Assembly (NCBI GenBank): GCA_964473325.1 | Contig: CAYYOG010000003.1 | Span: 10,478-74,477 of the forward strand | DNA from: an uncultured Thermotogae bacterium | GTDB taxonomy: Bacteria > Bipolaricaulota > Bipolaricaulia > RBG-16-55-9 > DRXL01 | Direction of reading: 5' to 3' | DNA: 64,000 nucleotides | Part shown: one piece after another, positions 1-64,000 of the stretch | Layout of the letters: every line of letters starts with the position of its first letter | Numbering within the stretch: the stretch's first letter is position 1 | The notes under the pieces: generated by a model | Seen by the model: the letters and a program-made list of their open reading frames with translations, nothing else | The model's database searches: none | Told to the model about the DNA's origin: nothing | Made by a program: the position numbers and the translations under genes

Positions 1-891
1 TTTTTCATAGACGCCGTCTTCAATAATTAATCTTGAGCACGCCGTACAGCGCTGGCCTGTCGTGCCGAAGGCACTCCATAGGATCCCATCTACAGCAAGA
101 TCGAGATCGGCGTCTTCAAGCACGATAATCGGGTTCTTCCCGCCCATCTCCAGATGGACCTTGGCGAGTTTTTCGGCTCCGTACTTATAGATTTCTCGGC
201 CGGTCTCAGTTGAACCCGTAAAGGAGATCCGCGCGACTTTCGGATGCTTGGCCAACGGGATGCCAACGTCGTTGCCGCCGCCAAAGACCAAATTGACGAC
301 TCCCTTAGGCAGTCCAGCGTCTTCTAGGATCTTGACGAACTCATACGCGCAGCGGGGGGTGTCAGTCGCAGGCTTCCAGACGACCGTATTGCCTGCAAGA
401 ATCGCTGGAAAGATCTTCCATGCCGGAATAGCGACGGGAAAGTTCCACGGCGTGATCACCCCCACGACCCCTACCGGGCGGCGAAAGCTAATGCAGTGCT
501 TGAGGGATAGCTCCGACGGGGTCGTATAGCCGAAGAGCCGTCGACCTTCAGCAGCGATATAGTAGGCCATATCTATAGCTTCTTGGACGTCGCCGCGAGC
601 CTCTTTTAAGACCTTGCCCATCTCGCGGGTCATAATCTGGGCTAAATCTTCTTTGTGGCGCTTGAAGCGCTCGCCAATTTCAAAGAGCAGTTCGCCGCGC
701 TTGGGCGCGGGGACCTTGCTCCACTCTCGAAAAGCTCGCTCTGCAGCTTGGACGGCACGCTCGACGTCTTGAGCATTCGACGCGGGGAACTCCCCAAGCT
801 CGTCGCTGGTGTCCGCAGGATTGATCGATTTAAACGTCTTGCCCGTTGCCGAGTCGATCCATTGGCCTTCAATATAGTTCTTATAGAACAT
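1..891 (-). CDS. NAD(P)+-dependent aldehyde dehydrogenase, N-terminal ~297 aa (gene continues past window start)
   Basis: Manual translation of the minus strand from ATG at 889-891: [11 protein letters not shown]...GVITPWNFP...[11 protein letters not shown]...EMGGKNP..., classic ALDH motifs. AAGGGGG SD lies upstream. Not in the ORF track because it runs off the window edge. Confidence 0.85.
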
Positions 892-982
892 AGTTAAGCC
901 CCCTTGTTTCTTTAGCGTTGGACCCATTATACCGAACTCTGTTGGTGACCGCTGCTGTCACTTTCTCAAGGGACACAGTCCT

Positions 983-1193
983 GTGGAAAACCTGTGGATA
1001 AAGCTGTGGAAAACCTGTGGATAACCTGTGGATAACTCCCCTCAGCTGACTTTTCCACAGGAGTTTTCCACAGGATTTCCACAGGTTTTCCACAGGGTTT
1101 TCCACAGCCCGACATTTGTATAGTATGTTCTCTTTTTGATGTTCTTAAAAATAAAAAGCGTCGACTGACCGGTCGGTCGAAAAGTTTTCCACA
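983..1193. promoter_or_regulatory. Array of 11 DnaA-box-like 9-mers (TTWTCCACA): 5 in one orientation at exactly 11-bp spacing (983, 994, 1005, 1016, 1027), 5 inverted (1051, 1064, 1075, 1086, 1098), plus one at 1185; candidate oriC DnaA-binding region
   Basis: Direct reading: tgtggaaaa / tgtggataa x5, then ttttccacag / atttccaca x5. All are within 1 mismatch of TTATCCACA/TTTTCCACA. The two blocks form a dyad around 1036-1050. Confidence 0.6.
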
Positions 1194-1260
1194 GGTTTTG
1201 GTCCCCTCTACTACTACTAGAGTATATATACTAAGTATTGTAGTAGTAGAGAACCGGCAG
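1107..1260. repeat. AT-rich tract containing a 46-bp near-perfect palindrome (ctctactactac-N22-gtagtagtagag at 1206-1251, with a perfect AGTATATATACT core) and a GTCGAC...GACCGGTC...GTCGAC palindrome (1159-1180); possible DNA-unwinding element
   Basis: Inverted repeats verified by reverse-complementing the arms. The region is markedly more AT-rich than its flanks. Confidence 0.5.
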
Positions 1261-1261
1261 C

Positions 1262-1300
1262 TACAAAAAACAAGCGAGGGCGTGAAGTCACCTTCACACC
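1262..1300 (-). terminator. Rho-independent terminator for the SBP gene (hairpin gcgagggcgtgaag/cttcacaccctcgc, then a T-run on the minus strand)
   Basis: 14-bp stem with one mismatch. The minus strand reads GCCCTCGCTTGTTTTTTGTAG right after the stem. Confidence 0.6.
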
Positions 1301-1329
1301 CTCGCACCGACGTGCTCTTTATTTAAACT

Positions 1330-3789
1330 TTACCCACCGCGGCAGCGGCCATCCTTGCAGAAGAGGAACAGCTGGTTGGCTAACGGAGCACGCGCGTGAT
1401 TGCGGATCGTGTCCGTGCGGAAGGCTGCGAGGCCGTGACCCACCGTCAGCGGGATGTACGGCAAGTGATTGGCGAAGACGAACTGGGCCTCATCAGCGAG
1501 CTGGCGGAGCTTCGCTTCGTCAGTCTCATCAGCGAGCTGGCGATAGAGCGCGTCCAGCTTCTTCTCGTCTTCGGTGGCGTTAGTGCAGCCTGCACCAGCA
1601 TTGACGTTCCAGAAGTGCAGGTTGCCATCGCACGTGTAGACGTTGATCCCGCTGGCAGGCGCCGAGCCACCCGTCAGACCGATCAAGATGCCCTCGTAGT
1701 CACCAACGGTCAGCTGGTCCACCAACGCTGCGAAGTCCTTCGGTACGGCTGTCACTTCGATGCCGATCTTCTTCAGGTCCGAGGCGATGAGCTTGATCAT
1801 CTCCTCGCGCAGGGTGTTGCCAACGTTGGTGTTAAGCTCGAACTTGAACGGTCCAGCGGGGTTGGTCTGCGGACCGAAGTCATTGGCGAAGTTCGCGGGG
1901 ATGTCGCGGATGCCATCACCGTTGACGTCCTTGATCCCTAGGCTATCTAAGATCTCAGCAGCTTTCTTCAGATCGAAGCGCTTCTTCGCCTGCTCCCAGC
2001 GCGCTAGGACGTCAGCCTTCTGCCCAGGCCGCTCGATGTGATACGGGCTGGGGACTGAGTACTGGGAGTAGATCTCCGTGCCTAGGCCTAGCCGGATGTT
2101 CTTCACGATCGAAGCCCTATCCGACGCGTGGGAGAATGCAAAGCGCACTTGCTTATTCGCGAATGCGGCGCGCAGCGTGGGGTTCTTGGTCGTCCAGCTG
2201 ACCACCCAGAACTCCGTACCCCAGCCAGGAACGCCGGAGTCGATGTCGTCATTGATTGGTAGCCGTCCAGCGGCCTTGTCCGACTGCAAGATCGCGATAT
2301 CTGCCGGGCGCGGGCCGAGGAAGTCCGTCTGGCCGTTGCGGAACTGTTGCAGTGCCAGCTCCAGGCCCTGGGTCGGTGCCAAGAGGATGCGGATCCCCGC
2401 GATGTACGGCATTTGGTTGCCCTTCTCGTCGACGCGGAAGGTGTAGATGTTGCGCACGAACTCTGCGACCGTGTTCGGATCGATCTTGGAGAGCTTGAAC
2501 GGCCCCGCACCGACGATATCTTCAGGCTTGGTGTTGACCCCGTAGACGTTGTTGAAGTCCTTGGGGCTCTTCTCGACGTTGGGAGCGAGCTTCAAGATGT
2601 TCTTCTTCGAGAGGATTTCCACGAACCCTGTATAGGGGAACGGCACATTACTCGCTGGCCTGTCGCAAGTGAAGCTGATCTTGCGCTCATCAATGACCCT
2701 GACCTTGGGGAGGTCCTTACCGCCAGCGCAGTAGAGGGTATCGCGGGTGCTGGTGGCAACCTCCGTTGGGTATACCAAGTTCTCAAACGTGAAGCGCACG
2801 TCTTCAGTTGTGATGGGCGTGCCGTCGGAGAACTTGACGCCCTTGCGCAAGGTGTAGGTGACGGTCTTACGATCTGGGGTCACCTCGAACGCCTCAGCGA
2901 TGGCCCCAGTCTCCGCGCCCACCGGCCCATCGAGCAACGTATCGTGCAGGCGATCCGTGATCAACGTGCTGGCGGTATCGGTCGCGGTGATGGGGTTAAG
3001 GGTGCGCGGCCGGGCAATGGAAGTCGTGGCGTAGATGCCCTTATAGAGCTCAGCTGCCTGTGGGATCTGCTCGTAGAAGATCTTGATATCTACTTTGGCA
3101 TCGCCCTTGGTGCTGATCTGCAGGACGCGATTGGGCCCAAGGCTCTCTTCGATGCCCACGACGGCCTTCTCGCCAGCCTTGACCGTGCCCTTGACGTCCT
3201 TGCCCGCGTTCTTCACAGTCCTGTTGAGCGCGTCCTTCACCTCATAATTCACTTCAGCTGGCCCCTGGTTGGAGATCTCGAGTTCTACCGCAACGCGCGG
3301 CAGGATAGTCTCATCAGCAGGAGCGCCCTGGAATACTAACGTTACAGAGGTCTTCTTCGAGCCAGCTGTGATCGCGATCTCGATGGATTCTTGCTTAGCG
3401 CGGTCGAACCCTGGGACATTGACTGTCACAGACTGCTTCGCTGGAACGGCTCCATCCGCGATCTTGGTGCGCTGGGCGCGCGCGCCTATGCCCACGACCT
3501 TAGTGAGTACGTACGTCAAATCGCCTTCTCCAGCGGTGATGGTGACGGTCTTTGTGCCCTGAGGCAGCCCGAAGGTCACCTCTTGGTTGGGGTCGAGATC
3601 GATGGGCTTGAGCCCGCCGGCTTGCACCGTGCCGCCCTTGAATTCGGCGGACGCCTCGATGGGCTCGCGGTCCATCACCTTCGGATTCTCCGAACAAGCG
3701 GGGATGCACTTGGGCTGAGCCAACCCGATAAACGCGACCGTGGGAACCAACACCGCAACGACAAGCAGCAACGCCAATACTTTCTTCAT
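1330..3789 (-). CDS. ABC transporter substrate-binding protein, family 5 (peptide/nickel type), with signal peptide and a ~270-aa beta-rich N-terminal extension
   Basis: SBP_bac_5-like C-terminal ~520 aa (…GAIAEAFEVTPDRKTVTYTLRKGVKFSDGTPITTEDV…). Start moved to the internal ATG at 3789 (MKKVLALLLVVAV…), which has a perfect AAGGAGG SD; the track ORF 1330..3882 begins further upstream. Confidence 0.8.
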   Translation of the reverse strand: MKKVLALLLVVAVLVPTVAFIGLAQPKCIPACSENPKVMDREPIEASAEFKGGTVQAGGLKPIDLDPNQEVTFGLPQGTKTVTITAGEGDLTYVLTKVVGIGARAQRTKIADGAVPAKQSVTVNVPGFDRAKQESIEIAITAGSKKTSVTLVFQGAPADETILPRVAVELEISNQGPAEVNYEVKDALNRTVKNAGKDVKGTVKAGEKAVVGIEESLGPNRVLQISTKGDAKVDIKIFYEQIPQAAELYKGIYATTSIARPRTLNPITATDTASTLITDRLHDTLLDGPVGAETGAIAEAFEVTPDRKTVTYTLRKGVKFSDGTPITTEDVRFTFENLVYPTEVATSTRDTLYCAGGKDLPKVRVIDERKISFTCDRPASNVPFPYTGFVEILSKKNILKLAPNVEKSPKDFNNVYGVNTKPEDIVGAGPFKLSKIDPNTVAEFVRNIYTFRVDEKGNQMPYIAGIRILLAPTQGLELALQQFRNGQTDFLGPRPADIAILQSDKAAGRLPINDDIDSGVPGWGTEFWVVSWTTKNPTLRAAFANKQVRFAFSHASDRASIVKNIRLGLGTEIYSQYSVPSPYHIERPGQKADVLARWEQAKKRFDLKKAAEILDSLGIKDVNGDGIRDIPANFANDFGPQTNPAGPFKFELNTNVGNTLREEMIKLIASDLKKIGIEVTAVPKDFAALVDQLTVGDYEGILIGLTGGSAPASGINVYTCDGNLHFWNVNAGAGCTNATEDEKKLDALYRQLADETDEAKLRQLADEAQFVFANHLPYIPLTVGHGLAAFRTDTIRNHARAPLANQLFLFCKDGRCRGG

Positions 3790-4081
3790 AAGCTCTCTGT
3801 ACCTCCTTATAGTATCAAGAGAATTTAGGTATTCCAGTTGGTTCGCGCGAGACCAGCTAGAATGAGCACATCGACATGACACTTGTTCCCTTGCCTTCCC
3901 CCAGCAGATTCCTCCTTTCTGTTATAAATTATACATGCCCTCCGTGATAGAATGACACTTTCAGCTGGTTTTCGTTGGAGTTTTCGTTTCACATGGGCTT
4001 TTCCCAGTCTTGCCTTGTGCCCTCTTGCCACAAATTGTATCACAACCAGCGACGCCCTTCAAGTGTCGGTATAATTCAACT

Positions 4082-5794
4082 GTGAACTTAGATGGACTGA
4101 CAATAGCCGCTCTAGTGACCGAATTGAGCGAGAGCCTTGTGGGCAGCCGCGTCCAGGGGATCTACCATCCTCAGCCGGGCTTGATTACCCTAGAGCTATG
4201 GGCTAGGCAAGAGCAAGTATTACTGATAGAGACAGAAAAAAAACCTCGTATTCATCTGACCCATGCTCGCTTCGTTAATCCGCCGCAGCCGTCAGCGTTC
4301 TGTATGCTGTTGCGCAAATATCTGCGCAATGGGATTATCGTCGGAGTGAGCCAGCCTAACCTCGAACGCATTATTGATCTTCGCATTCGGCACGGCGAAG
4401 AGCATCTTTTGCGGGTAGAGCTGTTGAGCAAGCAAGCGAACGTTATTCTGTTGCGCGAGGGGACAGTACTAGGGGCGCTCAAGACTGAGGCAGGGCAGCG
4501 CTCGTTTCGCCCTGGGGAGATCTATCAAGCTCCGCCGAGTCAGGGTAAGCTCGATCCCCGCGCGATGCCCCAAGAAGAGTTTTTCGAGCGTCTGGACCTC
4601 TCCACCGGTCCCCCCCCTAAAGGAGAAAGGGATCGAGGGGGTAGGTTAGGTCCAGAACTCGCTCAGGCGCTCTTTCAGATCTTAGACGGGATCGGGCCGC
4701 GCCTGGCCAAAGAGATCGCCCTGCGGGCTGGACTCGATCCAGCCCAGCCCGTCGCTGCGCTGACAGCAGAACAGCGCCTAGCGCTCTGGAGCGCGACGCA
4801 CCAGCTCTTTGAAAATGCTCTCCAGCACCCATGTCCGTGTCTATATTTTGACGGCGACAAGCCCGTCGATGTCACCCCGCTGCCCTTGAAACTCTACGAG
4901 CACTTGCGGTATGAGAGCCGTCCCACGATCTCTCAAGCGCTTGATGAGCTCTGCTCCCCCCAAGAGCGCGGCATCGCGCACGAGAAGCTCGAGCTCCAAC
5001 AGCTCGTGCGTCAGCATATTACAAAAAGACGCATTACCCTCGAGCACGTCGCCCAAGACCTAGAGAGAGCCAAAGACTGCGAACACCTGAGACACGAGGG
5101 CGAGTTGCTTTTAGCCCATCTCCCAGAGCTCCAGAAGGGGATGAGCGAGATCGAACTCGAAGACTTTCTCGATGGGACGAGAAAGAGAATAAGACTCGAC
5201 CCGGCCCTCGATCCCGTGGAGAACGCTCAGCAGAAGTTCGAGCGCTATAAGAAACTGAAGCGTGCCCAAGAGAAACTGACAGAACGTTTGGAAGAGCTGC
5301 GTCAAGAGTTAGAGTATCTAGAGGGCGCAGAGATCTCCATAGAGCACGCCGAAAGCGAGGCTGATCTTCTTGAAATTCGAGAGGACTTACGAGCTGGGGG
5401 GTATCTCCCCCAAGATTCCCAAAGAATTCAGCCCGCTCAAGCATCAAGCCCACGTGAGTTCGTCATCAAGGGCTATCGGGTTTTCGTAGGGCGTTCGAGC
5501 AGACAAAACGATGAGCTTGTGCGACGCGCATCTCGAGAAGACTACTGGCTCCATGCGCGGGAGCGCCCTGGTGCGCACGTCATCGTCAAGAACCCTAATC
5601 AGCGCGAGATCCCTCGCGAAGTCTTGGAGCAGGCGGCGCAGCTTGCTGCATATTATTCGAAGGGTCGGGATGCAAAGAAGGTCCCGGTCAGCTATACTCG
5701 TGTGAAGTACTTGCGCAAGGGCGGGCGTCCCGGGCTCGTGTTTGTGACTCAAGAAGAGGGCACGCTGCTCGTGACCCCCAAAGGAGATGTGTGA
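4082..5794 (+). CDS. rqcH: RqcH/FbpA (NFACT-family) ribosome quality-control protein
   Basis: NFACT-N-like N-terminus (DGLTIAALVTEL…) and C-terminal NFACT-R/DUF814 (FVIKGYRVFVGRSSRQNDELV…PGAHVIV). Track ORF is 4010..5794; a GTG at 4082 sits 6 nt after TATAAT (4070-4075), suggesting a leaderless start. Confidence 0.75.
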   Translation: MNLDGLTIAALVTELSESLVGSRVQGIYHPQPGLITLELWARQEQVLLIETEKKPRIHLTHARFVNPPQPSAFCMLLRKYLRNGIIVGVSQPNLERIIDLRIRHGEEHLLRVELLSKQANVILLREGTVLGALKTEAGQRSFRPGEIYQAPPSQGKLDPRAMPQEEFFERLDLSTGPPPKGERDRGGRLGPELAQALFQILDGIGPRLAKEIALRAGLDPAQPVAALTAEQRLALWSATHQLFENALQHPCPCLYFDGDKPVDVTPLPLKLYEHLRYESRPTISQALDELCSPQERGIAHEKLELQQLVRQHITKRRITLEHVAQDLERAKDCEHLRHEGELLLAHLPELQKGMSEIELEDFLDGTRKRIRLDPALDPVENAQQKFERYKKLKRAQEKLTERLEELRQELEYLEGAEISIEHAESEADLLEIREDLRAGGYLPQDSQRIQPAQASSPREFVIKGYRVFVGRSSRQNDELVRRASREDYWLHARERPGAHVIVKNPNQREIPREVLEQAAQLAAYYSKGRDAKKVPVSYTRVKYLRKGGRPGLVFVTQEEGTLLVTPKGDV

Positions 5795-6438
5795 TGTCGC
5801 TGGCTATGATTGGAGAGTTCATAGTGGCGTTAGCAGCGTTCTTCTTGGCCGTAGTCTTTCACGAGTACGCACATGGACGCGTTGCGTATGCCTTGGGCGA
5901 TCCCACGGCGCGCGATGCCCGACGCTTGACACTCAATCCCTTCGCGCACATAGACCCCTTCGGCACAGTGATCTTGCCGGTACTGTTAGCCATTGTACGC
6001 TTTATCGCTGGTATGAACGTCCCGATCTTAGGCTATGCCAAGCCCGTCCCTGTCAACCCCATCTACTTTCGTCACCCGTATCAGGGGATGATGCTTGTTG
6101 CTCTCGCTGGGCCGTTTATAAATGTGTTCTTAGCAGGGCTGGGTGTGGGGCTATGGCACGTGGTGAATCTACCGGAGTTGCTGTCGGCCTTTGTCTTTTA
6201 TTTTGTTGTGATTAATAGTATCTTAGCCGTGTTTAATCTGATCCCAGTGCCGCCGCTGGACGGCTCGCGGGTCTTATTGTATCTCTTGCCGGAGTGGGGC
6301 AAGCGCCTCTTAGTGATGCTCGAGCCCGTTGGGTTTGTTATTATATTTCTCTTGCTGTACGCGGGCGTGCTTGAGCATTTGCTGCTCCCCATCGTCTCTT
6401 GGGTAGAAAGGGTACTCTTGGGGGGGCGGTTCAGTTGA
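5791..6438 (+). CDS. Site-2 protease family (peptidase M50) membrane metalloprotease
   Basis: HEYAHG HExxH motif, NLIPVPPLDG motif, multiple TM segments. ATGA start/stop overlap with rqcH. Confidence 0.8.
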   Translation: MMSLAMIGEFIVALAAFFLAVVFHEYAHGRVAYALGDPTARDARRLTLNPFAHIDPFGTVILPVLLAIVRFIAGMNVPILGYAKPVPVNPIYFRHPYQGMMLVALAGPFINVFLAGLGVGLWHVVNLPELLSAFVFYFVVINSILAVFNLIPVPPLDGSRVLLYLLPEWGKRLLVMLEPVGFVIIFLLLYAGVLEHLLLPIVSWVERVLLGGRFS

Positions 6439-6503
6439 AGAATTCCTCAGATCATGGTACAATAAACTTCTGTCCACAAGGAGCGAGGTTGATTACGTAG
6501 CCT

Positions 6504-6752
6504 ATGGAGATACTCAGAGCGCTAGAAATCCCCCTAAAGATAGTGTTCGTGCTAGTCAGTGTGAGCTTGATCGGGATCGTTCTCTTGCAGATGAGCAAGC
6601 ATTCAGGGTTGGGCGGAGCCTTTGGCGCCGGGTCGACGTATACAGTCTTCGGCCGCGAAGAAGAAGCCGATCCCAAACGCACCGCGACCACGTGGTTAGC
6701 CGTAGCGTTCATCGCGCTTGCGTTCGTTCTGACGTATTTTGCCTCGCGCTAG
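6504..6752 (+). CDS. secG: Preprotein translocase subunit SecG
   Basis: 82 aa, two TM segments, central LLQMSKHSGLGGAFGAGS glycine-rich motif typical of SecG. Confidence 0.8.
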   Translation: MEILRALEIPLKIVFVLVSVSLIGIVLLQMSKHSGLGGAFGAGSTYTVFGREEEADPKRTATTWLAVAFIALAFVLTYFASR

Positions 6753-6761
6753 GGAGCCCCT

Positions 6762-7754
6762 ATGGCAAATAATAACAAATTAATTGAGCTTCGGGATCTC
6801 AAGACGTACTTCTATACTGAAGATGGAGTCGTTAAGGCTGTCGATGGTGTGAGCTTCTCTATTGAGCGCCAGAAGACGTTGGGGGTTGTAGGTGAGTCTG
6901 GCTGCGGAAAATCCGTCACGGCCCTCTCGATCATGGGCTTGATCCCCATGCCTCCGGGGAAGATCTTAGAGGGCTCGATCATCTATCATCGCAACGGCCA
7001 AGAGGTTGAGCTCACCAAGCTCGATCCTAAGGGCAAACAATATCGTGAGATCCGGGGCAACGAGATCGCTATGATCTTCCAAGAGCCGATGACCTCGCTC
7101 AATCCCGTCTATACGATTGGGAATCAGATCATGGAAGCGATCATACTCCATCAAAAAGTGGGCAAGCGCGAGGCACGCGAGCGCGCTATCGAGATGCTCA
7201 AAGCCGTGGGCATCCCCTCCCCAGAGCAGCGCATCGATGAGTATCCGCATCAATTGTCGGGAGGAATGCGCCAGAGAGCCATGATCGCTATGGCCCTCAG
7301 TTGCAATCCCCATCTCTTGATCGCTGACGAGCCCACAACGGCTCTCGACGTCACCATCCAAGCGCAGATCTTGGATCTCATGAGAAAGCTCCAAAGCGAG
7401 TTCCATATGGCGCTGATGATGATCACCCACAACTTAGGGGTGATCGCGGAGATGGCCGATGACGTCGTGATTATGTACATGGGCAAGGTGGTCGAAGAAG
7501 CCCCGGTCAAAGATATCTATCACAACCCGACGCACCCGTATACGATTGGGTTAATGGAATCGATCCCAGCGTTGACGCGCAAGAAAGAGAGACTCAAGCC
7601 CATTAAGGGGATGGTGCCTGATCCGTACAATCTGCCCAAGGGGTGCCCCTTTGAGCCGCGCTGTCCTGAAGCAATGGAGATCTGCCGGGAGCAGATGCCC
7701 GAGCTCAAAGAAGTACGCCCCAAGCACCGCGTCGCCTGCTGGGCTCGCTTTTGA
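6762..7754 (+). CDS. oppD: Oligopeptide/dipeptide ABC transporter ATP-binding protein (OppD/DppD type)
   Basis: Walker [17 protein letters not shown] signature, C-terminal oligopeptide-ABC extension with CPF/CP cysteines. Confidence 0.85.
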
Positions 7755-7762
7755 GGTGACCT

Positions 7763-8800
<1,038 letters not shown>

Positions 8801-9433
8801 ATGCGCCTGCTGCTCGGCACAAAAAACCCCAATAAAATTAGAGAGATCAAAGAGATCTGCGCTGAGTTTTTACACGTAGAATTGCTCACGTTTTCCGACT
8901 ACCCGTTCTCGGACGTCCTCGAGGACGGAGAGACTTTTGAAGAGAACGCGCGCAAGAAAGCCTATCAGATCTGCGCCCAGACGGGCCTGCCTGTGCTTGC
9001 CGAAGATTCGGGTCTCGAAGTCTACGCTCTCGGTGGAGCACCGGGGGTGCGGTCAGCGCGCTTTGCCGGGGAGCACAAAGACGACCAAGCGAATATAGAG
9101 AAGCTCTTAGCGTTACTTAAGGATAGCAGAGACAGAAAGGCGTGCTTTCGTTGCGTCGCGGTGCTCGTCTGGCCCAGTGGAGATGAGCTTCTCAGCGAAG
9201 GGGTTTTAACGGGACAGATCGCGCTTGCACCACGAGGCACAGCGGGCTTCGGCTACGATCCCGTCTTTATCCCCGACGGATACACGCAAACGCTCGCCGA
9301 GCTTGGCCTACAGATCAAGAATACAATGAGTCACCGTCGTCGCGCCCTAGAGGGGCTTATGCGCCAACTTCAGCAACGGCTTTCTGCTGCTGGGGAGCGC
9401 CTCCATCAGGGGAAGGAGGCGCAGGGCGCTTGA
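8801..9433 (+). CDS. rdgB: Non-canonical purine NTP pyrophosphatase (dITP/XTP pyrophosphatase, RdgB/Ham1 family)
   Basis: [11 protein letters not shown]…[23 protein letters not shown]…GFGYDPVF motifs. TAAATG junction with oppF. Confidence 0.85.
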
Positions 9434-12400
9434 AGCCCGTTCCCGCAGGGATGCGCTTGCTCACGATCACCGCGGGCTTGAGGCTCTCTAATCTGTCTAT
9501 AGCCCCTTTGAGCGCTGCTTCAGCGAGTACTGTCGTCGTGCGCATGAACGACGCAGCGGAGAGCCAGGACTTCGTCTCCAACGCGGCCTTGGAGATGCGC
9601 AACAGCACGCGCTCGCCGTTGGGCAAACGCTTCTCAGCAATGCGCTGGGTGACTTTCTCCTTGCCGCGCTCGAGGATAAGCTCAGCTACGCCGGCGCGCA
9701 GGGCACTTTCAATCAGCTCTCGCGTCACGGTGCTGCCCTTCTCTGCTATGACAGCCCCGGTCTTGTCCGCCACTGGCGCAGCTATCGTGAGCCCGATGAT
9801 CTCTTCACGCTGCTGCCGAATCTGACGGTTCTCCTCAAGCAGACGCGTGTTCTCCGCTTGGAACTCTTCTAATAACACAAGCTCATTGGGCAGGAACTGC
9901 GAATCCCCAGGGTCAACAATCCGCACGTTGTTGAGCATCTGTCGGATGACGAGCTCGATGTGCTTGTCGTTGATGTCGACCCCTTGGCTCTTGTAGACTT
10001 TTTGGATCTCCTCCAGGAGATAGATTCTCGTCTTATCCGGGCCAGCGATGGAAAGTAACCTATGGGGTGAGGTCACGCCCTTGGAGAGCAGCTCGCCCTT
10101 CTGAACTTTGTCGCCGGCCTTCACTGTGGGCGGGTTGGTCAGCTCAACCGTCGCCTCGTGATGGTACGCGATCTCCATGAGATCTGAATCGAACGATCTG
10201 ATCGCATCGACCTTGACAAGCTCATCGCTGAGGGCAAGACGAAAGAGGGGCTCCCCCTCTTCGACCCAGTCGCCGTCATTTTTGGAGAGCGTTATATCTT
10301 CAGTGAGCGTGAATGCCTTGTCTTCCTGGGGCTGATAGACAATGATCTGATCCTTGGTGACGATGGCGGTGCCGTCGCAGGGTGCGCGCAGCTCGATCGG
10401 TTTGGAAGCTGTAGAAAGCTGCTCCCCTGTGACGACCTTATCGCCGATATTGACCAAGCGCCGCGCGCCGTAGGGAAGCTTGTAGCGCACGCGATTGCCG
10501 GTCTCTTTCTCTTTGATGATGAGCGCTCGCTCGTCGTTCTCAATGATCTCCTCGACGGTGCCGTCTACTGTAGAGACCACCGGGGGTTCATGGAAGGGTT
10601 CGGCCAAGAGCTCGTCTTTGGTGACTTTCTGGCCGTCGCGCACGAGCGGCTTGACCCCCTCAGGGAGCGTATAGACAGCGTCGTTCTCATCGAGAATATA
10701 GAGCTTGCGAAGCTTGTCAGTCTCGATGATGTGCACGGTACCGCGGCGTGGGCTGCGCTCGTTCAGCAGAGCGCTCAGCAACACGAGGGTGTTCTTCTCT
10801 GGTGGGACAACGAGGGCTTTGGGGAGATGGAGGCGCTTCTCATCGCCGTACAGGACAACGCACTGGCGCCCGGTCTCTTGCGATTGCGTGATGTCTATGA
10901 CGATACCGCTGATGGGAGCGATCTCGCCTTGCGAGCTCCGCACGGCCTTGCGTGCCTCAAAGAGCTCTTCAGCACGGGGAAGACCCTGGGTGATATCGAT
11001 CCCAGCCACACCGCCCGTGTGGAACGTCTTCATAGTTAACTGTGTGCCGGGCTCGCCGATCGATTGCGCGGCGATCACACCAACAGCCGTACCCAGCTCC
11101 ACTAATGTATGCGTGCTCAAGTCGTAGCCATAGCAGAGGCGACAGACGCCACGACGCACGGTGCACCGCATCGGAGAGCGAATGACGATTCTCGGCCGGA
11201 CTCGCACTGTCTCGATATTAAGGGCGCGGAGCTTCTCCGCCAGCGCACGGGTGATGAGCTCATCTTGAGCGACGATCACGCGATTGGTCTTGGGATCGCG
11301 AATATCTTGTGCAGCTTTGGTGCCTACGACCTTGTCATAGAAGTCACGATTGCTGGGGGAGAGCTCAGCAGTGAGATTACCGAAGCGTTGAGTCTTCTCG
11401 CGGTCGAAGCTCTCGCCGCGCTTCATGAGCGTCTCGCCCAAAAACACCAGATCTTGGGCAAGAACCCGTCCGTAGATGCGCTCAGGGATCGTCTCCATAA
11501 CTTCGTCTGGTTTATTGAAGTAGAGGGGATCGATCTCAATACCCTCGGTGGTGCCGCAGTCTTCTTCTTTCACAATGAGCTCTTCGGTGGCGTCGACCAA
11601 GCGGCGCGTGAGATACCCAGAGTCAGCGGTCTTGAGGGCCGTATCGGCTGTGCCTTTGCGGCCCCCGTGCGTGCTAATAAAGTACTCAATGACGTTGAGC
11701 CCCTCTCTAAAGTTGGAGATGACCGGCATCTCGATGATTCTCCCTGAAGGGTCGCTCATGGGGCCGCGCATCCCCGAGAGCTGTTTCACTTGGGTAGCGC
11801 TGCCGCGCGCTCCAGAGTTGACGATCATATAGAGGGGATTGAAGGGGTGCTGAGCCAAGTTGGCCATAGTCGCTTTCGCGACTTCGTCGACAGTGCCCAT
11901 CCAGATGTCGATAACTTTGTCCTTGCGCTCTTCTTCAGTGAGCAGGCCGCGCTCGTAGCGCTCATTGAGTCTCGCGACGCGCTCGCGGGCCGCTTGGATA
12001 ATGCTATCTTTCTCTGGGGAGATGAGGCAATCCCGCACGGAGATCGTTAACCCTGATCTTGTAGCCCACGAGAACCCGATCTCCTTCAAGTCATCTAAAA
12101 GTTGGACAGTGCGCTCCAAGCCGTGCCGGAAGTAACACTCCATGATGAGATCGTTGATCGCATCGGAGTCGAAGACTTTATTGTAGTCGCGCAGATCTGG
12201 CGGGAAGATGTTGTTGAGCAAGGCACGCCCTAGGGTCGTCTCTATGATCTTCCCGTCGATACGGATCTTGATAGGCGTATGGAGAGAGATGATCTTGTCG
12301 TAATAAGCGCGCTCAGCCTCCGCGATGCTGGTGAAGGCTTTGCCCTTGCCTAGGCCGTTCTCGTCGACAGTTGAGAGATAATAATACGCGAAGATCGCGT

Positions 12401-14321
12401 CTTGGGTGGGGATGCTCAAGGGGCGGCCACTCGCTGGGGAGAGTATGTTTTTGGGGGCGAGCATGATCTCGCGCGTCTCTTGGATGGCTTCTTTGCTGAG
12501 GGGCAGATGGACTGCCATCATGTCGCCGTCAAAATCGGCGTTATACGGGCGACAGACGAACGGATGGATCTGGATTGCTTCGCCGTCGACCAAGACGGGC
12601 TCGAACCCTTGGATGCCCAACCGATGGAGCGTCGGGGCGCGGTTGAGCAAGACTGGGTGCTCTTTGACTAATTGCTCTAAGATATCCCAGACTTCGGGCA
12701 TCTCTCCTGAGAGGGCTTTGTTCTTGACGTCATCGTAGTTAGAGATGGCGCTGACACCGAGCCGAGCGAGCACGAAGGGCTTAAAGAGCTCCAGGGCGAT
12801 CTTCTTGGGCAAGCCGCACTGGTGCAGTTTGAGCGTGGGGTTGACAACGATGACCGCACGGCCGGAGTAATCGACACGCTTACCCAAGAGATTTCTTCGT
12901 AGTCGTCCATGCTTCCCCTGGATGCGCTCGCTGAGGGACTTTAGCGGGCGGTTATCGCGCCCAAGGATGGGGTTATCTTTCTTTTCGTTGTGGATGAGGG
13001 CGTCGACAGCTTCTTGGAGCATTCTGCGCTCATTGCGCAAGATAATCTCCGGCGCGCCCATCTCCATGAGCTTTTTGAGCCTGTTGTTTCTGTTAATAAT
13101 ACGTCTATACAGATCGTTGAGATCAGTGGTGGCGAACTTGCCGCCCTCAAGCTGCACAATAGGGCGCAGCTCCGGGGGCAAGATGGGGATGACGTCTAAG
13201 ACCATATGGTGGGGCTGGTTGCCGCTGCGCCGCACTTGTTGCACGATCTCCAAGCGCTTGAGGAGTCTCTTGCGGCGGCCCTCCGTGGGCTCTTGCGCGA
13301 TCTGCTGATGGAGCTCGGCTTCGAGGGCGGCTAAGTCGAGATTGGCCAAGACGCCCTTGATCCCTGCGGCGCCGGTCTCGGCCTCAAACTGCCCCGGATA
13401 GAGCTTCTCGTATGCTTTCTTCTCGAGCTCCCACAACCGGTCCCCGACTTTTAAGGGGACGTTGGGGTTCTTCACGCTTGTGACCAGATAGATTAAACTA
13501 TCAACGGCTTCAACGACCTTTTTGCCCTTCAGATCAGGGTAGACGCTCTTGAGAAAGTTAAACATCGTCTCGGTGAGATACTCTTCTTTGAGCAAGCGTG
13601 CGAGAGCCTGGCCGACTTCGACTTTGCTGCCCGATTGCACGAGCAGCTCCGCACTGAGAGGCACAGGAAACGCTTTCGTCGCATTAGAGAGCTTGATGAG
13701 CTTGATCTCTTCGCCGTTGTCGAGTTTGATCTTTTCAAAAGAGACCTTGCCGTCGCCCTCCGCGCTGATCTCAAAGTCGTTCTCTAAAGCGTAGAGGCGC
13801 TCGGCTGTGAATTTCTTCTTCTCACCTAAAATCCGAAGCTGCGTACCATAGATAATATCGCCCTTGGAGAAATCTGAAGCGCTTGACTGGGTGACGATGT
13901 ACATCTCTTCTTCGAGAGGGGTGGTCTCGTAGTACGCGATCTTCTTGAGGGTGGCGCGCTTGATCCCTAACAGTGTGCTCAGGGGCGAGGAGATGCCCTT
14001 CAGATACCAAAAATGGACGACGGGGCTGGCCAGCTCCACGTGGGCCATGTTGGAACGGCGCACCTCGGAGCTGGTGACCAGCACCCCGCATTTCTCGCAG
14101 GTGATCCCTTCGTACTTGCGCCCACGATATTTCTGGCAAGCGCACTCGTAGTCGTTCTCCGGCCCAAAGATTTCTTCGGCGAAGAGACCTCCGCGCTCGG
14201 GCTTGTGCGTTCTATAATTGATCGTCTCCGATTCGGTGACCTCGCCGCGGGACCAACTTCTGATCTCCTCGGGCGAAGCCAACCCAATGCGCAATTTGGC
14301 AATATCGTCGCCGCTATACAC
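9357..14321 (-). CDS. rpoC: DNA-directed RNA polymerase subunit beta' (1654 aa; ~200-aa lineage-specific insertion after the clamp/zinc-finger region)
   Basis: Zn finger [35 protein letters not shown] catalytic motif, [21 protein letters not shown] start at 14319-14321 with AAGGGGG SD. The 3' end overlaps rdgB by 77 nt, convergently. Confidence 0.95.
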
Positions 14322-14372
14322 GGTGACCCCCCTTAGGTGTTGCAGTGCAATGGTGCTGCTGTGCTGCAGTAT

Positions 14373-14621
14373 TCACGAATTGTTTGAGTTCGTAGACGTC
14401 TGCTGAGTTGTGCCGTTCGTTGACGGAGAGTGATTGCGTTTCCGCCCGTAATTGGTCGTGTAGAAGCCTTTCCCTTTGTATTGGATGCCGACGCGCGAGG
14501 GGAGGCGGCGTGCTTGTCTAGCTCCGCACTCCGCGCAATCCCGCTGATCTGAGCTATCGAACGAGTCGAGCACACTGAAACTATGACCACACGATTCACA
14601 AAGATAGCGATATAACGGCAT
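14373..14621 (-). CDS. FmdB-family zinc-ribbon regulatory protein
   Basis: MPLYRYLCESCGHSF…CAECGA CxxC…CxxC pattern. Start placed at ATG 14621 (GGAGGA SD) rather than the track start at 14648. Low-complexity C-terminal tail. Confidence 0.6.
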   Translation of the reverse strand: MPLYRYLCESCGHSFSVLDSFDSSDQRDCAECGARQARRLPSRVGIQYKGKGFYTTNYGRKRNHSPSTNGTTQQTSTNSNNS

Positions 14622-14748
14622 AGGAATCCTCCATGAGAGCAAACGCATAAAGTTCTAGGAAAGAAAGAGTTCTCACCGGGTCGAATCCACAGACCGCCAT
14701 CGGTCCGACAAGTATAGCAAAAACCCCCTCGTCGTGCAAATGGCGCTT

Positions 14749-15159
14749 CTATTCTATCTCGTTGGGGAAGAACAGAGCGAGTTCGCGCTGGGCCGACTGA
14801 GGGGAATCAGACCCGTGAATTAAGTTTTGTGTCAGATCGAGTCCAAAATCTCCGCGGATTGTGCCCGGAGCGGCATTGAAGGGATTCGTGGCGCCCATCA
14901 TCGTGCGCATGACGCTGATCGCGTTAGGGCCCTCAACGATCATCGCGACGGCAGGGCCGCTCGTGATAAAGTCTACTAAATCTTTAAAAAAGGGCTTTTC
15001 GCGGTGCTCGCCGTAGTGGGTCTCGGCGAGTCTTCTGTCAATGCGTATCATCTTCATCGCGACGATATTTAAGCTTTTTGCTTCGATTCTCCTGATAATT
15101 TCGCCGATGAGCCGTCGCTTGACAGCATCGGGCTTGAGCATGACGAACGTGCGTTCCAT
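14749..15159 (-). CDS. ndk: Nucleoside diphosphate kinase
   Basis: [13 protein letters not shown]…NLIHGSDS canonical NDK sequence with active-site His region. Confidence 0.9.
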
Positions 15160-15258
15160 TGGGTGCTCCTTTCAGGGGATTGAGAGTGTAGGCTTGATTG
15201 TACAAGAATTTGCGTGGAGAATCAAAATTGACTAGAATGCACGCGCAGAGGAAGTGCT

Positions 15259-15504
15259 ATGAAAGCTACTGCGAAAAAGATCTCTCCCTCCATGACTTAC
15301 ACAGCTAAGTACACGAAGATCGAATCCGGCTATATGGGGCAATTGGTGGAGTGGCCTGAAGTCATCACAGAGGGGCGCACTTTGGAAGAATGCCGCGCTT
15401 CGCTCCGCGATGCCCTCCACGAGATGATCCAAGCGTACATTCAGCTCGGTAAAGAGATCCCTCAGGGGGGAGGGTTGTTAGAGCAAATTCCCGTGGAGAT
15501 CTGA
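15259..15504 (+). CDS. hicB: HicB-family antitoxin (UPF0150)
   Basis: 81 aa; YTAKYTKIESGYMGQLVEWPEVITEGRTLEECRASLRDALHEMI matches the HicB N-terminal domain. Sits directly upstream of a HicA-like gene. Confidence 0.65.
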   Translation: MKATAKKISPSMTYTAKYTKIESGYMGQLVEWPEVITEGRTLEECRASLRDALHEMIQAYIQLGKEIPQGGGLLEQIPVEI

Positions 15505-15505
15505 A

Positions 15506-15694
15506 GTGTCAGTCAAGCGGCGAGATCTCATCAAATATCTTGAGGAGAACGGCTTCTACTTGCTGCGTGAGGGCTCAAAGCATTCGATCTACACGAACGA
15601 CATAAAAGTTGTGCCCGTCAAACGTAAAAGAGAGTTGGATCGGATCACAGCAAACGAAATCTGTAAACAAGCTGGCCTTAAACCCAAGTTTTGA
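15506..15694 (+). CDS. hicA: HicA-family mRNA interferase toxin
   Basis: 62 aa; RDLIKYLEENGFYLLREGSKHSIY…VVPVKRKRELDRITANEICKQAGL is typical HicA/YcfA. GTG start 1 nt after the hicB stop. Confidence 0.65.
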   Translation: MSVKRRDLIKYLEENGFYLLREGSKHSIYTNDIKVVPVKRKRELDRITANEICKQAGLKPKF

Positions 15695-15705
15695 TTGAGA
15701 GGGAT

Positions 15706-16812
15706 CTACGGCAGCTTCACATAGTGCTTGCCCTCAAGCTCTTGGACTACTCCTTGCAGTGAGAGCGTCAGCAGGCCCTCAGAGACCTCACTGACTGAAA
15801 GCCCCGTCTTGCTCACGATCTCGTCGAAGTGCATCGGCTCAAATTCTAAGACTGAAAAGATTTTCTCTTCGAGCGGGGAGAGCTTGGGCTTCTGTGCCGG
15901 AGCAGGTCGTTCGCGGCGCGCGGTGAAGAGCGCTCGCAGATCTTTGAATTCTTCTAGAATATCCGTGACAGTCTCGGCGAGTTTTGCTCCGTCTTTGATG
16001 AGTTTATGGCAGCCGCGATGGGATTCGCCAAGAATGGACCCAGGCACAGCGAAGACCTCTCTATTATGCTCTAACGCCCAGCGCGCTGTGATGAGCGCGC
16101 CGCTGTCAGATGGGGCTTCGACGACGAGCACACCACGGCTCAGCCCACTGATAATTCTGTTTCGCTGGGGAAACGTCCAGCGTTCGGGAGCGACCTCTGG
16201 GGAAAATTCCGTCATGGCGCAGCCACCCGAGACGATCTCTTCTAAGAGTTTTTGGTTGCTTTGGGGATAGAGCCGAGCAAAGCCGCTGCCGATGACGGCG
16301 ATCGTGCGAGCGTTGGCCTTGAGCGCGCCGCGATGCGCTGCTGTATCAATTCCTTCAGCAAGCCCGCTCACAATCGTAAATCCCAAGCGCCCAAGCTCCT
16401 GCGCAAACTGCTGGGCGACACGCCGTCCATACGAAGTCGCCCGACGCGTGCCCACAATCGCGACAGCTAATTTGTCCTTCTCGATATACTCCCCCCGCAG
16501 ATAGAGCACCGGTGGGGCGTCGGGGATCGCTCGCAGGGGCTCCGGGTACTGCGCGTCGTCCAGCGTGATCACGGTGAGGCCCAGCTGCGCGATTTGTTCT
16601 AGGGCTCTGTCTATCTCGGCTTTTTCGCGGTGGGCACAGAACTTTTCAGCAGACTCAGCGAAGCCGGGGATCTCTTTCAGTCTTGACAAGGGGGCTTCCC
16701 AAATCTCTTGGGTGCTCGAGAAATTTTCGAGCAGAATGTGAAATTTTCTGGGGCTTAAGTTCGGGATGAGCGTGAGCGCGATCCAGTAGCGTTTGGCTTC
16801 AGGAACGTCCAT
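15706..16812 (-). CDS. dprA: DNA processing protein DprA (Smf)
   Basis: Rossmann-like DprA core (LAVAIVGTRRATSYGRRVA…GLAEGIDTAAHRGAL…VVEAPSDSGALITA). Start placed at ATG 16812; the track ORF starts at GTG 16863, inside the upstream gene. Confidence 0.85.
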   Translation of the reverse strand: MDVPEAKRYWIALTLIPNLSPRKFHILLENFSSTQEIWEAPLSRLKEIPGFAESAEKFCAHREKAEIDRALEQIAQLGLTVITLDDAQYPEPLRAIPDAPPVLYLRGEYIEKDKLAVAIVGTRRATSYGRRVAQQFAQELGRLGFTIVSGLAEGIDTAAHRGALKANARTIAVIGSGFARLYPQSNQKLLEEIVSGGCAMTEFSPEVAPERWTFPQRNRIISGLSRGVLVVEAPSDSGALITARWALEHNREVFAVPGSILGESHRGCHKLIKDGAKLAETVTDILEEFKDLRALFTARRERPAPAQKPKLSPLEEKIFSVLEFEPMHFDEIVSKTGLSVSEVSEGLLTLSLQGVVQELEGKHYVKLP

Positions 16813-16817
16813 ATTCT

Positions 16818-18314
16818 TTAGGGGGTGACAGTCTTGCTGCGGCCCGGCTTCTCCTTCCCCCACGCTTTCAGTCTTAATTGATAGAGCTTCTTTGTGTCGT
16901 GGTCAGCTATTAGTAAGCGCCCGTAGCCTTGGCTGCCAGAATCCCATGCTAGCGCTATAGGGAACTGCCCTCCTTCAGGTGCGGCCATCGTCCCCAAGAC
17001 ACGCCCGTTCTCTGGGTCAACCCGTCGAATCCCGTAATGCATATCCGCGACCCACAGTGCGATACCGTCCCATGCCAATCCTACGGGCCTAGGGAAGATT
17101 TCCGAGTCGAGCTTGATCTCTTTCACCGTGCGGCCATTGCTGGGGTCGAGCGCGTAGAGCGTGGCATCTATCTCATCAATGGCCCAGAGCAACTTGCCGT
17201 CCCAGGCTAAATCTGCGGGGATAGTGCCGGGGTGCTCCCACTGCGAGAGAATTTCAAAATTCTCCAAAGAGAGTCTGTAGATCGTCATGGTGGCGCCGTC
17301 GGCGAGCCAGAAGCTCTGCCCGTCCCATTCGATCCCTGCGGGCCATTGAATCTCCTTGGGAAGATTATGCTGCGACCACGTTGCCCCCGACTCTGAAAGC
17401 CCCGTTTGGGAGTAGAGTGCTTTGCTCTTGGAGTCTACAAGCCATAATCGAGCACCGTCCCAGGTCATCCCAGCAATATCTTGCCCTGGGAGCGAGAGCA
17501 CGTGTTCCAAACCGGGCTCCCCTTGCACAGTGATAAAGAGACTATATGCGTTGCTCACTTCGCCGCGATCGTCGGTCACGCGGAGCATCACTTCGTACTG
17601 GCCGGGCTCGGAGTAGACATGGGTGACTGTAGCGCCGTGAGGGGCGGGGGCTTCGTGCCAGATGCCGTCGCCAAAGTCCCAATCGTAACTAACAATCTTG
17701 CCCTGGCGGGCTTGAGAGGCGCTCGCGTCGAAATCGATGGGCTCGCCGACTTTGGTCGTCTGTGATGAGACGACGAACTCAGCAATCGGGGGATTGATGC
17801 TGACAGGGCGCTGCGCCCAGCCGAGAGACCAAAGCCAAGCTCCAGCCGGCAGCGTGAGAGCTATAGTGCTCAAGGCGCTGTAACGAAAAGCTCTCCCGTT
17901 GAGCAGGGCGCGGATCTGCGGGCTTTGAGGCCATAGAAAGAGCGTGCCCACGGCGAGCCCCGCTGCCCCAAGCAGATAGATAGTCGCGACGGGATTGACG
18001 GGCAGAATATAAAAATACCCGAAGATCAGGCTGAGCACACCTGCGGCGCTGTAGAAGAGCGGCGCGAGCGCTTCCGTGAGGGTGACCGTGCGCTCGCGCA
18101 CCGCGCGGATGAGAAAGTAGCCCGATATCTCAAGAGCAAGCAGCGCCAGAACAAAAAAGACGCCCGTCAGTATCTTGTGCTTGAGCACCAGCTGCACGAA
18201 ATTCGTCCACGGGAAGAGTAAGCTTCCTAAGAGAGCCAGTCCAGCGAGCAGGGCCAAGCCGTGTAGGCGCAATCGCCCCAGATCGAGTGCGTGCTGAGCG
18301 CTCGTCGTGTGCAT
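16818..18314 (-). CDS. Membrane protein: N-terminal multi-TM domain, a PKD domain, and repeated WDG beta-propeller-like repeats
   Basis: ~6 hydrophobic helices in the first 170 aa; PKD signature (FDASAS…SYDWDFGDG…THVYSEPGQYEVMLRVTDDRG); repeated LAWDG/IEWDG/MTWDG motifs. Confidence 0.6.
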   Translation of the reverse strand: MHTTSAQHALDLGRLRLHGLALLAGLALLGSLLFPWTNFVQLVLKHKILTGVFFVLALLALEISGYFLIRAVRERTVTLTEALAPLFYSAAGVLSLIFGYFYILPVNPVATIYLLGAAGLAVGTLFLWPQSPQIRALLNGRAFRYSALSTIALTLPAGAWLWSLGWAQRPVSINPPIAEFVVSSQTTKVGEPIDFDASASQARQGKIVSYDWDFGDGIWHEAPAPHGATVTHVYSEPGQYEVMLRVTDDRGEVSNAYSLFITVQGEPGLEHVLSLPGQDIAGMTWDGARLWLVDSKSKALYSQTGLSESGATWSQHNLPKEIQWPAGIEWDGQSFWLADGATMTIYRLSLENFEILSQWEHPGTIPADLAWDGKLLWAIDEIDATLYALDPSNGRTVKEIKLDSEIFPRPVGLAWDGIALWVADMHYGIRRVDPENGRVLGTMAAPEGGQFPIALAWDSGSQGYGRLLIADHDTKKLYQLRLKAWGKEKPGRSKTVTP

Positions 18315-18404
18315 GTGGGCTCCCCCAGCATTTGCCCAATGACTCTGTGCTGTTCGCCTTGGCCGGCCTCTGGCTGGCCAAGATAAACGTCAAGGGAAAC
18401 TTGC

Positions 18405-18481
18405 TGGTGCGCCCGGTGCGATTTGAACGCACGACCTGCGGTTTAGGAAACCGCCGCTCTGTCCAACTGAGCTACGGGCGC
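18405..18481 (-). tRNA. tRNA-Arg (anticodon CCT), CCA encoded
   Basis: Manual cloverleaf: acceptor GCGCCCG/CGGGCGC, D-arm GCTC-AGTTGGACA-GAGC, anticodon stem GCGGT/ACCGC with loop TTCCTAA, T-arm GTGCG-TTCAAAT-CGCAC. Confidence 0.85.
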
Positions 18482-18534
18482 ACGCTGCGCGTGGGCTTCG
18501 CGAACTTCATTTAAAACAAAAATAGAGTGCCCCG

Positions 18535-19227
18535 TCAAGGACAGGGGTCATGCATGATCTGGGCATAGAGCCGGCGGGCAGCATCTTGCTCAGCGGCCTT
18601 CTTGCTGCGCCCCTTCCCTAGCGCCCACAGCTCGTTCACCTCCACCCGGACTGTAAATTCTTTACAATGATCTTCTCCTGCGCTGGTGATCAGAGTGTAG
18701 ATGGGCTTCTGGTGCTGCTCTTGCGCCCACTCTTGCAAGAGCGTCTTATAGTCTTGGCGATGGCGCCCTGCGGCGACACGCTCGATCTCCGGCTGCAAGA
18801 ATTTGCGCACCAACGCTGCCGCACGCTCGTAGCCGTAGTGAGCAAAGATCAGTCCCATTAGGGCTTCAAACGCATCGCCCAGGAGTTTGGAGTTCGAGCG
18901 TCCGCCGGACTCTTCTTCCCCGCGCCCTAAGAGCAAGCACTGATCTAAGCGTAATTCGCGCGCTTTTTCAGCGAGGACCGAGCCGCTGACAACGACAGAT
19001 TTTATCTTGGTCAGCTCGCCCTCGGTGCGATCTGGATAGTTCTTAAAGAGATACTCAGCGACGGCTAGCTCAATCACGGCGTCACCGAGAAATTCTAAAC
19101 GCTCGTTGGACTCGAGTCCTGGGAGTTGCTCATTGACGTAAGAGCTATGGCGGAAGGGGCGCTCCCACTCCTCCAGGGGGAGCTCGCTCAGACCTAGACG
19201 CTCACGCAAGCGTTCCAGCTCAGTCAC
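18535..19227 (-). CDS. rnc: Ribonuclease III
   Basis: ERLEFLGDAV RNase III signature, C-terminal dsRBD. GTG start. Confidence 0.9.
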   Translation of the reverse strand: MTELERLRERLGLSELPLEEWERPFRHSSYVNEQLPGLESNERLEFLGDAVIELAVAEYLFKNYPDRTEGELTKIKSVVVSGSVLAEKARELRLDQCLLLGRGEEESGGRSNSKLLGDAFEALMGLIFAHYGYERAAALVRKFLQPEIERVAAGRHRQDYKTLLQEWAQEQHQKPIYTLITSAGEDHCKEFTVRVEVNELWALGKGRSKKAAEQDAARRLYAQIMHDPCP

Positions 19228-19303
19228 GTGCGCGTGCAGCTATGCGGAAGTCCTGTAGATGCCCTACAGAGCTTGCGCCCAGCAGCACGACTTCACCTCG
19301 ATC

Positions 19304-19376
19304 TGCTGGGGCGGGAGGATTCGAACCTCCATTCACGGCTCCAAAGGCCGGCGTGCTACCGTTGCACCACACCCCA
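19304..19376 (-). tRNA. tRNA-Gln (anticodon TTG), no encoded CCA
   Basis: U1:A72 acceptor (TGGGGTG/CGCCCCA) typical of tRNA-Gln; D-arm GTGC-AACGGTA-GCAC; anticodon loop CTTTGGA; T-arm GGAGG-TTCGAAT-CCTCC. One C:T mismatch at the top of the anticodon stem lowers confidence. Confidence 0.6.
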
Positions 19377-19489
19377 AGACAGTCTAATCATATCGTTCAA
19401 AGCCCTCCGGTGCAAGTTCGCTCTATCGGGCGGAGAGCTTTGAACTCTCCTCCGCGGGCTGCTATAATCAGCTCCGTAGAGGTGATTGG

Positions 19490-20173
19490 ATGATCTACAT
19501 TGATCTGTACTTTGTGGTCTTGATCGTGCCAGCATTAGCGTTCTCACTCTACGCGCAGTATCGTGTCTGGTCGACTTATAATAAATATGCTCAGGAGCGG
19601 TCGGCGTCGGGCTTGACCGCAGCCCAGGCGGCGCGGCGGCTGCTCGATCGCGCCAGGCTGTATGACGTCAAGATCGAAGCCGTGCCTGGACAGCTCACAG
19701 ATCACTACGATCCGCGCACGAAGACGCTGCGGCTTTCGGCGCCGGAGAGCCGTTCTGTAGCAGCTATCGGCGTAGCAGCGCACGAGGCCGGTCACGCGCT
19801 ACAAGACGCCCAGGGTTATGCTCCCTTGGTGCTCCGCAACGCGGTGGTGCCGGTGGCTAGCTTCGGGAGCTGGTTGGCTATCCCTCTCTTCTTCCTAGGG
19901 TTGATAGCATCAATACAGCCTCTGATGTGGGCAGGGATCTTATTCTTTGCTGGGGTAGTCTTCTTCACGCTCATCACGCTTCCCGTCGAGTTTGACGCCA
20001 GTCGGCGGGCAGTGCAGATTCTTCAAGAGAGCGGGGCGATTGTCGAGCGATCCGAGCTTGGGGCAGTGCAAAAAGTCTTAAACGCTGCAGCGCTTACCTA
20101 CGTTGCTGCGGCAGCGATGGCCGTCTTGCAGCTCATCCGGTTGCTGCTGATCGCACGCGGCTCACAGAGATAG
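19490..20173 (+). CDS. Putative neutral zinc metallopeptidase (Zn_peptidase_2 / PF04298-like), membrane-associated
   Basis: LTDHYDPRTKTLRLS…AAIGVAAHEAGHALQ HExxH motif with flanking TM segments; matches the family pattern. Confidence 0.7.
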   Translation: MIYIDLYFVVLIVPALAFSLYAQYRVWSTYNKYAQERSASGLTAAQAARRLLDRARLYDVKIEAVPGQLTDHYDPRTKTLRLSAPESRSVAAIGVAAHEAGHALQDAQGYAPLVLRNAVVPVASFGSWLAIPLFFLGLIASIQPLMWAGILFFAGVVFFTLITLPVEFDASRRAVQILQESGAIVERSELGAVQKVLNAAALTYVAAAAMAVLQLIRLLLIARGSQR

Positions 20174-20824
20174 ATGAAGCTCGCGCCTTCGCTCCTAGCT
20201 GCGGATTTTGGGAGGCTGCTCGACGCTGCCCAAGCTGTTGCTGATCTCTCAGACTATCTTCATTGGGACGTGATGGACGGGCACTTCGTGCCCAACTTAA
20301 CGTTTGGCCCCGTCGTCGTCAACGCGCTGCGCGACAGGGTTTCTGTGCCCTTTGATATTCACTTGATGATCACCGATCCGCAGACGTACGCGCCGCAATT
20401 TAGAGTTCGTTCTGGTGATCTCATCTCGTTCCATCTGGAAGCTGTGTCTGATCCTATCGCCGTGATCGAGACGATTCGCGCGATGGGCGCGCGAGCAGGG
20501 ATCGCGCTGCGGCCCAAAATCCCCTTGAGTGTCGTCGAGAATCTTTTAGATCAGATAGATTTTTTGCTGGTCATGAGCGTGGAGCCGGGGTTTGCCGGGC
20601 AGGGCTTTATCGCTGAGACGCTTGAAAAAATTCGTCAGGCCAAAGAGCTCATTCAGAAAAAAAATCTGAGCGTCGAGATCGAAGTCGATGGAGGCGTCAA
20701 CGCACAAAATATCAAAGAGATCGCGCGGGCCGGAGCTGACATTATCGTCGCGGCCAGCGCGATCTTCGGGCAAAAGGACCCGCGACAAGCCCTCACTCAG
20801 CTTCGCGCCTTAGTCACTTCTTGA
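20174..20824 (+). CDS. rpe: Ribulose-phosphate 3-epimerase
   Basis: MKLAPSLLAADFGRL…HLDVMDGHFVPNLTFGP…MSVEPGFAGQ…VDGGV canonical Rpe motifs. Confidence 0.9.
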   Translation: MKLAPSLLAADFGRLLDAAQAVADLSDYLHWDVMDGHFVPNLTFGPVVVNALRDRVSVPFDIHLMITDPQTYAPQFRVRSGDLISFHLEAVSDPIAVIETIRAMGARAGIALRPKIPLSVVENLLDQIDFLLVMSVEPGFAGQGFIAETLEKIRQAKELIQKKNLSVEIEVDGGVNAQNIKEIARAGADIIVAASAIFGQKDPRQALTQLRALVTS

Positions 20825-21485
20825 AGGTTGGCGGCCAGCTGAAGCCGGGCGGGCACAGGTCTCCTCCAGCGTTGGCACTCATAGCGTTATTGCTTCCCAA
20901 AACCTGCGCGTCTACAGCCCACCCTTGGGCTTTGGAGATGGCCCACACTCCGCAGCCGCGATTGTTTGTGATAGTATTAGTGTTGATATCGGCCCTGTCG
21001 AGCACAGTGATCCCGACGCCGTTAGCAGAGATCGTGCTGTTTTGAATCGTAGCTTTTCCATCAGCGATGAGAACCCCGCCCCAGACATTCCCTGTGACCG
21101 TCACTTGATCCAGTACGACTTCAGCATTCTTGCCGATGGTGATGACGCCCCGGTCACCGCCGGTGATCGTCAAAGGCTTGCCTGGTTCACCGAGCAAGAG
21201 CACTTTCCCGTTGGTGACAGCGACAACGGAGAGGTGCGGGGTCGCTGAGGTGAGCGTCGCTCCCGGGCCGCGCAGCGTCAGGCTCTTCGTGATATAAAAG
21301 AAATTCTCTTTGCACGTCCCACTGACCGTGATGACTGTTCCAGCAGCAGCTTTGTCAATGGCTTTTTGTAAGCTCTCTTTGGCGCAATCTATGCTGATAG
21401 GTTGGGACTGCTGCGCCCCGGCAAGCTCCAATCCCCCAACGACCAACCACACTACTCCGACCGCCAACAGACTACACCGACGCAT
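20814..21485 (-). CDS. Secreted right-handed parallel beta-helix repeat protein
   Basis: Signal peptide; repetitive G/N/T/V-rich beta-helix-like repeats (ITGGDRGVITIGKNAEVVLDQVTVTGNVWGGVLIADG…). Confidence 0.5.
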   Translation of the reverse strand: MRRCSLLAVGVVWLVVGGLELAGAQQSQPISIDCAKESLQKAIDKAAAGTVITVSGTCKENFFYITKSLTLRGPGATLTSATPHLSVVAVTNGKVLLLGEPGKPLTITGGDRGVITIGKNAEVVLDQVTVTGNVWGGVLIADGKATIQNSTISANGVGITVLDRADINTNTITNNRGCGVWAISKAQGWAVDAQVLGSNNAMSANAGGDLCPPGFSWPPTFKK

Positions 21486-22093
21486 ACGAACCTCCTCCTT
21501 TCTCTAAGTGTGTGTGTTGTGCAGCAATCTCTTTGTGTGAAAAGCCTAACAGCCCCCAGATCATCAAGGGCACAAGCCAGTCCCCACTGAAGAGCTGGCC
21601 CCCTGTGCCAAATATGCCTTCTACGACGTTACACCCAACGTTGTCTGGATCATGATAGACGCATATCTCAGCGTGAGTGATAGTGATAGCTGAGAGCGCG
21701 TGTACTCCTAGCAATACCAGCATTCCCATATATCCCCCGGCCCAAGAATCTCTAAGCACGTGCGCTCCGGCTCAGATCCCCACTCACAGACGAGCTGCCC
21801 ACGGCAGATCGCAAAGAGTCCCCCTTATGGGGATTCAGAAACTCTTCGGGGTCGTTATAGAGCTCAGGTGGCGGAAGCTTGGTAGTATCCAGCCCCTCCA
21901 GGAGGCAGTCCTTGCTGCACACCGAAGCATGGGTCATGCCCAGTCCCTCCCCGCCTTGGCATTATTATACTCTTCATTGCTTATGTCCTGACAGTTTGTC
22001 AACAAAAGCGCGAAAAGATCGCGAATCTTAGGGCAGGGCAGGGCCTTGACACCCTCTTGCCCTCTTTTCGCGAAAGCCATACAATAGCGTTGC

Positions 22094-23449
22094 ATGAGCC
22101 AACTCTTCTCCAAGACAAGAACGAAGCCGCCCCTGGCCGAGCGGATGCGCCCACAAAGCTTAGAAGAATTTGTGGGCCAAGAAGAGCTCGTCGGCCCGGA
22201 CAAGCCCTTGAGAAAGATGATCGAGGGGAACGAGATTCGCTCTTTAGTTCTGTGGGGCCCGCCGGGGACGGGGAAAACCACTTTGGGCTGGATCATCGCT
22301 CGATCTTGTAGTGCAGAGTTTTTAGCGTTCAGCGCGACACGGTCTTCGATCAAAGAGATTCAGGGCGCGATGGAGCGCTCCAAGCGAAAATTTTTCAGTT
22401 ACGGCACGCGCGATCTCATCTTCGTTGACGAGCTCCATCGCTTCAACAAAGCCCAACAAGCTGCGTTTCTGCCCTACGTCGAGGAAGGCTCGATTCTCTT
22501 AATTGGGGCGACGACTGAAAACCCGTCGTTTGAGATTATTTCGCCGTTGCTGTCGCGCTCGCAGGTCTTCATGCTCCAGCCGCTCAGCCCAGAGCATATT
22601 AAAAAGATTCTCAGGCGCGCTCTGGCGGATCGCGAGTGCGGCCTGGGCGCACGAAACGTAAAACTCTCTCCCGACGCTGAAGAGTTTATCGCGCAGTATT
22701 GCGACGGCGATGCCCGAAGGGCTTTGAATCTCTTAGAGCTTGCCGCCGAGACAACAAAAGAGTGTATTGATCTCAAGGCAGTCCAAGACGTGGCGCAGCG
22801 CAAGCTGCCCCTCTATGACAAAGCCGGCGAAGAGCACTATAACGTAATCAGTGCGCTGCACAAGAGCGTGAGAAATTCTGATCCCGATGCGGCGCTGTAC
22901 TGGCTGGCGCGGATGCTCGCCGGCGGCGAGGACCCGCTCTACATCGCGCGCAGACTCATTCGCATGGCCGTCGAAGATATTGGGCTCGCTGACCCCCAGG
23001 CGCTTGCGGTCGCCGTCGCTGCGAAGGACGCCTATGATTTTCTCGGTTCACCGGAGGGCGAGTTGGCGCTTGCCGAGACGGTGATCTATCTGGCGACCGC
23101 GCCCAAGAGCAATTCGGTGTACAAAGCGTTTGATGAGGTCCGCGAAGCGGTCGAGGCGACGCGCAACGAGCCTGTCCCGTTGCACTTGAGAAACCCGGTC
23201 ACGAAGTTGATGAAAGCCGTGGGCTACGGGGAGGGCTATCAGTACGCGCACAGCCTCCCAGAGGGCATCGCGCCGATGGAGTGTCTGCCCGAGAGCCTGC
23301 GGGGTCGGACGTACTATCACCCCAAAGATTCCGGCTACGAGCGCGAGATTAAGCAGCGCTTGGAGCGCTGGAAGGCGCTGCGAGCAAAGGCGATTGAATC
23401 ACGGAAGGCACGGAGCAGCATGGAAAGCACTGAAGAAAGAAGATCTTAA
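22094..23449 (+). CDS. rarA: Replication-associated recombination protein A (AAA+ ATPase RarA/MgsA)
   Basis: Walker A GPPGTGKTTL, Walker B LIFVDELHRFNK, MgsA C-terminal helical domain. TACAAT at 22083-22088 sits 5 nt before the ATG, suggesting a leaderless start. Confidence 0.9.
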   Translation: MSQLFSKTRTKPPLAERMRPQSLEEFVGQEELVGPDKPLRKMIEGNEIRSLVLWGPPGTGKTTLGWIIARSCSAEFLAFSATRSSIKEIQGAMERSKRKFFSYGTRDLIFVDELHRFNKAQQAAFLPYVEEGSILLIGATTENPSFEIISPLLSRSQVFMLQPLSPEHIKKILRRALADRECGLGARNVKLSPDAEEFIAQYCDGDARRALNLLELAAETTKECIDLKAVQDVAQRKLPLYDKAGEEHYNVISALHKSVRNSDPDAALYWLARMLAGGEDPLYIARRLIRMAVEDIGLADPQALAVAVAAKDAYDFLGSPEGELALAETVIYLATAPKSNSVYKAFDEVREAVEATRNEPVPLHLRNPVTKLMKAVGYGEGYQYAHSLPEGIAPMECLPESLRGRTYYHPKDSGYEREIKQRLERWKALRAKAIESRKARSSMESTEERRS

Positions 23450-23460
23450 GAGGTGAAAAA

Positions 23461-24327
23461 ATGCTGGCGACGTTCTCGATTGTTGCGTGCGATCTCAAAG
23501 CACGAGAGTGGGGCGTGGCGGTGCAATCGAAGTTTTTAGCTGTAGGACCTATAGTGCCCTGGGCAGAAGCGAACGTCGGCGCGATTGCGACGCAAGCGTA
23601 CGCGAACACAAGCTATGGCCCGCGAGGCCTCGCGATGCTTAGGCTGGGTTTTTCTGCTGAGGAGACATTGAAAAAGCTCTTAGAGACTGACGCAGAGCGC
23701 GAGCACCGCCAAGTGGGCATCGTCGACGTTCAAGGGCGTGCTACTGCGTTCACGGGAAAGAAGTGCTACTCCTGGGCGGGGCACATTGTGGGCAAAAATT
23801 TTGCCGTGCAGGGTAATATTTTAGTCGGTGAGAAGACGGTCGAGGCGATGGCAGAAGCATTTGAGCGAACGCGTGGTTCGCTCTGGAAGAGACTGTTAGA
23901 GGCTTTGCGGGCAGGGCAGCGCGCCGGGGGCGACCGGCGCGGCCGACAATCAGCAGCGATCGTCGTGGTGAAAGAAAAAGGCGGCTACGGGGAGTTCAAT
24001 GACCGACTCATTGACTTGAGAGTAGATGATCATCCCAACCCCATCGAAGAGCTGGCACGGCTTTTGGATCTGCGCGAGCTGTACTTCGGCCAGACAAAGA
24101 AGCGCGTGAAGCTCGACGCTCCCACGACGAAGCGCGTCCAGACGATGCTGAAAGCGTTAGGGTATTACAAGGGCGCGACCCACGGCAAGCTCGACAAGGC
24201 CACGCGCCAAGCGCTCATAGACTTCCACAATACAGAGAATCTTGAGATGCGCTTGCAGGAAGATCTGCGGTTTCTGGACGCCCAGGTTTTAAAGTTTTTA
24301 GAAGAGAGATTTCAGCAGGGAGATTAA
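23461..24327 (+). CDS. DUF1028 (Ntn-hydrolase-like) protein with a C-terminal peptidoglycan-binding-like domain
   Basis: N-terminal MLATFSIVACD…GVAVQSKF matches the DUF1028 pattern. C-terminal TKRVQTMLKALGYYKG…KLDKATRQALIDF resembles PG_binding_1. Confidence 0.55.
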   Translation: MLATFSIVACDLKAREWGVAVQSKFLAVGPIVPWAEANVGAIATQAYANTSYGPRGLAMLRLGFSAEETLKKLLETDAEREHRQVGIVDVQGRATAFTGKKCYSWAGHIVGKNFAVQGNILVGEKTVEAMAEAFERTRGSLWKRLLEALRAGQRAGGDRRGRQSAAIVVVKEKGGYGEFNDRLIDLRVDDHPNPIEELARLLDLRELYFGQTKKRVKLDAPTTKRVQTMLKALGYYKGATHGKLDKATRQALIDFHNTENLEMRLQEDLRFLDAQVLKFLEERFQQGD

Positions 24328-24371
24328 CTGCGCTTACCCGGTAAAGAGTTTCCCTCTTCCAGTCTGAAAAC

Positions 24372-24400
24372 TTGACAAACTCGCCCCCTGGTGCTATAAT
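24372..24400 (+). promoter_or_regulatory. Consensus sigma70-type promoter (TTGACA-17-TATAAT) for hsp20
   Basis: TTGACA at 24372-24377, TATAAT at 24395-24400, exact 17-nt spacer. Confidence 0.7.
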
Positions 24401-24404
24401 CGGA

Positions 24405-24431
24405 TTAGCAGACTAGAGCTGAGTCTGCTAA
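24405..24431 (+). promoter_or_regulatory. CIRCE-like inverted repeat (TTAGCAGAC-N9-GTCTGCTAA) overlapping the transcription start of hsp20; putative HrcA operator variant
   Basis: Perfect 9-bp inverted arms with a 9-nt spacer. Matches CIRCE TTAGCACTC-N9-GAGTGCTAA except for a symmetric CT->GA change in both arms. Confidence 0.6.
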
Positions 24432-24474
24432 TTTCGAGAAATGACAGAACAGAATAGCAAAGGAGGTAGAGATC

Positions 24475-24933
24475 ATGACCAGACTGCCAGAACTCTGGAG
24501 GGAGCCCTTTGCGCTCTCGACGCGGCTGAGCCGCTTGATGGACGAGCTCTTTGCCGACTTCGACCGCAGCTTGTTCTTCGACTGGACGCCCTTCGAAACC
24601 TTCGGGAGAACAGATATCTATGAAAAAGACGGGAAGCTCGTCTACGAGACCGAGCTGCCCGGGGTGAAGAAGGGCGATATAGAGATCAAGGTCGAGGACG
24701 GCCGGCTCGTCATCAGCGGCGAGGTCAAGCGCGATGAGCGCATCGAGCGTGAGAACTACTTCCGTATCGGGCGTCACTACGGGAAGTTTCAAAGATGCTT
24801 CCCGCTCCCTGAGCAGGCCGATGATCCCAAGAAGATCAAGGCCAGCTTCGAGGACGGCATCTTAAGAGTGACGGTCCCGCTGCGGGAGTCGCTCAAAGAG
24901 AAAGAAAAGCCCATCGAGATCAAGGTCGAGTGA
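24475..24933 (+). CDS. Hsp20/alpha-crystallin family small heat-shock protein
   Basis: Alpha-crystallin domain (…DIYEKDGKLVYETELPGVKKGDIEIKVEDGRLVISGE…GKFQRCFPLP…). AAAGGAGG SD. Confidence 0.9.
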   Translation: MTRLPELWREPFALSTRLSRLMDELFADFDRSLFFDWTPFETFGRTDIYEKDGKLVYETELPGVKKGDIEIKVEDGRLVISGEVKRDERIERENYFRIGRHYGKFQRCFPLPEQADDPKKIKASFEDGILRVTVPLRESLKEKEKPIEIKVE

Positions 24934-24934
24934 C

Positions 24935-25008
24935 GCTTCGAGGCCCTCACCCCCGACCCCTCTCCCGTCTAGACGGGAGAGGGGTGCCCGCAGGGCCGGG
25001 GTGAGGGC
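24935..25008. terminator. Compound GC-rich hairpin; bidirectional terminator between convergent genes
   Basis: Nested inverted repeats gaggccctcacccc…ggggtgagggcct and cccctctcccgtctagacgggagagggg. Confidence 0.55.
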
Positions 25009-25009
25009 C

Positions 25010-26065
25010 TTAAAATCTCTCCCACTTGATCGGCTCAGTAAAATCAGGCAAGCCCTCTGCAGTCAACGGGACTTCTGCCCGCTCGATGGAGATGACGGGA
25101 TACCCAGACCCAAAGCGATAAATGTACGTATATGGCTTTTCGTTTTTGTAGTGCAAGAAGACCCGAGCTATCAGTTTGGCTTTTTCGAGCAAGATCGGCT
25201 TGCCCACGTTGTCACGACGCGCGATCCCCAGATCGAAAAGCTCCTTGGTGTTGAGAATATACGCCGAGAACGTCACGGCGAAGTCTTCGTATTCGTTCGT
25301 CATCGCATAGTTAGGCGGCCCGCCGAATGGCTCACGAACGTAATTAACCATATCAGAGCCGGACTGCTTATGAAGCGAGGTCCACTCGCGCTTGAGCGAC
25401 GCACCGACTTTAACAAGGTGCACAAAGTGTGCCAGCTCATGATAGAAGATCCCCGTGAAGCGTCGCCCTGGCATCATGCGATACATCTCAATAGTGCGCT
25501 CGGCGTAGAGAAAACGTCCTTCGAATTCATTCGATGGGGGCAAGAACTTGATCTTCCGGAGCCCTTCGCTCAGGCGGGTACCCAAGGAACGCAGCGCCCG
25601 CCACATTTGATCGCAATGATGATCTTCGAGCTCCCCAGCTTCTTCTTCGTAAGAGATACGAACGCTTAATTCAGCAGCGATCTCGACACAGAACGCCTTG
25701 GGGAACGTAATATCGAGTTCGACCGTGAGCGCCGTACTGTTGGTGTGGAAGAAAACAATGCGCCAAGGTCGATTGAGGCTTGCGGCGTCGGCCTCAGCGA
25801 GCAGATCAAACGAGCTGTGATCGAGCGTGAGCGCGACGGGCTGATTGAGATCGGGCTTATAAAGCTGCGCTGAGGCCCACAGCTCTAATGGCCTGACTTC
25901 AAAGTGCGCGCGGACAGGGCCGGGTGCTGTGGGCACGAACGTGACTTCATAGAGTTCCCCCGGCGCGACTGTCGCTTTATACGCACCCGTCACGGTTGCG
26001 TGCGCCGCGACGGCGAGCATTATGAGTAGAAGAGTAATCAGAGTAAAAAGCTTTGCGCGCATCAT
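25010..26065 (-). CDS. Secreted hypothetical protein with an HExxH motif (DUF4157-like putative metalloprotease)
   Basis: Signal peptide MMRAKLFTLITLLLIMLAVAAHA; FYHELAHFVHL motif. Start placed at ATG 26065 (AAGGA SD); the track start is GTG 26071. Confidence 0.5.
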   Translation of the reverse strand: MMRAKLFTLITLLLIMLAVAAHATVTGAYKATVAPGELYEVTFVPTAPGPVRAHFEVRPLELWASAQLYKPDLNQPVALTLDHSSFDLLAEADAASLNRPWRIVFFHTNSTALTVELDITFPKAFCVEIAAELSVRISYEEEAGELEDHHCDQMWRALRSLGTRLSEGLRKIKFLPPSNEFEGRFLYAERTIEMYRMMPGRRFTGIFYHELAHFVHLVKVGASLKREWTSLHKQSGSDMVNYVREPFGGPPNYAMTNEYEDFAVTFSAYILNTKELFDLGIARRDNVGKPILLEKAKLIARVFLHYKNEKPYTYIYRFGSGYPVISIERAEVPLTAEGLPDFTEPIKWERF

Positions 26066-26218
26066 GAACACCGTCCTTGAGAAAAGCTTTCGAGGGGATA
26101 TTATAGCACACAGAGTCAGGGAACTGACAGCTCACCAAGAGAGGGCGGGGGAAAGCTCCCTAGACGGTTGGGAGCCAGATTTCTAGGGGACCTTCCCCCT
26201 GACTACCGACCGGAGGGC

Positions 26219-26479
26219 TTAAAAAATCTCGAGAATCTGATAGCGCAGCTCGCCAATAGGCGCGTGGACAGTAATAGACTCACCGGGCCGACGCCCTAGC
26301 AAAGCCTGCCCCAACGGGGATTCCGTCGAGATGCGATCCTCTTCTGGGTCGGCTTCGCCAGGGCTGACAAGCGTGAGCGTGTGCGCGCGGCATGAGCGCG
26401 CTTCCATCACTGTGACGCGGCAACCTAGCTCCACTCTGTCTTTAGCGCGCGGGCGAGCACGCAAACCAGTCGCTGGCAT
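26219..26479 (-). CDS. GreA/GreB-family protein consisting only of the C-terminal FKBP-like domain
   Basis: VSPGEADPEEDRISTESPLGQALLGRRPGESITVHAPIGELRYQILEI aligns with the GreA C-terminal domain. Start placed at ATG 26479 (AGGAGG SD). Confidence 0.5.
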   Translation of the reverse strand: MPATGLRARPRAKDRVELGCRVTVMEARSCRAHTLTLVSPGEADPEEDRISTESPLGQALLGRRPGESITVHAPIGELRYQILEIF

Positions 26480-26688
26480 AATCTCTAGCCTCCTCATGCT
26501 TCATGATCGGGGAAATAAAAAAGAGAGATTGATGAGAGCTCGCTGCGAGATTCTGCAGAACCTGACGGCTTGAGCGTATTGGGTCACTCATAAAAGGTGC
26601 GCATCTGCGCACTTGCACAACTATAGTGTATATATTATAATACTAAACGCGGCCTTTGTCAAGAGATGGGGATCACAAGGAGCCACAG

Positions 26689-27000
26689 ATGATCTACACG
26701 CAGTATATTTATCTCTTTAAGTGCTTGTCGCACCGGTCGCGGTTGCGGCTGATGGAACTGCTAGCTGCGCATGGCGAAATGACCGTCTCGGAGATCGCTG
26801 CAGCATTTCAGGGCGAAGACATCGAAGATCGCGATCCCAGCACGATCTCGCGCAATCTCACTATTCTACGGCAACAGGGCTTTGTGACCCCGCGCCGCGT
26901 GGGCCAGATGAAATACTACTCGCTCAACATCGCCAAGATCGAAGAAGCGTTTGCGGACTTCCTCAAATTCTTGCGCACGGCTAAAACCCGCCTGAAGTAG
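26689..27000 (+). CDS. ArsR/SmtB-family transcriptional regulator
   Basis: HTH region LFKCLSHRSRLRLMELLAAHGEMTVSEIAAAF…STISRNLTILRQQGFV. AAGGAG SD before ATG 26689; a 7-bp-arm palindrome GTGCGCA-tc-TGCGCAC lies upstream at 26597-26612. Confidence 0.75.
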   Translation: MIYTQYIYLFKCLSHRSRLRLMELLAAHGEMTVSEIAAAFQGEDIEDRDPSTISRNLTILRQQGFVTPRRVGQMKYYSLNIAKIEEAFADFLKFLRTAKTRLK

Positions 27001-27084
27001 CCCCCTATTTGACTGCCGGGGAGCCTCTCCCGTATGATACGTCTACGAAAGCTCCAACGTTGGGAAAGGGGGAAACGGGAACGT

Positions 27085-27852
27085 ATGCGGTGCGTCGCGA
27101 TCACCAACCAGAAGGGTGGCTCCGGTAAGACCACAACAGCTGTCAACTTGGCTGCAGCGTTAGGCGAGAAGAAACGTCGCGTCTTGGTCATCGATCTTGA
27201 TCCGCAGTGCTCAGCTACATCATGGTTTGGTCTCAAAAATGCTGATAAGGGCATCTTTCGCGTCTTTGTCGAAAACGGGAGCGTTGTAGATATTGTCAGT
27301 AAGACAAACGTTCCCAATGTCGAGATCGTCCCGGCCAGCCCGTGGCTAATAGGGGCTGAGAAAGCCCTCGCTGGAGAGGTCGGCGCGGAGACGATCTTGC
27401 GACGCCAAGTCCATAATCTCCCCAAAGATCGCTGGGACTATCTCTTGATAGACTGCCCGCCGGCGCTGGGGATTTTGACCGTGAATGCGCTAGCAGCTGT
27501 CAGCGAAGTGCTCGTCCCGGTTGAAGCCCACGTGCTGGCACTGGAAGGCTTGGCTCAGCTTCTGCAGACCGTTGATGTCGTTAGAGAGCGGCTCAACCCA
27601 GATCTCGAGATCTGTGGGATCTTGGCGTGCCGCGTGGACGGGCGCACGCGCCATGCCCAAGAAGTCGTCGAACAGCTCCAGAGCCGTTTCGGGAACCTTG
27701 TCTATAAGACAGTTATTCGCGAGAACGTCCGTCTGGCGGAGTGCCCTTCTTTTGGGAAGCCCATTATGCACTACGATCCGCGCAGCTATGGCGCACAGGA
27801 CTATCGCGCGCTCGCGTTAGAGATCATCCGTCAAGAACGAGGGAGGGAGTAG
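27085..27852 (+). CDS. parA: ParA/Soj-family P-loop ATPase
   Basis: Deviant Walker A ITNQKGGSGKTTTAVNLAAAL; DLDPQ motif; typical ParA length. Confidence 0.85.
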   Translation: MRCVAITNQKGGSGKTTTAVNLAAALGEKKRRVLVIDLDPQCSATSWFGLKNADKGIFRVFVENGSVVDIVSKTNVPNVEIVPASPWLIGAEKALAGEVGAETILRRQVHNLPKDRWDYLLIDCPPALGILTVNALAAVSEVLVPVEAHVLALEGLAQLLQTVDVVRERLNPDLEICGILACRVDGRTRHAQEVVEQLQSRFGNLVYKTVIRENVRLAECPSFGKPIMHYDPRSYGAQDYRALALEIIRQERGRE

Positions 27853-27853
27853 A

Positions 27854-28144
27854 ATGGCCAAGCGACGCACCATCGGGACAAGCCCACTCGATGCAGTCAT
27901 TCCAAGTCGGCAACTCGTTGAAGGTGGGGCGACAAAAAAAATTATAAAAGAGCGACTGACAGTCCATCTGCCCGTCGATTTGATCGAGCGCGTCAAGAAC
28001 GCCGTCTACTGGACGCCAGGACTGACGCTCGCCGGGCTTGCTGAAGAAGCGTTCACTGCGGCTGTCGAGAGACTCGAACGCGAACGAGGCGAGCCCTTCC
28101 CACCGCGAAAATCTGAGCTGAAGGGCGGACGGCCTTTGAAGTAA
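27854..28144 (+). CDS. Small ribbon-helix-helix protein (ParG-like type Ib centromere-binding partner of ParA)
   Basis: 96 aa, starting 1 nt after the parA stop. Lysine-rich flexible N-terminus, then an RHH-like KERLTVHLPVDLIERVKNAV…LAGLAEEAFTAAVERLE. Confidence 0.5.
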   Translation: MAKRRTIGTSPLDAVIPSRQLVEGGATKKIIKERLTVHLPVDLIERVKNAVYWTPGLTLAGLAEEAFTAAVERLERERGEPFPPRKSELKGGRPLK

Positions 28145-28159
28145 AGACTTATTTCCCCC

Positions 28160-28190
28160 ATAGCCCCCTTCCCGAATCGGGAAGGGGGTT
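28160..28190. terminator. Hairpin terminator (cccccttccc-gaat-cgggaaggggg) between convergent genes
   Basis: 10-bp GC-rich stem with a 4-nt loop, read directly. Confidence 0.6.
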
Positions 28191-28205
28191 GAGGGATTTA
28201 GGTTC

Positions 28206-28529
28206 TTATGCCCTCTTGACAGAGAGTTTGCCGCCAGCCTCGATGACCTTCAGTCTCTTGCGCACCATCTCTTTCAGCTCGCGGCCAGCGCGGAAGGCCG
28301 GGACGACCTTGCTGGGCACCATCAGCCGCTGGCCAGTCTGCGGGTTGATGCGGCTGCTGCTGCGGCGCGCCCGGGCCACAAAGCTGCCAAACCCGGTAAT
28401 GCGTACGGTCTGGCCCTCTGCGACCGACTTGGAGATCGCGTTGAAGATGGTGTTGACGGCCTCGCGCGCGGTGCGCTTGGGCATGCCCGTCCTCTGGGCC
28501 ACGGTCTCGATGAGCTCTGCTTTGTTCAT
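28206..28529 (-). CDS. hup: HU-family DNA-binding protein with a basic C-terminal extension
   Basis: MNKAELIETVAQRTGMPKRTAREAVNTIFNAI…GFGSFVARARRS…NPQTGQ HU signature. Confidence 0.9.
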   Translation of the reverse strand: MNKAELIETVAQRTGMPKRTAREAVNTIFNAISKSVAEGQTVRITGFGSFVARARRSSSRINPQTGQRLMVPSKVVPAFRAGRELKEMVRKRLKVIEAGGKLSVKRA

Positions 28530-28711
28530 GGTGAACCCCCTTTAGTGGTTGCTAAGATAGCTGTATTGTAGATCAGAAGTGGCCCAAAAGTCAAGTCGGA
28601 AGCACACTACAGAGCCTTGTGAACGCAGGGGGTGTGCGGATTTCCCTGATTCTCACGCAAATATGGCGATTTGCCCATGCCCAAATCCCCGCCGTTCAGG
28701 CGTATCAGTGC

Positions 28712-29797
28712 TCAAAGGAGAAGCTGCTGCAGCGTCGCAAGCTTAGGGGCTAGAAGCTCGTCAGAGGGCTCGCAGAACGTCACGTGGCCCAGCTTTCTTC
28801 CGGGCCGGGGGGCTTTGCCGTATAGATGCAAATGAGCTCCAGGGATCCGTAAGATCGCTTGGCAATCTGGGATCTCCCCGATGATATTGAACATAGCGCA
28901 CTGGCCGCGCGCTTTGGTCGTGCCCAGGGGAAAGCCTAAAATCGCCCGTATATGATTTTCAAACTGGCTTGTGACAGCTCCTTCTATTGTCCAATGACCC
29001 GAATTGTGCACCCGAGGAGCTATCTCATTGGCCAGAATCTCCCCGCGATGAAAGAGCTCGAGGGCCAGAGTCCCCACGTAGTTCAACGCCTCAAGGATCT
29101 TTTTGCCATAGCTTTCGGCCAGGGCTTGCAGATCTTCATCCAGACGAGGGGCAGGCGCGAGCGAGCGCCGCAGGATCCCTTCTCGATGATAGTTCTCTAC
29201 AAGGGGATAGAAGGCGCATGTGCCATCGCGTCCGCGCACAGCTATGATGGAAAGCTCGCGCTCGAACGCGATATACTCTTCAAGGATGAGCGGGGCGCTG
29301 CCCAGAGCGGCCCAGGCGCGCTCTATATCGTTTCGATCACGGATGAGATACTGCCCCTTGCCATCGTAGCCGAAGCGCCGGGTCTTGAGCACTGCCGGCA
29401 GCCCAATCTGCTCCGCAGCGTTGCATAAGTCTTCGAAAGTGTCCACGCGCGCAAAGCGCGGCGTCGGGATCCCTAAGCTCTGAAAGAACGTCTTCTCGTT
29501 CAGGCGATCTTGGGAGACTAAGAGCGCACGCGGAGGAGGGTAGACCGAACGACGCTCTGCTAATGCTTGGGCGCTCTCCACAGGGACGTTCTCAAACTCA
29601 TACGTGATGACGTCGACGCTTTGAGCAAGCTGCTCCAAGGCGCTTGGGTCGCGGTAGTCGGCACAGATGTGTGTGGCGACTTCGCGCGCGGGCGCTTCCG
29701 GTGAGGGATCGAGCACCCAGCAGCGCACGCCCAGGGGCAGCCCCGCTAGAGCGAGCATCCTTCCTAATTGACCGCCGCCAAGAATGCCGACTCTCAT
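28712..29797 (-). CDS. purK: N5-carboxyaminoimidazole ribonucleotide synthase
   Basis: [15 protein letters not shown]…ATP-grasp motifs; overlaps purE by 4 nt. Confidence 0.9.
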
Positions 29798-30282
29798 AGC
29801 TGTCGCGGATCGGGATGATCCAGCACCTCCTGAGTCTGCGCGCTGCGATATCTCCTTAGGGCTTCACGATACTCTGGGTGTTTATTGGCTAAAATCGCGG
29901 TAGCTAAGAGCGCGGCGTTGATCGCTCCAGCCTTACCAATGGCTAACGTCCCCACGGGAACTCCTGCGGGCATCTGCACGATAGATAAGAGCGAGTCTAT
30001 CCCCGCAAGCTGCGACGGCACAGGCACACCCAGCACCGGCAAGAGTGTCTTAGCAGCCGTCATCCCCGGCAGGTGCGCTGCTCCCCCAGCCCCAGCGATG
30101 ATCACTTCTATCCCGCGCTGCTCCGCCGCTGCAGCGTACTCAAAGAGCAAATCTGGGGTGCGATGTGCCGAGACCACACGTACCTCGTAAGGAACACCCA
30201 GTTGCTCCAAAATCTGCGCGGCGTATTGGAGCGTCTCCCAATCGGACTTCGATCCCATGATCACGCCTACCACCGGCTGCAT
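29794..30282 (-). CDS. purE: N5-carboxyaminoimidazole ribonucleotide mutase
   Basis: [14 protein letters not shown]…SAHRTPD…GGAAHLPGM canonical PurE. Start placed at ATG 30282 (GGAGGAG SD). Confidence 0.9.
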
Positions 30283-30313
30283 TACCTGCCTCCTTCCGAT
30301 ATAATTACTGAGT

Positions 30314-30850
30314 ATGACGATTCTAGGGATTTCCGGAAGCCTGCGCAAGAGTTCATATAATACAGCCGCGCTGCGCGCTGCCCAAGAGCTGCTCCCTCAG
30401 AGTGTGACCCTGGAGATCTTCGATCTGGCTCCCATTCCCATGTACAATGAAGATATCAAGCCCTTCCCTGACTCGGTGCAGCTTTTGGGAGAGCGCATCG
30501 CGGACGCTGATGCCCTACTCATTGCGACTCCAGAGTACAATCACTCCATCCCAGGGGTGCTGAAGAACGCGCTCGATTGGGTCTCACGCTTGCCGAACCG
30601 GCCTTGCGAGGGCAAGCCTGTGGCGCTCTTTGGGGTGAGTGTGGGGCGCTTCGGCACCGTAAGAGCCCAGCTCCATCTGCGCGAAGTCTGCGCAGCGCTC
30701 GGTATGTTCGTGCTCCCCAAGCCTGAGCTCTATATCTCCCAAGCAGAGCAGAAGTTTGATGCCCAGGGAAGGCTGATTCATCCTGAGACGCGCCAGCACC
30801 TGCAAGCCTTGCTCGAAGCACTCCGTTCCTGGACACAGAGGGTCATTTAG
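30314..30850 (+). CDS. NADPH-dependent FMN reductase
   Basis: [21 protein letters not shown]…[18 protein letters not shown] family pattern. Confidence 0.85.
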
Positions 30851-31577
30851 ATTTCTTTGATTCTAGGGCGGCGAGCGCTCGTTGGAAGACCTGATTGATC
30901 GTCTGCACGTACACTTCTTTGGGGACGAGCTCGCGGCTCACGGCTGTCAGAGTCTGGGGTTTTATCGCGCCATCGCGCACAAGCTGACGCCCTGCCTCCC
31001 GCGCGGCTTCGTAGATTTCTTCTGCGGGGAGCCCCATCTTCTGCATATGAGGCAGCGCTGCTGCATACGGGCGCAGTAGCGCTCCTGCAAATTCGCTCCC
31101 TAGATTCTTACAGATAGCCTTCATGTGTGACAGCAAGGGGTCAAAATTGTCTAATTCGTGAAAGCCGCAGACAGAGACTAACACTATCTTAGGGCGTTTC
31201 ACAGCGTCGCGCAGGGGATGACGACAGTGCCCCTCTCTGATCTCGAAGAAGGGATGCACGAGAGGGATGCATCGTTCGATCAGGGTCTTCATGGTCCCCG
31301 TCATCCCATCCACGTAGACTGGGGTCGCAAAGACGATGACATCTGCAACCTTCAGTTTAGGATAGAGCATCTGCATATCGTCTTTTTGGATACACTGCCC
31401 TGGGGTCTCAAACCAGCATTTGAAGCACCCCAGACACGGCTTGATCTTGAGCTTGCGTAGATAGAATAATTCGATGTCAGCTCCCGCTTGCTCCATCCCT
31501 TGGAGGAAGGGCGTGAGGATCAAACTGGTGCCGCCTTTGTGCATAGTGGGGCTGCTATTGAACGCGAGGACTTTCAT
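30843..31577 (-). CDS. Flavodoxin-fold NAD(P)H-dependent oxidoreductase / iron-sulfur flavoprotein-like protein
   Basis: MKVLAFNSSP…CLGCFKCW…ADVIVFATPVY motifs. GAGGAGG SD before ATG 31577. Confidence 0.7.
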   Translation of the reverse strand: MKVLAFNSSPTMHKGGTSLILTPFLQGMEQAGADIELFYLRKLKIKPCLGCFKCWFETPGQCIQKDDMQMLYPKLKVADVIVFATPVYVDGMTGTMKTLIERCIPLVHPFFEIREGHCRHPLRDAVKRPKIVLVSVCGFHELDNFDPLLSHMKAICKNLGSEFAGALLRPYAAALPHMQKMGLPAEEIYEAAREAGRQLVRDGAIKPQTLTAVSRELVPKEVYVQTINQVFQRALAALESKKSK

Positions 31578-32000
31578 TGCTGTTCCTCCTCACTATTGAG
31601 AAGCAGATCTCGCCTTGGAATTGAGGGTGCTCGGACTCAAAATCCGGGTGCAGCTCTACTGATAATTTACGGAACTTATATGGGATAATCTGTTGGAGAG
31701 CCACTGCAGAGCCATAGAGTATGCCGGTGAGCGAAGGGTCAGAGGTCGCGATCTGGATCTTGGCTGTGCCGCGTTCGACGCGCAGCCGCTCAAAGAAGAG
31801 CCGTACCCCTACCCCAAGGGCACCGATGACTTCTCGCATGTCTCTCCATCGCGCTCGCTGATGAAGTCCAACCGGCTCCACAGAACGAGCTTTTCGTTAG
31901 TTCCCCAGCGAACTTCCAAGCGAAGGGGTTGCCGGAGCGCAAGCCACACCAACGCCCCTATCGGAAGCATTGCAATTACTATAGCTGTAAGAGCACTCAT
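31555..32000 (-). pseudogene. Possible frameshifted gene: a 63-aa N-terminal TM segment (ORF 31809..32000) whose continuation lies in a different frame (ORF 31555..31881); the frames meet in a GGGG run
   Basis: Manual translation shows that one extra G in the minus-strand GGGG run (plus-strand cccc at 31813-31816) would fuse both ORFs into a ~165-aa protein. The downstream ORF overlaps the flavodoxin gene RBS and start. Confidence 0.3.
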
Positions 32001-32470
32001 TATCTCTTCAGCAGATGCTCCGGCATCTGCACCGCGACGACTTCCCCACGCGCGCAGACTTCACCATTAGCAATGAGTCGTGATTCGACGATCACTTTGC
32101 GTCCGCTGATCTCTGTGACGCGCGCTCGCACTTCTAGGGGAACGCCCAGCGGCGTCGGACGGAGATAATCAACTTTGAGCGAGGCCGTGACGAACCGTAA
32201 CGGGGGCTCGGTGCCCATCTCGCGCCCTTGAGCGCGATACGCTGCTGCCGATGCTGTCCCCGTCGAGTGACAGTCGATGAGCGAGGCGATCAGCCCGCCG
32301 TAGACATAACCGGGAATCGCCGTGTGATAGGGCTTCGGCGTGAAGACACAGACTGTTTCGTCGCCGTCCCAGTAGCTCTTGATGTGCAAGCCATGCTCGT
32401 TGAGCCGGCCGCAGCCGTAACAATAGCTTAAGTTATCGGGATAGTAATCTTGAAATGACTTGGTTTGCAT
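32000..32470 (-). CDS. PaaI-family hotdog-fold thioesterase
   Basis: …YVYGGLIASLIDCHSTGTASAAA… hotdog thioesterase core. Confidence 0.75.
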   Translation of the reverse strand: MQTKSFQDYYPDNLSYCYGCGRLNEHGLHIKSYWDGDETVCVFTPKPYHTAIPGYVYGGLIASLIDCHSTGTASAAAYRAQGREMGTEPPLRFVTASLKVDYLRPTPLGVPLEVRARVTEISGRKVIVESRLIANGEVCARGEVVAVQMPEHLLKR

Positions 32471-32478
32471 ATATGCTC

Positions 32479-32940
32479 CTACGGCTCGCCCAGGATCGTG
32501 AAATCGGTCACAGTGTACTCGATTTCGTCATCTACAGCACCCTTGAGGTGGTCAATGCTGATGCGCCTGGGATACCCCAACACTGGGTCATACGTGACGT
32601 CCACATGGGCGGCCTTGCCGCTGAGAGCTGCCCCAATGAGATCAAAAAGCTCTTCGATTGTATCCACATGGTTGAAATGCTCCAAGTCTACGGGAGCTCC
32701 GCTCTCCGCAGCAGTGATAGAAACCGTCAGGCCGTTCCGGATCTCGATGACCACAGGTTGTCGTATCTCCGGCACACAGAAGCAGAGTGTCTGCAATCTG
32801 TAGCGGTAGTCCCTGATCTGATGGGCTTGCCATCGCTGTCGGTGTTGAGCGAGCTTGTCGAGGTCATGTTGGCTAAGAAGGGTGCACGAGACCAAAACCA
32901 GCGAGAGCCAAAGAAGAGAGGGTATCTTTTTCATAGACAC
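32479..32940 (-). CDS. Hypothetical lipoprotein
   Basis: Signal peptide with lipobox LVSC. No recognisable catalytic motif. Confidence 0.45.
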   Translation of the reverse strand: MSMKKIPSLLWLSLVLVSCTLLSQHDLDKLAQHRQRWQAHQIRDYRYRLQTLCFCVPEIRQPVVIEIRNGLTVSITAAESGAPVDLEHFNHVDTIEELFDLIGAALSGKAAHVDVTYDPVLGYPRRISIDHLKGAVDDEIEYTVTDFTILGEP

Positions 32941-32942
32941 CT

Positions 32943-33887
32943 CTAATTTGTGCTGAGCGTCCCAACGATTGTCGGGATGTTATTGATGAGTTTTGGTGTT
33001 GCTTGTAGGCACGCTAATTTCTGTCCGGCAGTCACAAAGAGCACGAACGGCAGTTCTAGAGTCACGGGGATCTGCTGGCTTCCCGGCCCAATGATGATCC
33101 CGATTCGACGATAGACGGCAGTCGTGTACGAGAACTGTAATGACTGGGCGAATGACTGCACAGTTAAGAACGCCGGTGGCGCGACGCCGATCTCAAAGAG
33201 TTTTGCAGTGTCAGAGACCGTTGCGATGACCGCAGGCGCATTCATTGGTGCGTTGACTTCGCTCTTGTTAGGCAGGTCTTGTGGGCAGGTCGGTGCGGGG
33301 CCTTGCGGAATTTGGGGAGCCGGCGGCGCCGGGGGCGTTGGTGTCGGCACGGTGATCAGCGAAAAGAGAATCTGAAAGATCCCTACGGGACCCAAAAAGG
33401 GCGCGACAGGGAAGATCGGAAAGAGCGGGGTCGTCCCGCTTACGGGGAGGATCACAAACGCTGCAATCGTGCCCGTCGGGATATCGAGAAGCGCTGCAAC
33501 GAACGGATTAGCAATGACGACGATCCCGTATTTCCCTGAAAAGTCCCGTCCGGAGAGCTTTGCGCCCTGTGGGATGTCAATCGTCCCGTAGACGATATAC
33601 GGGACTTGGCCAGCGACTAGAGCTACGAGCGCAAATGCTTCAGTGAACAGAGTCCCGGTGATGCCGGTACTGCTGCGCACTTGCCCGAACGGTTGGCGCT
33701 TCTGAAACTCGTCGGCCCACGCGGAGCCACTCACTTGAGTCTTCTCTTGGAAGGCACTTTGGAGTTCAGAAAATTTCGCGTCGTCTGGGAAGACGACTTG
33801 GGCTGGGGCTTGCTGCTGGGCAAGGAGCACAAGCGGGCCAAACACAATCACTATTAAAAGGCTGAGAATCGCGATGCGCGTGCGCAT
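32943..33887 (-). CDS. Secreted hypothetical protein (Pro/Ala-rich central linker)
   Basis: Signal peptide MRTRIAILSLLIVIVFGPLVLLAQQ; PTPTPPAPPAPQIPQGPAP linker. Start trimmed to the ATG at 33887. Confidence 0.4.
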   Translation of the reverse strand: MRTRIAILSLLIVIVFGPLVLLAQQQAPAQVVFPDDAKFSELQSAFQEKTQVSGSAWADEFQKRQPFGQVRSSTGITGTLFTEAFALVALVAGQVPYIVYGTIDIPQGAKLSGRDFSGKYGIVVIANPFVAALLDIPTGTIAAFVILPVSGTTPLFPIFPVAPFLGPVGIFQILFSLITVPTPTPPAPPAPQIPQGPAPTCPQDLPNKSEVNAPMNAPAVIATVSDTAKLFEIGVAPPAFLTVQSFAQSLQFSYTTAVYRRIGIIIGPGSQQIPVTLELPFVLFVTAGQKLACLQATPKLINNIPTIVGTLSTN

Positions 33888-34040
33888 GGTTTCAACCCCT
33901 TTCGTGTTACCCATTGTACCCCAGAGAGAGGAGGAAGGCTAGACTACCAGTCTTGGGTGCCCAAGTTCTCGAACCGAGCGCACGACAGAAGAAACGCTCT
34001 TTGATCTCGCGCTTGCCATAACGCTCCCACAGGGCCCGCG

Positions 34041-34844
34041 CTAAGACTTTGTCGCTCTGAGCGAGAACATTAACGGGATCTCGTGATCTTTGAGCCGCCA
34101 CAGGCCGTCGGCTCCCTGCTCCAACAACGGCAGCATCTGAAACGTACAGTAAGAAAACTCATGCAGAAATTCGATCCGTAAGCCGGCGGAGATCAGGGCG
34201 TTGATGATATCGCTCAAGCTGTGTACCCATTGATAAGAGACAGTCTGGGAGACGGTTGCGCTCGGGTCGGCGTAAGAACCTTTGATGGGGCATTGCAATG
34301 GCTCCGGAGCATGAAAATACGGGTAGGCCACGCGCAGCTCAGTGCACCCCTCCCGGTCATCGAAGACCAGCGCAAAAGGGTGAAACTCGCGAATGTAAAA
34401 GATTCCGCCTGGTTTCAAGAAGTGTGCGACAACACCGGCCCAGCGCTTCAGGTCCGGCAGCCAGCACAAGACTCCCCCGGACGTAAAAACAATATCAAAT
34501 TTTTGGTCTAAAAGCTTAGGCAACTCATAGATGTCTGCACAGATGAACGTCGCCGGGATTGCGAGTTCTTGGCTGAGCAACCGCGCAAGCGCGATAGCTT
34601 TTTCTGAAAAATCTACCCCCGTGACTTTCGCTCCTAATCGTGCCCATGAAAGCGTGTCGATGCCAAAGTGACATTGCAAATGTAAGAGCGATTTCCCCGA
34701 GACGTCTCCGAGCTCTTCGATCTCAATAGAGTGCAACGAAAGCTTTCCCGCCTTAAAACCCTCAAGATCGTAAAATTTTGATTGCGCGTGAATAGCAGTC
34801 CACTCGTCCCAGACGGCGCGATTGACTTGCGCATACTTATCCAT
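34041..34844 (-). CDS. Class I SAM-dependent methyltransferase (small-molecule type)
   Basis: SAM-binding motif I region LHLQCHFGIDTLSWARLGAKVTGVDFS and post-I/II motifs. Confidence 0.75.
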   Translation of the reverse strand: MDKYAQVNRAVWDEWTAIHAQSKFYDLEGFKAGKLSLHSIEIEELGDVSGKSLLHLQCHFGIDTLSWARLGAKVTGVDFSEKAIALARLLSQELAIPATFICADIYELPKLLDQKFDIVFTSGGVLCWLPDLKRWAGVVAHFLKPGGIFYIREFHPFALVFDDREGCTELRVAYPYFHAPEPLQCPIKGSYADPSATVSQTVSYQWVHSLSDIINALISAGLRIEFLHEFSYCTFQMLPLLEQGADGLWRLKDHEIPLMFSLRATKS

Positions 34845-34891
34845 AGTCTCTTGATGTGCAATCCTACTCGATCTTGTCTATAATGCAAATT

Positions 34892-35383
34892 ATGAAAGAG
34901 CAGATCGAAAACTGGCTTGTTGAAGAAGGGCAATTTAATCGCTACGTCGAGCACCCCAACGCCAATTGGGTTCTATTAGCGAATCATCCGAAGAACCAGC
35001 CGACGACCGTCAGCATCATCAATCCCAAAGCGAGCCCGGACAGAATCTTGGTTGAAGTGAGCGTCAACATCGCTGACGACGTGCAGGGGCTCTTTCAGAA
35101 GCTCGCCCAGCCCCAGCGCGAAAAGATCTTGCGCGAGCTGAGCATAGAGCTGAATCGCTTTCCCATCAGCTTTGGGATGATCCATCCCCAGGGGATTCTG
35201 CGACAGTTGATCTTGCAGCAAGAGATCTTCTCTGACGGTCTCACCAAGCACACGCTCTTTACAGCGATCCAGAACGTGTATAAAGCGTTCTTGCAGTCGC
35301 AGTGGCTTTTGCAAAGAGAGCTGGGAGGGCAGCACAAGTCGGGGAACGATTTTGGCATTGGGTTTCGGCCCTCGCATAGTTAA
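34892..35383 (+). CDS. Hypothetical protein, YbjN/DUF2299-like
   Basis: Weak resemblance to the YbjN-type fold pattern (…NWVLLANHP…TTVSIINP…ILVEVSV…). Start placed at ATG 34892. Confidence 0.35.
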   Translation: MKEQIENWLVEEGQFNRYVEHPNANWVLLANHPKNQPTTVSIINPKASPDRILVEVSVNIADDVQGLFQKLAQPQREKILRELSIELNRFPISFGMIHPQGILRQLILQQEIFSDGLTKHTLFTAIQNVYKAFLQSQWLLQRELGGQHKSGNDFGIGFRPSHS

Positions 35384-35433
35384 AAGAGCTGTCAAACTAA
35401 CACACTGAAAAAAACTGTCGTGAGGTGATGAGC

Positions 35434-36981
35434 ATGAAGACCGCGCGAGAAGCCCTCGTGCAGACACTCAAGAAGAACAAGATCGCGCTTGTGACGGGCA
35501 TCTACGGCGACCCTTGTACTGCGTTGTTAGACGAGTGCGCCAAGCAAGGGCTGCACGTCGAGATCAGCACGGAAGAGAAAGTCGCGTTTGCCCAAGCGTT
35601 GGGTACTTCTGTAGCAGGCTTGCCCAGCGTCGTCATCGTCAAGCAAGTCGGGATCAACGTCTTAGCTGATCCATTAGTGACAGCGGTAACGCACGGGATC
35701 GGCGCGGGGCTCTTACTGATAGCTGGGGACGATCCTGGCGCCGCTAAATCCCAAAACGAGCAAGACTCGCGCTGGTACGCCAAGCTTGCTCATATGCCCG
35801 TCTTGACACCACCTGGCCCGCAGTACGTCAGCGATGCTGCGATTGAGGGTCTTCAATTGTCGGGGACGTTAGGCATCCCGGTGATGATGCAGGTGACGGC
35901 GCGCTTGCTCGAGGGCGAGGGCCGCCCTAGCGAGATGCCCCTCACCGTCGAAGCCCGATTTGACCGAGATCGCGCGTGGAAGAACCTCATCTTGGATCGC
36001 TATAAGTATTACTATCAGAAGATCTACCCTCAGCTCTGCGAGCTCGTCGAAGACTCGCCCTTGACAGTTCTCAGTTCTGAGTTTGACAGTTCCCGGTTCA
36101 ATGTAAAACAGGGAACTCAGAACTTAGAACTCTCCCGCGGCGTCGTCTCTTGTGGGTTTGTCTCGACGCTCGTTACCGAGAAGAATCACTTCGCATTGGG
36201 GTATGCGCATCCATTGCCGGAGCGGGCCTTGGTGAGCTTTTTGAAAAACTTAGAGCGCGTGCTGGTCGTCGAAGAGATCGCGCCGATTGTCGAAGAGTCC
36301 GTGAATGCGCTGATAGCACGGCATGGGTTAAAAACAAAAGTCTTTGGGCGGCTGACAGGGCATCTGCCTAGAATCGGGAAGTTAGAAGCGCAGCACATAG
36401 CTGAAGCCTGGGGGCGCAGCGGCGGTGAGCTCCATCTTGATATCCCCACCCAGGTGAGCGGGGGGATCTTAGACCTGCCCTGCGGGGGCTTTGAGCTGCT
36501 CTATCAGGTCTTAGATGAGGTCTTGCCTGAGGGATATTTCGTCGCGGGCGACGTAGGCTGTTCTATTCTGCACGGGTATTTCCCGCCGCAAATAATTGAC
36601 ACGGCGTATGCGTTGGGGACGTCTATTTCAACGGCAGCGGGGATGAGTCTTGCTGGGCGCAAAGGCATAGCGATCATAGGGGACACGGGGTTTATCCATT
36701 CGGGGATCACGGGTCTGTTGAACGCCGTCGAGCACAAGCACAATGTCTTGGTGATCGTTCTCTATAATAAATTTTCAGCGATGACGCCGGGGGCCCAGCC
36801 CATACCAGGGCTGGAGCGGCTGCGGGTGTTAGTCGAGGCTTGCGGCGCAGACGCCGTAGATGAAATTCAGATGGAACAGGCTTCTGAAGACGAGCTGAAG
36901 CGCCTGTTGGAGAGGCGTTTAGAGGAGCGCGGGGTGCACGTGCTGATTGCCCACGCCAAGCCAAAAAAGTTGCACGAATGA
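35434..36981 (+). CDS. Indolepyruvate/2-oxoacid ferredoxin oxidoreductase alpha-subunit-like TPP enzyme, lacking the usual 4Fe-4S ferredoxin insert
   Basis: N-terminal POR-like domain, C-terminal TPP-binding region GDVGCSILHG…IIGDTGFIHSGITGLLNAVEHKHNVLVIVLYN; GAGGTGA SD. Contains an in-frame copy of the GTTTGACAGTTC repeat element at 36061-36135. Confidence 0.6.
   Translation: MKTAREALVQTLKKNKIALVTGIYGDPCTALLDECAKQGLHVEISTEEKVAFAQALGTSVAGLPSVVIVKQVGINVLADPLVTAVTHGIGAGLLLIAGDDPGAAKSQNEQDSRWYAKLAHMPVLTPPGPQYVSDAAIEGLQLSGTLGIPVMMQVTARLLEGEGRPSEMPLTVEARFDRDRAWKNLILDRYKYYYQKIYPQLCELVEDSPLTVLSSEFDSSRFNVKQGTQNLELSRGVVSCGFVSTLVTEKNHFALGYAHPLPERALVSFLKNLERVLVVEEIAPIVEESVNALIARHGLKTKVFGRLTGHLPRIGKLEAQHIAEAWGRSGGELHLDIPTQVSGGILDLPCGGFELLYQVLDEVLPEGYFVAGDVGCSILHGYFPPQIIDTAYALGTSISTAAGMSLAGRKGIAIIGDTGFIHSGITGLLNAVEHKHNVLVIVLYNKFSAMTPGAQPIPGLERLRVLVEACGADAVDEIQMEQASEDELKRLLERRLEERGVHVLIAHAKPKKLHE
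36061..36135. repeat. Copy of the short dispersed repeat (core GTTTGACAGTTCyCAGTT, with internal inverted repeat) lying in-frame inside a CDS
   Basis: ttgacagttctcagttctgagtttgacagttcccggttc…gggaactcagaact shares 25/27 nt with 40572-40600 and ~20 nt with 40643-40663. Confidence 0.6.
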
Positions 36982-37085
36982 GCAGCAAAAGAACGATTAT
37001 CACGGTTCCAACGTGAAATTTTGTCTTCTTGACTTGTGCATCGCGATTGTGCTACAGTTAAGACCCATAAAGAATCGAGGGTCCT

Positions 37086-39209
37086 ATGAGCCATCGAAGG
37101 ATCTTCGCAGCTCTTCTTATAGGGGTTATTGTCGGCTTCCTTGGTCAACAGTCAGTAACCCACGCGGCTTCTGTACGCGACGTCGTTATCAGCGAGGTCG
37201 CGTGGATGGGCACGCAAGCGAGTGCCAATGACGAGTGGATCGAGCTGTATAATAACACTGATTATGATATCGATCTGACGGGATGGAAGCTCCAAGCTGA
37301 AGACGGCACGCCTACTATCGTGCTCTCCGGGATTATCCCCGCCCACGGGTTCTTTCTGTTGGAGAGAACTGATGATAATACTGTCAGTGACATCGCTGCT
37401 GATCTTGTCTACGGCAATGATGGATCTAGTTGGGCGTTGAGCAATAGCGGCGAGAAGCTCTTGCTGAAAGACTCAAACAATATTGTCATAGACACAGCCA
37501 ATGGCAATGGCGGCCCCTGGCCCGCCGGAACTGCCTCACCAAGAGCAACAATGGAACGGATTGATCCCACAGCTCCCGACTCTGACGCAAACTGGGATAC
37601 CAACGACGGTGTCCATCGCAATGGGCTTGACGCGAATAATAATCCCATCAACGGCACACCGAAAGCCCCGCGCCAGCGCGCGTCTTACAATGCCCGTGAC
37701 GTCGTGATCAGCGAGATCGCGTGGATGGGGACAGAAGCTAGTGCCAACGATGAATGGATTGAGCTCTATAACAATACTGATCGCGCGATTAGTCTTGTGT
37801 GGTGGCGCTTAGAAGCAGCTGATGGGGTGCCCTCAATAGTGCTCTCTGGTACCATCCCTGCGCGCGGGTTTTTCTTGCTGGAGCGCACCGACGACAGCAC
37901 AGTCAGCGACATTCCTGCCGATCAGATCTACACCGGAGCTCTCTCTAATTCTGGGGAGAGCCTGATCTTGAAAGACCCGTCGGGGAACGTCATAGACACT
38001 GCCAACGGCGACGGTGGCCCTTGGCCCGCCGGAAACGATTTCCCACGAGCAACGATGGAGCGTTTGGACTTGCTCGCTCCAGACTCAGATACGAATTGGG
38101 CGACGAATAACGGGGTCTATCGCAATGGCTTGGATGCCCAAAGTAATCCCATCAACGGCACGCCCAAGGCTCATAAGCCTCCCTATGTCACGATCATCAG
38201 TCCTAGGGCAACCGCGCCCGTGTATCTCTACCCAGGAGAGAGCTTCTCTGTCAGCTTCACTAGCGACGAAGCAGGCACTGCGGAGATCAACGTCAACGGG
38301 ACAAGCTGCGGCGGTGGAGCTATCAGCATGGGGACGAACTCTCAGCTATGCACGCTCCCTAGCCCATTTGCCCATGGCATCTATGATCTCTCTGTGACAG
38401 TCACTGACGCCACGACGACTGCTGGTACTGCAACGGCAACAGATGCGGTGCACGTGATCGTAGCAACTCTTGGTGACGTCAACGGTGACGGAAAGGTCAA
38501 CGTGATTGACGCGCGCCTAGCACAGCAGCACGCCGACGGGTTCATCACGCTCGCGGGGATACAGCTCTTAGCTGCTGACGTCGACCAAGACAGTGACGTA
38601 GACTCCGCTGACGCGACGGCGATTGCCAGGAAGGGGATTGGGCTGCCCACGGGAATCCCTTGGTTTGTGCTCGCCGTGCCCGCGTTGGCGTTCTTGCTAG
38701 TATCTCGCTGCAGAGGGTTCGCGGCACTGCTCCTCATGATGGGATTGCTAGGAACTCTGACGAGTTGCTCGGAGTTTGCGGGCCCGCCTCCGCCGTCCGG
38801 CCCCTCGCTATTTATCACTTCGACTTCGATGCCCAACGGTGCGACGCGCACGCTCGATCTGGCCGTGCAAAACGTGACGGCTCAGGGCGGCGTGGCCTCG
38901 CTCCAGGGGCGGATCACCTATCCTCCTGGGAGAGTGACGGTGCAGTCGCTCACGGGCTTGAATGGCTTCGTTGTCAAGGCATTCGTGATACATGACCGCG
39001 AGCTGCGCTTCGCTCTCGTTAAGCCTAGCCCTGGAGGGATCAGCTCCGGAATCGTCGCGCGAGTAACTCTATCAGTTTGGGGAGCGCCAGGGGACATCGT
39101 CACGCTGAGATGGGCTGCCAGCGCCCAGACACCAATAGTCATCGGCGGAGAGACGAACACGGAGGTCACAGGGCTTAGTTTTGGCGACGGCCAAGTGAAG
39201 GTACGCTAG
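37086..39209 (+). CDS. Surface protein: signal peptide, two tandem lamin-tail domains (LTD), an Ig-like region, a dockerin type-I-like double Ca-binding repeat, an internal sorting-signal/lipobox-like hydrophobic segment, and a C-terminal cohesin-like domain
   Basis: LTD repeats at aa 28-195 and 205-370 are ~75% identical (nt 37170-37650 vs 37690-38170). Dockerin loops DVNGDGKVNVIDARL and DVDQDSDVDSADATAI. Segment GLPTGIPWFVLAVPALAFLLVSRCRG-FAALLLMMGLLGTLTSCSE at nt ~38660-38760. Confidence 0.6.
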   Translation: MSHRRIFAALLIGVIVGFLGQQSVTHAASVRDVVISEVAWMGTQASANDEWIELYNNTDYDIDLTGWKLQAEDGTPTIVLSGIIPAHGFFLLERTDDNTVSDIAADLVYGNDGSSWALSNSGEKLLLKDSNNIVIDTANGNGGPWPAGTASPRATMERIDPTAPDSDANWDTNDGVHRNGLDANNNPINGTPKAPRQRASYNARDVVISEIAWMGTEASANDEWIELYNNTDRAISLVWWRLEAADGVPSIVLSGTIPARGFFLLERTDDSTVSDIPADQIYTGALSNSGESLILKDPSGNVIDTANGDGGPWPAGNDFPRATMERLDLLAPDSDTNWATNNGVYRNGLDAQSNPINGTPKAHKPPYVTIISPRATAPVYLYPGESFSVSFTSDEAGTAEINVNGTSCGGGAISMGTNSQLCTLPSPFAHGIYDLSVTVTDATTTAGTATATDAVHVIVATLGDVNGDGKVNVIDARLAQQHADGFITLAGIQLLAADVDQDSDVDSADATAIARKGIGLPTGIPWFVLAVPALAFLLVSRCRGFAALLLMMGLLGTLTSCSEFAGPPPPSGPSLFITSTSMPNGATRTLDLAVQNVTAQGGVASLQGRITYPPGRVTVQSLTGLNGFVVKAFVIHDRELRFALVKPSPGGISSGIVARVTLSVWGAPGDIVTLRWAASAQTPIVIGGETNTEVTGLSFGDGQVKVR

Positions 39210-39229
39210 CGCTCGATTATAATGAGCGC

Positions 39230-40234
39230 GTGCGTACAGAGATTCTTTCTGCTAATGATGCTGGCATCGAGCGCGCGGCCCAGATCATTCGCTCTGGAGG
39301 ATTAGTTGCTTTCCCTACAGAGACCGTCTACGGCTTAGGGGCTGACGCCCTCAACGAAGACGCCGTCCGCAAGATCTTCATCGCGAAGGAGCGCCCCGTC
39401 GATGACCCGTTGATTGTTCATATTGCCCACGTACAGCAGCTGACGCTCTTGGCTCGGCATATTCCTGCAAGAGTCTGGGGTTTAGTAAAAAAGTTCTGGC
39501 CTGGCCCCTTAACGCTCGTCTTGCCCAAAACCGAAAAAGTCCCCAGCGTTACCACCGGCGAGCTGGATACAGTCGCTGTGCGCATACCCAGTCATCCTGT
39601 TGCGAGAAAGCTCATCGAACGGAGCGGCTGCCCCATCGCCGCGCCCTCAGCGAACAGATTTGGCCGTCCCAGCCCAACGACAGCTCAACACGTTCTCGAA
39701 GATTTAGACGGACGGATCGATCTTGTCTTAGATGGCGGTCCTACTCCCATCGGCGTCGAATCGACTGTCTTAGATCTGACGCAAGAGCCGCCGATGATCT
39801 TGCGTCCCGGCGGGGTGACCCTCGAAACGCTCCAAGAGATTTTGGGTGAAGTGCGCGTGCTCAGCTCTTCATCGATAGAAGCGGCGAAGCGCTCCCCGGG
39901 GACGCGCTGGCGCCACTACGCCCCGCGAGCGCCGCTTCTGCTTGCTGAGCCAACAGAGCTGGAGCAGATCGTGCGCGACTTACTCAAGGATGGGAAACGA
40001 GTTGGGGTGATGATCAGACAGAACCGTCTTCAGTGTTCTCCGGACCCTGCCGTGCTTTCCGTGATTCAAATGCCCACAGATTTTTCAGAATACGCGCGGC
40101 GGCTCTTTCGGGTGCTGCGCGAGCTTGATGCCCACGGGGTCGACGTAATCGTTGTGGAGACCGTTGAAGAACGTGGCCTAGGTCGGGCGATCATGGACAG
40201 GCTCCGCAAAGCCAGCTATAATTACTCTCCCTAA
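39230..40234 (+). CDS. tsaC: L-threonylcarbamoyladenylate synthase (Sua5/TsaC type, with Sua5 C-terminal domain)
   Basis: YrdC domain (GGLVAFPTETVYGLGADA…KERP…PLIVHI…PSAN) plus a Sua5 C-terminal domain. Confidence 0.85.
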   Translation: MRTEILSANDAGIERAAQIIRSGGLVAFPTETVYGLGADALNEDAVRKIFIAKERPVDDPLIVHIAHVQQLTLLARHIPARVWGLVKKFWPGPLTLVLPKTEKVPSVTTGELDTVAVRIPSHPVARKLIERSGCPIAAPSANRFGRPSPTTAQHVLEDLDGRIDLVLDGGPTPIGVESTVLDLTQEPPMILRPGGVTLETLQEILGEVRVLSSSSIEAAKRSPGTRWRHYAPRAPLLLAEPTELEQIVRDLLKDGKRVGVMIRQNRLQCSPDPAVLSVIQMPTDFSEYARRLFRVLRELDAHGVDVIVVETVEERGLGRAIMDRLRKASYNYSP

Positions 40235-40287
40235 CTGAAAAACTGTCAACTCGGAACTGGCTAACTCTCTTGTGGAGGTGATCGGTG

Positions 40288-40485
40288 ATGGGTAAACCGA
40301 CGCATCCCAAGGTGATTGCGCGGCGGCGCCATCGGCGCGAGAAGCTCTGGAAGCTGCGCCGCAAGTACGCGCAAGCGACCAGCGAAGCCGAGCGCCAACG
40401 GGTCTTGGAGGAGGCGTTCAAGGTCGCTCCCACGATCACACGAGAGCAGTTTCTAGAGCCGCTGCGCGTTCGGGGCTTGCTCTAA
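40288..40485 (+). CDS. Small basic hypothetical protein (66 aa)
   Basis: GGAGGTGA SD 6 nt before ATG 40288; Arg/Lys-rich. No family recognised. Confidence 0.35.
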   Translation: MGKPTHPKVIARRRHRREKLWKLRRKYAQATSEAERQRVLEEAFKVAPTITREQFLEPLRVRGLL

Positions 40486-40491
40486 AAAATT

Positions 40492-40567
<76 letters not shown>

Positions 40568-40571
40568 ACGG

Positions 40572-40690
40572 AACAGTTCTGAGTTTGACGGTTCCCAGTT
40601 AGGTGGTTTTTATCATAGCAGAGTCTCTTGAAGCTGTCAAGGACAGCTCAGGGTTTGACAGTTCTCAGTTTCTTTATATCATAGAACTGT
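40572..40690 (+). repeat. Tandem ~65-bp duplication carrying two copies of the GTTTGACRGTTC repeat; the distal copy reads as a promoter (TTGACA 40646-40651, 16 nt, TATCAT 40668-40673) for the downstream gene
   Basis: Units 40575-40639 and 40640-40705 align at ~70% identity; both contain TTTGACRGTTC…TTATCATAG. Confidence 0.5.
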
Positions 40691-40692
40691 CT

Positions 40693-41388
40693 ATGACTGC
40701 GGAGCTGGAGGTATTGCTGGGGCTGAACCGTCACGACGCGGCGATCCGCGAGCAGACTCGCAAGATTGAAGGACTACAGCGACGTCGTGCCGCATTGATA
40801 GAAGCGATGGCGCGCGAACAGAACGAGTTTCTCGCCAAGAAACGCGCGTTTGAGGAGCTCCAGCGCCAAAGCCGTGAAAAAAGCCGTGAGGTCGACGACT
40901 TAGATGCCCAGATCCGCGCAGACACAGAAAAATTGCGCACGGGCTTGCTCAGCTATAAAGAGATGGAAGCGCTGCGCACCCGCGTGGAGCACTCCCGTAT
41001 CCGCATCGATCAGCTAGAAGACGAAGCCATCGCGTTGATCACCCAAGTGGAGCAGCAGACTCCCCTCATCCGCAAGGCTGAGGAAGACCTCCTCAAATGG
41101 AAGGCGAAGATAGATCAGGACATTGCCCAAATCGATGCGGAGATCGCTGAGCACTCTCAGGCGCTAGAGCGGCTTGAGAGGGAGCGGGCACAGCGCGCGG
41201 CTGCGGTGGAAGGCAAGCTCTTGCAGCGCTATGAGGAGCTGCGAGCGCGCTATGAGGACCCAATCGTGCCCGTTCACAATGGGGTCTGCACCGGGTGCAA
41301 CTTGCGCGTCAGCGAGATCACTGTGGAGCGCGTGCGCTATGAGATTGTCACGTGCGAGAACTGCTCCCGATTGCTGTACGTAAGGTAA
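40693..41388 (+). CDS. Coiled-coil protein with C-terminal C4 zinc ribbon (COG1579-like)
   Basis: Long heptad-rich region, then CTGCNLRVS…CENCSRLLY zinc ribbon. Start placed at ATG 40693. Confidence 0.6.
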   Translation: MTAELEVLLGLNRHDAAIREQTRKIEGLQRRRAALIEAMAREQNEFLAKKRAFEELQRQSREKSREVDDLDAQIRADTEKLRTGLLSYKEMEALRTRVEHSRIRIDQLEDEAIALITQVEQQTPLIRKAEEDLLKWKAKIDQDIAQIDAEIAEHSQALERLERERAQRAAAVEGKLLQRYEELRARYEDPIVPVHNGVCTGCNLRVSEITVERVRYEIVTCENCSRLLYVR

Positions 41389-41480
41389 CCAGACTTCGTC
41401 TGGACTGTTCGCCTTCGTCCGGTCGGACGCAGATGAAGCTCACGCACAGCGTGCAGGCGCAGTCTGGTGGGAGGGTAGCT

Positions 41481-42191
41481 ATGCGTCTTGTAGGAGTCGC
41501 TGTCGCCTTGTTGACTATCTTAGTGGGAGCCTTATTACACGCCCAAGACGATGAAGAGATCGTGCTGCCCCGCCAGATGGGGGCGATCAACGATTACGCG
41601 GCTGCCTTGGGGGGCGCGCGCGCAGAGCTCGAGGAGCAGCTAGAGAGTATCAGAGAAAATTTCAACGTCCAGTTCGTCATCTTAGCGACGGTCTACGACC
41701 CATACGACAACGCTGCGATCTACGCTCAGCGGATCTGGGAGTCGTGGAAGCTCGGCAAGGGCACTGTGCTCTTAGTCTTCGTGAAGGAACAGACGGAGAA
41801 CCGCTGGGTGTTCGAGATCCGTCTCAGTGATGATATTCGTGGGCGCTTCCTTGCGGAACACCTTGAGCGTATGCGAGGGGGATTGAAGTATCATCTGGAG
41901 CGCCAGCGCATTAAGACAGCTATCGAAGAATCGGTGCGAGCCCTCCAGGCGATGCTCGAGGGCAGCTATGGGCAGCCGCCCCCTAGCGTCTCTGGGGGGC
42001 GGTCTTTATGGATCTGGATGGTGCTAGGGCTTATAGGGCTAGGAGGGGTAGCCTTTGGTGTGCGGGCTCTTTTTAGAAATCGCTGCCCGCGCTGTGGCGC
42101 TCGCATGCGCCTCTATCAGACGTATACGCGCCAGGGAGCGCGCGCGGCTTATCGGAGCTGCCCACGCTGCGGCTACTCCCGCCTACGCTAG
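41481..42191 (+). CDS. TPM-domain (TLP18.3/Psb32/MOLO-1-type phosphatase-like) membrane protein with C-terminal C4 zinc ribbon
   Basis: Signal peptide MRLVGVAVALLTILVGALLHA; TPM core INDYAAALGG…NFNVQFVILATV; TM helix then CPRCGAR…CPRCGY. GGGAGGG SD. Confidence 0.65.
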   Translation: MRLVGVAVALLTILVGALLHAQDDEEIVLPRQMGAINDYAAALGGARAELEEQLESIRENFNVQFVILATVYDPYDNAAIYAQRIWESWKLGKGTVLLVFVKEQTENRWVFEIRLSDDIRGRFLAEHLERMRGGLKYHLERQRIKTAIEESVRALQAMLEGSYGQPPPSVSGGRSLWIWMVLGLIGLGGVAFGVRALFRNRCPRCGARMRLYQTYTRQGARAAYRSCPRCGYSRLR

Positions 42192-42448
42192 TTCAAGCTC
42201 GCTTTGAGCTTCACCTCCGGCTTGCGCTCCCGCTCGTCCTCGGCGTCAAGTCTGATTATTAATGATAGGCTCAGTCTATTACCCGCAGCCTGGAGTCGAG
42301 TCCGCAGTTCTTTGTTATGGGCTAATAACTGGATGAGATCGTTCGCAAGCAATTCCGCTGCGGCGTGAATGTACGAGAGCTCGTGGCCGTTTCCCAAATC
42401 TTGCCATTCTTCGATGGTGCCCACCAAGCGGGCTTCTGCTTCTGCCAT
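42188..42448 (-). CDS. Hypothetical small helical protein (86 aa)
   Basis: Strong AAGGAGG SD 11 nt upstream of ATG 42448. No family recognised. Confidence 0.4.
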   Translation of the reverse strand: MAEAEARLVGTIEEWQDLGNGHELSYIHAAAELLANDLIQLLAHNKELRTRLQAAGNRLSLSLIIRLDAEDERERKPEVKLKASLN

Positions 42449-42537
42449 GGATGCCAGCCTCCTTGTGTACTGGCTTATCTTACGGTCGGGGGAGAGAGGA
42501 GACTATGACGGGCATTACATTCATGGTATAATTATGA

Positions 42538-42970
42538 GCGAAGAGGAGCAGAGGGCCGCCCCAGGCTCCGCCTGGACTGTACGCCTTCGCCAGCCAGAGG
42601 CTGGCGAAGATGAAGGTCAAGCGAAGCTTGTCCAGACGAAGCCTGGGGAGGAAAGTCCGGACTCCACGGGGCAGGCCGCTCGCCGCAAGGCGAGAAGGAG
42701 CGATCCTTGGAAAGTGCCACAGAGAAGAGACCGCCAGCGGCCGGCGGCACGCGCCGCCGGTGCGGGCAAGGGTGAAACGGTGGAGTAAGAGCCCACCGCC
42801 CCGCTCGCGAGAGTCGGGGGCACGGCAAACCCCGGCCGGAGCAAGACCAAGTAAGGGCGCGTCTGAGAGTGGCCCGCTCGAATCGTGCCCGGGTAGGTCG
42901 CAGAGAGAGATGGCCCTCACCGACTCTTGGACAGAGTCGGCACAGAATCCGGCTTATGCTCCTCTTCTTT
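42538..42970 (+). ncRNA. rnpB: RNase P RNA, bacterial type A, with an extended (~95-nt) P3 helix
   Basis: Conserved regions read directly: GGAAAGTCCGGACTCC, AGGGTGAAACGGTGGAGTAAGAGCCCACC, ACAGAATCCGGCTTAT; P1 gaagaggagca/tgctcctcttc; P2 gagggcc/ggccctc. TATAAT at 42526-42531 lies 6 nt upstream of the 5' end. Confidence 0.9.
42561..42646. repeat. ~86-nt palindromic element forming the rnpB P3 extension; a second copy lies in hypF at 53880-53952
   Basis: Shares caggctccgcctgg…cttcgccagccagaggctggcgaag…gtccagacgaagYctgg with 53880-53952. Terminal inverted repeats and a central hairpin cttcgccagc-cagag-gctggcgaag. Confidence 0.7.
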
Positions 42971-43081
42971 TTTGTTCTTTGACGAACCGGGCGCTATCGG
43001 ATAGAATATTCTTTGGCGATGGAGTCCGCCGTCAACCGTCCGGGCACGTCGGACTGATGACTCCTACCTAAGACTCTTCAT

Positions 43082-44281
43082 GTGGATAAGGGGTCGGTTG
43101 ATGTGCAAGACCTATATGTCGGGACGGTGCTGGCGGGCTTGATCTTTCTCTCTAGTATTCTCTCTGTCGAGTTAGGGCTTTCGGCCGCGATCATCGAGAT
43201 CGCGTTCGGCGTGCTCGCTGGGAACTTCTTGGGCGTCACGGCTCTCCCCTGGGTCGCTTATATGGCGAGCCTGGGCGGGATTCTCTTGACGTTTCTGGCA
43301 GGAGCTGAAGTCGATCTCGACGTGATGCGGGCCAAGTTCAAAGAGAGTCTTCTTATTGGGGGCATCTCGTTCTTGGCACCCTTCCTCGGCACGATGCTCA
43401 TCTGTCACTATCTGTTGGGCTGGGAGTGGAAGGCCGCGCAGATCGCCGGCGTCGCTCTCTCGACCACATCGCTTGCTGTCGTCTACGCCGTGCTCGTCGA
43501 GACCGGACTGACCCACACCTCTGTAGGAAAACTGATCATGGCCGCGACCTTTGTGACCGACTTTGGCACCGCAGCAGCCTTAGCACTCGTGCTCTTAGAG
43601 TTCAATCTTAATACGCTCTGGTTCGTGCTGATCTCTCTTATAACTATTCTGCTTGCGCCCCGGATCGCGCCACGGCTCTTTGCTCGCTATGGGGATCGGG
43701 TCATCGAGCCGGAGATAAAATTTCTCTTTTTGCTCTTAGTGATTTTGATGTACTTTGCCAAGCTGGGGCTGAGCCACGCGATCCTGCCCGCGTTCATGCT
43801 GGGGCTGGTGATGTCGCGGCTCTTCCAAAAGAACATCCGGCTCCAGCGCAAGCTGCGCGTCGTGGGCTTTGCGTTCATCACGCCGATCTTCTTCCTAAGC
43901 GGGGGCACGAAGATCTCGCTGTCGCTCTTATGGTCCAGCGCGGCGCTCTTTCTCATTCTGTTCGCGGTGAAGCAGATCGCTAAGATCGTCGGGGTGTACC
44001 CTCTGGCGCGGCACTATCTGCCCAAAGAAGCGATGTACACGACGCTGCTGATGAGCACCGGGCTGACGATGGGGACGCTCTCGTCCGTGGCGGGGCTGGA
44101 GGCAAGTTTGATTGATCAATTGCAATTCTCGGTTCTCGTTGCGGTCGTAGTGGCCAGCGCCATCGTGCCGACGTTCATCGCCCAGAGATTCTTCCATCCC
44201 CATCACGCGTTAGTAGAACTTCATCATAAAGAAGAAGAGTCTTCCCAGCCGGCGCTGGTCGAAGAGACGGCTCAACAGTAA
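43082..44281 (+). CDS. Cation:proton antiporter (Na+/H+ exchanger family)
   Basis: ~11 TM helices with CPA-family pattern (…LGGILLTFLAGAEVDL…). GTG start. Confidence 0.8.
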   Translation: MDKGSVDVQDLYVGTVLAGLIFLSSILSVELGLSAAIIEIAFGVLAGNFLGVTALPWVAYMASLGGILLTFLAGAEVDLDVMRAKFKESLLIGGISFLAPFLGTMLICHYLLGWEWKAAQIAGVALSTTSLAVVYAVLVETGLTHTSVGKLIMAATFVTDFGTAAALALVLLEFNLNTLWFVLISLITILLAPRIAPRLFARYGDRVIEPEIKFLFLLLVILMYFAKLGLSHAILPAFMLGLVMSRLFQKNIRLQRKLRVVGFAFITPIFFLSGGTKISLSLLWSSAALFLILFAVKQIAKIVGVYPLARHYLPKEAMYTTLLMSTGLTMGTLSSVAGLEASLIDQLQFSVLVAVVVASAIVPTFIAQRFFHPHHALVELHHKEEESSQPALVEETAQQ

Positions 44282-44290
44282 GGAGGGTCT

Positions 44291-44713
44291 GTGTTTCACA
44301 AGATTTTGGTCGCCAATGACGGCTCGGAGAACGCCTTTCGGGCGCTCGAAGTTGCGGTTGATCTCACCCGACGTTACGGTGCAGAGCTGCATCAACTCTC
44401 GGTGGAAGAGCATCTGCCCCATTATGCAGCCTCGCTGGGCGAAGTGATCGAAGCCGAACGAGAAGAGCTGGATTATTTCGACGAAGTTGCCGAGAAAGCT
44501 CAGGAGATCGCGGCGCGAGCGGGGATACGGCTCGAATGTCATATTGTTGCCGGTCACGAAGTCGAGACGATTGTGCGGTTTGCCGAAGAGAATCACTTTG
44601 ATCTCTTGGTGATTGGGCACAAGGGGCATTCGAAGATCTGGCCGCTCCACATGGGGTCGACGGCAGCGAAGATCGCTGACCACGTACGCACAAATATCCT
44701 CATTGTGCAGTAG
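44291..44713 (+). CDS. Universal stress protein (UspA family)
   Basis: FHKILVANDGSENAFRALEVAVDL…LLVIGHKGHSKI…GSTAAKIADH USP ATP-binding pattern. GTG start. Confidence 0.85.
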   Translation: MFHKILVANDGSENAFRALEVAVDLTRRYGAELHQLSVEEHLPHYAASLGEVIEAEREELDYFDEVAEKAQEIAARAGIRLECHIVAGHEVETIVRFAEENHFDLLVIGHKGHSKIWPLHMGSTAAKIADHVRTNILIVQ

Positions 44714-44718
44714 CATTA

Positions 44719-45125
44719 TGGTGAGCCGTGATGAAGACTATGTAGAGGGGTTGATTCGCGCGCTCTCGCACTGGCGGGCGCTCAAGCGCCGCGAGGTAGC
44801 TTATCTGTTAGGGGAGAAGCGTGACCCGCGAGCTGTGCCCGCGCTGGTGGCTGTCTTAGAGAGCGCCGAAGACCCTTTTGTCAAAATGGAGGCAGCCACA
44901 GCGTTGGGCAAGATCGGCGGTTCTCAAGCTGTTGCTGCGTTGCTCCGGTGCTTAGAAGCCAAGCAACCGTTACCGGCGCGCGTGGCTGCTGTCAAGGCTT
45001 TGGCTCATCAGTCCGTCTCGGAAGATATCATCGCTGGCTTACGCCGAGCTGCTGCGCATGATCCCAACGAGATTGTGCGTCGGCTCGCCCAGCGTGTTCT
45101 TGAAGGGCTAGGTGTGTGCGTCTAG
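44719..45125 (+). CDS. HEAT-repeat (PBS-lyase-like) protein
   Basis: Repeated …AAxALGKIGGSQAVAALLRCL… / …AAVKALAH… HEAT-like units. Start placed at ATG 44719, just after the usp stop. Confidence 0.6.
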
Positions 45126-45128
45126 AGT

Positions 45129-46031
45129 ATGGTGCTCTTAGAAGCAGACACCCGACAATGGCGTCGTTGGATCGGCACGCGCGGTGTGGTGTTCAACACT
45201 TTGCGCTTGTGCGCCCGCCGTGCGTACACCGTCTACGAACTCTCTGAGATCAAACTGCGTGATGCGCCGGGGCTGTCGCGTTCGGTCTTCGATGTGCTCA
45301 GCGACATCAACGTCTCAGTTGTTGTTGGCGAGGGCGAGCGCCGTGAGCTGATCACTGTAGTAGGCACAGTTCCAGACCCAACGACAAGCGGTGGGGTCAC
45401 GTATCTCTTGCGCACGACGCTTTTAGCTTTTTTATTGAGCCCAGCGCTGGCTCTCGCAGAGCCCGATGCGTATGGGAAATATCTGCGCGCTTGGGCAGCG
45501 CACGCTCAGACACGCCAGCACTTTCTCCAACACGCCTGCGCTCGATTTCCCGACTTAGCTCAGAGTGCGCTGCACGCTCTCTGCGAATTTGTGTGGCGAA
45601 CTTCGCTAGTCTTCCCACGGTATCTGAGCACTCACTGGCTGGTTGCTCAAGGATCTCCCTCTTTGGAAGGCTCTCAACTTGATCTGACGCCTTCAGAGCG
45701 CTCGCGCGTCTTTGGGGAGTTCCTCTTGGCTGACGTGAGAACCCTTGAAGAGTGTAGCTCTTCTCATGTGTTGAGGCTCCTTGGGAAAGGTATCCCACAG
45801 TATGCCGAAGATCTTCTCACATGGCTGGGCACACCAGATCGGTCTCTGATGGAGAGAGCGTTACGGGCTGAGCGGACGTGGGCGGCGCGGCGGGTGCTCT
45901 GGGAGCTGAGATATATCGAGCGACGTGCGAAAAGAGTTGCTCATGAGCCGCCGTTGAACGCTGCATGGAGCGCTGACGATCCACCGATAGAAGCTGTGCA
46001 ACCGGGGCGCTTTGGCTTCTGTCTCTTGTGA
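45129..46031 (+). CDS. Hypothetical protein (300 aa)
   Basis: Long ORF in the same direction as its neighbours; no recognisable motifs. Confidence 0.4.
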   Translation: MVLLEADTRQWRRWIGTRGVVFNTLRLCARRAYTVYELSEIKLRDAPGLSRSVFDVLSDINVSVVVGEGERRELITVVGTVPDPTTSGGVTYLLRTTLLAFLLSPALALAEPDAYGKYLRAWAAHAQTRQHFLQHACARFPDLAQSALHALCEFVWRTSLVFPRYLSTHWLVAQGSPSLEGSQLDLTPSERSRVFGEFLLADVRTLEECSSSHVLRLLGKGIPQYAEDLLTWLGTPDRSLMERALRAERTWAARRVLWELRYIERRAKRVAHEPPLNAAWSADDPPIEAVQPGRFGFCLL

Positions 46032-46035
46032 GCTT

Positions 46036-47079
46036 TCAGCAAATTCTCGGCAGTTGCTCCCCGCTCAGCATGTCTAAGATTCTTGAAGCACCGATGCGAC
46101 TTCGCAGGGTTACCATCCCTGCGGGCTGCTCCAAGACACGCCCGATGAGCGCAGCATCGGGTGAAAAACTTCTGAGAATCTTCAGAGCGCGCTCAGCATC
46201 TCTCTCAGAGACAAACGCGACAAAACGTCCCTCGTTGGCGACATAGAGGGGATCAAGCCCCAGAATCTCGCACGCGCCTTGCACATCTTCTCGCACGGGG
46301 ACGGCGCTCTCGTCTATTGAAATATTGACGTTTGCAGTGTGCGCGATCTCGTTGAGCGCACTGGCCAAGCCCCCGCGTGTTAAGTCTCTCAAGCAATGAA
46401 TCTCGATCTGTTCTTCAATGAGCTTCAGCACTAGGGAAGCGAGCGGCGCGCAGTCGCTCTCGATCTCGCTCTCAAACGAGAGCCCTTCGCGCACAGCCAT
46501 GATCGCGATGCCGTGACGCCCCACGTCACCGTTGAGCAGAATACAATCTCCAGGGTGGACACTCTTGGGGAAGATCGTCAAGCTATGCTCAATCACGCCG
46601 ATCCCTGCAGTGTTAATGAAGATGCCATCGCCCTTGCCCTTGTCGACGACTTTGGTATCGCCGGTGACGATCTGAACGTGCGCTTTTTGGGCGGCTTCCT
46701 TCATCGACTGCACGATCTTCCAGAGGGTCTCCATCGGCAGCCCTTCTTCTAAGATGAACCCGGCACTCAAGAAGAGCGGGCGCGCGCCGCACATGGCTAA
46801 GTCATTCACGGTGCCGTAGACCGCGAGCTTGCCGATATCGCCGCCGGGGAAGAAGAGCGGGCGCACGACATAAGAATCTGTGGTGAACGCGAGCTTAGCT
46901 CCGTTGAGGGTGAATCGTGCGCCATCGTGGCGTTCATTGAGATATTCATTGGCGAACGCCGCGCCGAAGATCTTTTCGATCAAGTGGTGCATGAGCTTGC
47001 CGCCGCCCCCATGCGCGAGCAGGATCTGGGGGTACTCCGCGATAGGAATAGGGCAGCTCAGTGCGAAGTCGTCAGCCAT
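46036..47079 (-). CDS. hypE: [NiFe]-hydrogenase maturation protein HypE
   Basis: AIR-synthase-like HypE motifs ([12 protein letters not shown]…[20 protein letters not shown]…). Start placed at ATG 47079 (GGAGGGA SD). Confidence 0.9.
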
Positions 47080-48169
47080 CTTTGTGCTCCCTCCGATAGC
47101 GATAATACGCGGCACACGCGCCCTCAGACGAGACCATCGGTGCTCCTAAGGGATGCTCTGGCGTGCAACGCGTCCCAAATGCCGGACATTCATGGGGTTT
47201 TTTCACCCCTTGCAAGACCAGCCCCGCTATGCACTCCGACGATTCTGCGACGGAGCGATCTGTCAAGCCGAACTTTCTCTCGGCGTCGAACTCTCTATAT
47301 TTTTCTGTCAAGCCCAATCCGCTCTGCGGGATCTCTCCGATGCCGCGCCACTTTCTCGGGACAACACGAAAGACTTCACGAATAAGCTCTTGCGCTTTGG
47401 TATTACCATCGCGGCGCACCGAGCGCGTGTATTGGTTCTCAACTTGATAGCGCCCCTCTTCTAATTGCTTGACACACATATAGACGCCCTGGAGGATATC
47501 TAATGGCTCAAAGCCCGTCACGACGATCGGGACTTTATATTTTTTTGCTATAGGCTCGTACTCTGTGTAGCCCATCACGGTGCAGACATGTCCAGCGGCT
47601 AAAAAGCCCTGAACGCGATTGCTGGGCGAAGAGAGAATTGCTTCCATTGCTGGGGGGACTAAGACGTGCGCGACAAGCATCGAAAAATTTTTCACGTTTT
47701 GTACGTACGCGTGGTGTACCGCCATCGCATTAGCGGGAGCGGTGGTCTCAAACCCTACGGCGAAGAAGACGACTTCTTTGGTAGGGTTCTCTTTGGCGAG
47801 TTTCACAGCGTCCAAGGGCGAGTAGACAATGCGCACATCGCCGCCTTGGGCCTTGACTGAGAGCAAGTCTGTCTTGCTGCCGGGAACGCGCAGCATATCG
47901 CCAAACGAGCAGAAGATCACAGTGGGGCGAGCAGCGATCTCAATCGCTTTGTCTATGATCTCGACCGGGGTGACGCAGACGGGACAGCCAGGACCATGAA
48001 CGAGCGTGATCTCTCTGGGCAAAAGCTCATCTATCCCAAATTTGATAATGGCGTGCGTTTGGCCGCCGCAGACCTCCATGATCGTCCAGGGATGTTTCGT
48101 GATCTGGGCGATCAGGCGTGCGTAGTGTTGAGCAAGCTTCGCGTCGCGATACTCGTCGATGAATTTCAT
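47072..48169 (-). CDS. hypD: [NiFe]-hydrogenase maturation protein HypD
   Basis: MKFIDEYRD…[10 protein letters not shown]…HGPGCPVC…C-terminal CPVC/CxxH motifs, near-identical in pattern to E. coli HypD. Track start 48244 is a TTG; ATG 48169 matches the family N-terminus. Confidence 0.9.
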
Positions 48170-48276
48170 ACTATAAAATTGTAGAGAGAGACTCTCTCTC
48201 TGTCCAGAGACGTTATCGGTCAAGCCTTGAAGCAAGAGGGGCAAATGGATTAAGATATATGCGTAAGGGGTGAGCG

Positions 48277-49458
48277 ATGCGTCTAGTTATTAGTCTTGCA
48301 CTTGGGCTGTTGCTCGGTGTGAGTGCGACGGCGGCGCAGACGGGAGAGACTCCCGTAGTGCGGGCCGTCTTCTTCTGGATGAGGACGTGCCCTCACTGCC
48401 ATGAGGTCATCACGAATGTCTTGCCGCCCTTGCAGGAGAAATATGGCGCTCAGCTGGATATTCTGTTCATCGAAATTGAAACTAGACAAGACTTTGAGCG
48501 CCTCTACGCTATAGGACGAGAGTTCGGGATTCCTCGCGGGGATATCGGGGTACCGTTCCTGGTCATTGGCGACCAGGTACTCATTGGATCACTACAGATC
48601 CCTGCGGAGCTGCCCCACCTAATAGAAAAATATCTTGCAGCTGGTGGGGTGGACTTCCCGCGAGTCCCAGCTCTTGCGGATATCTTACCAGCTCCGAAGC
48701 CTCCTGAACCCCAGGAGAGTTCTCCCGAACCGCAACAGAACGAAGAGATGGCTACAGCTGAACTAGTAGAGCCATCGGCGCCGGAGCGAGAACCTCCAGC
48801 TCAGGAAGAGCAGCCTTCGCTCACCCCTCCCGATGTGCAAGTTCCGGAGCTTTCAGAGACGCTGTCTCCTAAAGAGGGGTTCTCCCGCGGGTTTGAGCTA
48901 GCTATCGCCGTCTTGATTGGCATGATACTTGCCGTGATATACGTTTTCATACAGATAATACGCGTCATGCAAGGAGCCCCTGTAAGGTCGTCCTCACGAT
49001 GGCGCGATGGTGCTTTGATAGTGTTATCTGTGCTGGGCATGGCCATAGCAGCGTACTTAGCCTATGTGGAGACTCAAGCCGTAGCGGCCTTCTGCGGCCC
49101 TGTGGGGGACTGCAATACCGTGCAGAGCAGCCCGTACGCGAAATTATTCGGTGTGCTCCCTGTGGGCGTCCTCGGTGTTATTGGGTATATTGCTATTCTT
49201 GTGGTCTGGTTTTGGGGACGGTGGGGTTCAGGGAAGTTCTCGGCCTATGCGCCGCTGTTCGTCTTAGCCATGACGCTCTTTGGTGTGCTCTTCTCGATCT
49301 ATCTCACGTATTTGGAGCCGTTTGTTATCGGGGCTGTCTGTATCTGGTGCGTGAGTTCAGCGATCATCATGACTTTGCTAATGCTCCTCAGTCTTCGTCC
49401 GGCATTGCGCGTCATCCGAGAGCACAGCGATGCTGCTCAAGGAATTTCTCGCAATTGA
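48277..49458 (+). CDS. Thioredoxin-like domain fused N-terminal to a vitamin K epoxide reductase (VKOR) domain
   Basis: Signal peptide; Trx-like CPHC motif (aa 38-41); Pro/Glu-rich linker; 4-5 TM helices carrying VKOR CGPVGDC and C-terminal CIWC motifs. Confidence 0.7.
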
Positions 49459-49477
49459 AAGGAGGGAGTGAGGGAAT

Positions 49478-49675
49478 ATGTGCTGTCAAGAACGCAGAGA
49501 GCGTCACAGACATGGGCGTGGGTGCGGCTGTGGTGATCACGGTACTAGGGGCTTTCGGCGACGCTTTTTTACGAAATCAGAACGAATCGCAGAGCTCAAA
49601 GAATATCTAGAAGCTCTCAAGGCTGAGGCCAAGGGCGTTGAGGAGCAGATCGCCGAACTAGAAAGAGAGCAATAG
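49478..49675 (+). CDS. DUF5320-family small Cys/Gly/Arg-rich protein with C-terminal coiled coil
   Basis: MCCQERRERHRHGRGCGCGDHGTRGFRRRFF…IAELKEYLEALKAEAKGVEEQIAELEREQ. Strong GGAGGGAG SD. Confidence 0.6.
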   Translation: MCCQERRERHRHGRGCGCGDHGTRGFRRRFFTKSERIAELKEYLEALKAEAKGVEEQIAELEREQ

Positions 49676-49751
49676 ATGGGCAGCGTTGTCCATCGCGATA
49701 ATATAATATCTTACCCTGGCATGGGATAAAATAGCGAAAGAGGAGAACACC

Positions 49752-51221
49752 ATGCACGGGGCATTTCGTATTACTCTGTTTGGGCTCTTAGGCATCTTAG
49801 TGGCAGCGTGGACTGCCTCTACACCACTCACCCCTGCTTCGGCTTTGGTGCGCGATCATGCCCGAATTGCTACCTTCGATTGGATTGATGCCAACGAGGA
49901 ACATCTCATTGATTCGCAAGGGCGCCTCGTCATTCTTCGTGGTTTCGTCACAACTCCTCATGGCCGTGGTGTGAGATACGATTATACAATAGACGATTAT
50001 CGTCGGATGCGCGCCATGGGTGCTAACTATCAGTGCATTCGTCTCACAATGGGCGCGCTCGGAGCATGGATAGGACGGCAACCTAACCCAGGGTATATGG
50101 CGCAGATCGATTCAATGGTCGCGTTTGCCAAGCAAGTGGGAATGTATTCTTCATTCAAGCTGACTACATACGATCTGCCGGATTTTGAGGAGACAGGCTG
50201 GAGTGCGCTGTGGGAGAACAAAAGAGGCGAACAAGAAGCAATCATCAACGGATGGAAAGTGCTGTGGGAGCGGTACAAGGATGAGCCTGCTGTCGTCGGG
50301 TACGATCTGCTGAACGAACCACATGCGGGAATACTCCCCCTGAGCGATGAAGAGCTAGCTACGCGCTTTCTGATCCCGTTCTATCAAAAAATGATCGACG
50401 CCATGCAGAAAATAGATGGCCGACACCTGGCGTTCTTTCAGCCGATTGCGCCACCGCCACGGACAGGCTCACTCTCGTTCGAGGGAGCGCGCATTCATCG
50501 CGCCCGCATCGTCTATGCACCGCACTTTTACCCTCCTGTTCGGATGACTCCAGCCAGTGCCAACAGCTCGCTGGAGGAGTATGAGACGATGATCCAGGGT
50601 TTTCTCGCTGAAGCGCGTTTCCAACGCGCTCCGCTGTTGATTGGCGAGTACGGGATGCCCTGGCCAACATCACGTGACGGGGATGCATTCTGGGAAGCCC
50701 TAGCCCAGCGGTTTGAACAAGCCGCAAATGATGTTCTTGATCGGTATGGCTTGTCTGCTAGTCGCCCTCATTATGCCGATGACCGAGCTGGTGGCATCAC
50801 CGTTGACGGCAGCTTTCTGACGTGGGCTCTCATTCGCGGGACAAGCGGCCTAAGTGGTCCAGAGCGCGCCTTTCTCACCGACGTGATCGCGCGACCATAC
50901 CCGGCGCGCCTGGCAGGAAATCTGGAGACGTTTGGGTTCAATCGAGTGTATCATCAGTTCACATTGAAATACGTTCCTATCGCCAGACAAGGGGCTACGG
51001 AAGTGATTATTCCGCGGGCCCGCGTCTTTCCGAATGGATTCACAATCACTCACAGTGCGGGCATTACTCTTGCTCTCGATACGACGCAACCGTCAGGCTT
51101 GCGTGTCGTGAGCAACACCGGGCGTATCAACGCCAACGCATTCTCTTGGAACGAATCCTCTCAAACACTGACTGTGCAAGAATGGTTAACCGGGGCGAGC
51201 GTCACGCTACAGATTCGTTGA
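49752..51221 (+). CDS. Secreted glycoside hydrolase family 5 (cellulase-type)
   Basis: Signal peptide; GH5 catalytic motifs LLNEPH (acid/base in NEP) and LIGEYGMPW (nucleophile Glu). Confidence 0.75.
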   Translation: MHGAFRITLFGLLGILVAAWTASTPLTPASALVRDHARIATFDWIDANEEHLIDSQGRLVILRGFVTTPHGRGVRYDYTIDDYRRMRAMGANYQCIRLTMGALGAWIGRQPNPGYMAQIDSMVAFAKQVGMYSSFKLTTYDLPDFEETGWSALWENKRGEQEAIINGWKVLWERYKDEPAVVGYDLLNEPHAGILPLSDEELATRFLIPFYQKMIDAMQKIDGRHLAFFQPIAPPPRTGSLSFEGARIHRARIVYAPHFYPPVRMTPASANSSLEEYETMIQGFLAEARFQRAPLLIGEYGMPWPTSRDGDAFWEALAQRFEQAANDVLDRYGLSASRPHYADDRAGGITVDGSFLTWALIRGTSGLSGPERAFLTDVIARPYPARLAGNLETFGFNRVYHQFTLKYVPIARQGATEVIIPRARVFPNGFTITHSAGITLALDTTQPSGLRVVSNTGRINANAFSWNESSQTLTVQEWLTGASVTLQIR

Positions 51222-51304
51222 TCTGCGGGAGCCTTATCAGTCAGATTAGTGAGCCCACTAGTGACGAGGAGCAGTTGATACCCCCTTGACTCTGCCCTAA
51301 GGGT

Positions 51305-52144
51305 ATGGCTTATACTGCTGGCATGACCATGAGTCGGCATGGCTTGCTCTCGATTGGTGAATTCGCTCAGGCCTCGCTCCTCTCTTTGAAAGCTCTTAGG
51401 CTGTATGATCAGCTTCAGCTTCTAGCTCCAGCTTATGTCGACCCGGCGTCGAACTACCGTTACTATCGCGCGGATCAACTACCTACGGCGCGGCTCATCC
51501 GTTTGATGCGTCAGATGGAGATGCCCCTGGCTGTCATTCGCCGGGTGCTCTCGAGCGACCCAACGGAGGCTGCAAGACTCGTTCATAGCCACGTCGAGGT
51601 GTTCCAAGCCAAGGCAAAGCAGGTGTGCCAGACCGCAGATACTCTACTGCTCTATCTCAAAAAGGAGGCCATAATGGCATTTGCAGTGGAAATCCAGAAG
51701 ACCCCCAAACAGCTCGTGCTCAGCATCACCAAGCGTGTATACCTACACGAACTCAGCAGTTTCATCAGCAGGAGTGTAAAGATGCTGGAGGCGCATGCGG
51801 CAAAGCATGGGTGCGCCATAAGTGGGCCGCCCTTTGGAATCTATCACGGAGCGGTCAACCAGAGTGAGAACGGCCCTGTAGAAGTCTGTCTGCCGATCAC
51901 TGGCTCATCTCTTCTAGGAACGGCAGGGATCGCCGTGAAGGAGTTGTCTAGTGCCAAGCTCGCGTGTGTGACTGTTCGCGGACAGGAGTGCGCGTTTCCA
52001 GCTATCTTGAAGGCGTATGATGCCGCATGCGACTGGATTGTGCGCAACGGCTATGAGCCTGATGGCCCACCCTGGGAGATATGGGTTGGCCCTGACGAAC
52101 AGGGCCCGATGGTAATTGCCTGGCCATTTCGCGAAAAGAAGTAA
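51305..52144 (+). CDS. MerR-family transcriptional regulator with a C-terminal GyrI-like effector-binding domain
   Basis: N-terminal MerR HTH (LLSIGEFAQASLLSLKALRLYDQLQLL) plus GyrI-like C-terminus. Confidence 0.7.
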   Translation: MAYTAGMTMSRHGLLSIGEFAQASLLSLKALRLYDQLQLLAPAYVDPASNYRYYRADQLPTARLIRLMRQMEMPLAVIRRVLSSDPTEAARLVHSHVEVFQAKAKQVCQTADTLLLYLKKEAIMAFAVEIQKTPKQLVLSITKRVYLHELSSFISRSVKMLEAHAAKHGCAISGPPFGIYHGAVNQSENGPVEVCLPITGSSLLGTAGIAVKELSSAKLACVTVRGQECAFPAILKAYDAACDWIVRNGYEPDGPPWEIWVGPDEQGPMVIAWPFREKK

Positions 52145-52229
52145 GGCATAATGTCACCGGGGGATCGAGGAGCTCAGGGCATCTATTGGGGCACGTAAAC
52201 TCGCACCCATCTGTGCTGCTATATGTTCC

Positions 52230-52490
52230 TCATCGATCGTTTGGTATCCTAAGTTGCTCCAGCTCGCCTATCTCTCTAAGATACTCGAAGGTCTTCTGGG
52301 CTTCGGCTTCGTCAAGCTTACTGATAGCAAAGCCGACGTGCACAATCACGTAGTCACCGACTTGGGCTTCGGGTACGTACGCCAGATTGACTTCCTTGAT
52401 GATGCCCCCGAAGCTCACCTTGCCTGTGCGCAGGATTGGGTCATCGTTCTCGCTGATGCTAATGATCTTGCCAGGAACAGCAAGACACAT
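52230..52490 (-). CDS. hypC: [NiFe]-hydrogenase maturation protein HypC
   Basis: Starts MCLAVPGKII (the HypC MCL[AG]IP signature). AAGGGGG SD before ATG 52490. Confidence 0.85.
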   Translation of the reverse strand: MCLAVPGKIISISENDDPILRTGKVSFGGIIKEVNLAYVPEAQVGDYVIVHVGFAISKLDEAEAQKTFEYLREIGELEQLRIPNDR

Positions 52491-52495
52491 TGTTC

Positions 52496-54823
52496 TCACC
52501 CCTTACAGTGTGACGCGGCCACGATCTGTCCCAGTGCGATCCCGCCGTCGTTAGGCGGAACCCGTTGATGCCAGTAGACGCGAAAGCCCTCTGCGCGCAG
52601 CCGCGCGGCCGCTCGCTCAGTCAGATATTTATTCTGAAAGCATCCCCCGGTCAGCACAACTCGTCCTTCTCCGACACGCCGCGCCACAGCGATGATCATC
52701 TCTACCAAAGTATTGTGAAACTTCGCGGCTATCTTACCAACTGAAACGCCGTCGCGCACATCTCTGATAATGCTGAGGAGCATCGGTTCCCAGTCGAGCA
52801 CCTCGTGAGAGAGAGCGAACTCATAACTCTCGTCTGTCTCCATCCCGTGTAGGGCAAACTCGAGCTCCATCGCGGCTTGGCCCTCAAAGCGACTGATTTG
52901 TCGAAGCCCGACTAAAGAAGCAGCAGCGTCGAAGAACCGCCCAGCGCTCGATGTTGTGGGGCTATTTAGATTCTTTTGCAGCATTGTGAGCAAGGGCTTC
53001 AGCTCGTGCTCTGGGAAGCTCTGAACTGGGGCGAGATCGGCGCACTCGCGGGCCAGCGCGTCGCCGAAAAGCTCGTAGAGCACGCCGAGCGCTGCGCGTC
53101 GTGGCTCCTTGATCGCGTGCTCGCCCCCGGGGAGACGAAATGTCCGTAGATGGGCAACTCGTCTGAACGACTCTCGCGTAGCTAAGAGAAATTCTCCACC
53201 CCAGATTGTGCCGTCGAGCCCGTAGCCCGTCCCGTCCCACGAGACCCCCAAGACCGAGCCGTCCAGCTCGTTCTCCGCCATGCACGCCAACACATGGGCA
53301 TAATGATGCTGGACTCCAACTTTGGGAAGATCGCGTTGCTGCGCGTACTTTGTCGAAAGATACTCCGGGTGCAGATCATGGGCGATCACCGACGGACGGG
53401 CTTCGTAGAGGAGTTCAAAATCGCGAATGACTCTCCCAAACGCGCTGAACGCTTCGGCGGTCTCTAAGTCTCCGATGTGCTGGCTGATGAAGACGTTGGA
53501 GCTGACCGAGAGCGCCATGGTGTTCTTGAGATGTGCGCCGACGGCGAGGACGGTTCTGGGTTCAGAGCTCGTAGTTTCCAGTGTGATAGGCAGCGGCGCG
53601 TACCCGCGGGCGCGGCGCAACACCAGCTCCCGTCCCGCGACTATACGTACGATTGAGTCGTCGACATGGCGCGCGATAGGGCGATTGTGCACCAGAAAGA
53701 GATCAGCGATTTTATTAAGCTTTTGTAGTGCCTCGCGCTCGTCGGTGCAGATGGGCTCGTCGGAGAGATTGCCGCTGGTAGCAACGATGGGGAAGCCGAG
53801 CTCAGCCATCAACAAGTGATGGAGCGGCGTGTAGGGCAACATGATACCGAGATAGGGATTGCGCGGGGCAACGGAGGGACCAGGCTCCGCCTGGTCCATA
53901 CATCTTCGCCAGCCAGAGGCTGGCGAAGGCGTACGGTCCAGACGAAGTCTGGGCAGCAGCACAATCGGCGCCTCTGGGGACGTTAACAAGCGTTCTTCTA
54001 GTTCGGAGACTTCGCAATGGGCTGTGATAAGTTCTAGCGACGGATACATGAGCGCAAACGGCTTCTCTTCGCGGTGCTTGCGCTTGCGTAACTCTTGCAC
54101 GGCGTCGTCGTTGCGGGCATCGCAGATCAAGTGAAACCCGCCCAAGCCCTTGACGGCAACGATCTGTCCATTGCGAATCGCTTCGGCAGCTTTATACAAT
54201 GCGTCGTCATGTTGGGCGAGCACCCTGCCCTGGCGATCCCATAGTTCCAAGTGTGGCCCGCACACAGGGCACGCATTGGGCTGCGCATGAAAGCGCCGAT
54301 TCGAAGGGTCTTCGTATTCGGCTTGGCAGTCGGGGCACATTCTGAAGATCTTCATGGTCGTGTTCGGGCGATCATAGGGCAGGGCTTCAATAATAGAGAA
54401 GCGCGGGCCGCAGTTTGTACAGTTTGTAAACGGATAGCGATAGCGTCGGTCGTTGGGGTCAAAGATCTCGCGCAGGCAGTCGGGGCAGGTCGCAATATCT
54501 GGGAGAATAAACGCTGTCTTCTGGCCTGACTCATCGCTATGGCGAATTTCAAATGCTGTGTAGCCGACAGGGTCGAGCCACACGGACTCCAAGCTCTGAA
54601 TAAACGCGCGCGGGGGCTTGTCGCGCTCGAGTCTGCGCAAGAATTCTTCGAGTTGCTCTTTGGGCCCTTCAGTTTCGATGAAGACGCCCTGAGCAGAATT
54701 GAGCACCCAGCCCGTCAGTTTTAGCTCTGTGGCAAGACGATAGACGAACGGGCGGAAGCCCACCCCCTGCACTGCCCCGTGGATCGTGACCTTAAGGCGT
54801 ACCGCGTGCTCTCTCATGGCCAC
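52496..54823 (-). CDS. hypF: Carbamoyltransferase HypF (contains a ~25-aa in-frame insert encoded by the palindromic element at 53880-53952)
   Basis: Acylphosphatase domain (VQGVGFRPFV), two CxxC…CxxC zinc fingers, YrdC-like and Kae1-like domains (…GGCFQN…). The insert LRLDRTPSPASGWRRCMDQAEPG falls between the YrdC-like and Kae1-like domains. Confidence 0.9.
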   Translation of the reverse strand: MAMREHAVRLKVTIHGAVQGVGFRPFVYRLATELKLTGWVLNSAQGVFIETEGPKEQLEEFLRRLERDKPPRAFIQSLESVWLDPVGYTAFEIRHSDESGQKTAFILPDIATCPDCLREIFDPNDRRYRYPFTNCTNCGPRFSIIEALPYDRPNTTMKIFRMCPDCQAEYEDPSNRRFHAQPNACPVCGPHLELWDRQGRVLAQHDDALYKAAEAIRNGQIVAVKGLGGFHLICDARNDDAVQELRKRKHREEKPFALMYPSLELITAHCEVSELEERLLTSPEAPIVLLPRLRLDRTPSPASGWRRCMDQAEPGPSVAPRNPYLGIMLPYTPLHHLLMAELGFPIVATSGNLSDEPICTDEREALQKLNKIADLFLVHNRPIARHVDDSIVRIVAGRELVLRRARGYAPLPITLETTSSEPRTVLAVGAHLKNTMALSVSSNVFISQHIGDLETAEAFSAFGRVIRDFELLYEARPSVIAHDLHPEYLSTKYAQQRDLPKVGVQHHYAHVLACMAENELDGSVLGVSWDGTGYGLDGTIWGGEFLLATRESFRRVAHLRTFRLPGGEHAIKEPRRAALGVLYELFGDALARECADLAPVQSFPEHELKPLLTMLQKNLNSPTTSSAGRFFDAAASLVGLRQISRFEGQAAMELEFALHGMETDESYEFALSHEVLDWEPMLLSIIRDVRDGVSVGKIAAKFHNTLVEMIIAVARRVGEGRVVLTGGCFQNKYLTERAAARLRAEGFRVYWHQRVPPNDGGIALGQIVAASHCKG
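53880..53952. repeat. Second copy of the palindromic element, in-frame within hypF
   Basis: ccaggctccgcctggtccatacatcttcgccagccagaggctggcgaaggcgtacggtccagacgaagtctgg; matches rnpB 42561-42646 apart from internal indels. Confidence 0.7.
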
Positions 54824-55003
54824 CCTAGTATATGCTCTGCGTATATGCTCTGCACGTGTGGACTAGTACCCCTTCATGCCAGACTTTTCTACATATCGAT
54901 TCATAAAGTTAGTTTCCCTTGGGAGAATTTTGATTTTCGTTGGCTCTTGAGCTGATTTTAATCATAGTCGGGGCTTGGGAGATTCGCCTAAAATACAACA
55001 GCT

Positions 55004-55750
55004 ATGAAAATTGCGATCTCCGGCAAGGGCGGTGTGGGCAAGACGACCCTCTGTGCCCTTATAGCTCGAGAAGCTGTCTCGCGAGGGAAGCGTGTTTTCG
55101 CTGTAGACGCCGACCCAAACCCAACATTAGCTCTAGTCCTCGGCTTCCCTGAGGACATCACTCCCTTGGTAGAGCTGCGAGAGCTCATGGAAGAGCGCAT
55201 GGGATCGCTCGAGGGCTTTTTGCGGCTCAACCCCAAAGTCGACGACATCCCGGAGCGCTTCGCTATTGAGAAAGATGGGATCAAGCTTGTAGTCATGGGA
55301 CCAATTCGTCAAGGCGGGGGCGGCTGTGCCTGCCCGCAAAATACGTTTCTCAAGAGTCTTTTGCAGCATCTTGTGCTCGAACGCGATGAGCTCATTCTCT
55401 TAGACTTTGAAGCGGGGCTAGAGCCCCTGGGGCGCGCTACAGCGCAGGGAGTCGACGCGTTGCTCATTGTCGTTGAGCCTGACGGTGCAAGCGTCGTCAC
55501 GGCGCGGCGCATTCATAGTCTTGCTCAACAGATTGGGGTCAGAAGAATCTTTGCTGTAGCGAATAAGATCCGCGAGCCTGGGGAACTGCGCGCTATCCAA
55601 GAGAACGTAGGGATAGCAGTGATCGGTGCTCTGCCCTATAGCGAGAGCCTGCGCATCGCTGGCCCCACTTCTGTGAGCGATGCTGCAATCCGTCGTCAAG
55701 TTCAGGCAATCTTAGAAAGCGTTCAGCTGCCTTCTTCCGTGGGAAGCTGA
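55004..55750 (+). CDS. cooC: CooC/AcsF-type P-loop ATPase (nickel-insertion accessory protein for CODH/ACS)
   Basis: ISGKGGVGKTT Walker A; GGGCACP CxC metal-binding motif typical of CooC. Confidence 0.8.
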   Translation: MKIAISGKGGVGKTTLCALIAREAVSRGKRVFAVDADPNPTLALVLGFPEDITPLVELRELMEERMGSLEGFLRLNPKVDDIPERFAIEKDGIKLVVMGPIRQGGGGCACPQNTFLKSLLQHLVLERDELILLDFEAGLEPLGRATAQGVDALLIVVEPDGASVVTARRIHSLAQQIGVRRIFAVANKIREPGELRAIQENVGIAVIGALPYSESLRIAGPTSVSDAAIRRQVQAILESVQLPSSVGS

Positions 55751-55771
55751 AGAGACAAAAAGGAGGCGCCA

Positions 55772-56293
55772 ATGGAGCGGCTCTTCTGTGATCCGCGCCG
55801 CTGTGTCGGCTGTCGGGCGTGCGAGATCGCGTGTGCGGTCGAGCACACGCCCTCAAAGGACCTGTTCGTCTCGGTGCTCCATGGGGAGCTAGGGCCTCCG
55901 CGACGCCGTGTCCAGGCCGTCGGTGCGGAGCCTTATCGTGTGGCGATTGGGGGTGTAGCGCTTTCGCTGGGGTGTCATCATTGCGATCCGGCCCCTTGTG
56001 TTGACGCGTGCATTACTGGGGCGATGCGTAAAGAGAATGACCAGACCGTCTGCGATCTTGAGAAGTGCGTCGGCTGCTGGATGTGCGTGATGAGCTGCCC
56101 CTACGGCGCAATCACGCCGAGAGTGAAAGCCCTCAAGTGCGATCTCTGCCCCGATCGCCAAGAGAGGGCGGGGCGCGCTCGCTATGCGTGCGTCGAATCG
56201 TGCCCCACCGATGCGCTCTTCGCCGGGACGTTTGAAGAATTCGAAAAAGTGCTCGCACAGCCCATAGAACGGCCTTGGGAGGTGGTGCGATGA
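55772..56293 (+). CDS. 4Fe-4S poly-ferredoxin (CooF/HycB-like)
   Basis: Four CxxCxxC…CP-type cluster motifs (CVGCRACEIAC, CHHCDPAPCVDAC, CVGCWMCVMSCP, CDLCPDR…CVESCP). Confidence 0.8.
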   Translation: MERLFCDPRRCVGCRACEIACAVEHTPSKDLFVSVLHGELGPPRRRVQAVGAEPYRVAIGGVALSLGCHHCDPAPCVDACITGAMRKENDQTVCDLEKCVGCWMCVMSCPYGAITPRVKALKCDLCPDRQERAGRARYACVESCPTDALFAGTFEEFEKVLAQPIERPWEVVR

Positions 56294-57633
56294 GTCCGAA
56301 AGCGAAGCAGTCGAGATACGTCATCATTGGAGCATCCGCGGCGGGGGTCACGGCCGCGGAGACCCTGCGTCGCTATGACGCCAGTGCAGAGATCGTAATG
56401 GTCTCTGATGAAAAACTTATCTATTCTCGTCCGTTGCTCTCGTACTATCTGGCGGGCAAGCTGGACGAAGATCAGTTGCTCTATCGCCCGCGTGATTTCT
56501 TTGAGAGATACAAAATCAAAGCGCTCTTCACGCGGGCTGTGGGACTCGATACTGAAAAGAGCCAAGTCCATCTGCAAGATGGCACAACAGTCGCTTATGA
56601 TAAGTTGCTCTTGGCGACGGGGGCGTCGCCGCGCTTTCCTGCCCTTGAGGGCCTTAAAGAGCGATCCGGGGTCTTCGGATTGCGCAAGCTCGAGGAGGAC
56701 GCCAAAGCGATCTTAAGCTGGCTGCCCAAGGCCAAGCGAGCTGTAGTGCTCGGCGGGGGCTTGGTCGGCTTGAAAGCTGCTGAGGCCCTTCAGGGACGCG
56801 GGCTCGCCGTCACGGTGCTCATAGACTCACCCCATGCGCTCTCGCAGATGCTCGATGAGAGCTCAGCGCGAATTTTTGAGAGAATCTTTGAGCAGAACGG
56901 CGTCACGATTCGGACAAAGGCGAAGCCCGTCGCGGTGCTGGGCAAACAACAAGTAGAAGGCGTTCAGCTCGCTTCGGGCGAGGTCTTCGCGTGCGATCTC
57001 GTCGTCGTGGGCAAGGGCGTAGATCCTAACCTCGAGCTTCTTAAAGACACGAAGCTTCGTAAAGATTACGGGGTATTCGTAGACGACTATCTGGGCACGA
57101 GCATAGAGAATATTTACGCAGCTGGGGACGTCGCCCAAGCCCGCGATGTCGTTCGCGGCGAGCCGTGGATTAATGCGCTCTGGCCCTGCGCCGTGGAGCA
57201 AGGGCGCATCGCGGCGCTCAATATGCTGGGCCAAGAGACGGTCTATCGTGGCTCGATGCGCATGAACTCGGTGCAGTTCTTTGGGGTTCCGGTGATCTCG
57301 GCTGGACTGGCTGTGCTCACACCGGGCCCCCTGGGCGGTCGTTCTGGCGAGCACGACGAGACGCTAGAGTTTCAGCCTGCCCCGGGAATCTACCGAAAGA
57401 TCTTTCTCAAGGACGACACGATCGTGGGGTTTGTGCTCGTGGGGGATGTGCCCATCGAAGCCGCAGGGGTATTGCGTATCTTGATGGAGCGGCGCGTCAA
57501 CATCGCTCCCATAAAAGAAGAACTTCTGGAGCTGGGGCCAGATCTGGGGCGAGTGCTGCCCTTGATTGTCGAAAACAAAGAGCGCTTTGCCGAGCGCGAA
57601 TTCCAAGAATTAGTACACACGGTGGGGGTGTAA
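56290..57633 (+). CDS. FAD-dependent pyridine nucleotide-disulfide oxidoreductase (CODH-associated FNOR-like)
   Basis: GxGxxG dinucleotide motifs (VIIGASAAG; VVLGGGLVG). ATGA overlap with the ferredoxin gene; GGAGGTGG SD. Confidence 0.8.
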   Translation: MSPKAKQSRYVIIGASAAGVTAAETLRRYDASAEIVMVSDEKLIYSRPLLSYYLAGKLDEDQLLYRPRDFFERYKIKALFTRAVGLDTEKSQVHLQDGTTVAYDKLLLATGASPRFPALEGLKERSGVFGLRKLEEDAKAILSWLPKAKRAVVLGGGLVGLKAAEALQGRGLAVTVLIDSPHALSQMLDESSARIFERIFEQNGVTIRTKAKPVAVLGKQQVEGVQLASGEVFACDLVVVGKGVDPNLELLKDTKLRKDYGVFVDDYLGTSIENIYAAGDVAQARDVVRGEPWINALWPCAVEQGRIAALNMLGQETVYRGSMRMNSVQFFGVPVISAGLAVLTPGPLGGRSGEHDETLEFQPAPGIYRKIFLKDDTIVGFVLVGDVPIEAAGVLRILMERRVNIAPIKEELLELGPDLGRVLPLIVENKERFAEREFQELVHTVGV

Positions 57634-57637
57634 AGCT

Positions 57638-59860
57638 ATGTCTAAGATTATCGCGTCCGCCGCGATCCGTGGCGCGCACAAATACGTCGCCGAGGCTGAG
57701 CAGAAGCTCAAGGAAGCTCTAGAGACCTATAAGCCCGAAAAGAGAGTGGGCTTTCCCAACACGGCCTATCATCTACCGTTAATCTTAGCTCTGCTGGGTT
57801 TGAAAGTCGAGACGCTCAAAGATTGTCACGAAGCCTTACAGCACGCCAAGGGGCTTCTTCCCCCGATCCCGCAAGATCAGCTCTGGCTGCCCTATTTGGG
57901 CGATGCTCTCGATGCTGGGATCGCGACACTGATCGCCGAAGAGATCATCGAGGCGCTGAGATACTTAGACCCAAGTTATAAGCCGGAGCCGCCCTGGCTG
58001 GGCTTCACCGACGACGCGATCTTGCGCACCCAAGGGATCAAGCTCGTAGATGGTCGTATGCCGGGGTTCGCTGCGTGCGTCGGGGCGCTGCCGACCAACA
58101 AAGACGCCGTCGAATTAGCTCGTGCCCTGCAAGAGAGAAATATTCTCATCTTTATCGCTGGCGACTCCAACGGGCGCTCCATGGCCGAGCAACTCCAAGA
58201 AGAAGATATCGAGATGGGCTGGGACACGTATATTGTGCCGTATGGGAAGCACGTGGGGGCAGCGGTCTATGCGCTCAATTTCGCCACCCGCGCCGCAATG
58301 ACCTTTGGTGGGATCAAGCCCGGCAGCTTCGATGCGGCGCGAAAGATTCTGCTCTATAACAAAGAGCGCGTCTTCGCGTTTGTTCTAGCTCTGGGAGCTG
58401 ATCCCGGCGTCAACGGCACGGGACAGCTCTTAACTGACGAAAAGTACGCGACGGCCGCGGGAGCGATCAACTTCGGCTTCCCCGTGATCGCGGACGTCCC
58501 GATCCCGCAGATTCTGCCCAGGGGCATCTGTACCTATGAGCACGTCGTCTCCGGGATCTCGTTGGATAAAATCATTCACAAAGCGATTGAGGTGCGCGGG
58601 CTCAAGATTAAGCTCTCGAAGATCCCCATCCCCGTGCCCTATGGGGCGAGCTTCGAGGGCGAGCGCGTGCGCAAAGAGAATCTCTACGTCGAGTTCGGCG
58701 GCAAATATTCAACGGCGTTTGAGCTGCTGCGCGCCAAGCCGATGGACGAAGTCGAAGACGGCAAGATCGAGCTGATCGGCCCAGATATAGACCAAGCCAA
58801 AGAGGGCAAGGCCATGCCCCTGGGCGTGATCGTCGATGTCGCTGGACGCAACTTAAAGACGGACTTCGAGCCCGTCTTGGAGAGAAGAATCCATCACTTT
58901 ATTAGCTGCATCAACGGCGTGATGCACATCGGGCAGCGCGACATCCCCTGGGTGCGCATCAGTAAAGAGGCTTACGACAAGGGCTTTCGCTTGAAGCACT
59001 ACGGAGAAGTTTTAATCGCCAAATTCAAAGAAGATTTTGGAGCATTAGTCGACAAAGTCCAAGTGAAGATCATCACGGATCAAGCGCAAGTCGACGCATT
59101 GATCAAAGAAGCCAGGGAGATCTATCGCCAGCGTGACGAGCGCGTCATGGGCATGAAGGACGAAGATGTAGACAAGTTCTATAGCTGCATTCTCTGCCAG
59201 AGCTATGCGCCCAACCACGTCTGCATCGTGACGCCACAGCGCTTGGGCCTCTGCGGCGCGTATACCTGGCTTGACTGCGGGGCGTCGTACGAGATGGACC
59301 CGCACGGCCCTAATAAACCTGTGCCCAAGGGTGCCTGTCTTGACCCCGTCTTAGGCGAATGGCAAGGGGTCAACGAGTATGTCCGCGTCGCCTCCAACGG
59401 CAACTTAGAGAGGGTCTCGATGTACTCAATCATGCAGAACCCCCAGACGAGCTGCGGGTGCTTCGAGTGCCTCGTGGCGGTGCTGCCGGAGTGCAACGGG
59501 GTGATGGTCGCCAGCCGCGAATATCAAGGGGAGACGCCCATCGGCATGACGTTCTCCACGATGGCCGGCGAAGTCGGCGGCGGGGTGCAGACGCCGGGCT
59601 TCTTGGGCGTGGGCAAGCTCTACCTCACCAGCGAAAAGTTTATCAGTGCTGAGGGCGGCATCAAGAGACTCGTCTGGATGCCGAGCGAGCTCAAAGAAGA
59701 GATCAAGGAGAGACTGCAGAAGCGCTTGGAAGAGATCGGGATGCCGGAGCTTTTTGACAAGATCGCAACTGAAAAAGACGCCACGACCAGCGAAGAGCTT
59801 ATGGAGTTCTTGCAGCGCGTGGGGCACCCAGTTTTGGAGATGGAGCCGATTGTGCAATAG
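57638..59860 (+). CDS. acsB: Acetyl-CoA synthase catalytic subunit (ACS, AcsB/CdhC; A-cluster subunit)
   Basis: A-cluster ligand motif SCGCFEC plus CIVTPQRLGLCGAYTWLDC [4Fe-4S] motif; length and overall pattern typical of AcsB. Confidence 0.9.
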   Translation: MSKIIASAAIRGAHKYVAEAEQKLKEALETYKPEKRVGFPNTAYHLPLILALLGLKVETLKDCHEALQHAKGLLPPIPQDQLWLPYLGDALDAGIATLIAEEIIEALRYLDPSYKPEPPWLGFTDDAILRTQGIKLVDGRMPGFAACVGALPTNKDAVELARALQERNILIFIAGDSNGRSMAEQLQEEDIEMGWDTYIVPYGKHVGAAVYALNFATRAAMTFGGIKPGSFDAARKILLYNKERVFAFVLALGADPGVNGTGQLLTDEKYATAAGAINFGFPVIADVPIPQILPRGICTYEHVVSGISLDKIIHKAIEVRGLKIKLSKIPIPVPYGASFEGERVRKENLYVEFGGKYSTAFELLRAKPMDEVEDGKIELIGPDIDQAKEGKAMPLGVIVDVAGRNLKTDFEPVLERRIHHFISCINGVMHIGQRDIPWVRISKEAYDKGFRLKHYGEVLIAKFKEDFGALVDKVQVKIITDQAQVDALIKEAREIYRQRDERVMGMKDEDVDKFYSCILCQSYAPNHVCIVTPQRLGLCGAYTWLDCGASYEMDPHGPNKPVPKGACLDPVLGEWQGVNEYVRVASNGNLERVSMYSIMQNPQTSCGCFECLVAVLPECNGVMVASREYQGETPIGMTFSTMAGEVGGGVQTPGFLGVGKLYLTSEKFISAEGGIKRLVWMPSELKEEIKERLQKRLEEIGMPELFDKIATEKDATTSEELMEFLQRVGHPVLEMEPIVQ

Positions 59861-59873
59861 GAGCTGATTCGCT

Positions 59874-61217
59874 ATGGCCAAGCTCACGGGAATCGAGATC
59901 TATAAGCACTTGCCCAAGACCAACTGCGGGGACTGTAACTTCCCAACGTGTATGGCGTTCGCGATGCAGGTCGCGGCGAAAAAAGTCGGGCTGGAGCAGT
60001 GCCCGCACGTCTCGCCAGAGGCGAAGGCTGCTCTATCAGAAGCCCAAGCCCCGCCGATGCGCACCGTGACTGTGGGCGCAGGAGATCGCGTGCTCAAGCT
60101 CGGCGGCGAAACGGTGCTCTTCCGTCATGAAGAGAAGTTCCATCACCCCACGGTGATCGCTATTCGTGTGCGGGACGATCTTTCAGAGGGTGAGCTGGCC
60201 CAGCGCATCGAGAAGATCAATCAATTACAGTTTGTGCGTGTGGGGCAGCTCATCGGCGTCAACGCCATCGCTGTGGAGCAGACTACTCCCGATACGAATA
60301 AATTCGCGCAAGCCGTTCGGCTTGCTGCGGAGAAGACATCACTGGCGCTCATCTTAGCGAGTGCAGACCCTCAGGCGCTTCGAGCGGCTCTAGAAATCTG
60401 TGCCGAGCGCCGCCCGCTGCTCTGCGCCGCGACGAGAGAGAACTTCAAAGAGTTTGCAGGGCTCGCGAAGGAATCCAAGTGCTCCCTTGCCGTGAAGGCG
60501 GCGACGCTCGAGGAGCTTGCCGAGCTTACCCAACAGATCAAAGCTCTCGGTGTTGAAGATCTCGTGCTCCAGCCGGAGATCTCCGGGTTGGCTGACGGCT
60601 TGGCGAAGCTGACGCAGCTGCGTCGGCTCGCGCTGGAGAAGAATTTCCGAGCCGTGGGCTACCCCGTGATGGTTGCCCTGCGCGGAAGTGACCCGCAGAT
60701 CGAGACGGCATACGCAGCGATGTTTATATGTAAGTACGCGAGCATGATCGTGATAGACGGCGCGGAACGTGCGCAGCTGCTGCCCATTCTCACAGTGCGG
60801 CAAAATATCTTTACTGACCCGCAAGTCCCCAACGCTGTCGAAGCGAAGCTCTACAAAGTCGGCGAGCCCACGCCGCAATCGCCAGTGCTCGTCACGACGA
60901 ACTTCGCGCTCACGTACTTTACTGTTGAGGGTGAGGTCGAGAACAGTCGCGTGCCAGCATATATCTCAGTAGTGGACACAGGAGGATTGGGCGTGCTGAA
61001 CGCCTACGCTGACGACAAGCTCACAGCAGAAGCGATCGTCAAAGCGGTGAAGAGTTACGGCGTTATGGACCAAGTCGCGCATAAGAAGTTGATCATTCCG
61101 GGTTTGGTAGCGGTGCTCAAGGGCGAGATCGAAGATTTAGGTGGTTGGGAGGTCTTAGTCGGCCCGGAGGAAGCCGCGGGGATTCCCGCGTATCTGAAGA
61201 ACGAATGGAAAGCATAA
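59874..61217 (+). CDS. acsC: Corrinoid iron-sulfur protein large subunit (AcsC/CdhE)
   Basis: N-terminal CGDCNFPTC…C [4Fe-4S] motif followed by TIM-barrel and corrinoid-binding domains. Confidence 0.85.
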   Translation: MAKLTGIEIYKHLPKTNCGDCNFPTCMAFAMQVAAKKVGLEQCPHVSPEAKAALSEAQAPPMRTVTVGAGDRVLKLGGETVLFRHEEKFHHPTVIAIRVRDDLSEGELAQRIEKINQLQFVRVGQLIGVNAIAVEQTTPDTNKFAQAVRLAAEKTSLALILASADPQALRAALEICAERRPLLCAATRENFKEFAGLAKESKCSLAVKAATLEELAELTQQIKALGVEDLVLQPEISGLADGLAKLTQLRRLALEKNFRAVGYPVMVALRGSDPQIETAYAAMFICKYASMIVIDGAERAQLLPILTVRQNIFTDPQVPNAVEAKLYKVGEPTPQSPVLVTTNFALTYFTVEGEVENSRVPAYISVVDTGGLGVLNAYADDKLTAEAIVKAVKSYGVMDQVAHKKLIIPGLVAVLKGEIEDLGGWEVLVGPEEAAGIPAYLKNEWKA

Positions 61218-61220
61218 GCG

Positions 61221-63152
61221 ATGCCCACAGTGCGATTTCATCCTGATGAAGTGAGCGTCGAAGTCGAGCGCGGCGTCACCCTCCAAGCCGCCGCGAAGGC
61301 CGTCGGCGTCGAGCTGGCGAGTATCTGTGGGGGCGACGGCATCTGCGGCCGCTGTCGCGTCATCGTCAAGAACGGTAACATCGAATCTGCGCCGACGACG
61401 CTCCTCAATCGCGATGAGATCCAGAAGGGCTACGTGCTTGCCTGCCAAACCAAAGTCTTAGGAGACGTCGAAGTTGAAGTGCCCCTGGAGACCCGTGCCG
61501 AAGAGGGCCAAATCTTAATAGACATAGACGCGCAGCGCTTCCGCGCGCTCTACCAAGAAGAGAGGGTCTCTTTCCGCCATGAGCCCCTGGTGCAAAAACT
61601 CTATCTGGAGCTGCCTCCCCCGTCGCTGCACGACAACTTGGCCGACCAGCAACGACTCTACCGGGAGATCCGACGACATCGGGATTACCCAATCATGCAG
61701 ACGGGGCTGAAGATCTTGCAAATGCACCCCAGGATCTTGCGCCAGAGCCATTGGAAGGTGACGGCCGCGCTGGGGCTGCGTGGCGGCACTGTTGAAGTCC
61801 TGCAGCTTGAAGGCGGAGACACGTCTGCTCGCAATTACGGGTTCGCCGTAGATGTTGGGACGTCAACGGTCGTGGCCCATCTGGTGGACTTGAACACGGG
61901 TCGCACGATAGACGCCGAGGCCATGTACAATTCTCAGCGGGCCTACGGCGAGGAAGTCACCCGAAGAATTCTGTACGCTGAGCGCGGCGGCCTGGAACAG
62001 CTTCAGAAGACCATCGTTAACGATATTAATAATTTGATCACGGCGCTGGTGGAGCGCAACAAGATCGCGCTGCACGACTGCTTAGCTCTGGTGTGTGCGG
62101 GCAACACGACGATGATGCACTTGTTGCTTGGGCTTGATCCAAGCTCGATCCGGCGCGATCCGTATGTCTCGTGCTCGACCGCGCCCCCGCCGGTGCGCGC
62201 TGCTGAAGTTGGGATTCAGATCAATCCCCGGGGGTTGCTCTACTGTGTCCCAGCTATCGGCGGCTGGGTCGGCGGCGACGTCACCGCGGGCATTTTAGCC
62301 ACAGGGCTCTATGAGTCCGACAAGACGGTGATGCTCATAGACGTAGGCACCAACGGGGAGATCGTCATCGGCCGACGTGAGGATGGCTTCTGCTGGATGG
62401 TGACGTGCTCGGCCTCGGCCGGGCCGGCATTTGAGGGCTCTGGCGTCAAGTGCGGCATGAAAGCGAGCCGCGGCGCTATCGAGAGAGTGCAGATCTCCTC
62501 CGACGGCAACGTCTTGTATAAGACCGTAGGGAATGTCAAGCCCAAGGGGATCTGCGGGTCTGGGCTGATAGACTTAGTCGCGGGGCTCTTAGAAGCTGGG
62601 TTTATAGATCGCTCTGGAAGACTTATCCCCGAAGCGAGCCCGCGCATCCGCGAGCGCGACGGGATATTAGAGTTTGTCGTCGTCCCTGCGCAGCGCTCCG
62701 CGACAGAGAAAGATATAGTCATCACCCAAGCTGATATCGAGAATCTGTTGCGGGCCAAGGCGGCGATCTACGCCGGGACGTTGATTCTACTCAAATCGCT
62801 CAATCTCGACATCACCAATATAGACAGGGTCTTTCTCGCCGGGGGTTTTGGGAACTATCTTGATCGAGAGAAAGCGATTATGATTGGACTGATCCCAGAT
62901 TTGCCGTTAGAGAAGATTCGTTTTGTGGGCAACACGTCTATTATTGGGGCGAAGATGGTGCTGCTGTCGCGAGAAGCCTGGGAGAAGTGCGAAGAGATCG
63001 TGCAGAGCGCGACGTATTACGATTTGATAAGCTTCCCGCATTACTATGAAGAGTTTCTCGCGGCGAAGTTCTTGCCCCACACGGAGCTGGAGCGGTTCCC
63101 GTCGGTGCAAGAGCGCTTGCGGGTGAAGGAAGCGATATGGCATTCACGATAG
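61221..63152 (+). CDS. Reductive activator of corrinoid Fe-S protein (RACo/AcsV-like: 2Fe-2S ferredoxin domain + ASKHA ATPase domain)
   Basis: N-terminal plant-type ferredoxin motif CGGDGICGRCRV…C; C-terminal ASKHA/DUF4445-like domain; ~640 aa as expected for RACo. Confidence 0.75.
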   Translation: MPTVRFHPDEVSVEVERGVTLQAAAKAVGVELASICGGDGICGRCRVIVKNGNIESAPTTLLNRDEIQKGYVLACQTKVLGDVEVEVPLETRAEEGQILIDIDAQRFRALYQEERVSFRHEPLVQKLYLELPPPSLHDNLADQQRLYREIRRHRDYPIMQTGLKILQMHPRILRQSHWKVTAALGLRGGTVEVLQLEGGDTSARNYGFAVDVGTSTVVAHLVDLNTGRTIDAEAMYNSQRAYGEEVTRRILYAERGGLEQLQKTIVNDINNLITALVERNKIALHDCLALVCAGNTTMMHLLLGLDPSSIRRDPYVSCSTAPPPVRAAEVGIQINPRGLLYCVPAIGGWVGGDVTAGILATGLYESDKTVMLIDVGTNGEIVIGRREDGFCWMVTCSASAGPAFEGSGVKCGMKASRGAIERVQISSDGNVLYKTVGNVKPKGICGSGLIDLVAGLLEAGFIDRSGRLIPEASPRIRERDGILEFVVVPAQRSATEKDIVITQADIENLLRAKAAIYAGTLILLKSLNLDITNIDRVFLAGGFGNYLDREKAIMIGLIPDLPLEKIRFVGNTSIIGAKMVLLSREAWEKCEEIVQSATYYDLISFPHYYEEFLAAKFLPHTELERFPSVQERLRVKEAIWHSR

Positions 63153-63922
63153 CCGTTGCTGGCAAGGGCGGCGTAGGCAAGACAACCGTTGCAGGGCTGA
63201 TCGTGCGCGCGCTCGTCGAGCGCCGCGAAGGGCCGGTGCTCGCTATTGATGCCGACCCGAATACGAATTTTCACCAAGTCTTGGGCCTAAAACTCGAGCA
63301 GACCATCGGCGAGCTGCGCGAAGAGACGCTCAAGAAGATTAAAGACTTGCCGCCGGGGATTGCCAAAGATCAGTATCTCGAATATGGGTTGCAGCAATGT
63401 CTTGTGGAGGGCAACGGTCTTGATCTTTTAGCGATGGGCCGTGGTGAAGGCCCCTTCTGCTATTGCGCTGTCAATCACGTCTTGCGACGCTATATAGATC
63501 TGCTTAGCAAAAACTATAAGTATGTCGTTTTGGACAACGAAGCGGGCTTGGAGCACCTATCGCGGCGCACGACCCAAGACGTTGACGTGCTCTTGGTCAT
63601 CAGCGATGCCAATCCCATTGCACTGCAAGCTGCAGCTCGAATTAACAGATTGGCTGATGAGCTGCAATTGCGCATCCGCACGAGATTTTTAGCTCTGAAC
63701 AATGTGAGCGATAGTAGGCGAGCTCGGCTAGGGGATAAGTCTTTTCAGGAGAGGCTCGCGCAGACGGGGCTTGCGCTCATCGGGGAGATCCCAACAGACG
63801 AAGCGCTTTGGGATCTCAGTCTCGAAGGTAAGCCGCTCACTGAGCTGACTCCAGCTTCCCCAGCCAAGCGCGCCGTACAGGAGGTCTTAGAGAAGATTTT
63901 GTGCCACGGAGGAGGATCGTAA
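63137..63922 (+). CDS. acsF: Second CooC/AcsF-type nickel-insertion ATPase
   Basis: VAGKGGVGKTT Walker A; GEGPFCYCA CxC motif. Confidence 0.8.
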   Translation: MAFTIAVAGKGGVGKTTVAGLIVRALVERREGPVLAIDADPNTNFHQVLGLKLEQTIGELREETLKKIKDLPPGIAKDQYLEYGLQQCLVEGNGLDLLAMGRGEGPFCYCAVNHVLRRYIDLLSKNYKYVVLDNEAGLEHLSRRTTQDVDVLLVISDANPIALQAAARINRLADELQLRIRTRFLALNNVSDSRRARLGDKSFQERLAQTGLALIGEIPTDEALWDLSLEGKPLTELTPASPAKRAVQEVLEKILCHGGGS

Positions 63923-63925
63923 AGA

Positions 63926-64000
63926 TGCCCGTCGCTATTCCCGATGTCAAGAAGACCTGGCCGAATGCGATCAATGTTGTGACGCTCGGCGCAACGAAGG
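63926..64000 (+). CDS. acsD: Corrinoid iron-sulfur protein small subunit (AcsD/CdhD), N-terminal fragment (continues beyond the window)
   Basis: MPVAIPDVKKTWPNAINVVTLGATK resembles the AcsD N-terminus; operon position after acsF. Confidence 0.5.

Follow-up and report, generated by a model that had tools for sequence, protein, structure and literature searches.

A G-A variant of the CIRCE repeat as the probable HrcA operator of hsp20 in an uncultured Bipolaricaulota lineage

The hsp20 gene in the 64-kb stretch of DNA analysed here (hereafter, the window) is preceded by an inverted repeat that is very probably a CIRCE-type operator of the repressor HrcA, spelled with G-A at half-site positions 7-8, and that would keep the gene off at normal temperature. 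Judged from its sequence and from its relatives, hsp20 most likely joins the hrcA-dnaK operon in the predicted HrcA regulon of Bipolaricaulota. The features of the locus are as follows.

24363-24371, forward strand: A-rich block TCTGAAAAC, abutting the -35 hexamer; invariant in 13 of 13 aligned clade promoters
24372-24377, forward strand: -35 hexamer TTGACA; invariant in the clade alignment and present in every hsp20 orthologue found by protein search
24392-24400, forward strand: extended -10 element TGcTATAAT, separated from the -35 by a 17-nt spacer; hexamer kept, spacer sequence variable
24405-24431, forward strand: CIRCE-type inverted repeat TTAGCAGAC-N9-GTCTGCTAA, the proposed HrcA operator, extending over the predicted +1 to about +25
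24432-24474, forward strand: remaining 5' leader; its Shine-Dalgarno sequence AAGGAGGT (24460-24467) does not vary in the clade alignment
24475-24933, forward strand: hsp20 open reading frame, 152 aa, an alpha-crystallin-type small heat-shock protein (Pfam HSP20 and ArsA_HSP20)
24941-25010, no strand assigned: nested GC-rich inverted repeats between hsp20 and a convergent gene (25010-26071, reverse strand)

The first-pass annotation had described a perfect TTGACA-17-TATAAT promoter before the repeat, and this was confirmed by a consensus scan, in which the hsp20 promoter scored 12 of 12, with TG (24392-24393) before the second hexamer (24395-24400), and was the sole promoter-like site within 23900-25300. 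The left arm of the repeat, TTAGCAGAC (24405-24413), and the right arm, GTCTGCTAA (24423-24431), enclose the 9-nt spacer TAGAGCTGA (24414-24422), which gives the 9+9+9 layout of CIRCE, and perfect complementarity reaches out to 11-nt arms (24404-24414 / 24422-24432). Compared with the CIRCE consensus, quoted as TTAGCACTC-N9-GAGTGCTAA (PMC3806222, PMC3842655), 14 of the 18 arm positions agree and the mismatches fall at positions 7-8 of both arms, which read G-A here versus C-T in canonical CIRCE; the earlier description of a CIRCE-identical architecture carrying a symmetric two-base change in each arm thus holds. The repeat begins 4 nt past the -10 hexamer, so that it spans the predicted transcription start, a placement deduced from geometry, and it ends 43 nt before the hsp20 ATG; like CIRCE, it has a vegetative promoter on one side and a heat-shock gene's start codon on the other. 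Canonical CIRCE was not found in the 64-kb window by canonical or relaxed searches, and the other relaxed matches there are an intragenic one with three mismatches at 43580, in coding sequence, and one at chance level at 14714.

It is scarcely credible that the repeat has no regulatory role and is just a palindrome arisen by chance, or the terminator of the DUF1028 gene upstream. It does lie 78 nt past the stop codon of that gene (ORF 23461-24327), but it was found only once in the window, where shuffled sequences give 0.04 matches even when up to three mismatches are allowed, no T-run follows it, the terminator scan made no call, and it is positioned after the promoter and not before it. It is also conserved where the upstream gene differs, and conservation already contradicts this reading.

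The link between the repeat and HrcA itself was drawn from a related metagenome-assembled genome (MAG), whose neighbour proteins are about 88% identical to those of the window, and not from the window's own genome; hrcA, groES, groEL, dnaK, grpE, dnaJ and hspR were not detected within the 64 kb by Pfam or by tblastn, the latter with reference queries, of which the one for HrcA matched PDB 1STZ. One of the hsp20 contigs from other lineages (L063) ends in dnaK, and a search with that DnaK revealed the hrcA operons of Bipolaricaulota, which have the gene order hrcA-grpE-dnaK-dnaJ (Pfam HrcA); a further search with one Bipolaricaulota HrcA yielded more lineages. The gene is present in the window-clade MAG GCA_025060395.1 (L194 10001-11026, JANXCC010000012.1; Pfam HrcA, 2.1e-46) and in five other Bipolaricaulota lineages. 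On another contig (L029, JANXCC010000001.1) the same MAG carries an hsp20 with the exact GAC repeat, whose product is 91% identical to that of the window.

The earlier reading had predicted the same element at the dnaK operon, and it is indeed found there: the clade MAG carries a promoter-proximal TTAGCAGAC-N9-GATTGCTAA at its hrcA-grpE-dnaK-dnaJ operon, where the sequence upstream of hrcA runs TTGACA-17-TATCAT-tac-TTAGCAGAC-tcgcaaggt-GATTGCTAA and the ATG overlaps the final base. Six independent hrcA operators combine a left arm with GTC, GAC, ATC or AAC and a right arm with canonical GAG or GAT:

hrcA operator of L069 and L200: TTAGCAGTC-N9-GAGTGCTAA
hrcA operator of L070/L072 and L194: TTAGCAGAC-N9-GATTGCTAA
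hrcA operator of L196: TTAGCAATC-N9-GAGTGCTAA
hrcA operator of L199 (complete genome CP070725.1): TTAGCAAAC-N9-GAGTGCTAA

On the single contig JBBIMR010000011.1 (L063/L069) the hrcA operator TTAGCAGTC-N9-GAGTGCTAA and the hsp20 operator TTAGCAGTC-N9-GACTGCTAA stand 12 kb apart. Among 12 operators of the phylum, from hsp20 and hrcA, both arms keep positions 1-6 and 9 without exception and differ only at positions 7-8, so that the element fits a relaxed consensus, TTAGCA-NN-C, and not textbook CIRCE.

Single operators combine G7, A7 and canonical arms, so that half-site positions 7-8 look degenerate or weakly specified rather than re-specified. An altered recognition region in HrcA was considered and rejected, since the stretch SSATIRNEM is identical between L070 and B. 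subtilis, and L069 has SSATVRNDM, with two conservative substitutions. The same two observations, hybrid operators and a recognition stretch that is unchanged or conservatively substituted, tell against the distinct HrcA-like regulator that the first-pass annotation had offered as one explanation. A PDB sequence search with HrcA returned only the T. maritima protein, entry 1STZ, and we know of no solved HrcA-DNA complex.

Conservation of the hsp20 promoter was followed at two depths. A genome scan for the exact 18 specified arm bases, with one genome per GTDB species, gave 55 loci, and the clade alignment of 13 promoters was assembled from the 10 orthologous hsp20 loci of that scan, the window and two metagenome copies. 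Its conserved footprint comprises TCTGAAAAC-TTGACAAA, TGnTATAAT, the repeat arms and AAGGAGGT, whereas the spacer between -35 and -10, the linker (4 nt) and the loop (9 nt) are variable and nothing is alignable upstream of about -45. The arms of the ten genome-scan loci were preset by the search pattern, and their invariance is therefore no independent evidence; the unbiased loci are only L001-L004 and L060-L068.

Motif-blind orthologues were obtained from a protein search, in which Hsp20 homologues at 84, 71, 69 and 68% identity were found and their contigs inspected. All four lineages (L060, L063, L066 and L064) have TTGACA-17-TATAAT, then 4-5 nt, then TTAGCAGTC-N9-GACTGCTAA, with the operator about 35-40 nt 5' of the hsp20 start codon. 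Position 8 is changed from A to T in these orthologues, with the matching swap in the opposite arm. As the four lineages share this layout, the element and its position are conserved across the phylum.

Several further observations concern these loci. The TCTGAAAAC block (24363-24371) is invariant throughout the clade, in contrast to the unrelated and unalignable DNA farther upstream; it also occurs in L060 and is absent from more distant orthologues, and from its sequence it is possibly an UP-element-like part of the promoter or a second protein site. In one Acetothermia lineage (L064 10001-11406, and the same region of L065) a full-length sigma-70-family gene, spanning regions 1.2-4, follows 20-50 nt after hsp20, apparently within its CIRCE-controlled unit, and a similar 295-aa sigma gene in a Bipolaricaulota MAG from Great Salt Lake (L006 5516-6539) has an exact GAC repeat to itself, immediately behind a promoter. 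If HrcA controls a sigma factor, the heat-shock response could thereby be widened. The contig L051 (CAZODX010000081.1) is labelled 'uncultured Thermotogae', but shares 85-98% identity with the Bipolaricaulota clade in its hsp20, promoter, ArsR and ParA genes; this taxonomic label is probably wrong.

The same variant is found well outside the phylum. In the genome scan the exact GAC repeat stands upstream of groES-groEL in 18 Dehalococcoidia/SAR202 genomes, 3-4 nt after ttgaca-17-ctatatt, and it is likewise found ahead of dnaJ in one Chlamydiae MAG and of Zn-ribbon genes in three Chloroflexi. A metagenome scan with the pattern TTAGCAGWC-N9-GWCTGCTAA gave at least 120 contigs, whose ORFs were classified by BLAST comparison with a small set of references and, for representatives only, confirmed by Pfam. 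Among the matches listed, a heat-shock-type gene adjoins the site in 101 of 120 contigs and none does so in 19; the adjoining ORF encodes GroES (36), HrcA (30), Hsp20 (10), ClpB/Clp (9), a Zn_ribbon_8 Ruc-like protein (6), an RpoH-like sigma factor (5), GroEL (2), DnaK (1), Lon (1) or HtpG (1). An A8 arm is paired with a T8 arm in 11 sites among these listed matches, nine of them at heat-shock genes. In some promoters or contigs a symmetric G7 site is accompanied by a second site, one of whose arms is canonical or nearly so: at groES in L117, at hrcA in L175, and in L164. The variant being this widespread, including before 30 hrcA genes among the metagenome matches listed, the lineage-specific HrcA specificity suggested in the first-pass annotation was not upheld. 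The proposal of a CIRCE-type HrcA operator for hsp20 gains from the comparison, as the same half-site is found at hrcA in the clade and the GAC repeat at groES-groEL in Dehalococcoidia, and both sets of sequences are consistent with HrcA as the regulator.

Not every match in the genome scan belongs to a heat-shock gene. Six of the 55 were rejected as operators as they fall inside a conserved membrane-protein coding frame, ...(V/F)SRR(I/V/T)(A/S/V)SLL..., on Patescibacteria-type contigs (L016, L020, L021, L040, L050 and L054); the protein is probably ComEC-like by its sequence, and several of these contigs are labelled Gammaproteobacteria/Pseudomonadales, which looks like mis-binning. About 15 more matches have no heat-shock neighbour, a number in keeping with the roughly 9 expected by chance in 596 Gb. 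The 196-aa groES ORF of L014 (3373-3963) consists of two near-identical Cpn10 units, head to tail, and is either a true tandem-fused co-chaperonin or a long-read assembly duplication. Tandem CIRCE-like sites are present at some groES and hrcA promoters (L117 1539-1639; L175 336-604), and these resemble the double CIRCE that has reportedly been seen upstream of L. plantarum hrcA. Zn_ribbon_8 (FmdB/Ruc-like) genes recur beside the G7 variant at nine loci, three in Chloroflexi MAGs and six on metagenome contigs (L008 1225-1590, L009, L055, L083, L074, L155, L158 and L186 among them), and two of the six metagenome genes adjoin a galU-like gene.

The breadth of these target genes bears on whether a repressor other than HrcA, such as the ArsR-family protein encoded at 26656-27000 or one of HspR or CtsR type, reads the G-A variant, which would place hsp20 in a regulon of its own. 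The perfect symmetry of the variant at hsp20, set against the hybrid hrcA operators of the phylum, could be taken in this sense, and several relatives have an ArsR-type HTH gene in synteny with hsp20. We nevertheless regard such a repressor as very improbable. The same variant precedes hrcA, groES, groEL, dnaK, clpB and ruc-like genes in many lineages, and variant and canonical-type arms share single operators and tandem sites. The ArsR gene, for its part, stands directly 5' of a ParA gene, and the operator is kept in L060, L063/L069, L064 and L066, whose gene tables have no HTH regulator beside hsp20. Searches of the window for the sites of the other candidates gave only three 3-mismatch matches to HAIR (CTTGAGT-N7-ACTCAAG), at chance level and none near hsp20, and no match to the CtsR box (RGTCAAA-NAN-RGTCAAA) at up to two mismatches; an HspR homologue was not detected in the window or the loci with one query sequence. 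HrcA remains the preferred reader of the repeat.

The surroundings of hsp20 are shared with the same relatives. Hsp20 and its neighbour proteins are 80-98% identical to those of MAG loci labelled Candidatus Bipolaricaulota, Acetothermia or 'Fraserbacteria', with Hsp20 itself at 91-98% in related genomes and the neighbours less conserved, at 80-90%; by these identities the window belongs to a Bipolaricaulota (Acetothermia) genome. The window also encodes CODH/ACS, HypF/HypD and an oligopeptide ABC transporter. Downstream, hsp20 is apparently monocistronic, and the repeats that follow it have arms at 24941-24958/24993-25010 around a perfect 15-nt palindrome (30 nt overall) at 24956-24985; to judge by their structure they are possibly a bidirectional terminator, which a simple terminator scan did not call because no T-run follows. 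Two conserved ORFs lack a Pfam match, one of 353 aa (25010-26071, reverse strand), which most relatives share in synteny with hsp20, at 70-85% identity, and one of 323 aa (32943-33914, reverse strand). The ArsR-type HTH gene begins 1.7 kb downstream of hsp20, and together with the ParA-like ATPase gene that immediately follows it (26656-27852) is kept downstream of hsp20 in several relatives; the pair looks like a partition-type module on seemingly chromosomal DNA.

The position of the repeat within the predicted transcript raises the question of whether it acts only as RNA and without a repressor protein, through a 5' hairpin that stabilises or destabilises the hsp20 mRNA or serves as a thermosensor. 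The repeat folds to a 9-bp stem with a 7-nt loop, and position 8 swaps on both arms together between hsp20 orthologues (A:T to T:A), so that the pair is kept; this symmetric A/T swap fits selection on a hairpin equally well. However, the predicted hairpin uses the repeat alone and leaves the Shine-Dalgarno sequence (24460-24467) free, the fold of the leader is no better than that of shuffled sequences (z = -0.85), and covariation is seen in just one of nine pairs, not above shuffles, which together make an RNA-only mechanism unlikely. The invariant letters, moreover, are the outer half-sites of CIRCE, which an RNA stem does not need, the element at hrcA has positions 7 and 8 unpaired, and a distance of 3-5 nt from the -10 is kept in unrelated promoters. 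Taken with the folding model, these points leave the RNA-only explanation with little to recommend it, and we consider it highly unlikely. An RNA thermometer was likewise rejected, as masking of the Shine-Dalgarno sequence or start codon in the 5' UTR is not seen in the predicted, unremarkable fold.

On the preferred reading, that of an HrcA operator, an HrcA dimer bound to the repeat would block RNA polymerase and leave hsp20 silent at normal temperature, an operator that spans the start site being the classic layout for repression by occlusion. When unfolded proteins titrate GroEL, or when HrcA is inactivated by heat, the strong hsp20 promoter would fire; GroEL titration and intrinsic thermolability are the established models of heat sensing by HrcA. 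As the repeat is transcribed, the mRNA would start with a 9-bp hairpin, which may secondarily influence its stability.

Selection may lie behind the perfect symmetry of the hsp20 site, favouring either the highest possible affinity or the 5' hairpin. A stronger proposal, that the HrcA proteins of Bipolaricaulota and SAR202 truly prefer G7 and A/T8 and that hsp20 is the highest-affinity site, bound more tightly than the hybrid hrcA-dnaK operator, seems to us rather unlikely, if worth keeping in mind. Should it be true, no class I gene would be held down more strictly or induced more steeply than hsp20, the hairpin would contribute a further layer at the RNA level, and the CTC, GTC, GAC, ATC and AAC half-sites would form a natural allelic series for the reading of DNA by HrcA.

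Comparison with known systems places the hsp20 element close to the CIRCE of dnaK and groE in Bacillus subtilis and Clostridium, with which it shares 9-bp arms and a 9-bp spacer, identical half-site positions 1-6 and 9, and a location between a sigma-70/sigma-A type promoter and a chaperone gene start codon; as in those organisms, the hrcA-grpE-dnaK-dnaJ operon of Bipolaricaulota bears its own operator. It differs from them in having G-A (G-T in relatives) and not C-T at positions 7-8, in its monocistronic hsp20 target and in its host, an uncultured deep-branching phylum in which the element is known from sequence. Small heat-shock protein genes in other bacteria are controlled by HspR/HAIR and by ROSE-type RNA thermometers, which achieve the same output, a heat-inducible small heat-shock protein, by way of an element located after the promoter and before the start codon. 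The hsp20 repeat is unlike HAIR in motif and spacing, and unlike ROSE its hairpin does not sequester the Shine-Dalgarno sequence.

Control exerted by HrcA on a small heat-shock protein gene has precedents. In L. plantarum, hsp1 has an HrcA element, and its expression rises 3.16-fold in an hrcA mutant (PMC3842655), and both hsp18.5 (hsp1) and hsp19.3 carry CIRCE-like repeats (PMC3231925). The hsp20 of the window likewise has an HrcA-type inverted repeat before a small heat-shock protein gene, but L. plantarum hsp1 is co-controlled by CtsR, for which the window has no box, and the L. plantarum element is described as CIRCE-homologous and not as the G7 variant. The HrcA regulon of M. tuberculosis (groES, groEL1, groEL2 and ruc/Rv0991c) also reaches small ATP-independent chaperones, Ruc (Rv0991c) being a direct, HrcA-repressed target (PMC7448276); the likeness is drawn from the target genes, and the small chaperone there is Ruc and not Hsp20. 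The Zn-ribbon proteins encoded beside the G7 variant match the Ruc family.

In the searchable literature the G7 spellings TTAGCAGTC and GACTGCTAA were not found with HrcA or CIRCE, the string TTAGCAGAC returned only unrelated primers, and nothing was found that links HrcA to Bipolaricaulota or Acetothermia. Because these spellings are common in sequence data, the silence of the literature marks a descriptive gap and not a new kind of element. Most likely, then, a well-known regulon gains a small heat-shock protein in hsp20, and no new regulatory system is revealed.

For annotation, the textbook CIRCE consensus appears too narrow, and positions 7-8 should be modelled as degenerate. Scans that demand TTAGCACTC would miss HrcA sites in Bipolaricaulota, in SAR202 Dehalococcoidia and in many metagenomic lineages, including those before hrcA, groES, clpB, ruc-like, rpoH-like, lon and htpG genes. 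For the organism, the analysis proposes both a regulator and a mechanism for a small heat-shock protein gene in an acetogenic phylum that is deep-branching and uncultured.

What the first reader, a model, noticed from the sequence alone, without database searches (positions are those of the whole stretch)
36061..36135. Second short repeat family (core GTTTGACAGTTCyCAGTT with an internal hairpin) lying in-frame inside the IorA-like gene
A ~75-nt segment inside CDS 35434..36981 (encoding …PLTVLSSEFDSSRFNVKQGTQNLELSRG…) is highly similar to intergenic sequences at 40572-40600 (25/27 nt) and 40643-40663. It contains its own inverted repeat (agttctgagtt…aactcagaact; gttccc…gggaac). A TTGACAGTTT motif also occurs in a palindrome at ~21985-22000. 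Together with the rnpB/hypF element this makes two distinct miniature elements that tolerate in-frame residence in coding sequence.
Basis: seen in the sequence. Interest (0 to 1): 0.6.

Follow-up and report, generated by a model that had tools for sequence, protein, structure and literature searches.

The report
Hairpin repeat translated inside an enzyme
A 75-base hairpin-forming repeat, also found next to nearby tRNA genes and promoters, sits in-frame in a flexible linker of a thiamine-dependent enzyme of an uncultivated Bipolaricaulota bacterium. This is a new example of the known habit of small bacterial repeats living inside genes, here with unusually well-conserved stems.

Summary
Window 36061-36135 belongs to a real repeat family: 5 matches to the 18-mer core against 0.05 expected, 25/27 identity to 40574-40600, and a stable hairpin (RNA -38.7 kcal/mol, z -4.8). 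Alignment of 47 homologues shows the 24-residue peptide is lineage-specific. It replaces a ~9-residue inter-domain linker and occurs only in the window organism and two near relatives. Other Bipolaricaulota carry different palindromic inserts at the same site.

The arms are arrays of degenerate 7-8-nt units (CAGTTCY, and RGAACTG on the other arm). Family members lie in a tRNA-Ala leader, after tRNA-Pro, in the Sua5-DUF6800 spacer, upstream of argS, and in-frame in two other genes (a Memo-like protein and a TetR-TetR fusion). In three intergenic copies TTGACA falls where a -35 box would; the IorA copy has no -10 box.

Copy number is low: one to three exact matches per contig or MAG sampled, none in viral contigs. 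Between 84%-identical orthologues (pS 0.50) the two arms are the longest identical stretches of the gene, and all four substitutions fall on unpaired bases. So the hairpin, not the peptide, appears constrained.

Verdict: a new member of the in-frame palindromic-repeat kind (RPE-like). How it spreads and what it does are unknown.

The parts
35434..36981 (+). Host gene: a 515-aa IorA-like thiamine-diphosphate enzyme (Pyr domain, middle domain, PP domain). It is not a true IorA equivalog.
   Evidence: Pfam TPP_enzyme_N and TPP_enzyme_C. TIGR03336 IOR_alpha scores 274.6 bits against a cut-off of 650.9. Foldseek matches acetolactate-synthase-type ThDP enzymes. pN 0.057 and pS 0.50 against the L083 orthologue, so the gene is under purifying selection.
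36061..36135 (+). The in-frame hairpin repeat element, translated as TVLSSEFDSSRFNVKQGTQNLELS.
   Evidence: Absent from all orthologues except P0001 and P0002. In the AF2 model it lies in the loop between helix 189-209 and strand 238-243, with pLDDT about 52 and <50 at residues 227-232.
36061..36098 (+). Left arm: five degenerate heptamer/octamer units (CAGTTCT CAGTTCT GAGTTTGA CAGTTCC CGGTT) with two TTGACAG motifs at 36061 and 36083.
   Evidence: It is 100% identical in the 84%-identical orthologue L083, as part of a 43-nt identical run 36052-36094.
36099..36110 (+). Terminal loop and inner mismatch. This is the only part that varies between orthologues.
   Evidence: Substitutions at 36095, 36099, 36104 and 36110 (L083) and 36103 (L082, L132) all fall on unpaired positions of the MFE structure. 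Three of the four L083 changes are non-synonymous.
36111..36135 (+). Right arm: three inverse units (GGGAACT CAGAACT TAGAACT) followed by CTC.
   Evidence: It lies in a 34-nt identical run 36111-36144 with L083, the second longest of the gene.
40232..40275 (+). Half-element in the opposite orientation: five AACYS units (starting TAACTGA, whose TAA is the Sua5 stop codon). It forms the 5' UTR of the DUF6800 gene (ATG 40288).
   Evidence: The orthologous spacers of L083 and L130 carry the full palindrome. A promoter-like site TGGACA-17-TATAAT lies at 40194-40222.
40572..40600 (+). Copy between tRNA-Ala and its promoter. Its reverse complement is the predicted 5' leader of the tRNA-Ala transcript.
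   Evidence: Conserved in L035 and L130, shorter in L129, absent in L131. The minus-strand promoter-like site TTGACA-17-TATGAT is at 40640-40612.
40643..40691 (+). Copy whose TTGACA (40655-40660) is the predicted -35 of the CT398-like gene (TATCAT 40677-40682, ATG 40693). It contains the 9-bp inverted repeat GACAGTTCT/AGAACTGTC.
   Evidence: Absent at the orthologous place in L129, and replaced by a different repeat in L130.
40492..40567 (-). tRNA-Ala(GGC), flanked by the repeat.

Best explanation
Window 36061-36135 is a copy of a low-copy repeat family restricted to one Bipolaricaulota lineage. Each arm of the family is a short array of degenerate 7-8-nt units: CAGTTCY on one arm and RGAACTG on the other, often with TTGACAG embedded. 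The two arms pair into a long hairpin.

Shown: in the common ancestor of the window organism and two close relatives, a copy replaced the native ~9-residue linker between the Pyr domain and the middle domain of an IorA-like ThDP enzyme.

Inferred: the copy was probably templated from a sibling element such as the one in the Sua5-DUF6800 spacer 4 kb downstream, by template switching, gene conversion or an unidentified trans-acting enzyme.

Shown or directly read from the sequence: the copy persists because its length keeps the frame, this orientation has stop codons in only one of three frames, and it lies in a hypervariable, low-confidence surface loop that also accepts unrelated palindromic inserts in other lineages. 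The peptide (TVLSSEFDSS...) is a passenger.

Inferred from one orthologue pair: what is conserved is the nucleic-acid hairpin, about 26 bp and -38.7 kcal/mol as mRNA. It is most likely kept as an RNA structure affecting mRNA stability, processing or translation through the domain boundary. It is neither a promoter nor an intrinsic terminator at this site. Elsewhere, family members do supply -35 boxes, 5' leaders and intercistronic or tRNA-flanking hairpins.
For: The family is real: 5 matches against 0.05 expected, 25/27 and 22/27 identities, and 3 heptamer arrays in 64 kb against 0.06 in shuffles.

The segment is an insertion or replacement. In alignment A1 only P0001 and P0002 share the peptide, and the basal linker is about 9 aa. 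The DNA of the empty site (L131) and of a differently filled site (L130) is shown.

It is present in five independent assemblies: the window, L133, L082, L132 and L083.

The hairpin is stable, with z -4.8 as RNA and -4.05 as DNA. Sibling elements also fold strongly, with z from -3.9 to -5.5.

The element aligns end to end with the Sua5-DUF6800 spacer element of L083, with 28/28 identity in the left arm.

The site is a permissive loop: pLDDT is about 52, between H189-209 and E238-243.

The host gene is functional: pN 0.057 against pS 0.50.

The constraint is at the nucleotide level. Against L083 (83.6% nt identity) the two arms are the two longest identical runs of the gene (43 and 34 nt; the next longest is 24). 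The chance of no change in the 59 arm bases is about 3e-5 at the gene's average rate. All 4 substitutions hit unpaired bases, and 3 of them change the amino acid.

Other in-frame hosts, in the same reading frame (SSEFDSSQF), are the Memo-like gene and the TetR-TetR linker.

Between the orthologous tRNA-Pro hairpins of L034 and L098, the right-arm differences all give U.G wobbles. This hints at pairing in RNA.
Against: No mechanism of spread is shown. There is no target-site duplication, no transposase or IS with matching ends, and the linker was replaced rather than simply interrupted.

Copy number is very low for a mobile element. There are 1-3 exact matches per related MAG or contig in the genome and metagenome scans, and none in viral contigs. 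Several copies sit at orthologous positions across species, which fits conserved cis-elements as well as old insertions.

The inference of stem constraint rests on essentially one diverged orthologue pair, with no compensatory change. One near-identical relative (L132) has a T>C change at a helix-end pair.

The Memo-like in-frame copy has no partner arm, and its peptide varies among orthologues, so not every copy is constrained.

No function of the hairpin was tested. There is no -10 box and no T-run at the IorA copy, and no Rfam family matches.
Confidence: 0.72

Rival explanations
1. A purely neutral passenger. The element is a dead copy of a selfish or accidental repeat with no present role at DNA, RNA or protein level, and the identical arms in the two lineages reflect chance or a local mutational cold spot.
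For: The loop is low-confidence. The site accepts unrelated inserts in other lineages, and these can be partly deleted again (P0012 compared with P0003). No promoter or terminator lies at the site. Only one diverged comparison is available.
Against: The two arms are the longest identical runs in a gene with pS 0.50. All 4 substitutions avoid paired bases, while the loop diverges by about 25%. Hairpin-forming DNA is normally mutation-prone rather than cold (general knowledge).
Confidence: 0.25
2. A protein-binding array or internal promoter. The CAGTTCY units with TTGACAG would be operator or -35 sites for a regulator or RNA polymerase, and the IorA copy would be an intragenic regulatory site.
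For: TTGACA of three intergenic copies lies 16-17 nt upstream of -10-like hexamers: 40655-40682 in the window, L083 9228-9256 and L130 10497-10525. The 8-nt bulge TTGACAGT is also unchanged between orthologues. The phased 7-8-nt units resemble the TAACTGA arrays proposed as binding sites (PMC4679880).
Against: There is no -10 box at the proper distance in the IorA copy in any of the 3 variants. The argS-upstream and tRNA-Ala copies have no usable -10 spacing, by reading. Orientation relative to transcription differs between loci. No binding protein is known.
Confidence: 0.12
3. Origin in place by slipped-strand expansion of a heptamer. Similar sequences would have arisen independently at each locus without any copying between loci.
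For: The units are 7-8 nt and their number varies between orthologous loci: the tRNA-Pro flank in L017, L034 and L098, and the tRNA-Ala leader in L129 compared with the window. Two perfect tandem CAGTTCT units lie at 36065-36078.
Against: Stretches of 25-28 nt that include the non-periodic GAGTTTGACAG are identical between unrelated loci, and whole elements align end to end. The basal linker DNA shows no seed heptamer.
Confidence: 0.07
4. Chance resemblance to a -35-like motif, or a native conserved peptide segment.
For: The core contains TTGACA.
Against: 0.05 matches are expected by chance against 5 found. The peptide is absent from all but two of 47 homologues. The family recurs at 8 or more locus types in relatives.
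Confidence: 0.02
5. A phase-variation switch. Gain or loss of one 7-nt unit would shift the frame into the TGA of GTTTGACAG and turn the enzyme off reversibly.
For: Two perfect tandem heptamers are present. Heptamer tracts drive phase variation in other bacteria (titles and abstracts of PMC8262952 and PMC12721329, listed).
Against: All five assemblies have the same unit number and an intact frame. Two units is too short a tract for frequent slippage (general knowledge).
Confidence: 0.03

Closest known systems
Rickettsia palindromic elements (RPE; Ogata et al. 2000, as tabulated and discussed in PMC3184786)
   Same: A short palindromic repeat found both between genes and fused internally, in-frame, into otherwise conserved protein genes. 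It is translated as an extra peptide at a tolerant site, and several host genes are affected in one lineage.
   Different: RPEs are 105-146 bp, are far more numerous per genome (from my own recollection, not checked here), and occur in Alphaproteobacteria. This element is about 75 nt and very low copy, its arms are arrays of 7-8-nt units, and some copies coincide with promoters. Sequence similarity to RPEs was not examined.
TAACTGA heptamer direct repeats of Beggiatoaceae, Cyanobacteria and Bacteroidetes, and cyanobacterial STRR heptamers (MacGregor 2015, PMC4679880)
   Same: Phased 7-nt units with an AACTG core. In forward orientation they lie just upstream of start codons and overlap the stop codon of the upstream gene; here, TAACTGA at 40232 supplies the Sua5 stop ahead of the DUF6800 gene. 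Only the reverse orientation (..CAGTT..) is found inside ORFs. The mechanism of spread is unknown.
   Different: Those are exact tandem TAACTGA copies, with 169 sets in one genome, and are almost all direct repeats. Here the units are degenerate (CAGTTCY, GAGTTTGA), the period is 7-8, there are 3-5 units, and opposed arrays pair into hairpins. There are only a few loci per genome, in a different phylum.
Promoter-bearing MITEs such as Neisseria Correia elements and ERIC (PMC3184786)
   Same: Hairpin-forming inverted-repeat elements that can supply promoter hexamers, are co-transcribed with neighbouring genes and can alter mRNA stability.
   Different: Correia elements have defined terminal inverted repeats and a TA target duplication, and occur in hundreds of copies (the last two from my own recollection, not checked here). 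Here there is no target duplication, no related IS is known, and copy number is low.
REP/BIME elements with RAYT transposases
   Same: Imperfect palindromes at gene ends and intercistronic junctions (for example L118 2660-2730), forming RNA hairpins.
   Different: This family is not G+C-rich, has no GTAG-type head, is not confined to extragenic space and is not abundant. RAYT genes were not searched for.
BRE (Bordetella) and the RUP, BOX and SPRITE repeats of pneumococcus, fused into ORFs (PMC3184786)
   Same: Small repeats whose open frames fuse with or extend host ORFs. Here, the Sua5 protein of L130 ends at the TGA inside the element.
   Different: Unrelated sequences and hosts; those are mostly terminal fusions rather than internal linker replacements.

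Membership tests
In-frame palindromic repeat (RPE-like kind) | The same DNA repeat occurs in non-coding DNA and inside ORFs | tested here: met
   Intergenic copies at 40232-40275, 40572-40600 and 40643-40691. ORF copies in the IorA-like gene, the Memo-like gene (L056, L105, L118) and the TetR-TetR fusion (L127).
In-frame palindromic repeat (RPE-like kind) | The insert is absent from orthologues, and the host ORF stays intact and under purifying selection | tested here: met
   Only 2 of 47 homologues share it; pN/pS is about 0.11.
In-frame palindromic repeat (RPE-like kind) | The insert lies at a structurally tolerant surface site | tested here: met
   The AF2 loop has pLDDT about 52 between H189-209 and E238-243. 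The column is hypervariable in length across homologues. This is a model, not a solved structure.
In-frame palindromic repeat (RPE-like kind) | Sequence homology to the named RPE families | not tested
   No RPE sequences were available in the tools. No Rfam family matched.
MITE | Terminal inverted repeats | tested here: met
   The arms 36061-36098 and 36111-36135 pair over about 26 bp.
MITE | Target-site duplication flanking the insert | tested here: not met
   Comparison of the empty and filled sites shows replacement of 27 nt. Only an imperfect CTCGCCC/CTCTCCC resemblance lies at the ends.
MITE | A parent IS or transposase with matching ends | not tested
   No whole genome was available and the window ORFs were not screened for transposases. 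The viral-contig scan found no members.
MITE | Many dispersed copies, with presence/absence polymorphism between close relatives | tested here: inconclusive
   Presence/absence is seen at 4 loci. However, there are only 1-3 exact core matches per related MAG or contig and no further arrays in 178 kb of related loci.
REP/BIME | Short G+C-rich palindrome with a conserved GTAG-type head, in hundreds of extragenic copies | tested here: not met
   The sequence is A+T-rich relative to its host gene, has no GTAG head, is low copy and occurs inside ORFs.
TAACTGA / STRR heptamer repeats | Tandem units of exactly 7 nt | tested here: inconclusive
   Unit starts are spaced 7, 7, 8, 7 (left arm), 7, 7 (right arm) and 8, 7, 7, 8 (40233-40267). 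The units are degenerate, and only two are identical in tandem.
TAACTGA / STRR heptamer repeats | The unit sequence is TAACTGA | tested here: not met
   One literal TAACTGA occurs at 40232-40238. The family consensus is CAGTTCY/RGAACTG with an embedded TTGACAG.
TAACTGA / STRR heptamer repeats | Forward arrays immediately upstream of start codons; only the reverse orientation inside ORFs | tested here: met
   AACYS arrays lie ahead of the DUF6800 gene and ahead of the glutaminyl-cyclase gene in L118. All ORF copies are in the CAGTT orientation. The comparison is with PMC4679880.
Sigma-70-type promoter | A -35 and a -10 hexamer separated by 16-18 nt | tested here: not met
   None in 35900-36300. 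The feature is met for the copy at 40655-40682 and for L083 and L130.
IorA (TIGR03336 equivalog) for the host gene | Score above the curated cut-off | tested here: not met
   274.6 bits against 650.9, covering model positions 9-527 of 595. 'IorA-like' is the correct wording.

The most novel reading that the evidence does not exclude
The heptamer-array hairpin is not junk but a selected cis-acting module of this Bipolaricaulota lineage. It would be recognised as RNA (or DNA) by a dedicated binding protein or RNase and deployed at promoters, tRNA leaders and trailers and intercistronic junctions. It would also sit deliberately inside ORFs at domain boundaries, for example to pause ribosomes or to set mRNA processing. 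This would be a hairpin analogue of the proposed TAACTGA regulatory network, and it would explain why unrelated hairpin repeats recur at the very same linkers of the IorA-like and Memo-like genes.
Probability: 0.17. Interest if true: 0.7.

Novelty: new member of a known kind. Interest (0 to 1): 0.45.

Why it matters
The finding shows that an uncultivated, deep-branching phylum (Bipolaricaulota, formerly Acetothermia/OP1) carries small hairpin repeats that become part of conserved enzymes. This habit is best known from Rickettsia. At least three unrelated repeat families do it here: the CAGTTCY family, a G+C-rich CCCCTCCC...GGGGAGGGG family, and the rnpB/hypF family. They repeatedly hit the same inter-domain linkers in different lineages.

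For annotators, this explains the lineage-specific length variation and low-complexity peptides in these proteins.

For evolution, it offers a natural experiment on which protein sites tolerate insertions. The invariant stems suggest that a coding-region hairpin can come under selection of its own.

The heptamer-array architecture also links the palindromic repeats to the unexplained TAACTGA/STRR heptamer repeats of other phyla.

Tried and rejected
1. Genome-wide census by exact pattern. The scan of 185,579 species genomes gave 81 hits. About 76 have no flanking similarity to the family, close to the roughly 140 matches I estimated by hand for chance. Only L017, L034, L035, L049 and L056 are members, and the window genome itself is not in that collection. 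The metagenome scan gave 45 hits, about a dozen of them members. A true copy number per genome could therefore not be obtained.

2. The viral-contig scan gave 13 hits, none with flanking similarity, so there is no sign of a phage origin.

3. Literature search for the motif found nothing relevant. A search for Bipolaricaulota plus repeats found nothing specific.

4. Rfam, at gathering and at E<=1 thresholds, has no family for the element.

5. Promoter or terminator inside the IorA copy: none.

6. I first read the tRNA-Pro elements of L034 and L098 as a pseudoknot or alternative-hairpin (attenuator) arrangement. Folding shows ordinary long hairpins in a shifted register, so I dropped that reading.

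7. I considered a compensatory T>C / A>G change between L083 and L130 in the Sua5 spacer. The MFE uses another register in which the change is a U.G wobble, so it is not counted as covariation.

8. A LexA-box or other operator reading of GAAC/GTTC spacing was tried by eye only. No known spacing fits.

9. The 21990 palindrome is not a family member.

10. A census of in-frame copies by searching the peptide (SSEFDSSQF) was judged infeasible, because about 20 bits against 5.8 billion sequences is too weak. It was not run.
Full report
**1. Observation.**
Window 36061-36135 reads cTTGACAGTTCTCAGTTCTGAGTTTGACAGTTCCCGGTTCAATGTAAAACAGGGAACTCAGAACTTAGAACTCTCC. It lies in-frame in the ORF 35425/35434..36981 and is translated as ...PLTVLSSEFDSSRFNVKQGTQNLELSRG....

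- The 18-mer core GTTTGACAGTTCYCAGTT has five matches at <=3 mismatches (36059, 36081, 40583, 40653 on +; a weak one at 40248-40265 on -), against 0.05 expected.
- The repeat finder gives 36072-36098 vs 40574-40600 at 25/27 and vs 40644-40670 at 22/27 (family D8).
- The segment folds into a long imperfect hairpin: RNA -38.7 kcal/mol, z -4.79; DNA -20.7, z -4.05.
- The palindrome near 21990 (TGACAGTTTGTCA) shares only about 9 nt and is not a member.

**2. Anatomy.**
The arms are not arbitrary inverted repeats. They are short arrays of degenerate 7-8-nt units.

- Left arm: CAGTTCT CAGTTCT GAGTTTGA CAGTTCC CGGTT, with unit starts at 36065, 36072, 36079, 36087 and 36094.
- Right arm: GGGAACT CAGAACT TAGAACT.
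- A scan for >=4 such words in 40 nt finds three arrays in the 64 kb, against 0.06 in shuffles. They are the IorA left arm, the tRNA-Ala spacer (40557-40614), and an array in the opposite orientation at 40216-40281.
- That last array, TAACTGAAAAACTGTCAACTCGGAACTGGCTAACTC, begins with the TAA stop of Sua5 and forms the 5' UTR of a small DUF6800 gene.

All window copies lie within 4.7 kb (36.06-40.69 kb).

**3. Organism and host gene.**
Homologues are named Candidatus Bipolaricaulota or Bipolaricaulia.

- The host protein has TPP_enzyme_N and TPP_enzyme_C domains.
- It scores 274.6 bits on TIGR03336 IOR_alpha, far below the 650.9 cut-off.
- Its AlphaFold model (pLDDT 83.9) matches three-domain ThDP enzymes such as acetolactate synthase.

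'IorA-like' is the right wording. The gene is under purifying selection, with pN 0.057 and pS 0.50 against the L083 orthologue.

**4. The segment is a lineage-specific insertion or replacement.**
In a 48-sequence alignment, the site after the conserved EDSPL and before GV(I/V)SCGF is hypervariable.

- Distant bacterial and archaeal homologues, and basal Bipolaricaulota, have about 8-9 residues there (for example HQIRQENGA).
- Only P0001 (99% identical) and P0002 (90%) share the window's peptide.
- Many other lineages carry different inserts of 5-30 residues at the same place.
- At the DNA level, the basal L131 has 27 nt where the window has about 72 nt. L130 has instead a G+C-rich double palindrome, CCCCTTCCCTAAAGGGAAGGGG...CCCCTCCCTCTTCAGGGGAGGGG.
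- In the structure model the insert is the low-confidence loop between helix 189-209 and strand 238-243. This is the linker from the Pyr domain to the middle domain (pLDDT about 52; <50 at 227-232).
- The insert is present in five independent assemblies, so it is not an assembly artefact.

**5. The family elsewhere.**
Exact-pattern scans of species genomes and metagenomes returned mostly hits with no flanking similarity to the family. They also returned a consistent set of members in Bipolaricaulota-type contigs:

- directly after tRNA-Pro(CGG) in L034/L101/L108, L098 and L017;
- the orthologous tRNA-Ala leader in L035 and L130;
- the Sua5-DUF6800 spacer, as a full palindrome in L083 and L130 and as the right half only in the window, L082 and L129;
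- between an upstream gene and argS in L049 and L125;
- as a compact intercistronic hairpin ahead of a glutaminyl-cyclase gene in L118;
- in-frame in two further genes.

The two further in-frame hosts are these. In the AmmeMemoRadiSam protein B (Memo-like) gene, the peptide is ...SSKFDSSQL / SSEFDSSQF..., in a loop that is again hypervariable and that carries other palindromic inserts in other lineages. In L127, a complete element lies in the linker between the two halves of a TetR-TetR fusion, giving SSEFDSSQFDSSDKLKTDELRTVK; the protein has two TetR_N domains.

Full elements fold strongly, with z from -3.9 to -5.5. The IorA element aligns end to end with the Sua5-DUF6800 spacer element of L083, including 28/28 identity in the left arm.

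Copy number is low. There are 1-3 exact core matches per related MAG or contig. No further arrays occur in 178 kb of related loci, and there are no members in viral contigs.

**6. Promoter question.**
Three intergenic copies place TTGACA at a -35 position:

- window 40655-40682, TTGACA-16-TATCAT, ahead of the CT398-like gene whose ATG is at 40693;
- L083 9228-9256 and L130 10497-10525, both TTGACA-17-TAATAT, ahead of the DUF6800 gene.

The copy at 40572-40600 lies, in reverse complement, between the predicted tRNA-Ala promoter (minus strand, 40640-40612, TTGACA-17-TATGAT) and the tRNA. It would therefore be transcribed as its leader.

The IorA copy has no -10 box and no terminator. Promoter activity is thus a property of some copies, not of the family or of this copy.

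**7. What is conserved.**
The window and L083 genes are 83.6% identical.

- The two longest runs of identity in the whole gene are 36052-36094 (43 nt) and 36111-36144 (34 nt). These are the two arms; the next longest run is 24 nt.
- The four substitutions (36095, 36099, 36104, 36110) all fall on unpaired positions of the predicted structure, and three of them change the amino acid.
- The single change in L082 is also in the loop.
- One very close relative, L132, has a T>C change at the last pair of a helix.
- At the gene's average divergence, the chance of no change in the 59 arm bases is about 3e-5.

The constraint is therefore on the nucleotides of the stems, not on the peptide. Orthologous copies are also more alike than paralogous copies within the window (36/36 against 25/27 and 22/27). 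That argues against homogenisation by gene conversion.

Between the orthologous tRNA-Pro hairpins of L034 and L098, the right-arm differences all yield U.G pairs. This is a hint, no more, that pairing matters in RNA.

This inference rests on few lineages and includes no compensatory change.

**8. Explanation.**
Most likely this is an in-frame copy of a low-copy hairpin repeat that replaced a permissive inter-domain linker. It is translated as a floppy loop and retained, at least in part, for its nucleic-acid structure.

- Shown: family membership, insertion or replacement, in-frame tolerance, loop location, stability of the hairpin, and invariance of the stems.
- Inferred: the source (a neighbouring sibling element), the mechanism of copying (template switching, gene conversion or an unknown enzyme; no target duplication), and any present role of the hairpin (mRNA stability, processing or translation pace).

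The rivals are given with their tests in the rival-explanations section: a neutral passenger, a protein-binding array or promoter, heptamer expansion in place, and a phase switch.

**9. Comparison with known systems.**
In kind, this is closest to the Rickettsia palindromic elements and to other repeats fused internally into ORFs (review PMC3184786).

In architecture, it recalls the TAACTGA/STRR heptamer repeats (PMC4679880). Those share the AACTG core, the position just upstream of start codons overlapping an upstream stop, and the rule that only the reverse orientation occurs inside ORFs. They differ in being exact direct repeats, very abundant, and not hairpins.

The element fails the tests for REP/BIME. 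It meets only the inverted-repeat criterion of MITEs. No Rfam family matches.

**10. Verdict.**
It is a new member of a known kind, in an undescribed family and phylum.

Two points deserve follow-up: the nucleotide-level conservation of a coding-region hairpin, and the recurrent use of the same protein linkers by unrelated hairpin repeats across Bipolaricaulota.

Interest is moderate (0.45).

Noticed in passing
L130 5694-7259 (IorA-like gene, insert near residues 212-240); L125 4256-6121 (argS, residues about 290-305): A second, G+C-rich hairpin repeat (CTCCCCTCCCTCTTCAGGGGAGGGGnnGGGGGAGAGGT) is in-frame at the same IorA-like linker in another lineage. It is 36/38 identical to an in-frame insert in arginyl-tRNA synthetase of a further lineage. 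Peptides of the same type (..SPPSSGEGxGER..) also fill the Memo-like loop in P0133, P0139 and P0146. Two unrelated repeat families have therefore hit the same two protein loops.
   Followed up: partly
window 53880-53953 (inside hypF, 52496..54823, minus strand); also 42560-42612 (abutting rnpB 42605-42972), 41389-41437, 18334-18384 (next to tRNA-Arg 18405-18481): The other window repeat family (CTTCGCCAGCC-AGA-GGCTGGCGAAG hairpin with CCAGGCTCCGCCTGG flanks) does lie in-frame in HypF (peptide ..RLDRTPSPASGWRRCMDQAEPGP..) and overlaps the 5' end of the RNase P RNA match. A related copy replaces the CAGTTCY element in the tRNA-Ala/CT398 spacer of L130.
   Followed up: partly
window 970-1205: A dense cluster of about ten DnaA-box-like 9-mers (TTATCCACA / TGTGGATAA and variants) in two inverted arrays. 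This is probably the chromosomal replication origin.
   Followed up: no
window 43006-43073: A fluoride riboswitch (56 bits) lies 34 nt downstream of the RNase P RNA gene on the same strand.
   Followed up: no
window 37176-38170 (gene 37086..39209): The lamin-tail-domain/dockerin protein gene contains an internal duplication of about 504-519 nt (75-84% identical), giving two LTD copies.
   Followed up: no
window 21990-22003: A perfect operator-like palindrome TGACA-GTT-TGTCA lies in an intergenic stretch downstream of an A+T-rich segment. It is unrelated to the repeat family and its function is unknown.
   Followed up: no
L022/L111 (Vicinamibacterales), L001 (Saprospiraceae), L095 (metagenome): Among the otherwise unrelated hits to the core, a few unrelated phyla carry long arrays of CAGTTnn heptamers with inverted AACTG arrays nearby. 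CAGTT-type heptamer hairpin arrays may therefore be a wider, unnamed class.
   Followed up: partly
L130 10497-10500; L083 9217-9219; window 40232-40234: The Sua5 stop codon is supplied by the repeat in three species in three different ways: the TGA inside GTTTGACAG, a TAG just before the left arm, and the TAA of TAACTGA. The element therefore sets the C-terminus of the upstream protein.
   Followed up: yes
L056 1297-3804 (minus strand): The radical-SAM partner gene next to the Memo-like gene is 835 aa, far longer than usual, with a middle section that looks like an intein-type insertion. This was not verified.
   Followed up: no
window 40693 (CT398-like gene start) relative to the -10 box at 40677-40682: The predicted transcription start would leave a leader of only about 4-6 nt with no Shine-Dalgarno sequence, so the mRNA would be nearly leaderless. 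The same geometry is seen in L129 and L130.
   Followed up: no

Follow-up and report, generated by a model that had tools for sequence, protein, structure and literature searches.

A predicted internal lipoprotein signal between dockerin and cohesin modules in a conserved C-terminal cassette of Bipolaricaulota and Fraserbacteria

Results

The window, by which we mean the whole 64,000-nucleotide stretch of DNA analysed, contains at positions 37086..39209 of the plus strand an uninterrupted reading frame of 707 aa. Its modules, all on this strand, are ordered as a signal peptide, two LTD repeats, an Ig-like spacer, a dockerin, a predicted TM hairpin with an internal lipobox, and a cohesin. A protein identical to the product occurs in GCA_900098825.1 at NCBI, where orthologues carry the name 'lamin tail domain-containing protein [Candidatus Bipolaricaulota]', and no paralogue occurs within the window. 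The N-terminus, as read from the sequence, is a Sec-type signal peptide, MSHRRIFAALLIGVIVGFLGQQSVTHAA (aa 1-28, 37086..37169, cleavage site approximate), with an RR n-region, an h-region, a hydropathy peak at aa 11-17 and the small residues THA-A. The two LTD-containing repeats that follow (aa ~30-195 and ~203-362, 37173..38171) are matched by Pfam PF00932 in two stretches (E 3.7e-28) and are 73% identical to one another when one half is compared with the other by blastp. The type I dockerin (aa 462-515, 38469..38630) scores 40.2 bits against Pfam PF00404 (Dockerin_1; gathering cut-off 22.9), and two Ca-loop-like repeats, DVNGDGKVNVID and DVDQDSDVDSAD, can be read in the sequence. Behind it lies a lineage-specific dockerin tail, GIGLPTGIP (38634..38660), which is conserved in close homologues; GLPTGIP is absent from distant relatives, and most homologues have a variable Pro/Gly-rich stretch of 10-35 residues between it and the first hydrophobic helix.

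From this tail onwards, nucleotides 38634-38804 translate to ...ARKGIGLPTGIP-WFVLAVPALAFLLV-SRCRG-FAALLLMMGLLGTLTSC-SEFAGPPPPSGP..., and the hydrophobic segment and LTSC lipobox that a first-pass annotation had placed in the middle of the ORF, with no stop codon in between, are present exactly as it gave them. Kyte-Doolittle hydropathy (15-aa window) peaks at 2.37 around aa 533 and at 2.07 around aa 551. The first peak belongs to helix 1, WFVLAVPALAFLLV (aa 526-539, 38661..38702), a putative out-to-in stop-transfer segment that is short, at 14-16 residues, and occurs in every cassette homologue. The second belongs to helix 2 (38718..38768), which comprises the h-region FAALLLMMGLLGT and the lipobox LTSC with its Cys561 codon at 38766-38768. 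The basic loop SRCRG between them (aa 540-544, 38703..38717) is presumably cytoplasmic and would double as the n-region of the internal signal peptide; it has only two positive charges, within a range of 2-6 K/R residues (median 4) among homologues. A Pro-rich linker, SEFAGPPPPSGP (aa 562-573, 38769..38804), in which EFAGLPPPSGP is kept in homologues, leads from the Cys to the C-terminal domain.

The PROSITE PS51257 rule, which combines the core [LVI][ASTVI][GAS]C with a preceding uncharged hydrophobic h-region and a positively charged n-region, has a single core match in the 707-aa protein (551-561), and here LTSC is preceded by a 13-residue h-region and this in turn by RCR. The placement departs from the N-terminal position that is expected of the Cys (within approximately the first 35 residues), since it is residue 561 of 707. 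By itself the lipobox core is no rarity, since window ORFs with a length of 150 aa or more contain it internally four further times; the full succession of hydrophobic segment, K/R loop, hydrophobic segment and lipobox is confined to the window protein and its homologues, and because it is conserved across 40 distinct sequences it goes beyond chance. In these 40 sequences, position -3 is Leu in 39 and Phe in one, -2 is Thr in 36, -1 is Gly, Ser or Ala, and +1 is Cys in all, with the qualification that the set was chosen with a lipobox-requiring pattern and that the unbiased check is the match in all 26 LTD+dockerin clusters. When diverged hairpins are aligned, the Cys and one Gly form the only invariant columns and the -3 Leu is nearly invariant, while the Cys itself is encoded by both TGC and TGT among homologues. 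At least 13 clusters at 50% identity keep the lipobox intact, and in some of their members residues +2 to +10 have diverged completely. Among close homologues, conservation extends to the residues that directly follow the Cys, so that conservation of the Cys could partly reflect the linker. The cohesin fold evidently has no need of the Cys, since the related cohesins P0029 and P0032, which have a plain N-terminal TM anchor, lack it. In keeping with the lipoprotein signal peptide surmised by the first-pass annotation, the second hydrophobic segment aligns with the lipoprotein signals found at the N-termini of stand-alone relatives, and helix 2 can accordingly be assigned, on sequence grounds, as a conserved lipoprotein signal peptide lying between dockerin and cohesin.

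The cohesin-like character that the first-pass annotation ascribed to the C-terminal ~170 aa was upheld by structure prediction. AlphaFold2 modelled the C-terminal 134 aa (aa 574-707, 38805..39206) as a nine-strand beta sandwich with a pLDDT of 96.5 and a pTM of 0.90, and the best 50 Foldseek matches in the PDB were all cohesins (TM 0.64-0.78, normalised by query length), with 5nrm_A as the closest (E 2.9e-9, TM 0.76-0.79). The structural matches include the cohesins of OlpA and OlpC (3ul4 and 4dh2) and, at rank 24, the Archaeoglobus fulgidus cohesin 2xdh (TM 0.73-0.77). The window domain scores 16.4 bits against the Pfam model Cohesin PF00963, below the gathering cut-off of 24.1, a threshold that two homologues do exceed, P0024 at 29.7 bits and P0033 at 27.9 bits; across the family, 10 of 17 members match this model at E<=1, the best at 1.6e-8. 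A family-profile sequence search of solved structures returned only chance nanobody matches at E>=0.046. Judged by its predicted structure, the 134-aa domain is a true cohesin. When dockerin, hairpin and cohesin were modelled jointly (253 aa, 13 sequences), the pLDDT reached only 54, which makes that model uninformative on docking.

Sequence comparison shows that these parts, from the dockerin through helix 1, the basic loop and the predicted internal lipoprotein signal to the cohesin, form one conserved C-terminal cassette. It is encoded in one ORF at all eight genome loci (Bipolaricaulota, Fraserbacteria and one MAG labelled Thermotogae) and in 26 of 26 LTD+dockerin orthologue clusters from Bipolaricaulota and Fraserbacteria, and it is also found in relatives with beta-helix, LamG-like or Flg_new_2 passengers, among them the distant ones P0031, P0041, P0043 and P0044. 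The same uninterrupted ORF recurs in dozens of independent assemblies at 55-99% identity, although the family sequences are related and the independent lineages are consequently far fewer than the sequences; the hairpin is carried by at least 13 clusters at 50% identity. P0010, considered as a close stand-alone lipoprotein, was rejected, as its reading frame stays open as far as the edge of the contig, with the same hairpin encoded in it, and P0154 with P0051, considered as a split pair, was judged to be a frameshifted copy on one contig. The orthologues are thus single ORFs, which the first-pass annotation had named among the findings that would speak against its reading, but the simple TM anchor without a cohesin fold that it named alongside is not what they encode, as cohesin fold and lipobox were both confirmed.

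Distant relatives present the modules as two genes, in which a secreted dockerin protein is followed after a gap of 14-17 nt by a cohesin gene with a lipoprotein signal or TM helix. At L020, L021 and L024, a protein consisting of signal peptide, Beta_helix, Dockerin and Flg_new_2 ends at a stop codon, and 17 nt later begins the lipoprotein cohesin P0024 or, at L024, P0059, which is 99% similar to it. At L022 a dockerin protein is followed after 16 nt by the TM-anchored cohesin P0029, and L023 and L019 likewise have a dockerin protein ahead of an anchored cohesin gene. The stand-alone cohesins P0033, P0046, P0049, P0050 and P0053 start with canonical lipoprotein signals (for example MRARLLAGLLMILIMGGLSAC, followed by DIFGPPRPPSG), and the FGPPRPPSG after their Cys resembles the Pro-rich linker of the window protein; P0033, P0049, P0050 and P0053 are separate genes. 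The cohesin lipoprotein genes P0053, P0049 and P0050 do not adjoin dockerin genes and have no bearing on a pair model: P0053 and P0050 adjoin cohesin-PKD genes, the neighbour of P0053 also having a T9SS tail, and P0049 lies upstream of a VWA-domain gene.

Of the enzymes of lipoprotein maturation, a gene for Lgt is present on the contig of the distant cassette protein P0031. tblastn searches for Lgt and LspA in the window and the loci, using approximate E. coli queries, gave only noise, with neither gene seen in the window; a weak match at 63808-63996 was rejected, as it falls on the minus strand, antisense to a plus-strand ORF of 261 aa, and is broken by a stop codon when translated. In Ca. 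Bipolaricaulis anaerobius, lspA is annotated in the supplement of PMC6092417.

Discussion

Since distant relatives keep the unfused state, the window gene reads as an old fusion in which the lipoprotein signal has been kept and a stop-transfer helix is present upstream of it. The fused gene pair offered by the first-pass annotation consequently holds as an evolutionary origin, given the adjacent dockerin and cohesin genes of the distant relatives, but not as a recent stop loss. We favor, at a probability of roughly 0.55, a joint interpretation in which the cassette derives from the fusion of a two-gene system, comprising a secreted dockerin-bearing protein and a membrane-anchored cohesin, and in which the one gene would still yield two membrane-anchored docking partners through the action of Lgt and LspA at Cys561. 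Cleavage into a cognate dockerin/cohesin pair is also the best mechanistic reading that we can infer. Under this interpretation, the N-terminal Sec signal would export the LTD passenger together with the dockerin, after which helix 1 would stop transfer and leave the K/R loop in the cytoplasm, as suggested by hydropathy and the positive-inside rule, an established principle for membrane protein topology. Helix 2 would then re-insert in an N-in/C-out orientation and export the cohesin, which would place dockerin and cohesin both on the outer face of the cytoplasmic membrane. The conservation of the lipobox and its homology to N-terminal lipoprotein signals further suggest that Lgt would transfer diacylglycerol onto Cys561 and that LspA would cut between Ser560 and Cys561. 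The products, formed in a 1:1 ratio, would be a hairpin-anchored passenger-dockerin chain and a lipid-anchored cohesin, and the fusion together with the gene-neighbour pattern suggests that cohesin-dockerin contact would join them, either in cis or between copies or paralogues.

It is possible, though we think it less likely, that the hairpin is never cleaved and simply serves as a two-helix anchor holding dockerin and cohesin side by side, in which case the lipobox would be a relic or its Cys would be used otherwise, e.g. for lipidation without cleavage or for a disulfide. Two hydrophobic segments and a K/R loop suffice for such an anchor, helix 1 would already anchor the passenger without cleavage, close homologues conserve the residues beyond the Cys as well, and the literature searched gave no natural internal SPase II substrate. 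What argues against it is the lipobox itself, which persists intact in at least 13 clusters even where its downstream flank has diverged, and which has lost its Cys in the plain-TM-anchored relatives P0029 and P0032. Furthermore, the -1 residue is always small (G/S/A), matching a requirement of LspA that is stated in the LspA entry in the supplement of PMC6092417. A separate cohesin lipoprotein could also be made from the same mRNA by an internal translation start in or after helix 1, as the first-pass annotation had proposed, and an ATG is indeed found just ahead of the basic residues in L003 and L004, as is a TTG at L21 of the compared segment in the window. However, homologues share no start codon at a common position and no conserved Shine-Dalgarno sequence, and nothing resembling the latter has a suitable spacing; in L007 and L009 the final portion of helix 1 is devoid of start codons, and the apparent stand-alone close relative P0010 is the contig-end artefact described above, all of which makes this route improbable.

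We consider it very improbable that GLPTGIP, helix 1 and the basic tail form a sortase- or exosortase-type sorting signal, which would be cut to join the passenger to wall or lipid. The likeness of motif, helix and basic residues to such a signal in the window protein, from which this suggestion arose, is superficial, although PGF occurs at the same place in close homologues. The motif reads LPTG without the X of LPXTG and is missing in distant relatives, its linker to the helix is variable, and the segment lies ~165 aa from the C-terminus. Sorting-signal HMMs had no match to the 29-aa segment at E<=10 and found only isolated single sequences in the family (E 0.29-4.3), and such inconsistent matches, together with the variable spacer, speak against sortase, PGF-CTERM and PEP-CTERM signals. 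Finally, the odd architecture and the one homologous contig with a frameshifted copy (P0154 and P0051) might evoke a recent stop-codon loss, frameshift or assembly artefact in this genome only, but the chance of this is negligible: the close orthologues found are all single ORFs with the same cassette, and its recurrence in dozens of independent assemblies refutes an artefact.

When the cassette is compared with known systems, both likenesses and distinctions are apparent. In Ruminococcus bromii Amy4, as in the window protein, both modules reside in one secreted protein, and its cohesin was shown experimentally to bind the dockerin of its own polypeptide (PMC4611034), a self-recognition thought to cause multimerisation (PMC4611034; PMC12663171). 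Unlike the window protein, Amy4 is part of a Gram-positive amylosome, lacks any membrane hairpin or lipobox between its two modules, and carries its cohesin ahead of a C-terminal dockerin; moreover, its binding was demonstrated by experiment, whereas that of the window pair is predicted. Some cellulosome single-cohesin proteins are anchored by an SLH domain. In cellulosome single-cohesin anchors (OlpA and OlpC of C. thermocellum, as well as ScaE and Sca2, which are sortase-anchored according to PMC4611034), a cell-bound cohesin holds secreted dockerin proteins at the surface, and the two-gene loci L020 and L022 conform to the same principle. The window family differs in having a lipoprotein signal instead of an SLH domain or sortase signal, a cohesin fused behind its own ligand-bearing protein, and no glycoside hydrolase link. 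Non-cellulosomal cohesin and dockerin proteins of archaea and bacteria share with the window protein the use of these modules outside cellulose degradation, and we know of no membrane hairpin or internal lipobox described for them.

The internal signal itself has the n-region, h-region and lipobox of ordinary lipoprotein precursors of the Lgt/LspA pathway, but lies 545 residues into the protein and behind a stop-transfer helix. NCBIfam NF058595 'invert_tail' is the only library model with repeated matches to the hairpin (10 of 17 family members), but these are weak and all far below its curated cut-off of 37 bits: the window protein and one close homologue score 10.9-14.7 bits, and the best E among relatives is 0.0012. 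Its alignment (profile positions 24-107 of 113) runs from helix 1 through the loop and helix 2 to beyond the Cys. Judged by its name (lipo-invert putative C-terminal anchoring domain), this model would describe a helix that inverts the topology, with a lipoprotein-type signal behind it and close to a C-terminus. It comprises 113 positions with a short tail, whereas the window protein continues with a 146-aa linker and cohesin. We found no paper on the 'lipo-invert' domain and no publication on a dockerin-hairpin-lipobox-cohesin arrangement, the literature searched on cohesin, dockerin and lipobox giving nothing relevant. Likewise, the literature searched held no described case of a natural internal SPase II site. 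As for engineered ones, Hayashi and colleagues reportedly examined, in 1985, how internalised prolipoprotein signals are modified and processed in E. coli and B. subtilis.

If internal processing by Lgt and LspA does occur, this would be, as far as the literature searched shows, the first natural internal SPase II site, and the product would represent a natural polyprotein cut by the lipoprotein pathway, widening the substrate range of both enzymes. Signal predictors and annotation pipelines examine N-termini only. One gene would supply a dockerin protein and its lipid-anchored cohesin receptor at a fixed 1:1 ratio and in the same membrane patch, which may also lend itself to engineering as a compact cassette for self-anchoring display. 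The variants that are split, fused without helices or fused with the hairpin constitute a natural series for studying how gene fusion is reconciled with membrane topology. The outer membrane of the Bipolaricaulota, which are atypical diderms, is toga-like (PMC6092417; bioRxiv 10.1101/2025.11.21.689855), and it is for this reason conceivable that the released cohesin lipoprotein moves on to the outer membrane and its dockerin partner remains hairpin-anchored in the cytoplasmic membrane, yielding an inter-membrane staple or a hand-over to the toga, although we regard this as unlikely. More broadly, the favored interpretation, if true, would imply that cohesin-dockerin pairs serve as a general membrane-anchoring device far from cellulosomes, and would give a first handle on envelope protein organisation in the Bipolaricaulota and Fraserbacteria, which are deep-branching and barely cultured.

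Results

The dockerin and the cohesin-like domain of the window protein lie within one unbroken ORF of 707 aa (37086..39209, + strand). As read from the DNA, a Sec-type signal peptide precedes two LTD-containing repeats (Pfam LTD, E 3.7e-28) and an Ig-like spacer, after which the dockerin (aa 462-515) scores 40.2 bits against Pfam Dockerin_1 (cut-off 22.9). GIGLPTGIP then leads into a hydrophobic stretch, WFVLAVPALAFLLV (helix 1; aa 526-539, hydropathy peak at aa ~533), which SRCRG separates from a second one, FAALLLMMGLLGT (helix 2; peak at aa ~551), ending in LTSC with Cys561 at codon 38766-38768; together these form a putative membrane hairpin. SEFAGPPPPSGP directly follows LTSC, and the C-terminal 134 aa match Pfam Cohesin at 16.4 bits, below the cut-off of 24.1. 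The PROSITE lipobox core has its single match in the protein at aa 551-561. From these ORF, Pfam, hydropathy and PROSITE results, it is evident that the first-pass annotation was accurate in describing a dockerin, a hydrophobic segment and a lipobox uninterrupted by a stop codon. On its own, the lipobox pattern is no rarity: it is found internally four other times in window ORFs. The case rests upon conservation rather than the pattern alone.

Several further features of the window were recorded. The LTD halves (37173-38171, + strand; aa ~30-195 and ~203-362) share 73% identity, a similarity suggesting that a tandem duplication took place fairly recently within the gene, and Chloroflexi/Anaerolineae LTD homologues are without the dockerin and indeed the entire cassette (dockerin, hairpin and cohesin). 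The string FAALL follows basic residues in both the N-terminal signal (..HRRIFAALLIGV.., 37086-37169) and the internal one (..RCRGFAALLLMM.., 38703-38768), which may be coincidence or reflect a common origin. Elsewhere, a class A bacterial RNase P RNA (42605-42972, +, 193 bits) is followed after 34 nt by a fluoride riboswitch (43006-43073, +, 56 bits), and three tRNA genes occupy 18408-18481, 19306-19376 and 40495-40567, all on the - strand.

The C-terminal domain had been called cohesin-like, and structure prediction bears this out. A joint AlphaFold2 model of the dockerin, hairpin and C-terminus had low confidence (pLDDT 54); a second model, of the last 146 aa and using a 25-sequence alignment that included collected distant relatives, reached a pLDDT of 96.5 and a pTM of 0.90. 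All of its top 50 Foldseek matches in the PDB were cohesins, led by 5nrm_A (E 2.9e-9, TM 0.76-0.79), spanning types I, II and III and including the C. thermocellum OlpA/OlpC anchoring cohesins as well as the non-cellulosomal Archaeoglobus cohesin 2xdh. Pfam Cohesin was matched individually by 10 of 17 family members (best E 1.6e-8), the homologues P0024 and P0033 passed its gathering score, and a sequence-profile search of PDB chains with the family gave nothing significant. By its modelled fold, the domain is a cohesin. One subfamily (P0002-P0008; family alignment columns ~430-440) carries between cohesin strands a CGTVGDPC insertion, whose two Cys may close a disulfide loop; the window protein has VIHDRE at this site.

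When examining relatives, the answer to whether orthologues have one ORF or two depends upon distance. The cassette is encoded without a stop in eight genome loci (Ca. Bipolaricaulota, Ca. Fraserbacteria and one MAG labelled Thermotogae), and the hairpin, lipobox and a cohesin of 145-152 aa are kept in all 26 LTD+dockerin protein clusters retrieved with the full-length query, bar one copy ending at 35 aa. An identical protein is present in NCBI assembly GCA_900098825.1, and orthologues are named by NCBI only as 'lamin tail domain-containing protein'. The same cassette also follows other passengers (right-handed beta-helix or pmp-type repeats, LamG-like domains, Flg_new_2) and occurs in the distant P0031, P0041, P0043 and P0044, whose cohesins share just some 28-36% identity with that of the window protein. 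The family is small: a search of 1.84 billion clusters gave 34 representatives at E<=1e-3. Because the homologue search favoured query-like lengths (a 146-aa profile returned proteins of 108-198 aa but not the long cassette proteins), failure of a single search to return long or short forms is not evidence that they do not exist. Two apparent exceptions were rejected: P0010, seemingly a close stand-alone relative, is an artefact of gene calling at the end of a contig, and the apparent split pair P0154 and P0051 is a frameshifted copy on one 6396-bp NCBI contig. In this LTD+dockerin orthologue the frameshift falls just ahead of the hairpin and the cohesin, with an internal deletion, is annotated as an ORF of its own (108 aa); the locus reads as a pseudogene or an assembly error.

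Among distant relatives, unfused neighbouring genes exist. In three loci (L020, L021, L024), a stop codon closes a gene for a signal peptide, Beta_helix, Dockerin and Flg_new_2, and 17 nt further on begins a cohesin gene with a lipoprotein-type signal, ...KFKLKNQFVALLLLSGIIPYVLTSC|AAS (P0024 in L020/L021; in L024 P0059, a cluster mate of P0024 with 99% similarity). In L022, 16 nt separate the gene for a like dockerin protein from that for the cohesin P0029, which has a plain TM anchor without the Cys; L023 and L019 share the split layout, the L019 signal being of textbook lipoprotein type (MKRNGIFAVGIGLGILVLVGC|), and P0027, a fusion, has no membrane helices. The stand-alone homologues P0046, P0049, P0050 and P0053 have canonical N-terminal lipoprotein signals, with a linker after the Cys (FGPPRPPSG) similar to the FAGPPPPSG of the window protein, and the three that were looked up (P0049, P0050, P0053) are separate genes. 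P0053 and P0050 lie just upstream of cohesin-PKD genes (L011, L012-L014 and L016). In L011 (genes at 90-1070, 1161-1676 and 1683-3518), the cohesin-PKD neighbour additionally bears a C-terminal tail of type IX secretion, and upstream there is a Gly-rich protein of 326 aa that matches nothing in Pfam; these loci look like a different cohesin-based surface system of a T9SS-bearing lineage.

An alignment of 17 diverged hairpins contains only two invariant columns, the Cys and one h-region Gly, with the -3 Leu nearly invariant. Across 40 distinct sequences, picked by a pattern that requires a lipobox, the positions are -3 L39/F1, -2 T36, -1 G20/S16/A4 and +1 C40, while the h-region varies freely; the unbiased check is the 26/26 matching LTD+dockerin clusters. 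Distant members retain LTAC, LVGC or FTAC despite unrelated post-Cys residues (VGTSPAG, AVWTPPY, MDPGLPS, APEIKTD). Both Cys codons are in use, and selection thus acts upon the amino acid. The Cys is absent in P0029 and P0032, which have simple TM-helix anchors, so the cohesin fold does not need it and it is lost when not serving as a lipobox. The loop ahead of helix 2 holds 2-6 K/R (median 4) and helix 2 runs 15-17 residues to the Cys, values that make them normal n- and h-regions. From such conservation, the internal lipobox looks functional. A 153-aa ORF (32479-32940, -) begins with MSMKKIPSLLWLSLVLVSC, an ordinary N-terminal lipoprotein signal with lipobox, which suggests that the host makes conventional lipoproteins.

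Discussion

The feature is real, conserved and unusual: a predicted internal lipoprotein signal peptide lies between a dockerin and a bona fide cohesin, two modules that distant relatives encode in separate neighbouring genes, and a putative upstream stop-transfer helix makes this placement of the signal topologically feasible. The split and fused layouts form what reads as a Rosetta-stone pattern, by which dockerin proteins and membrane-anchored cohesins are predicted functional partners and the window gene would be an old fusion of such a pair, its lipoprotein signal retained. We consider this architecture and history very probable. Accordingly, of the fused gene pair by stop loss that had been proposed, the fusion stands, whereas stop loss or artefact is excluded, since close relatives always encode one ORF. 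An internal start had been suggested as well, yet neither a start codon nor a Shine-Dalgarno-like sequence conserved in position was found near the hairpin. The likeness to a C-terminal cell-surface sorting signal also falls away: the motif is LPTG rather than LPXTG, the segment is not C-terminal, and sorting-signal HMMs gave only isolated single-sequence matches (E 0.29-4.3). Most homologues have 10-35 variable Pro/Gly-rich residues between GLPTGIPGF and helix 1, and distant relatives lack a GLPTGIP-type motif; the resemblance would simply stem from loss of this linker in the window's subfamily.

Presumably, Sec would export the passenger and dockerin until helix 1 acts as a stop-transfer, the K/R loop would remain cytoplasmic, and helix 2 would re-export the cohesin. 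Cys561 would then be lipidated by Lgt and LspA would cut at Ser560|Cys561, yielding two chains, 1:1, that could dock via cohesin-dockerin contact, in cis or between copies or paralogues. We place the probability of lipidation plus cleavage at roughly 0.55, and hold cognate binding of the two modules to be about an even bet. The main rival, in which the hairpin is left uncleaved, is less likely: the best point in its favour is that helix 1 already anchors the passenger, so that cleavage is not obviously needed, and what weakens it is that the lipobox is strictly retained. Hayashi et al. (1985; PMID 2985611) reportedly dealt with engineered internalised prolipoprotein signals. As for the enzymes, a prolipoprotein diacylglyceryl transferase gene (Pfam LGT; L025 12494-13330, +) lies 2.5 kb downstream of the gene for the cassette protein P0031, and an LptC gene (L025 14037-14546, -) is nearby on the same contig; Lgt is thus present in that host, which is probably diderm. 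An lspA annotation exists for Ca. Bipolaricaulis anaerobius (supplement of PMC6092417).

Functionally, the closest analogues are self-recognising cohesin/dockerin proteins such as R. bromii Amy4, whose cohesin can bind the dockerin carried on the same chain (PMC4611034), and the single-cohesin anchoring proteins of cellulosome-type systems. Unlike the window protein, these have no membrane hairpin or lipobox between their modules. Among library models, NCBIfam NF058595, 'lipo-invert putative C-terminal anchoring domain', is alone in hitting the hairpin repeatedly (10 of 17 members, all scoring far under its 37-bit cut-off). The window family is not a member, and the model indicates that curators have noticed a similar design elsewhere; our literature search found no publication on either. 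Cohesin-dockerin anchoring and lipoprotein signals are each known separately, and what is new is a variant combining them. Bipolaricaulota (Acetothermia) have been described as atypical diderms that lack LPS genes and have a toga-like outer membrane (PMC6092417; bioRxiv 10.1101/2025.11.21.689855), which would place both modules in the periplasm or toga space. In a bolder reading, the predicted lipoprotein cohesin may pass to the outer membrane, in which case the pair may bridge both membranes.

Follow-up and report, generated by a model that had tools for sequence, protein, structure and literature searches.

The P3 helix of the RNase P RNA encoded in the window, which is the whole 64-kb stretch of DNA analysed here, consists entirely of one copy of a palindromic repeat. 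We conclude that this repeat probably belongs to a non-autonomous, modular, REP/RPE-like palindromic family of the Bipolaricaulota (Acetothermia/OP1), in which the P3 copy is an old member and a copy within hypF is tolerated. An essential ribozyme gene can then have one helix built wholly of a selfish repeat that has been long retained.

The RNase P RNA gene and its P3 helix

We identified rnpB as a bacterial type A RNase P RNA gene at 42540..42972 (+ strand), from the Rfam family RF00010, P1 complementarity, the whole-RNA fold and synteny. The gene scores 193 bits against the RF00010 covariance model, for which the gathering score is 100. P1, P2 and P4 are readable in both the sequence and the fold, and the gene is conserved in 20+ syntenic loci. 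The RF00010 alignment begins at 42605, inside the element. The model therefore forces a false P1 and misplaces the 5' end because P3 is long, with the practical consequence that covariance-model annotation shifts the rnpB 5' end by 65 nt. The repeat also breaks short-read assemblies.

The P1 pairing and a promoter-like site place the true 5' end at ~42540. The 5' strand of P1, GAAGAGGAGC (42540-42549), pairs with GCTCCTCTTC (42958-42967), after which a U-run follows, both on the + strand. The sigma-70-like promoter site (42505..42532, + strand) comprises ATGACG, a 16-nt spacer and TG-TATAAT; it stops 7 nt upstream of the predicted +1 and its motif block is kept in relatives. In the predicted fold of the whole 433-nt RNA, P1 is closed and the long P3 hairpin is present.

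The repeat (copy A, 86 nt, 42561..42646, + strand) lies between P2 and P4 and makes up the entire P3 helix. This assignment follows from P1/P2 and the promoter on one side and P4, GGAGGAAAGTCCGG, immediately 3' of the copy on the other, so the element lies inside the RNA, as the original prediction held, and not beyond a misjudged gene boundary. Copy A reads CCAGGCTCCGCCTGG-ACTGTACGC-CTTCGCCAGC-CAGAG-GCTGGCGAAG-ATGAAGGT-CAAGCGAAGCTTG-T-CCAGACGAAGCCTGG. Its modules, all on the + strand, are a left arm, CCAGGC-TCC-GCCTGG (42561..42575), itself a 6-bp hairpin; a core hairpin of the C1 type, CTTCGCCAGC-CAGAG-GCTGGCGAAG (42585..42609); a small, extra arm-like hairpin (the S module), CAAGC-GAA-GCTTG (42618..42630), which separates the 86-nt from the 73-nt forms; and a right arm, CCAGAC-GAA-GCCTGG (42632..42646). 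In a 99%-identical strain the right arm is CCAGGCGAAGCCTGG, where the A-to-G change improves the arm-arm pairing. The same order of modules is found in L117 (211-296) and L138 (6066-6151).

With two extra C-G pairs, P3 reaches ~90 nt. The only related clade that lacks the element has a P3 of 21-22 nt, which bears out the earlier view that the helix is over-long. The P3 hairpin of copy A is predicted to fold at -59 kcal/mol (z = -6.2).

Architecture of the repeat family

Alignment of the copies reveals modular palindromes of 69, 73 and 86-87 nt. Each comprises two inverted 15-nt hairpin arms, 9-10-nt spacers and a core hairpin, with or without the S hairpin. The arm motif can be written CCAGGCTTCGCCTGG, and its two versions, the G-arm (CCAGGC-TTC-GCCTGG) and the A-arm (CCAGAC-GAA-GTCTGG), each form a perfect 6-bp hairpin, with the G/A difference between the arms compensated inside each arm. 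The core is either C1 (CTTCGCCGGCC..GGCCGGCGAAG), typical of the 73-nt form, or C2 (C[G/T]TGCCGCC..GGCGGCA[C/A]G), typical of the 69-nt form, and the 86-87-nt form adds S (CAAGC-TTC-GCTTG) as a third arm-like hairpin. As RNA, family copies are predicted to fold into one extended hairpin of -52 to -76 kcal/mol, with z from -6 to -11.

We compared 17 distinct 69-mers. Three half-to-half mismatches (5-65 G.T, 11-59 C.A and 18-52 C.A) are kept in 17/17, while two core pairs show compensatory changes (26-44, TA/GC; 32-42, AT/GC/CG). Together, the constant mismatches and the compensatory core changes indicate that the copies descend from common templates and that the palindrome has been maintained. 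Loops differ freely in sequence, and so does the set of modules, even from strain to strain.

Four further comparisons were set aside. Orientation relative to transcription gave ambiguous calls, with arms and interior decoupled (hybrid arms, flipped interiors). The strand of any RNA-level selection, judged by G.U against A.C, was near-symmetric (3 wobbles/2 mismatches vs 2/3) and uninformative. Arm-arm pairing was not consistently better in the rnpB copies, and G/G arm pairs occur outside rnpB too. Loop-loop (kissing) complementarity between P3 and tRNA-flanking copies was dismissed by eye, as the loops are not conserved.

Copies in the window

Four copies of the family are present in the window: copy A in rnpB, copy B in hypF, copy C in an intergenic region and copy D beside a tRNA gene. 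Copy B (73 nt, 53880..53952) is in frame and encodes about PRLRLDRTPSPASGWRRCMDQAEPG. It shares with copy A the left arm and an identical 25-nt core hairpin, and its right arm is CCAGACGAAGTCTGG. The original prediction had given exactly these coordinates for copies A and B. The host gene, hypF (carbamoyltransferase HypF, 52496..54823, - strand), is an intact 775-aa ORF with all HypF domains, and the 24-aa insert falls between PIVLL and LGIMLPY, in a loop that belongs to the YrdC-like domain. Set against the solved structure 3VTH, this segment is additional and lies in a loop between two conserved strands.

Copy C is diverged (79 nt, 41389..41467) and lies immediately after the stop codon of a CT398-like gene and before a TPM-domain gene. 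Copy D (~18334..18404) is a decayed copy of the 86-nt type, starting right after the encoded CCA of tRNA-Arg(CCU) (18405..18481, - strand), so that the 3' CCA of the tRNA abuts it. The genome also has an RNase III gene, adjacent to the tRNA after which copy D comes. Named homologues of the TPM-domain and HypF proteins of the window are from Bipolaricaulota, which places the window in that phylum.

Copies C and D had been overlooked in the original prediction, and having seen just two copies was the one point in favour of a single duplication of a segment between rnpB and hypF, of a palindrome arisen by chance or of an artefact of assembly. We regard these explanations as refuted. Shuffled sequence gives an expectation of 0 for the core and likewise for the two-arm pattern; the window has four copies; the same rnpB element is found in independent assemblies from other samples (L121, L122, L139), and among the matches listed the family occurs in many MAGs.

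Spread of the family in Bipolaricaulota

Searches with nhmmer of 281 kb of Bipolaricaulota DNA, comprising the window and 34 fetched loci, returned 69 hits; several of the 34 loci are near-identical strain copies, so that the non-redundant count is below 69. Many Bipolaricaulota/Acetothermia MAG contigs among the matches listed share this set of arms and cores and its module order. A scan of representative genomes used a loose two-arm pattern, and the true family members among the matches listed were from Bipolaricaulota/Acetothermia only. Many other palindromic families, for instance from Nostoc and actinomycetes, and a CRISPR-like array in Rhodobium also matched the loose pattern and were rejected as unrelated to the family. 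Viral contigs searched with a stricter pattern gave no match. Two contigs terminate inside or beside a copy.

The commonest genomic forms are the 69-nt C2 and the 73-nt C1. Reading frames continue across copies in Sua5, a name given by Pfam, and in five more ORFs that we called MutL-, PurL-, ABC-permease-, epimerase- and subtilase-like on sight of their translations. Together with the four window copies, the 69 nhmmer hits in 281 kb and the insertion polymorphism described below, these in-frame copies agree with the original prediction of a dispersed, RPE-like palindromic family. In the literature searched, neither the family nor any repeat in the P3 of RNase P RNA is described, and on that basis we take the family to be previously undescribed. 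It adds a new repeat family to a poorly known uncultured phylum, as a known kind of selfish DNA and not a new kind of system.

RNase P RNA in relatives

The gene order CT398, TPM, 86-aa gene, rnpB, fluoride riboswitch and exchanger gene is conserved, and synteny allowed us to recover rnpB from ~25 loci in ~12 lineages. All of the sampled lineages except one clade have the element in P3, in either orientation. In the orientation of the window, P3 contains the 86-nt form in the window, L121 and L139, the 73-nt form in L134, L137, L140 and L150, and the 69-nt form in L142. In the opposite orientation, it contains 83-86-nt forms in L123-L128, with an extra stem (CCCCACCA/TGGTGGGG) around the element in L123-L125, and the 73-nt form in L146. 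P3 is composite (~120-130 nt) in L129-L131, L141 and L148, and one arm is eroded in L143 and L147.

The exception is the clade of L133/L145 and L149, which has a conventional P3 of 21-22 nt and no copies elsewhere in the sampled DNA. In a tree of two neighbouring proteins this clade is placed between element-bearing clades, a position that implies one loss or at least two gains. The comparison of P3 length among relatives thus reveals that an element-built P3 is the rule. The original prediction had posed a mobile element as the alternative to a lineage-specific P3 expansion; the mobile family stands, but the exclusion of a lineage-wide P3 does not, and across the ~12 lineages both hold.

Comparison of the window with L139 indicates the age of the P3 copy. 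The two copies are identical at 85/86 positions, which exceeds the ~80% identity of the flanking genes and argues that the copy is old and conserved. Judged by sequence comparison, the P3 copy is long-fixed, now serves as the P3 helix, and is no recent insertion in this genome.

Helix P12 is also element-bearing in L140/L150, L142 and L147; in L137 a solo S hairpin sits at its tip, and in L127 and L132 it contains a second palindrome family. P3 and P12 are peripheral helices whose length is variable in bacterial RNase P RNA, which fits survival of the repeats at permissive sites only. This marks both helices as the places where bacterial RNase P RNA is structurally permissive in vivo.

The age of the P3 copy has a bearing on the idea that rnpB is the master copy, its long P3 being a lineage-specific expansion from which the dispersed copies derive. 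An old and conserved copy in an essential gene, which could not be lost by gene deletion, would suit such a source, and in L132, L134 and L137 the rnpB copy is the only one in 8-22 kb. We nevertheless consider this origin very unlikely. The orientation, core type and module number of P3 differ among lineages and strains, as expected of a target and not of a stable source; the commonest forms, 69-nt C2 and 73-nt C1, differ from the form in the window rnpB; and the clade with the conventional short P3 branches between element-bearing clades.

Mobility of the family

Site C is occupied by a copy in the window and in L121 and L122, two strains that are 99-100% identical to it. The remaining species examined all have an empty site of 3-17 nt, L139 among them, with ~80% DNA identity across the flanking genes. 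In HypF, 7 homologues from Bipolaricaulota, and those from other phyla, have a short or empty loop after PIVLLRR. Other HypF homologues have an element of the family in this same loop, in three reading frames/orientations and in 69-, 73- and 86-nt forms, and in yet others the loop is filled by the second palindrome family (CCCCTCTCCC..GGGAGAGGGG) or by an unrelated insert of a third kind. One HypF loop has been colonised repeatedly by three different kinds of insert, and these in-frame "protein-coding palindromes" parallel the RPEs of Rickettsia. DNA comparison indicates that the HypF insertion takes the place of 18-25 nt of the ancestral loop and is not a simple addition; in L138 its boundaries are shifted by 4 nt compared with the window.

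We next compared L129, L130, L131, L141 and L148, whose flanks are near-identical (the CT398 and TPM proteins of L129 and L131 are identical). Four orthologous sites differ among them in module composition, one following the LTD gene, one within Sua5, one at its 3' end and one in the P3 of rnpB. At these sites the outer boundaries are constant and extra solo arms appear. Since orthologous sites are empty in relatives and module content differs between near-identical strains, we conclude that the family has been recently mobile, and in some populations the P3 element is still being remodelled between strains.

The fetched loci contain no clean empty-versus-filled pair between near-identical strains that would fix the exact junctions. 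The flanks of 60+ copies have no duplicated bases in common, and comparison of filled with empty sites gave no target-site duplication either. In the Pfam scan, Y1_Tnp and all other transposase families were absent from 48/55 long window ORFs; those outside the scan include the spurious ORF of rnpB, hypF, neighbours that have a name in relatives and ORFs at the 3' end with synteny to CODH/ACS genes. Likewise, the called genes of the fetched loci and the ORFs lying between adjacent copies in MAG loci yielded no transposase or other mobilising gene.

We propose that the copies spread by DNA-level copying, with mobilisation either through recognition of single-strand hairpins or through recombination at the arms. 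Such a mechanism is suggested by the lack of target-site duplications, the nested and adjacent arms, the cassette-like replacement and the hairpin nature of the arms. Such a mechanism would liken the family to HUH/RAYT-type systems. Copies would then persist only where a long hairpin is harmless: in spacers beside tRNA genes or after stop codons, in surface loops of proteins when in frame, and in peripheral helices of RNase P RNA. At rnpB, the copy would be transcribed within the RNA, and its arms would pair and continue into a predicted extended hairpin of ~40 bp. The element would have supplanted the native short P3 and, as an old copy, come under constraint. From the predicted fold, the element is probably kept in the mature RNase P RNA, and it is presumably neutral for catalysis.

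Association with tRNA genes

Among the MAG loci and the window, 7/34 copies abut a tRNA gene against 0.11 expected, and 0/5000 permutations reach 7. These copies either share the encoded 3' CCA, since the element starts with CCA, or end at position -1 of the next tRNA, and both orientations of the element occur beside tRNA genes. The excess could stem from a preference for such targets, from hairpins being tolerated in spacers that processing removes, or from function; combined with the near-universal presence in P3, it could reflect function rather than mere tolerance.

A functional RNA module would place the hairpin both in RNase P RNA (P3, P12) and on the flanks of pre-tRNA substrates so that their processing is coordinated, the hairpin serving perhaps as an entry point for RNase III or as the place where a shared protein binds, with the copies in ORFs as by-products. 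The placement of the tRNA-abutting copies, at the 3' CCA or exactly at -1, speaks for such a module, the two orientations found at tRNA flanks and in P3 against it. P3 is occupied in nearly all lineages by a copy that is more conserved than the flanking genes; however, RNase P RNA is conserved overall, so that P3 may be conserved independently of the element, and one clade has a plain P3 of 21-22 nt with no copies in its sampled DNA. The long, near-perfect duplexes predicted for the copies and the RNase III encoded beside the tRNA that is followed by copy D would also accord with processing, whereas the free variation of loops and modules, even between strains, and the many copies in frame within unrelated protein genes speak against it. 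On balance we hold this module to be unlikely.

It is similarly improbable that the hairpin is built into RNase P (P3, sometimes P12) and into pre-tRNA leaders and trailers so as to be cut by RNase III or bound by a common factor. If this were true, the RNase P RNA would be naturally fragmented (IVS-like), or RNase P would be coupled to the processing of tRNA operons. A related, equally improbable reading has the essential rnpB gene protect a master copy that reseeds the family. We favour a selfish palindromic family that survives at permissive sites.

Comparison with known repeat systems

By behaviour, the closest known repeats are the RPEs of Rickettsia, and this likeness concerns behaviour only. 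R. felis has 728 RPEs, of which 85 are within ORFs and 3 in RNA genes (PMC1166351). Both families are short, high-copy palindromes found in frame in protein genes and in RNA genes, both are without an associated transposase, and both persist where an extra peptide or helix is tolerated. The combination of in-frame ORF copies and RNA-gene copies is seen here in hypF, Sua5, the five ORFs named by eye and the P3/P12 of rnpB, again as a matter of behaviour only. Unlike the RPEs, which belong to another phylum and probably differ in sequence, the Bipolaricaulota family is modular with strain-level exchange of modules, is strongly enriched at tRNA borders, and occupies the same RNase P helix, P3, across most of the phylum.

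At the sequence level, the core seems closer to the CGTC-type REPs, with the C1 cores of the window deviating further than C2. CGTC-1, part of the CGTC-tagged REP superfamily, includes the Neisseria dRS3 and R. conorii RPE-6 (Di Nocera et al. 2013, PMC3733652). Members are defined by an unpaired terminal CGTC (or TGTC/CCTC) tag beside the stem, a stem of 8-9 bp with A/T at the first two pairs, a loop of 4-5 nt, a short unpaired tail with the consensus CCA, and head-to-head dimers; intragenic units are known for the superfamily and a dedicated transposase is not (PMC3733652). The C2 core reads CGTC-TTGCCGCC-GAAG-GGCGGCAA, and its stem, TTGCCGCC/GGCGGCAA, agrees with the stem and loop definition in having 8 bp, two A/T pairs first and loops of 3-4 nt. 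An exact CGTC is found 5' of the C2 stem in 10/17 distinct 69-nt copies, and the C1 cores of the window are preceded by CGCC (copy A) and CATC (copy B). The C1 core likewise starts with TT. In contrast to the CGTC REPs, it has a stem of 10-11 bp, the tail is GGT, GAT or GGC and not CCA, and each core stands alone with a 15-nt hairpin arm on either side and is not part of a head-to-head dimer.

REPINs and BIMEs are REP doublets and mosaic REP clusters, respectively, that are mobilised by RAYT transposases. The family resembles them in that two inverted hairpin units form one long hairpin, in being a mosaic of few modules, in lacking target-site duplications and in populations that are mostly inherited vertically. 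It differs from REPINs in that its arms begin with CCAG, with no GTAG at the arm or core borders, in that no RAYT gene was found in the sampled DNA, and in having many copies within ORFs and RNA genes, an unusual location for a REPIN. With MITEs it shares terminal inverted repeats, but without target-site duplication it falls outside that class.

Two comparisons concern repeats within structural RNAs. Intervening sequences of 23S/16S rRNA are excised by RNase III. Like the P3 element, they form long, almost perfect hairpins in place of a peripheral helix tip in an essential structural RNA; they differ in being excised with fragmentation of the RNA, of which there is no evidence in the RNase P RNA here. 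STRR repeats were reportedly described by Vioque in 1997 in helix P12 of cyanobacterial RNase P RNA. They too are a genome-wide repeat family in a peripheral helix of RNase P RNA whose gene is not lost, and P12 is also occupied in some of the relatives studied here. The STRRs are tandem heptamers, whereas the Bipolaricaulota repeat is a palindrome, found mainly in P3, that forms the helix itself.

Helix P12 and the annotation of rnpB

The long P3 helix of the RNase P RNA affects how the gene is annotated. The Rfam match covers 42605-42972 of the window, against a true start at ~42540: the covariance model takes the long P3 into a false P1 and in doing so sets the 5' end of rnpB off by 65 nt. 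In these genomes, rnpB will probably come out truncated from automatic annotation.

Among relatives, P3 is not the only helix of this RNA that holds the palindromic element. In some of them, a copy lies in helix P12 of the RNase P RNA (L140 3744-3814, L142 3818-3886 and L147 1181-1251). At the P12 tip of a further relative, L137, a single arm-like hairpin, CCAAGC-TCC-GCTTGG, is all that is present.

A second palindromic repeat family

A second palindromic family, CCCCTCTCCC..GGGAGAGGGG, was seen in the Bipolaricaulota loci only, and its copies are found in P12 of rnpB in two relatives and immediately 3' of rnpB in others. Copies also lie in frame in Sua5 and in the HypF loop that is occupied by the element. 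The sole copy in the window follows the hsp20 gene (24958-24983), and further listed positions in the relatives are L127 2870-2901, L132 5319-5350 and L123 5582-5607.

Assembly breaks and a CRISPR-like array

The contigs of the two near-identical strains, L121 and L122, end at positions equivalent to 42738 and 42609 of the window, and that of the relative L139 starts, inside or next to copies of the element. These are short-read contigs from other samples, and their ends indicate that the element fragments assemblies of these genomes.

Among the matches listed for the loose two-arm pattern was a regular array in Rhodobium orientis (L029 6436-6864), with a period of ~69-71 nt, constant repeats CCAGCCACCGGCTGGGATAGAAAC and variable spacers. 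This array looks like a CRISPR array and is unrelated to the element.

Neighboring genes and other features of the window

An RNase III gene (18535-19227, minus strand) is followed immediately downstream by tRNA-Arg(CCU) and the decayed copy of the element. Its presence shows that this organism is able to cleave long RNA duplexes.

Downstream of rnpB is a fluoride riboswitch (43006-43073, 56 bits) with a promoter-like site of its own, TTGACG-17-TAGAAT. It precedes a gene of the Na+/H+-exchanger family (43082-44281), not crcB, and this arrangement is kept in relatives.

A dense cluster of DnaA-box-like 9-mers, variants of TTATCCACA / TGTGGATAA, occupies 981-1107 and 1177-1205 in direct and inverted arrays, flanked by genes for an aldehyde dehydrogenase and a solute-binding protein. 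No dnaA gene adjoins this cluster, which could act as an origin of replication or as a locus that titrates DnaA.

The gene for an LTD/dockerin-domain protein (37086-39209) contains an internal duplication of ~504-519 nt at 75-84% identity (37176-38170). Finally, a 27-nt direct repeat, CAGTTCTGAGTTTGACRGTTCCCRGTT, occurs at 36072-36098, 40574-40600 and 40644-40670, the last two copies a short distance upstream of tRNA-Ala (40492-40567, minus strand). A similar motif is found ahead of the same tRNA-Ala in relatives, and the repeat could have a promoter or regulatory role.
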